Shown here: in pieces, positions 1 to 10,987 of the stretch
Numbering within the stretch: position 1 is the stretch's first letter
Layout of the letters: each line of letters starts with the position of its first letter
NCBI GenBank assembly: GCA_044344255.1
Contig: JBIJDH010000057.1
Span: 1 to 10,987 of the forward strand
DNA: 10,987 nt
Direction: 5' to 3'
Origin: Myxococcota bacterium
Lineage (GTDB): Bacteria; Myxococcota_A; UBA796; UBA2385
The notes under the pieces: generated by a model
The model's database searches: none
Told to the model about the DNA's origin: nothing
The model's input: the letters and a program-made list of their open reading frames with translations, nothing else
Translations under genes and position numbers: made by a program

Positions 1-21
1 GCGGGGCACCCGAGATCGGGC

Positions 22-58
22 AAAAGACGCCCTCTCGGGGCCGTACCCCGGGAGGGCG
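22..58 (-). terminator. Probable intrinsic terminator (minus-strand orientation)
   Basis: 13-bp GC-rich stem CGCCCTCTCGGGG (28-40) / CCCCGGGAGGGCG (46-58) with one mismatch and a 5-nt loop, followed on the minus strand by TCTTTT (27-22). Confidence 0.55.
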
Positions 59-73
59 ACGGTAGCGGGGACC

Positions 74-84
74 TGTGGTAAGGT
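74..84 (+). promoter_or_regulatory. Possible extended -10 promoter element (TGTG-G-TAAGGT)
   Basis: TGnTAnnnT pattern 11 nt upstream of the TTG at 96, just after the hairpin. Motif match only. Confidence 0.25.
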
Positions 85-95
85 CGGAGTCGTGA

Positions 96-389
96 TTGCC
101 CCCCGCCGTTCATGCGCCCTATCCCCACGGCGCCCTCGCCTGGATACGTCTCGCCGAGATGAGCCTCCGCCTGCGCCCGCTCGACGCCCGCCTCCAGGCG
201 GAGTGGCCCGAGCTCGCCACCACCCTGCCGGGCGGTCTGGCCGGCGGTCTCGACGGCGCCATCCGTCGGCTGGCCCGGGAGGTGACCGCTATCGACGAGA
301 CCCGTCGCCTGTGGACCGAGCTGTGGTTGCCGGAGCTACGGCACCGCCCCATCCGGGGTGAGATGCCCTCCTGGCCCCCCACTCATTAA
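96..389 (+). CDS. Hypothetical protein, 97 aa
   Basis: TTG start with GGAG at 86-89; G/C-ending codons and protein-like helical composition (Leu/Trp/Glu/Arg). Ends with TAA 35 nt before the convergent ctaA stop. No family recognised. Confidence 0.45.
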   Translation: MPPAVHAPYPHGALAWIRLAEMSLRLRPLDARLQAEWPELATTLPGGLAGGLDGAIRRLAREVTAIDETRRLWTELWLPELRHRPIRGEMPSWPPTH

Positions 390-424
390 GAGCTCAGGGG
401 CAAAAACTCCCGGGCTGTCGGGCT

Positions 425-1459
425 TCAGGACGACTCCGATCCGGCGTCGCGACAGCGGTGCAGCAACCCCACAGCACAACCAAAGAGCAGGACCGCGTTG
501 ACCTGGTGCAGGGAGGCGAGGCTGATCGGCACCCGATGAAGGACGGTGAGCGCGCCGAGGCCGATCTGGAAGAGCACTAGGACACCGAGGCCGATCGCCC
601 ACCGCCGGGCAGGGAGGTCGGTGGTGGATCGGAGGGTGGTAAAACAGAGAGCGATAGCCAGGGCAGCACTACAATAAGCGAGGCTGCGGTGGATGAAGTG
701 TACGGTGAGCGGATCTTCTACGATCCCGATCCCTACCCGCAGCCCATCCGGCACGAGCGCCCCGTTCATCAAGGGAAAGGAGGGGGCGACAAGCCCCGCA
801 TGGAGCCCCGCCATCAAGGCCCCCCAGCCGAGGGTGAGGAAGAGGAGCCCGATGGTGGCGCCGGAGAGGGAACGAAGGCGGGAGGGCAGGCTCGGGGCTG
901 CGCTTCGCTCAAGGTCGCTCTGGGCCTGCCAGAGCAGCAGCCCGAAGAGGGCCACCGCCAACAACAGGTGAGTGGCGAGGCGGTAGGGGCTCACCCGCGG
1001 CACATCCACGAGGCCGCTCTTCACCATCCACCAGCCCACCACGCCCTGGAGCCCGCCAAGAGACAAGATCCCCACCAACTTGAACAGTCGGCGGCCGGCG
1101 ATTCGCCTGCGCAGCGCAAAGTAGAGCAGCGGCAGCCCGAAGATGAGCCCGGCCAGCCTCCCGATGAGGCGATGGGCCCACTCCACGAGGAAGATCTCCT
1201 GAAACTCCCCGAGGCTCATCCCATGGTTGACGTGGGCATACTCGGGGGATGCCTGGTAGAGCGAGAAGGCGCGGTCCCAGGCATCGGCACCGAGGGGCGG
1301 GAGCACCCCCGTCACCACATTCCATTCGGTGATGGACAGCCCGGAGTGGGTGAGGCGGGTGAGCCCGCCCACCACCACCATGATCAACACGGTGAGGGTA
1401 CAGCCGAGGAGCCAGAGCCCAATGGAGCGGTCGCGGAGAGCGGGGGGTGTGGAGTCCAT
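425..1459 (-). CDS. ctaA: Heme A synthase (CtaA/COX15 family, type 2 without the Cys pair), 344 aa
   Basis: Motifs GGLTRLTHSGLSITEW, EWAHRLIGR, VSPYRLATHL, VHFIHR and SLHQ, with about 8 hydrophobic segments. The real start is probably the ATG at 1459 (AGGAG upstream); the 595-aa track ORF is an upstream over-extension. Confidence 0.93.
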   Translation of the reverse strand: MDSTPPALRDRSIGLWLLGCTLTVLIMVVVGGLTRLTHSGLSITEWNVVTGVLPPLGADAWDRAFSLYQASPEYAHVNHGMSLGEFQEIFLVEWAHRLIGRLAGLIFGLPLLYFALRRRIAGRRLFKLVGILSLGGLQGVVGWWMVKSGLVDVPRVSPYRLATHLLLAVALFGLLLWQAQSDLERSAAPSLPSRLRSLSGATIGLLFLTLGWGALMAGLHAGLVAPSFPLMNGALVPDGLRVGIGIVEDPLTVHFIHRSLAYCSAALAIALCFTTLRSTTDLPARRWAIGLGVLVLFQIGLGALTVLHRVPISLASLHQVNAVLLFGCAVGLLHRCRDAGSESS

Positions 1460-1518
1460 CCGACACCCTCTCCTGCTTCGCGGGCGGGAGCAAGGGGGCC
1501 CGGCCATGACGGAGGGCC

Positions 1519-2586
1519 TCAGGCGCAGGTCGGGTCGGTCGGGAAGGCCCGGTGCGCGGGATCCCAACGCTCCCAAGCCTCCGTCTCCACCGCCTCGGCG
1601 CGCACCTGCCCCCACCAGCCGGTAAAACGCAGCTCGCGGGACAACAGGGCAGATTGGATGCTGGAGAGGCATCGATGGCTGTAGACGGCGAGGCCGGGCT
1701 CCGGGCGCCCGGCGAGGCGCGGATAGACGATGTCGGCGCGGCTTGAGCCCGCACAAAGAAGACCTCGAAGCAGCGCTTCGGGGGCCGCCTGGTGCCGAGC
1801 TCCGACGAGCAGCACCTCGGGGGTGTCCGCGGCCGCGAGCCCGGTGTAGAGCGCGCCGAGCAGGCCCAGCTGTGGCCGGATATCGGTCACCACACCGATC
1901 CCATCCCGCGACGCAGAGAAGGACGCAGAGAAGGACGCAGAGAAGGGTGCGGAGCTGACGACAAGGGCCCGGGCGCCCAGGGCCGCGGCGAAGCGGAGCG
2001 CCACGGCCGCCGCGACCTCCTGTTCCGGTGGACGGCCGGCCGGACAGAGGACGGTCACCTGCCGGGGCGCTTCTGGGGATAGAAAACGGTTGACGATCCA
2101 ATCCGCCACCCGGACAGGCTGGTCGAGAGGTAGGACTGGGAGGTCCGGACCCGAATCGGGGTCGAGCTCCGTGTCGGAGGCCCAGGCGATCGTGTTCTCG
2201 GGCGGCGTCCACCCCTTATCGGAGGGTCCCCCACCTCGGAACACCCGAATCGTGGGGATGCCGGAGCGGCGAAAACCCTCGGCCAGCACGATGTCGGCGC
2301 TGGGGAAGAGCCGCTCCACCGCATGAACCAAAGAGACCTCTCCTTCGAGTCGCTCGAAGAGGGCGAGCCGCTCCGCGGTGAGCAGGGCGACGCTCGAGGC
2401 CCCCGCCTCGCTGAAGCGCCAGGAGTCCTTACCGGGGGTGTCGAGCTGGACCCGGTGGGCATCCGACTTGAGCACCCCTACGCGGAGGCCCCGCGCGCGG
2501 AGCTCTCCGATGAGCGCCACGATGAGGCGGGTCTTTCCGGTGCCCGAGGGGGCAGCGAAGGCCACGACAGGCGGGAGGCGGGCCAT
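1519..2586 (-). CDS. mobB: Molybdopterin-guanine dinucleotide biosynthesis protein MobB fused to a C-terminal MobA-like (NTP transferase fold) domain, 355 aa
   Basis: N-terminal Walker A APSGTGKT, RVGVLKSDAH, DTPGKDSWRF and DIVLAEGFR are MobB hallmarks. C-terminal VVTD..PQLGLLGALYTGL and RPEPGLAVYS resemble MobA. ATG at 2586 is preceded by GGAG. Confidence 0.88.
   Translation of the reverse strand: MARLPPVVAFAAPSGTGKTRLIVALIGELRARGLRVGVLKSDAHRVQLDTPGKDSWRFSEAGASSVALLTAERLALFERLEGEVSLVHAVERLFPSADIVLAEGFRRSGIPTIRVFRGGGPSDKGWTPPENTIAWASDTELDPDSGPDLPVLPLDQPVRVADWIVNRFLSPEAPRQVTVLCPAGRPPEQEVAAAVALRFAAALGARALVVSSAPFSASFSASFSASRDGIGVVTDIRPQLGLLGALYTGLAAADTPEVLLVGARHQAAPEALLRGLLCAGSSRADIVYPRLAGRPEPGLAVYSHRCLSSIQSALLSRELRFTGWWGQVRAEAVETEAWERWDPAHRAFPTDPTCA
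1910..1945. repeat. Perfect 12-bp tandem repeat x3 (GACGCAGAGAAG), encoding FSAS x3 in the MobA-like domain
   Basis: Copies at 1910-1921, 1922-1933 and 1934-1945; in frame. Confidence 0.95.
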
Positions 2587-2617
2587 CTTGAGGCTCCAAC
2601 GCGGGATAAGTAGGCGT

Positions 2618-3340
2618 TCAGTGGTGGGGCGCCGGCCCGCGAGGTGGTTGCCGGGAGCGCTCCTCCAGCCCGGGGATGGTGACACAGGCCCCGCAGTTGG
2701 CCACCTCCTCGGCGTCGTCCTGCACAAAGAAGTCTGTCGGGGCGGGGTAGACTGCCTCTATCGTACACTCCTCGGTCACCAGCCTGTCCACCCAGCCGAG
2801 CAACGGTCCGAAGACAGGGTCTTCCACCACCCGGGGGCGGAGGGAGAGGGCCCGGGCGAAACCCCCGAGGTGGTCCTGGAGGAACTTCCGCCTCGCGTCG
2901 GCCACGATCTCGGTGCCAACCGGGTCATCCAGCAGGATGGACTGTTTGTAGAGGAGCAGCGCATAAAACTCCATCTCGATCGCGATGTGGTCGGGCATCT
3001 CCGCGCCGACCTCTTCGGTCAGCGCGAAGCCGAAGGCGTTGTAGAAGCCCACGACATCGGAGAGGTCCTTGCCTTTGGAGAGGCCCCGCATTCGCCCATA
3101 TTCCGTCTCGTAAACGGCCACCCTCGCCTCGCCGCCATCGAAAGCAGCGAGATAACCTGCCCGTAAGGCATCTAAACCCCCTCGAGCGCGGTTGAGAAGG
3201 GGGCGGAGCTCCGGACGCCCCTCCAGCTCCGGCGCCAGCGCCAGGAGGGTCTGAAGAGACTCCGGAGAGGGGAAGCTGGTGGAGATCGCCGCGAGGGTGA
3301 AGTCCCGCGTGCGTTGGGACAGCGCTTCGGCCGGGCTCAT
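2618..3340 (-). CDS. TorD/DmsD-family redox enzyme maturation chaperone (delta subunit), 240 aa
   Basis: VYETEY, LSDVVGFYNAFGF, EMPDHIAIEMEF (E/x-P-D-H motif) and FLQDHLG. Start ATG at 3340 overlaps the gamma-subunit stop (ATGA, 3340-3337), indicating translational coupling. Confidence 0.9.
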   Translation of the reverse strand: MSPAEALSQRTRDFTLAAISTSFPSPESLQTLLALAPELEGRPELRPLLNRARGGLDALRAGYLAAFDGGEARVAVYETEYGRMRGLSKGKDLSDVVGFYNAFGFALTEEVGAEMPDHIAIEMEFYALLLYKQSILLDDPVGTEIVADARRKFLQDHLGGFARALSLRPRVVEDPVFGPLLGWVDRLVTEECTIEAVYPAPTDFFVQDDAEEVANCGACVTIPGLEERSRQPPRGPAPHH

Positions 3341-4233
3341 GGTTTCACCTGAAGCGGGGTCCAGGCCATGACGACGCTCTTTCGGGAGCCCACCTCGCCC
3401 TGGCCCCCCTGCCAGGCCGCGAAGGCCACCGCGTTCTTGCCCCCCGGCACGATGGTGGAGCCGCCGTCGATCCGGAGCGGTCTGCTGATCACCACCGTCC
3501 ATTGTCCATCCTTCCACTCCCCCTTGCCTGTGCTACCATGGCCCGACTGCACGGCTGAGGTGGAGAAACCCTCGGCGATGATCTCGTCCACCCCCGATTT
3601 GGGCGAGGACTGCGGGTTTCCGAGGGCAACGCCGGGGTTGAACATCTCCCGCTCCTCCTTGCTCCCGCCCGGGGCATCATGAAAGTCCATCGCGTACATA
3701 TCCACCGAGGCGTTCGGATAGAGGTCACTCATCGTGGGCTTCCCCTTCTCCGCATCCCGCTGATACTGCGCCCTCCAGTGGAAGATATGGACCGGCTGAC
3801 CCTCCGAGCCCATCATCACAGAGGGGAGGGCCTCTCCGCTCATCGGAAATTCGAGGGCGACCGCATCCGAGAATTGACCGAGCCCCCCAGCATCACTCTT
3901 CTCGGTGTCCTTCCAGCGCAGGCGAAAGGCGATAGACTTTCCGTCGGTGACCGACTGAACGACGATCTTCTCCGTGAGCACCCGTTCGGGCCGCGGGGTG
4001 ATGATCGGCTGGGCGAGGAGGGTGAGCTCCCCCGCGGGGGCCTCCTTCCAGTAAGAGGCGCCGGGGTCGGGCGCGCTCACGTCGGCCTCCACCCGCGCCG
4101 CGATGAGCTCGGTGAGGGGCGGGGCCACGAGCTCCGCCACCTCGGTGCGGATGCCGGGACCCCCCGAGTCGCCGCAGGCGACGAAGACGATGAGCGGGAG
4201 GACCCGCCACTCTGGCGTATGAGACGAATTCAT
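3337..4233 (-). CDS. Heme b-binding gamma subunit (ethylbenzene dehydrogenase gamma/DOMON-like, NxrC-like), possibly a lipoprotein, 298 aa
   Basis: IAFRLRWKD, FSDAVALEFP, PSVMMG (candidate Met ligand), VHIFHWRA, AEGFST, WTVVISRPL and VAFAAWQG...GSRKS (candidate Lys ligand). ATG at 4233 has GGAGG upstream. The N-terminus reads RVLPLIVFVAC. Confidence 0.87.
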   Translation of the reverse strand: MNSSHTPEWRVLPLIVFVACGDSGGPGIRTEVAELVAPPLTELIAARVEADVSAPDPGASYWKEAPAGELTLLAQPIITPRPERVLTEKIVVQSVTDGKSIAFRLRWKDTEKSDAGGLGQFSDAVALEFPMSGEALPSVMMGSEGQPVHIFHWRAQYQRDAEKGKPTMSDLYPNASVDMYAMDFHDAPGGSKEEREMFNPGVALGNPQSSPKSGVDEIIAEGFSTSAVQSGHGSTGKGEWKDGQWTVVISRPLRIDGGSTIVPGGKNAVAFAAWQGGQGEVGSRKSVVMAWTPLQVKP

Positions 4234-4247
4234 GGCTGCTCCTCCGC

Positions 4248-5384
4248 TCAAGGCGTGTTGTTCCGAACCGCGCCGATCTTTTCGTCGTAGGCGGGGCGCT
4301 CGAAGATGCTCTCTGTCACCGGGACGCGCACGATCTCGCTCCCATCGGTGTCGTAGCCGATGGCCATGCCCCCCTTCACCGCAAAGGAGTGCAGGATCCG
4401 CTCGCTGCTGCCGATGAGACAGAGCAGGCCCGCGGCGATGGGATCGGTGTGAATGGCCTTGTACCGCTCGATGGCCTCGTGGACACGCGGGCCGAACATC
4501 TGCTCCAGATAGGCGGGATCTGCATGAATGGGAGGGATATAGTAGATATTGGGCTCGAGGCCGAGCTGGGGGTAATAGGGCAGCGCGATCTGTTTCTCGT
4601 GGACCAGAAAGTCAACAGGGTTGTCTTTCCGCGCGGTCCAGGGCGGGTTGATGAAGCCCATAACCCGGATCTTGCCGATACAGTTCACGACACACTGGGG
4701 CTGGATCCCCTGCTCCACCGCCGGGTAACATCCGATACACTTCTCGCTGGTGCGGGTCCACGGATTGTACATGGACTTCTTGTAGGGACAGGCTCGAACA
4801 CACTCGCCATAACCCTTACACCGGGTCTGGTCGATGAGGACGATACCATCCTCCGGACGTTTATAGATGGCCTTCCGCGGGCAGGCCGCCAGGCAGGCCG
4901 GGTAGGTGCAGTGGGCGCAGGTTCGTGGGAGATAGAAGAACCACTTGTCGTGGGGCAGCTCCGCCATATGGGCACCCCCGTCGAGGTTCCCGCCCGCGCA
5001 GTCATCCTCGCCGATATTGGGGTACATCCAGTCTTCGTCCACCGGGGCGTAATGCAGCACCCGCTCGGTGGGCGGGGCCGACTCGATGATGGTCTTCCCG
5101 AGGTACTCCCCGTTGGCTGACCAGTCCTGTCGGCCGAGCTTCTCCAGGATGCGGAGGTCCCAGGCCATGGGGTAGGCGCCCCAGGGCTTGGTCTCCACAT
5201 TATTCCAGAACATATACTCCTGGCCTTTGCCGCTCGTCCAGGTGGTCTTACAGGCGAGGGTGCAGGTCTGACAGGCGATACACTTGTTGAGGTCGAAGAC
5301 GATCGCCCACTGTTTCTGGGGGCGGCTCTCTTCGTAGGGATAGGCGATAGGCCGCCCAAGGTGCCAGTTCTTGACTTGAGGCAT
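4248..5384 (-). CDS. Fe-S beta subunit of a type II DMSO reductase family enzyme (NxrB/NarH-like), 378 aa
   Basis: Four Cys groups: CIACQTCTLAC, CAHCTYPACLAAC, CKGYGECVRAC (3Fe-4S type) and CIGC...CVVNC. Also GQEYMFWNNVETKP and FFYLPR. RBS AAGGAG. Confidence 0.95.
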   Translation of the reverse strand: MPQVKNWHLGRPIAYPYEESRPQKQWAIVFDLNKCIACQTCTLACKTTWTSGKGQEYMFWNNVETKPWGAYPMAWDLRILEKLGRQDWSANGEYLGKTIIESAPPTERVLHYAPVDEDWMYPNIGEDDCAGGNLDGGAHMAELPHDKWFFYLPRTCAHCTYPACLAACPRKAIYKRPEDGIVLIDQTRCKGYGECVRACPYKKSMYNPWTRTSEKCIGCYPAVEQGIQPQCVVNCIGKIRVMGFINPPWTARKDNPVDFLVHEKQIALPYYPQLGLEPNIYYIPPIHADPAYLEQMFGPRVHEAIERYKAIHTDPIAAGLLCLIGSSERILHSFAVKGGMAIGYDTDGSEIVRVPVTESIFERPAYDEKIGAVRNNTP

Positions 5385-5404
5385 GATAAACTCCTTGTAT
5401 TCCT

Positions 5405-8400
5405 TCAGGCGCGCCGCGTGAATCCGCCGGCCAGGTAAATCTTCATCGATTCACTCTCGTAGGTCGGGCGGAGGCCGAGCTCCGCGGGCCGCCAGAGGCC
5501 ATGGCCGCCGATCGCCCCGTCCTCCTTCTTGACGAATTTGACGAAGGCCTCGCGGGGGGCCCCGACCGGGCAGTGAACATCGGCGAGGAAACCTTTCATG
5601 AGCTGCTGACCGAACATATCCTTATGCACCAGGGTCTCGGTCATGAGCGTGGGCTTGAGCCAGGCCCGGGTCGCGCTCTGATGTGAGCCATATCGGTACA
5701 TCGCCTGATAGTTGGTGCCCTCACTCTTGGCGAGGCCATCCGGCCGGGTCTCGTGCCCCTTCACGCTCCCGAATGTGGCACCGTACATATTGTGCCAGGT
5801 GCGGGTGATCCCGCGCGGAGTACCCGGGTAGTAGCGGACACGAAGGAGGAGCCGCGCGATCTTGTACTCCTCTGTGCCTTCCTTCCAGCCTCGGAAGGGG
5901 CGGTCCTCGGGATCGGCGTCTACATAGGCGTAGTCACCCTCTTCGAGGCCGAGCTCTTTCGCGTCCTCGGGGTGCATGTCCACGTAGCCTTCCGTGATCG
6001 AGGGCATCCGTTTGTCGTGCCGATACACATCGCCGAAGGGGCCGAAGAGCACCCCCGTGAAGTCGGTGTCCACCGGGGTGGTGTGGGCGCCGTGGCGGTA
6101 CTTGGGGGTGTGATAGACATGTTTGTACCCGAGGGCCGCGAGGGGGTGCTTCGTCAGCAGCAGCTCAGCGACCGTGTACTGAACATGCCTGCCCTGCCGC
6201 ACCTCGGAGCCCACATCCCCTCTCTTCAGGCCGTACTTCTCGGGGGAGTCGGGGCGGACCATCGGATGGGGAGCGGCGGCGATGGCGTTGGGCTCCCGGT
6301 GGGTGGAGTCGATGGGCTCCCGGTGGACGATCATATTCTCGCCGCTCGCGATGAATTCCGCCTCCGGCCGATAGAACTCGAGCCTCCCGCTGCGGGTGTG
6401 CCAGGGCTGCTCACCCTTCGCCTGCTCATAAGAGGAGATACGCGGGTAGGTGCGCATGTTCACGAGGCAGGGAATGCCGGCCTTCGCCTTCTCGTGCATC
6501 TCGTGGATATCGTATCCCTTGAGCGAGAAGGATCCGTTGACGATGCGCTGCAGATAAGCCTCGACGTTGTTCTCATCGACAAACTTCCACGCCGAAGTAA
6601 AACGCTTATCGGCGAGGTGCGTTCCGATGGCCTTGCTCACCCCCGCGATGATCTCGATGTCCGCCTTGGTATCAAAGACCCTGCGAATGGGCGACTTCGG
6701 AAAGATCTGCACAAAGGGGTTGGTGCAGCTCGCCGTCATGTCGATGTGACGGAACTCAGCCCAGGAGTCGGCGGCGAAGACGATGTCGGAGTACTCGCAG
6801 GAGGCCGTCCACCACCAGTCGGCGAAGGCGATCATCTCGATACGAGGCAACGTGTTGTGAACCACATCATAATGCCACTTCACATTGCCGATCACCGAGT
6901 TGCTGTTGTTCAGCCACATGGCCTTGGTGGGCACGGGCATATGGCCCTTGCCCGTAAGGAGGGCATTACCCACGCGGAGCGGCCGGTCGCCGTTGTTGTA
7001 ATAATGGAGCGACTCATAGTGGGTGTACTTCTTGACCTTCACCTTCGCTTTGGGGTCGAGCTCGAGGTTGAAGGGGTCTTCTGCGATAAAGGTGGGCATT
7101 CCGCCGAAGATCGCGGCCCGATAGTTACCCGCGTAGCTCCCCACATTGCCACCGGGGAAGCCGATATTTCGGGTGAGCGCCGCCACCAGCAGGATGGCGC
7201 GGTCTTTCAGGTCGGCGTTGAAGAACTGGTTCGGGCCCATGCCCGTGGCGAAGATGGTCTTCTCCGGGTTCGCCGCGATCATTCTTGCGAGGGAGACCAC
7301 TGCCGTGGCCGGCGCCGACGTGATGCCCGAGACCTGCTCCGGCGTCATGTTGGTGTCGAGGTACTCCTTCAACAGCGAGAAGTGGCTGCGCACCTCCACC
7401 TCGTTGCCATCCACGAGCTTGACCTTCGTATTGGCGAGGAGGTCGATGTTGAGGCCCCTCCCCCGCGGGCCGACATGGTCTCGGGTGACCGCCACGGGTT
7501 TGCCGGAGGGGTCGAGGATGACGAAGGCGCCCATGTCACCGAGCATCCCCTCGGGGACGATCTGCTGCTGATGGCCGATCGCCGGCGCAGCCTTCTCGCC
7601 CTTCGCGAGCAGGGTCGCTCCCCCGAGGCCCTTACCCGCGGCGGGGGCCGCGAGCCCGATGTCTTCGGGGCGCAGGGGCTGGAGCGTGTCGAGGCGGATG
7701 AGGAAGGGGAGGTCTGTGTTCGTCTTGACCCAGACATCGTCATAGAGCTTCTCGGCGAGGATGACCTGGGCCAGGCCGAGGGCGAAGGCGGGGTCTGTCC
7801 CCGGCCGAATGACGATCACCTCGTCACACTTACTCGCCGTGGCGCTGTACTCCACGGTCACCGCGATGACCTTCGTCCCCTTGATCCGCGCCTCGGTCAG
7901 CCAGTGGCTGTCGGGCATCTTGGTGGTGATCCAGTTCATGCCCCAGACGATGGCGACGTTACTGTGCTCTACGCTGAAGAGGTCAAAGTCATTGGTCTGC
8001 GAGCCCGTGACCATCGGGTGGCCCGGGGGCAGGTCGGTGTGCCAGGAGTAGCTGTCCCAGCCCCGGGCACCCACCGCCTTGTCCGGCCCGACGCCGCGAA
8101 TGGCGTCATCGGCGAGGGCGAGGAGGTTGGCGAATCGATACAGTCCGAAGATCCGGGTCGCCCCGAGGAAGGCCATCCCGCCACGAATCTTGACGGTCTG
8201 GGTGCCGGCCCCCTCCATCGCCTCGATCATCGCCTCGTCATAGTCCTGCGCCTTGAGCAGCGCCGCGCCCTGCTCTCCCGAGTAGGTGGTCGAGATGTTG
8301 AGGAGCCCGCGGGCGGCGTAGTCATAGGCCTCGTCCCACTCCACCCGCACCCAGCTGTCTTTCCCGCGTTGGAAGTATTTCTCGTCGCCTCGTCCGGTGG

Positions 8401-8860
8401 CGGGGTCGCGGGGGAAGCCTGCGTCTGCCCACTCCTTCCACCCCTTTCGAATCATCGGCGACTTCACCCGCCGGTCGCCATAGATCCGGCGGACGAGCGC
8501 CAGGCCCTTCTGGCAGAGGCGCGGGTCCCAGCGATGCGAGGCGGTGTTTCCGTAGAGGTCGGTCGCCTTTCCATACCCATGGGTGGGGCCGATACGCACG
8601 ATGATCCCGTTCTTCACATAGGCCTTGAGCAGGCAGTTGTGGGTGTCATTCGGCGCACAGAGGAAGACGAAGCTGTAGTCATGGGCGAAGATATTGCGGT
8701 AGGCCCGCTCCCAGTCCCGCTCCGGGTAGAAGCTCAACGGATTGTCGACTCGGGTGGGTGCGAGGTACCGAATCGGGGTCGCCGAGGCCACCCCTGCGAC
8801 GGTGATGCCGAGGACGAGCTGAAGGAAGCCGCGTCGGGTATTGGGGCTTGGGTGGGTCAC
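5405..8860 (-). CDS. Tat-exported molybdopterin (Mo-bisPGD) catalytic alpha subunit, nitrite oxidoreductase/nitrate reductase-like (NxrA/NarG-like), 1151 aa
   Basis: GTG start with AGGAG RBS; twin-arginine signal TRRGFL...ASA; FS0 motif [10 protein letters not shown]39-[12 protein letters not shown] carrying the Asp Mo ligand of type II enzymes; [37 protein letters not shown]. Confidence 0.95.
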
Positions 8861-8902
8861 GGGATGCTCCTGCGACGGTCGAATGGACGGCGGGATAGAT
8901 GG

Positions 8903-9694
8903 TCAGTGGGTGTCGAGGACGGCGCGCGGACTGGCGTCGTAGACGACGAGGCCGGGGATCAGCCGCTCGATGGTGCGGACGAGGGAGTGGTTCAGGTCGA
9001 GGCCGCAGGCCGGCCCGGGCTGGTGGAGCTGGAGGTGAAGGGCCCCTTCCATGAGGCCGAGGTACTCCACCGTCGCCCCCGGGGCGATTCGCCCCATCTT
9101 CTCTGCGGCTTCTACAAGTGGGGCCTGCATCGACTCCGGGATGGGCTGGTACCGCGCCTCGTTCTGCAGCTCGACATGCAGGAGGTCGACACAGCGGGTC
9201 GAGCCGCCTTCTGGGCTCTCGACTCGGCTGTAATATACCGCCGTCGCGAGGCCCGATGTGAGGCCATGCAGGGCCTCCCGCCAGTAGGAGCACCGGGGCG
9301 ATGCGCAGGGGAGGCGGTCGGTCCGGCTCTCCCGGGCCGCGGCATCTCGGTGGAAGCTCCCCTGGGTGCAGGGTGGGCTGAGGAAAGGCAACAGCTGGCT
9401 GAGATCCGGAAGCGTGAGATCAACACGATGAAACCTACGAAAGCCGAGGCCGAGCGTGTGGCTGTTGTCGAAGACACGACGCAGCACCGCGGCCGGATCT
9501 GCCGCGGTGGCGGCGGCCAGAAGCTCTCCCTCCGGGGCGTCGAGCGGGTACTCGGGGACGACGGTGCGGAGCGCCGCCCGCCGGGCTGCGGTCCAGCGTC
9601 TGTCAAGCTCTCCCGCCTGCATCTGCAGGTAAGCGCCGATCGCCGGCTCCGGTGTTGGGGAGGTGGGAGGGTCGGTCTGGCTGTGGGAATTCAT
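8903..9694 (-). CDS. Hypothetical Cys-containing protein, 263 aa; central V4R/metal-binding-like region and NifU-C-like C-terminus (tentative)
   Basis: ATG with a good AAGGAG RBS; co-oriented and 42 nt upstream of the alpha gene; five Cys. Domain resemblance is by eye only. Confidence 0.75.
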   Translation of the reverse strand: MNSHSQTDPPTSPTPEPAIGAYLQMQAGELDRRWTAARRAALRTVVPEYPLDAPEGELLAAATAADPAAVLRRVFDNSHTLGLGFRRFHRVDLTLPDLSQLLPFLSPPCTQGSFHRDAAARESRTDRLPCASPRCSYWREALHGLTSGLATAVYYSRVESPEGGSTRCVDLLHVELQNEARYQPIPESMQAPLVEAAEKMGRIAPGATVEYLGLMEGALHLQLHQPGPACGLDLNHSLVRTIERLIPGLVVYDASPRAVLDTH

Positions 9695-9854
9695 CCCTGC
9701 GCTCCTTGTGGCGGGGACGACTGCAAGAACGGGGCCAGGGCCTCCCCCAGGGGCCCGCGGCGGCGCCCAAAGACCGACGGAGAGAGCGGACGCTCCCTTT
9801 CAGCGGATGTCGGACTCGGTTGTCATGGCGGGGAGCGGGAGAAGGCACAGGTGT

Positions 9855-9874
9855 GGTGTGTGAAATAGCACACC
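9855..9874. promoter_or_regulatory. Candidate transcription-factor site
   Basis: Inverted repeat GGTGTG-N8-CACACC, overlapping TGTGA-N6-ACACC (8/10 match to the CRP-family TGTGA-N6-TCACA), in the divergent intergenic region. Confidence 0.35.
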
Positions 9875-9980
9875 CAGTCATCCGGCCCGGTGGGGCCAGC
9901 CCAAAGGTCCGAAATATTGACTGCTGCGGAGAAGCTTCTCTGAACGATCCGGCGCGGCCTATGTCATCTTCGGCGGCGCG

Positions 9981-10008
9981 TTGCCCTGAGAGGTCTACAG
10001 GCTAAGCT
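9981..10008 (+). promoter_or_regulatory. Possible sigma70-type promoter for a leaderless transcript
   Basis: TTGCCC-N16-TAAGCT, then 6 nt to the GTG at 10015. No Shine-Dalgarno sequence at normal spacing. Confidence 0.3.
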
Positions 10009-10014
10009 CTGCTG

Positions 10015-10701
10015 GTGACCACCCTCGCCCGCCAGACCCCTCCCCTGAGCCCCGCCCTCTCCCAAGCGCTCGCCCGCCGGGAGCTGGACTTTGACGACAA
10101 CACCGCCCCCTGGCTGGTGGGCGCCCCGGAGCTCGAGCCTGGGCCCCGCCTCCGAGGCAACGAGAAGGCCGATGTGGTCATCATCGGCGGCGGCTTCACC
10201 GGCCTCTCTACCGCCTTGAACCTGATCATCCGGCACCCGAACCTCCGCATCGTCCTCTTGGAGGCCCGCCGGGTGGCGAATGGGGCCAGCGGCCGGAACG
10301 GCGGGCAGATGTTGAACTGGGTCAACGGGGTAGACACCACCGATGAGCCGCTCACGAAGCGGGTCTTCGACCTCACCCGGAGCGGCATCGACGACGTCGT
10401 CTCCCTCATCCGCGACAATGGTCTCCGTGTGCGCCACGCCCGCGACGGGGCCCTGGAGGTGCAGTGCAGCGCGGAGGGCGCCGAGCACGCCCAGGAGAAG
10501 GCCGAAAGAATGGCCCGTTGGGGCATCCCGCTGCGCTACATCCAGGGGGCCGAGCTCAAGGCCACCCTGCAGATGACCGGCGCCCGGGGCGCGCTCCTCG
10601 ACCCCACCGCCGGCCAGCTCAACGGCGTGGACTACCTCCGGGAGCTGGCTCGCCTGCTCGTCGCGCGGGGGGTGGTCATTCATGAGGACAGCCCGGTCCT
10701 C
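10015..10701 (+). pseudogene. N-terminal ~229 codons of an FAD-dependent oxidoreductase (DadA/PuuB gamma-glutamylputrescine oxidase-like), apparently truncated or fused
   Basis: Manual translation gives ADVVIIGGGFTGLSTA (Rossmann GxGxxG), IVLLEA, GASGRNGG, DPTAGQLN and GVVIHEDSPVL. In-frame TAA at 10003-10005 bounds the start. Absent from the ORF track because the frame has no stop before the window end. Confidence 0.75.
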
Positions 10702-10987
10702 TATGTGCGTGGGAAGGAGGGCGGTGTCCGGTTTCGGCCGGCACGAGCTCACCCCTCCGATGTGGAGGCGCTGATCGTGGCGATCGCGACAGCCTGCGAA
10801 GCGTGGCTGGCACGACAGGGCCATGGGCCAGAGGACGCGGCGGAAGAGGCCGACGACGAAGGGATGCGCCTCTTCCAGGCCGCCGCTGTGGCGGGGTACT
10901 CCGTGGTGAGAGGGGCGCCGACGAGGGTGGCGCGCCGTGTGCAGCGCATCGGGGGGAGGGAGCGGGAGCTCCCGCCGCTCTGCGCTT
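10702..10987 (+). mobile_element. Internal fragment of an IS91-family (Y2 rolling-circle) transposase-like sequence, in frame with the oxidoreductase; runs off the window
   Basis: Translation YVRGKEGGVRFRPARAHPSDVEALIVAIATACEAWLARQGHG...LFQAAAVAG...ARRVQRIGGRERELPPLCA resembles the segment between the HUH/DGV(Y/F) motif and the GF(S/N)LHA motif of IS91-like transposases. Recognised from memory. Confidence 0.62.

What the first reader, a model, noticed from the sequence alone, without database searches (positions are those of the whole stretch)
2618..8860. Complete periplasmic NXR/NAR-like alpha-beta-gamma-chaperone module in a high-GC organism
Seen: Tat signal on alpha, C-x3-D-x3-C-x39-C FS0 motif, Asp in WHTDLPP, four-cluster beta, EbdC-like heme b gamma and a coupled chaperone. 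Established: this architecture is shared by periplasm-facing nitrite oxidoreductases (Nitrospira, Nitrospina, anammox, Nitrotoga) and related, mostly uncharacterised nitrate-reductase-like enzymes. It differs from cytoplasmic NarGHJI. Inference: the host may be an unrecognised nitrite oxidiser or use an unusual periplasmic nitrate reductase. The high GC and neighbouring genes hint at a lineage outside the classic nitrifiers (Myxococcota-like is only a guess).
Basis: partly seen in the sequence, partly recalled or inferred. Interest (0 to 1): 0.8.

Follow-up and report, generated by a model that had tools for sequence, protein, structure and literature searches.

The report
Periplasmic nitrate reductase, unannotated fifth gene
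A freshwater myxobacterium-like microbe carries an intact operon for an exported molybdenum enzyme of a known nitrate/nitrite-converting group, most likely used to breathe nitrate rather than to oxidise nitrite, and the operon opens with a conserved cysteine-rich gene that has no name yet.

Summary
In detail: a Tat-exported alpha (FS0 C68-D72-C76-C116, Mo-Asp276), four-cluster beta, Met/Lys haem-b gamma and coupled chaperone. Alpha does not group with the sequences nearest Kuenenia NXR. It falls with Parabeggiatoa/Thioploca/Natronococcus enzymes (58% to Parabeggiatoa), the published sister clade holding Nitrotoga NXR and Hydrogenobacter NAR; neither reference sequence was available. The family is common: 24 of 300 same-phylum genomes. 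The host is Myxococcota by a same-family relative's label. It encodes NapA, NirK, NorCB-like, clade II NosZ, NrfHA, alternative complex III and two oxidases; RuBisCO, ATP-citrate lyase and CdhC were not found. Among 32 carriers, 0 have RuBisCO and 27 have NosZ. An Fnr-type box core lies upstream in 29 of 50 loci (10.5% background). Best reading: an anoxia-induced periplasmic nitrate reductase (about 0.7); nitrite oxidation is not excluded. It lies upstream of alpha in 52 of 58 loci of one Myxococcota-Bdellovibrionota subclade and in 0 of 26 others. The contig is bounded by IS91-like remnants.

The parts
8903..9694 (-). orfU, 263 aa, first gene of the operon; no signal peptide seen; H-NOX/V4R/Bet3-like domain (about 19-180) plus NifU-C-like domain (about 185-255); C130, C135, C168 invariant, C109 in 48 of 49
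   Evidence: No Pfam or NCBIfam hit; alignment; AF2 pLDDT 91.8; fold searches, best Z 7.3, Foldseek E 0.0025; co-occurrence
5405..8860 (-). Alpha subunit, Mo-bisPGD type II DMSO-reductase family, Tat signal, 3Cys/Asp FS0, Mo ligand Asp276
4248..5384 (-). Beta subunit, four Fe-S clusters, no signal peptide seen
3337..4233 (-). Gamma subunit, EbdC/NxrC-like haem b protein (Met141/Lys285), no transmembrane helix; lipoprotein-like N-terminus (LIVFVAC, read by eye)
2618..3340 (-). Delta, TorD/NarJ-type chaperone, translationally coupled to gamma
1519..2586 (-). MobB-MobA-like fusion (molybdopterin guanine dinucleotide synthesis); also follows the operon in G033; only copy found in the genome with this query
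425..1459 (-). Haem A synthase CtaA; not a conserved neighbour (1 other locus of 84); a second, divergent ctaA lies on contig C70
9858..9873 (.). Palindrome 179 nt upstream of orfU; a possible degenerate Crp/Fnr-family site (one mismatch to the TGA-N6-TCA core found in relatives); function not shown
10015..10700 (+). Truncated FAD oxidoreductase (DAO family), cut by the repeat; full paralogue on C5 at 82% aa; not part of the operon
1..127 (+). End of a roughly 1 kb multi-copy element with a degenerate IS91-type (Y2) transposase
10701..10987 (+). Part of the same element, same orientation as the left copy

Best explanation
A periplasm-facing respiratory nitrate reductase of the Nitrotoga-NXR/Hydrogenobacter-NAR sister clade in a facultatively anaerobic, heterotrophic Myxococcota. 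Shown from sequence: alpha has a Tat signal, FS0 and the Mo-Asp; beta has four clusters; gamma has Met/Lys haem ligands and no membrane helix; the operon has no quinol-oxidising subunit. Inferred: delta and MobB-MobA mature alpha-beta in the cytoplasm, the pair is exported by Tat and meets gamma, which is probably lipid-anchored. Under low oxygen, electrons pass from quinol through alternative complex III and a periplasmic cytochrome c to haem b, the Fe-S chain and Mo, reducing nitrate to nitrite outside the membrane, where NirK/Nor/NosZ or NrfHA take it on. OrfU is most likely a cytoplasmic, cysteine-liganded metal-binding maturation factor for this subclade (Fe-S or cofactor loading; about 0.5), or else a ligand or redox sensor (about 0.3); this step is inferred from fold and position only.
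For: Host encodes NirK (354 bits, over cut-off), NapA-like (866 bits, under the 904 cut-off), Sec-type clade II NosZ (796 bits, over cut-off) with NosD, a NorCB-like pair with NorQ and a vWA gene, NrfH/NrfA, alternative complex III, aa3-type and cbb3 oxidases. RuBisCO 0 of 32 carrier genomes, control rang in 5 of 14; CdhC 0 of 5. NosZ at E<1e-30 in 27 of 32 carriers against 6 of 37 same-order genomes without this subclade. NrfA at 190 bits or more in 18 of 32. 17 of 32 carriers gave no NarG or NapA hit at E<=1e-60, and 15 of those 17 have NosZ or NrfA. TGA-N6-TCA, the Fnr-box core, lies within 320 nt upstream of orfU in 29 of 50 loci, against 242 of 2313 control tiles. No NarK-like hit in the host at E<=1e-25, 9 of 32 carriers have one. 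Alpha sits with Parabeggiatoa, Thioploca and Natronococcus enzymes at 100/100; a Beggiatoa 4572_84 protein is called a nitrate reductase in PMC8387239 and the Hydrogenobacter enzyme of the clade is a characterised periplasmic NAR (PMC6050957).
Against: The host already has a NapA-like reductase, as do 15 of 32 carriers, so it does not need this enzyme to reduce nitrate. The clade contains a proven nitrite oxidiser, Nitrotoga, and no sequence motif separates the directions: the window has QT after the Mo-Asp like E. coli NarG but also like Kuenenia NxrA. The window's own promoter has no exact Fnr core. The ATP-citrate lyase search (0 of 32) had no positive control. Carriers are related, are draft genomes, and mostly come from other orders than the control set. 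The contig is small, slightly atypical (23 of 682 chunks as far in tetranucleotides) and has no direct overlap with a large contig, so host assignment is likely but not proven. A dedicated haem A synthase next to the operon could point to oxygen respiration, though it is not a conserved neighbour.
Confidence: 0.7

Rival explanations
1. Nitrite oxidoreductase used in the oxidising direction by a heterotroph: nitrite electrons go through gamma and cytochrome c to the aa3 or cbb3 oxidase as extra energy (lithoheterotrophy) or to remove nitrite.
For: Same four-gene layout and soluble-type gamma as Nitrotoga NXR (PMC6050957); both oxidases present; ctaA adjacent; NapA already covers reduction; NXRs are bidirectional (PMC6050957); alpha, beta-junction and gamma pieces at 99% or more in one freshwater RNA sample of unknown oxygen state.
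Against: Fnr-type boxes in 29 of 50 loci; NosZ in 27 of 32 carriers; ctaA beside the operon in only 1 other of 84 loci; the commonest neighbours are Moco genes (29 of 40 loci) and c-type cytochromes, with Crp/Fnr, NnrS and qNor genes recurring.
Confidence: 0.17
2. The host is an autotrophic nitrite oxidiser outside the classic lineages.
For: Membership of a clade that includes Nitrotoga NXR (literature).
Against: RuBisCO 0 of 32, ATP-citrate lyase 0 of 32 (no positive control), CdhC 0 of 5; 8.2 Mb genome 95% complete; carriers include Bdellovibrionota and Polyangiales. Other fixation routes (3-HP, reductive glycine) were not searched.
Confidence: 0.03
3. The enzyme reduces another oxyanion (chlorate, perchlorate, selenate) as its main job.
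For: Type II DMSO-reductase enzymes often accept several oxyanions (general knowledge, recalled); gamma resembles EbdC/SerC-type subunits.
Against: Pcr and Ebd alphas score 171 and 111 bits against 896 for NxrA; a chlorite-dismutase-linked enzyme falls far outside the clade; the substrate Asn71 is kept in 50 of 50 subclade rows; no chlorite dismutase among the 43 recurring neighbour proteins scanned.
Confidence: 0.05
4. The contig was mis-binned and belongs to another organism, so the host context does not apply.
For: GC 0.662 against 0.712 and third-position GC 0.81-0.85 against 0.87-0.96 in eight genes of large contigs; both ends stop in a repeat; flanks are paralogous to a region of C5 at about 80%.
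Against: The closest alphas among those searched (77-80%) are in same-family and same-order genomes; the flanking element occurs on many large contigs of this genome at 77-96%; the carrier-wide pattern does not depend on this one genome.
Confidence: 0.1

Closest known systems
Sister clade of periplasmic NXR: Ca. Nitrotoga fabula NxrABC plus chaperone, Hydrogenobacter thermophilus periplasmic NAR, Beggiatoa and Hydrogenobaculum NARs (Kitzinger 2018 PMC6050957; Chicano 2021 PMC8387239)
   Same: Tat alpha, signal-less beta, gamma without membrane helix, chaperone; 57.9% alpha identity to Parabeggiatoa 4572_84 and Thioploca; same 100/100 clade.
   Different: Separate 100%-supported subclade; extra upstream orfU; QT where Nitrotoga has QM after the Mo-Asp; lipoprotein-like gamma start; heterotrophic denitrifying host. 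Nitrotoga and Hydrogenobacter sequences could not be compared directly.
Kuenenia stuttgartiensis NXR-ABC (PDB 7B04) and Nitrospira/Nitrospina NXR
   Same: Best solved match for alpha, beta and gamma; FS0 3Cys/Asp, Asn70/71, Mo-Asp, Met/Lys haem ligands.
   Different: Window alpha scores 896 bits against 7B04, a planctomycete-clade protein scores 1590; that group is a separate branch (40-42% identity).
E. coli NarGHJI
   Same: Family, Mo-Asp, QT motif, four-cluster beta.
   Different: 24% identity over 609 residues; NarG has His-type FS0, no Tat signal and a membrane NarI.
H-NOX, V4R (DmpR/PoxR, MJ1460), Bet3 fold and NifU C-terminal domain, for orfU
   Same: Predicted folds of the two domains (Z 6.6-7.3); Atlas structure neighbours are ATC_hydrolase and V4R clusters.
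   Different: No sequence match; no invariant His for haem; no CxxC in the NifU-like part (one Cys in 32 of 49); Z under 8 may mean only a common arrangement.

Membership tests
Type II DMSO-reductase family (Nar/Nxr/Ser/Clr/Ebd/Ddh) | Asp ligand to Mo and N-terminal FS0 motif in alpha | tested here: met
   D276 and C68/D72/C76/C116 align to Kuenenia D275 and C67/D71/C75/C115
Type II DMSO-reductase family (Nar/Nxr/Ser/Clr/Ebd/Ddh) | Four-cluster beta subunit | tested here: met
   15 cluster cysteines invariant in 39 sequences
Nitrotoga/Hydrogenobacter/Beggiatoa sister clade | Alpha groups with Beggiatoa and haloarchaeal members, apart from the anammox side | tested here: met
   100/100 clade with Parabeggiatoa 4572_84, Thioploca, Natronococcus
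Nitrotoga/Hydrogenobacter/Beggiatoa sister clade | Direct grouping with Nitrotoga NxrA or Hydrogenobacter NarG | not testable with these tools
   No such sequence obtained; two pattern scans found nothing; link rests on PMC8387239 and PMC6050957
Nitrotoga/Hydrogenobacter/Beggiatoa sister clade | Tat alpha, exported gamma without membrane helix, chaperone gene | tested here: met
   RRxF motif, hydropathy scan, Pfam; signal peptides read by eye
Nitrospira/Nitrospina/anammox NXR | Alpha inside the clade nearest Kuenenia NxrA | tested here: not met
   896 against 1590 bits to 7B04; separate branches. The clade was represented by proxies, not by the named proteins
Nitrite-oxidising bacteria (as a way of life) | CO2 fixation by Calvin cycle or reductive TCA cycle | tested here: not met
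   RuBisCO not found in the 95%-complete host or 31 other carriers; ATP-citrate lyase not found, search without positive control
Nitrite-oxidising bacteria (as a way of life) | Growth on, or oxidation of, nitrite | not testable with these tools
   Needs physiology
Cytoplasmic NarGHJI | No Tat signal, His-type FS0, membrane NarI, NarK transporter | tested here: not met
   TIGR01580 150 of 1084 bits; Tat present; no NarI; no NarK-like hit in host
Ser/Clr/Pcr/Ebd/Ddh enzymes | Alpha groups with these and reaches the TIGR03479 cut-off | tested here: not met
   269.5 of 984.75 bits; Pcr 171 and EbdA 111 bits; Clr-like outgroup far away. SerA and DdhA themselves were not in the tree
H-NOX / V4R (for orfU) | Fold | tested here: inconclusive
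   Consistent top hits but Z at most 7.3 and Foldseek E at least 0.0025
H-NOX / V4R (for orfU) | Invariant proximal His for haem (H-NOX; feature recalled) | tested here: not met
   Best-conserved His column has His in 39 of 49 and Val in the window
NifU/NfuA (for orfU) | CxxC cluster-binding motif (feature recalled) | tested here: not met
   At most one conserved Cys in that domain, 32 of 49

The most novel reading that the evidence does not exclude
Heterotrophic and predatory Myxococcota and Bdellovibrionota carry a subclade of reversible nitrate/nitrite enzymes which they run backwards in oxygen, gaining energy from nitrite without fixing CO2, and OrfU is a new Fe-S or gas-sensing protein that gates maturation or direction of the enzyme. 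These groups would then be overlooked nitrite oxidisers in lakes and sludge.
Probability: 0.1. Interest if true: 0.85.

Novelty: new variant of a known kind. Interest (0 to 1): 0.4.

Why it matters
Which way enzymes of this clade run in cells is an open question (PMC6050957, PMC12687941), and annotation pipelines call them either narG or nxrA, which shifts nitrogen-cycle budgets inferred from metagenomes. Here a well-bounded subclade comes with genomic evidence for the reducing direction (NosZ, NrfA, Fnr-type boxes, no RuBisCO). OrfU is a marker for that subclade and a concrete target: an unnamed, tightly linked cysteine protein that may be a new kind of molybdoenzyme maturation factor. The alpha-beta-gamma-delta module itself is ordinary for its clade.

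Tried and rejected
Host taxonomy: no 16S gene in the assembly. The first RpoB tree was void because antisense ORFs were picked; the corrected tree left the host unresolved at the base of the delta group, 63-65% to Myxococcota RpoB; the Atlas gave no taxa. Reference sequences: two metagenome pattern scans for a Nitrotoga-type QM motif found nothing; a homolog search from P0123 listed no Nitrospira, Nitrospina or anammox names among 120 rows; Boddicker and Mosier 2018 is not held; Kameya 2017 was seen only as cited by others. Complex prediction of OrfU with beta and delta gave no verdict (median 0.21, mark 0.32), which is no evidence either way. OrfU profile against PDB sequences: nothing under E 1.7; Pfam DUF3782 in 4 of 49 members, not pursued. 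NirS not found in the host. The idea that the window's ctaA is the genome's only one was dropped: a second lies on C70. Sigma-70 promoter and terminator scan of 9600-10100 found nothing; an exact Fnr-like site at 10312-10325 lies inside the DAO fragment and is within chance (19 of 200 shuffles). The third-position GC percentile is unreliable because the ORF set includes shadow ORFs. RNA runs gave no cover of orfU, delta, mobB-mobA or ctaA; low depth, not evidence of silence. Joints linking the two contig ends have sides under 30 letters and come from the repeat; a circular form is not shown. The QT/QM/QN motif was rejected as a direction marker.
Full report
Setting. The window is the whole of contig C71 of an 8.18 Mb draft genome (83 contigs, GC 0.712, 95.24% complete, 2.02% contaminated). 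DNA holding half or more of the operon's words is in 14 lake, freshwater and river runs, 2 of them possible sources of this assembly.

Observation. The four genes are intact and the motifs are as described. Alpha has TRRGFL, C68-D72-C76-C116, N71 and D276, matching Kuenenia NxrA residue for residue. Beta has 15 cluster cysteines, invariant in 39 aligned sequences. Gamma keeps the Met/Lys haem ligands, has no window of high hydropathy and begins like a lipoprotein, as do many Myxococcota relatives (read by eye). Delta overlaps the gamma stop. Gamma most likely starts at 4233 and delta at 3340.

Placement. The best solved relative is Kuenenia NXR (896 bits; Pcr 171, NarG 124-130, EbdA 111). At 50% clustering the full-length relatives fall into three groups, represented by P0121 (55%, Gaiellaceae cluster), P0122 (46%, SAR202 cluster) and P0123 (42%). 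P0123 scores 1590 bits against Kuenenia, so it stands for the anammox side. In a 104-row FastTree and a 27-row IQ-TREE the window groups at 100/100 with Parabeggiatoa 4572_84, Thioploca, a Desulfurellales, Gaiellaceae and Natronococcus, apart from the P0123 group and from a chlorite-dismutase-linked enzyme and E. coli NarG. Identity to Parabeggiatoa is 57.9%. Chicano 2021 (PMC8387239, passages read) lists a Beggiatoa sp. 4572_84 nitrate reductase with Nitrotoga and Hydrogenobaculum as the more distant group; I take L074 to be that gene by organism name, not by accession. Kitzinger 2018 (PMC6050957, passages read) describes this sister clade: Nitrotoga NXR, the characterised periplasmic NAR of Hydrogenobacter, and many untested members. 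No Nitrotoga, Hydrogenobacter, Nitrospira, Nitrospina, Kuenenia, SerA or DdhA sequence was in my trees; loci with under 1000 aligned residues were left out.

Spread. 24 of 300 same-phylum genomes and 4 of 40 same-order or same-family genomes carry a full-length or nearly full-length relative. Similar enzymes in non-nitrifying phyla are reported in PMC12687941 and bioRxiv 2020.05.19.103440 (passages read). The module is therefore not rare.

Host. A same-family genome's alpha is identical over the tree columns to a protein that NCBI labels Myxococcota bacterium; RpoB is 63-65% identical to Myxococcota RpoB but deep and unresolved. The genome holds nirK, a napA-like gene, clade II nosZ and nosD at the end of C29, which overlaps the end of C27 carrying a NorCB-like pair with norQ (called Nor from context). 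It also holds nrfHA, alternative complex III, and aa3-type and cbb3 oxidases. RuBisCO, ATP-citrate lyase, CdhC, NarG, NirS and NarK were not found. Across 32 carriers of the subclade (the host, 3 relatives, and 28 of the 55 named subclade loci): RuBisCO 0, ATP-citrate lyase 0 (no positive control), NarG 1, NapA-like 15, NosZ 27, near full-length NrfA 18, NarK-like 9. Within the host's order NosZ is in 4 of 4 carriers and 6 of 37 others. Kin are not independent, the genomes are drafts, and only 8-11 candidates per genome were scored in some searches.

The fifth gene. OrfU (9694-8903) ends 42 nt before alpha and has its own Shine-Dalgarno site. Among 84 other loci it lies directly upstream of alpha in 52 of the 58 whose alpha is at least 61.5% identical, and in 0 of the 26 at 59% or less; one of the six misses and four of the 26 have little or no upstream DNA. 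Those 58 belong to one subclade supported at 100. In an independent draw of 300 same-phylum genomes the orfU profile hit 5, each next to an alpha of 69-77% identity; the 19 genomes with a 41-60% alpha gave no hit. It matches no Pfam or NCBIfam family; of 26 database homologs three are named, all hypothetical. The AF2 model is confident (pLDDT 91.8). Its N-terminal part resembles H-NOX, V4R and Bet3, its C-terminal part the NifU C-domain, at middling scores (Z up to 7.3). C130, C135 and C168 are invariant and C109 is in 48 of 49; there is no invariant His and no CxxC. I found no description in the library with the searches (listings only, apart from the papers named); subscription papers and bioRxiv supplements were out of reach.

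Regulation and neighbours. A search over all 3-base spaced palindromes upstream of orfU put TGA-N6-TCA first (29 of 51 against 3.1 in shuffles); it is in 29 of 50 loci against 242 of 2313 control tiles, with T/C and A/G preferred inside, as in Fnr boxes (consensus recalled). The window has only a degenerate palindrome at 9858-9873. Moco synthesis genes follow the operon in 29 of 40 loci; c-type cytochrome, Crp/Fnr, NnrS and qNor genes recur.

Mobility and assignment. Both contig ends lie in a roughly 1 kb element with a broken Y2 transposase, in direct orientation, found on many contigs of this genome. In two other DNA runs the stretch 127-9875 is present at depth 21-31 while the ends reach 230-520, and in one it sits in an 11.9 kb contig with unlike flanks. 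The unit from ctaA to the orfU promoter thus looks like an island with variable flanks; patchy presence in the order and lower third-position GC agree. The contig shares its end overlap only with small contigs, so I put assignment to this host at about 0.9. One freshwater RNA sample (two runs) holds short pieces of alpha, the alpha-beta junction and gamma at 99% or more; DNA carry-over is not excluded.

Mechanism. Most likely (0.7) an anoxia-induced periplasmic nitrate reductase fed by cytochrome c from alternative complex III, supplying nitrite to NirK and NrfA on the same side of the membrane without a transporter. The electron path is inferred. Against it: NapA is already present, the chemistry is reversible, and the clade includes Nitrotoga. 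Nitrite oxidation by a heterotroph gets 0.17, autotrophic nitrification 0.03, another oxyanion 0.05. OrfU is most likely a cysteine-liganded maturation factor, less likely a sensor; neither is shown.

Verdict. The finding as stated is a sound but ordinary member of a described clade, and earlier notes of this scan reached similar readings for other genomes (not independent). What lifts it is the bounded subclade with an unnamed, tightly linked fifth gene and genomic evidence on direction. New variant of a known kind; interest 0.4.

Noticed in passing
window 1-127 and 10701-10987; G000 C27:8586-9627, C40, C44, C57, C62, C66, C72 and others: A roughly 1 kb degenerate IS91-type (Y2 transposase) element in many copies; C40 is bounded by it at both ends like the window, with the same junction point. 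Could be an array of cargo units separated by these elements.
   Followed up: partly
window 127-314 and 10066-10701 against G000 C5:30951-31138 and 38385-39020: Both inner flanks of the window match one region of C5 at about 80%, in the same order, with different genes between them.
   Followed up: partly
G000 C29:160000-178106 joined to the end of C27: A denitrification island: nirK, napA with a DsrOP/NrfCD-like membrane module and multihaem cytochromes, clade II nosZ-cytochrome c-nosD, then norQ/vWA and NorCB-like genes.
   Followed up: partly
A3 (delta alignment); window 2618-3340: The chaperones of this subclade have two invariant C-terminal cysteines (C192, C216) in 33 sequences; beta also has an extra invariant C129.
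   Followed up: no
L072, L073, L075, L078, L080 upstream of alpha: In Acidobacteriota-type loci without orfU the enzyme follows a Rieske protein, cytochrome b and multihaem cytochrome c genes, a likely dedicated electron supply.
   Followed up: no
L045:779-4393: A Turneriella locus has a cytoplasmic NarG-like gene a few kb from the periplasmic alpha, whose Tat motif is degenerate.
   Followed up: no
L122:5700-9200 (Natronococcus occultus plasmid 2): The alpha gene is unlisted in the PLSDB table and its open frame lacks the N-terminal FS0 part; possibly a pseudogene.
   Followed up: no
L124:3122-8651 (Alisedimentitalea plasmid): Chlorite dismutase followed by a chlorate-reductase-like operon on a conjugative plasmid; used only as outgroup.
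   Followed up: no
L151:250-4093 and 12082-17812 (G020): The same-family relative's operon sits between a selenium-dependent xanthine dehydrogenase/SsnA pair and arsM and AbiEii genes, a different context from the window.
   Followed up: no
G000 C54:29849-31120: A molybdopterin oxidoreductase with one in-frame TGA, possibly a selenocysteine formate dehydrogenase.
   Followed up: no

Follow-up and report, generated by a model that had tools for sequence, protein, structure and literature searches.

A putative accessory gene at the head of a molybdoenzyme operon

The window, by which we mean the whole 10,987-nt stretch of DNA analysed here, is the entire contig C71 of genome G000. Its first minus-strand gene (8903..9694, ATG start) encodes P0001, a 263-aa putative accessory protein predicted to combine a four-Cys domain of the V4R/H-NOX clan with a degenerate NifU-C domain. 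A Shine–Dalgarno-like AAGGAG (9702..9707, minus strand) lies 7 nt 5′ of the ATG, and the GC content at codon positions 1, 2 and 3 (0.73, 0.52 and 0.82) is gene-like. We conclude that the ORF is a real gene, and both the strong ribosome-binding site and the first place in the cluster that a first-pass annotation had read from the letters are confirmed. No sigma-70 consensus promoter was found between positions 8700 and 10100 of the window, and the DAO family gene upstream (10015+) is divergent. In RNA libraries, available as assembled contigs and without a silent control, one run (X1) contained contigs identical to the alpha, beta and gamma genes described below, and another (X4) contained a single 206-nt contig inside the P0001 ORF, with 9 differences.

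The 3′ end of the P0001 gene is 42 nt ahead of the GTG start of the alpha gene at 8860. Alpha (5405..8860, minus strand) is a molybdoenzyme subunit that belongs to the DMSO reductase family, type II, NXR/NAR-like, with a twin-arginine N-terminus and the FS0 motif CAPNDTHNC; among solved structures, its best match is Kuenenia NXR-A (7b04, E = 4e-268). On the same strand follow genes for the beta (Fe–S) subunit (4248..5384; TIGR03478 at E = 5e-78, a match below cut-off), the gamma subunit (heme b, EB_dh; 3337..4233), a TorD/NarJ-type chaperone (delta; 2618..3340), a MobB–MobA-like fusion for Mo-bisPGD synthesis (1519..2586) and heme A synthase (CtaA/COX15; 425..1459, start approximate). The heme A synthase gene adjoins the 3′ end of the operon in the window and had no tblastn match in the related loci examined. 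The chaperone ends in a Cys-bearing C-terminal tail (window 2618-2700), which reads CGAC here and CGGC, CGDC, CGEC, CC or a single C in relatives; such tails also occur in operons that lack the P0001 gene and are therefore not specific to it.

P0001 contains no hydrophobic segment (maximum 19-residue Kyte–Doolittle mean of 0.89). Among 144 aligned family members, the Kyte–Doolittle maximum exceeds 1.6 in just one, and none has a twin-arginine motif within the first 35 residues. The earlier reading that P0001 has no evident signal peptide or transmembrane helix is confirmed.

Both ends of the window (10701-10987 and 1-127) are pieces of one repeat element of ~1 kb that is found on many contigs. 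Copies on C44, C62, C67 and C72 match Y2_Tnp (IS91-like, PF04986), and the element truncates the DAO-family gene at about position 10700. The contig ends may be assembly breaks or may mark a mobile cassette. Contig C5 of the same genome carries ~80% identical paralogues of both operon flanks, ~7.2 kb apart and without molybdoenzyme genes (window 127-314 and 10066-10701 paired with C5 30951-31138 and 38385-39020), which suggests a duplicated region carrying different cargo.

An unnamed family with four near-invariant cysteines

A search of a representative set with a profile built from 10 close homologues placed 246 clusters at 50% identity in the P0001 family (E ≤ 0.001), 150 of which were among the matches listed. 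We aligned 144 of 158 proteins, the 14 outside 220–320 aa being left out. The family has two branches, of 74 and 70 members, and a Bdellovibrionota genome is the source of one named second-branch protein.

The five Cys of P0001 (109, 130, 135, 168 and 230) are all present in the sequence contexts quoted by the first-pass annotation. Four of them are near-invariant across the 144 members: C109 (9370-9368) in 142, C130 (9307-9305) in 144, C135 (9292-9290) in 143 and C168 (9193-9191) in 144. The fifth, C230 (9007-9005), is variable; its loop (residues 222–236) holds one Cys in 89 members, none in 47 and a CxxC in 3. The weight that had been placed on the cysteines is thus justified for four; the fifth is not essential. 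Beyond the Cys, no member varies at G144, G148, R157 or G213, and D170 is kept in 143 and E140 in 139 of the 144 members; all of these except G213 lie in the N-terminal domain.

Neither Pfam nor NCBIfam gave a match for P0001, and no Pfam family was matched by more than one of the 144 members. There was no match to PHROGs (three members queried) or, by tblastn, to plasmid sequences, and the family profile found only a chance match among PDB sequences (E = 2.2). Longer fused forms were absent from 7999 candidates, which is weak evidence. The literature covered (titles and abstract starts, mostly of non-subscription papers) held nothing that seemed to describe the family or its architecture, in line with the original impression that it belongs to no described family.

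A predicted N-terminal fold of the V4R/H-NOX type

The AlphaFold2 model of P0001 (pLDDT 92.7, pTM 0.86) gives the N-terminal domain (about residues 19–180; 9155..9640, minus strand) a fold of the V4R/H-NOX/TRAPP/ATC-hydrolase type. Structure matches to this domain included Bet3–TPC6 (2cfh; Z = 7.3, rmsd 4.2, 120 aligned), DmpR (6iy8; Z = 7.1, rmsd 4.3, 136 aligned), PoxR (Z = 6.4), H-NOX (Z = 6.3) and V4R (2oso; Z = 5.2, rmsd 4.5, 115 aligned), and V4R, H-NOX and PoxR filled the top rows in Foldseek (E from 7.5e-3 to 1e-2). The structure matches of P0001 are moderate, none reaching Z = 8 or a Foldseek E of 0.001. An Atlas structure search returned ATC-hydrolase/V4R clusters (TM 0.49/0.60 to an ATC_hydrolase cluster); the Atlas feature search returned one match at 0.75, below lead level, and none for the C-terminal domain.

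Profile comparisons gave a fainter signal. The match to V4R was weak (P = 0.003, probability 9.9), the comparison of ATC with V4R itself giving P = 0.0016, and hhalign against ATC members gave P = 0.0085 with the Cys out of register. At E ≤ 0.1, PF02830 (V4R) matched 0 of 144 members, and P0001 and the members had no Pfam match to V4R, MetOD1 (PF18546), ATC_hydrolase (PF14196) or HNOB. Homology to SufR was not significant (full-profile E = 0.31; C-domain P = 0.11), and scans with Pfam and NCBIfam found no HTH in the family. We assign the N-terminal domain to the V4R/H-NOX/TRAPP clan with moderate confidence on the basis of the model; the resemblance to V4R first noticed in the cysteine pattern is upheld by the clan fold in Foldseek and the structure matches.

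In the V4R profile alignment, C135 and C168 fall on V4R Cys, and R157 and S160 fall on the Glu and the second-last Cys of V4R. R157 is unvaried in all 144 members, and the S160 column holds 126 Ser and 9 Cys. We take the C...E-x2-C...C of V4R to be its Zn ligands; judged by this alignment, the P0001 family retains just half of them. From the fold, the four conserved Cys would be expected to meet as one site.

A fold of this clan could also serve a second chaperone or small-ligand carrier with structural Zn, in which a pocket would take up a Mo-bisPGD intermediate, heme, lipid or Tat signal peptide and the Cys would only stabilize the fold. Ligand pockets are described for V4R, H-NOX and Bet3 folds (PMC13254051), Zn sites are reported as common in the clan (PMC7108781, PMC12343034), and the conserved E140, R157, D170, R33 and R38 suggest a binding surface. 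However, a TorD-type chaperone is already present in the operon at all 26 loci checked, and the family has no invariant His that could act as an H-NOX-type heme ligand, the best column (H158) being His in 112 of 144 members and Val in P0001. We consider such a carrier quite unlikely.

A NifU-like C-terminal domain without CxxC

The C-terminal domain (about residues 183–259; 8918..9148, minus strand) resembles NifU-C (Nfu). Comparison with NifU-C by hhalign gave a probability of 96.3 and E = 1.6e-9 over 67 columns, against E = 0.2 for the N-terminal domain as a control, and the modelled domain matched the rice NifU-like structure 1th5 (Z = 7.2, rmsd 2.3 Å, 67 residues). Cation-efflux C-domains came close behind (Z = 6.7), and Atlas TM scores for the domain were 0.62–0.72. 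The family profile weakly picked up a true Nfu protein too; at E = 0.1, none of the 144 members matched PF01106 (NifU-C). The likeness to the NifU C-terminal domain, and the missing CxxC, had both been noted at first sight and both hold. On profile and model evidence we conclude that this is a NifU-C homologue that has lost its CxxC, and as judged from the sequence it is a NifU-like domain without the canonical way of binding a cluster. A CxxC-less, redox-inactive second NFU domain has been described in plastid NFU1–3 (PMC5890173).

The gene marks one subclade of alpha subunits

At genome loci found by pattern scan, alpha lies directly downstream of the P0001 homologue in 6 of 6. We sampled the phylum evenly (301 genomes, alphas counted at E ≤ 1e-100) and found full-length family members in 6 genomes, G000 included, and alphas in 25. 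The 6 carriers are exactly the genomes whose alpha is at least 69% identical to that of the window. The other 19 alpha genomes (alpha ≤60%) had no family match genome-wide, nor was the family found in their 1.5-kb alpha flanks (three flanks being shorter than 410 nt) or in 11 extended loci.

Alpha is directly downstream at 10 of 10 distinct non-self genome loci, with G212, a duplicate of L002, counted once. Metagenome loci were selected on the P0001-type gene and include two duplicate pairs (L042/L043 and L061/L064); 16 of 24 have alpha within ~520 nt downstream, of the other 8, one is spurious and the sequence of 7 stops within 526 nt. The spurious locus (L065; E = 6e-4, inside another gene) was set aside, as was L014, a weak C-domain match in a transglutaminase/TPR protein. 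The suspected co-occurrence with this alpha clade is therefore found in genomes and metagenomes alike, and is confined to one alpha subclade.

A quick maximum-likelihood analysis of 37 alphas sets all 19 gene-bearing ones to the same side of a branch whose SH-aLRT is 100. Such a tree would fit one origin of the gene and its later retention; the linked loci therefore do not count as independent events. We conclude that, within the periplasmic NXR/NAR lineage, the P0001 gene cleanly marks a single subclade. Sister operons without the gene would suit a passenger whose function is unrelated to the molybdoenzyme, but we saw no genuine unlinked copy in hosts of 28% to 69% GC and down to ~25% protein identity, which makes a passenger extremely improbable.

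The FS0 motif CAPNDTHNC is present in all 19 alphas with the gene and in 8 alphas without an adjoining gene (L022–L028, L040). Kuenenia NXR-A carries the related motif CxPNDTHxC, and its FS0 is reported to be 3Cys/Asp-ligated (PMC8387239). Because gene-less alphas share the motif, the P0001 gene is not tied to Asp ligation and encodes no general factor for that cluster, and the suggestion of a dedicated factor for the Asp-ligated FS0 has to be abandoned. We also rejected displacement by Mrp/ApbC: PF10609 is found in 25 of 25 alpha genomes, never on the alpha contig, and with no complementary pattern.

Neighbouring genes, upstream boxes and host

In the second branch, the majority of metagenome loci have an ORF of 105–143 aa between the P0001 homologue and alpha (14 aligned). 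Its products (L042:4150-4527; equivalents in L043–L049, L051–L054, L056, L057, L059 and L063) form an unnamed small protein family that begins with RRxFF. The model (pLDDT 79.6) has a Rieske fold (Z = 10.6, rmsd 2.1 Å over 70 residues to 9rk4), and the Cys/His cluster ligands of Rieske proteins are absent. The ORF is shortened to 72 aa in L050, absent from L058 and L062, and without a match in G000. In L067 (681-4218), an operon without the P0001 gene, several Rieske/cytochrome b-like membrane ORFs, recognized by eye, lie directly upstream of alpha.

The palindrome TGAY-N4-RTCA, presumably an FNR-like box, occurs within 400 nt upstream at 12 of 26 loci, where mononucleotide shuffles predict 0.53; this core is a relaxed form, adopted after the strict TTGAY-N4-RTCAA box proved not generally enriched. 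It is absent upstream in the window. A Crp/Fnr gene and NnrS are divergent from the operon in L042/L043, L045 and L048, and neighbours picked by hand include Crp/Fnr with NnrS, RIC, NosZ, MoaA, MoeA, HiPIP, cytochrome c and an alginate-export-type porin. The porin, an outer-membrane protein that is possibly an anion channel, is next to the operon in L078 (9348-10847) and L005 (6394-8010). The neighbours would point to low-oxygen nitrate respiration over lithotrophic nitrite oxidation.

Elsewhere in G000, on contig C29 (~160900-174000), NirK, a NapA-like gene (916-aa frame), an Fe–S beta-like gene and NosZ together form a denitrification island apart from the P0001 operon. The genome (95% complete) has no RuBisCO and no NarG above cut-off. 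The host is probably a heterotrophic denitrifier, judging from its gene content. Contig C54 (29258-31123) has a molybdoenzyme match that contains an in-frame TGA and is possibly a selenocysteine formate dehydrogenase.

The regulatory surroundings bear on whether P0001 is a stand-alone sensor of redox state, NO or O2, with a labile [4Fe–4S] or Zn-thiolate site whose state the NifU-like domain would pass on to a partner (a regulator, a chaperone or an enzyme) and so adjust the complex's synthesis or export. The nearest folds of the N-terminal domain are sensor domains, H-NOX is reported to sense redox state through a Zn-thiolate site (PMC7108781), and the divergent Crp/Fnr and NnrS genes and the FNR-like core boxes would fit. 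An unforced alignment with a SufR-like C-domain also sets C130, C135, R157 and C168 collinear with three Cys and an Arg over 105 columns (P = 0.11, not significant, from an 11-sequence profile). However, P0001 has no DNA-binding or kinase domain, the lack of fused forms also speaking weakly against a sensor; no cognate output gene travels along with it, Crp/Fnr being adjacent in just 3 distinct loci examined; and the box implies a separate regulator and is missing from the window. To our knowledge, NifU-derived domains do not act as sensor outputs. We hold a stand-alone sensor to be doubtful, although it is the main rival of the reading given in the next section.

MoaA adjoins the operon in L005, L048, L078 and L079. 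Together with the all-Cys site, this would suit a cytoplasmic electron-transfer or redox-poising partner, one that keeps apo-enzyme Cys reduced or feeds cofactor synthesis (for example, MoaA) and donates no cluster; electron transfer is also given as the favoured role for HucE/HhyE (PMC6883350). But the enzyme is exported and P0001 has no export signal, the ligands of the Rieske-fold partner are gone, and the loci examined contain no linked reductase, which together make a redox partner unlikely.

A proposed role in Fe–S maturation or repair

The reading that we prefer, and on which we judge the case to be evenly poised, is that P0001 is a cytoplasmic Fe–S-binding maturation or repair factor of the periplasmic NXR/NAR-type enzyme, comparable to NapF or HucE. 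Soluble and without an export signal, P0001 would stay in the cytoplasm; alpha carries a twin-arginine signal, so any direct action on it would precede export. The four conserved Cys would hold a [4Fe–4S] cluster, probably in preference to Zn. The ligand-less NifU-like domain probably serves to dock the apo-enzyme, the chaperone or general Fe–S carriers. The client would be the alpha–beta complex, with the Fe–S centres of the enzyme loaded or repaired ahead of Tat export, and the operon would work mainly under low oxygen.

The near-invariant Cys, the [4Fe–4S] precedents in this fold, the predicted Fe–S-carrier ancestry of the C-terminal domain and the linkage to alpha speak for an Fe–S role, as does the loss of half of V4R's presumed Zn ligands. 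Of the precedents, D27 has a V4R/H-NOX-type fold and is reported to bind [4Fe–4S] through four Cys (PMC13254051), and ArnR is reported to do so through three Cys of a TRAPPC3-like domain (PMC12343034). HucE, a NifU plus Rieske protein, is described as required for hydrogenase activity (PMC6883350), and the Rieske-fold gene inserted in the second branch resembles this pairing. Also in favour, the neighbours include MoaA, MoeA, MobBA and RIC-type Fe–S repair proteins. Against it, sister alphas mature without the gene, 19 of 25 alpha genomes having yielded no copy, and the CxxC of the NifU-like domain is lost, 3 of 144 members keeping it and 47 having no Cys there at all. The host has its own Nfu (two matches) and Mrp/ApbC, and the characterized relatives of the fold are mostly sensors (PoxR/DmpR, H-NOX, ArnR). 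A four-Cys site in a V4R-type fold would suit a stable cofactor or sensor site more than a labile carrier site.

Sensor and carrier could also be united in one protein, in which Fe–S loading or repair would be gated by O2 or NO: a V4R/H-NOX-fold, four-Cys holder of a [4Fe–4S] cluster joined to a ligand-less Nfu dock and, in one branch, to a ligand-less Rieske-fold partner. We offer this gated factor tentatively, as a possibility. If it were true, P0001 would represent a new class of Fe–S delivery factor and an undescribed accessory system of a widespread, uncharacterized periplasmic NXR/NAR subclade in Myxococcota and Bdellovibrionota-like bacteria.

As an Fe–S maturation or repair factor, P0001 would join ArnR and D27 as another case in which the V4R/H-NOX fold is put to Fe–S use. 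Fe–S delivery to individual molybdoenzymes is described as poorly resolved; few candidates are specific to one enzyme, and NapF, which is among them, has a debated function (PMC10609526). Functional data are sparse for the periplasmic NXR/NAR lineage (PMC6050957), of which the P0001 gene marks one subclade. Because P0001 is small and soluble, has four defined Cys and comes with an obvious candidate client, the matter of Fe–S delivery is experimentally tractable.

Comparison with known systems

Operons of the Nitrotoga/Hydrogenobacter type (nxrABCD) share with the window the alpha–beta–gamma–chaperone order, a Tat signal on alpha and the Mo-site residues Y-4x-D-11x-Q (PMC6050957). They differ in that main-text passages mention no P0001-type upstream gene, although supplementary gene tables, such as Nitrotoga Table S4, could. 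Downstream of Nitrotoga nxr, a gene for an NBP35-like Fe–S carrier and one for a 70-aa protein have been reported (10.1101/317552), the former being, like NapF and HucE/HhyE, a precedent for an Fe–S accessory gene that goes with one enzyme.

With the V4R/H-NOX/ATC-hydrolase/MetOD1 clan, P0001 shares the predicted fold, the placement of C135 and C168 on V4R Cys and, likely, a Cys-ligated metal site. It differs in having R157 and S160 in place of E..C, in the extra C109 and C130, and in lacking HTH, AAA+ and REC domains. MetOD1 is described as a three-Cys V4R/ATC-like domain (PMC5847659). Some H-NOX proteins are reported to carry Zn (PMC7108781). The [4Fe–4S] sensor-regulators of the SufR/ArnR type have an N-terminal winged HTH, whereas P0001 has no HTH match.

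The C-terminal domain is, by profile and model, homologous to the Nfu/NifU-C carriers (PF01106), from which it differs in that CxxC occurs in just 3 of 144 members and none matches PF01106. HucE/HhyE of the group 2a and 1h hydrogenases likewise carry a NifU-like domain with a second metal-binding domain and are encoded with a respiratory metalloenzyme (PMC6883350). HucE is described as pairing NifU with Rieske (PMC6883350), and the second branch here pairs the NifU-like protein with a Rieske-fold gene. HucE/HhyE keep CxxC and their cluster motifs, however, whereas here the NifU and Rieske modules are ligand-less and the Cys reside in the V4R-clan domain.

NapF is likewise a cytoplasmic, Cys-rich accessory protein whose gene stands in an operon for a nitrate-converting molybdoenzyme exported by Tat, with a patchy presence and a proposed role in Fe–S maturation (PMC10609526). 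It has four tetra-Cys ferredoxin motifs, whereas P0001 has no Fer4 match, a Cys spacing of 109/130/135/168 and an unrelated fold. NapF is thus an analogue of P0001, not a homologue, and P0001 belongs to an unnamed family in which a new domain combination would fill a known kind of role.
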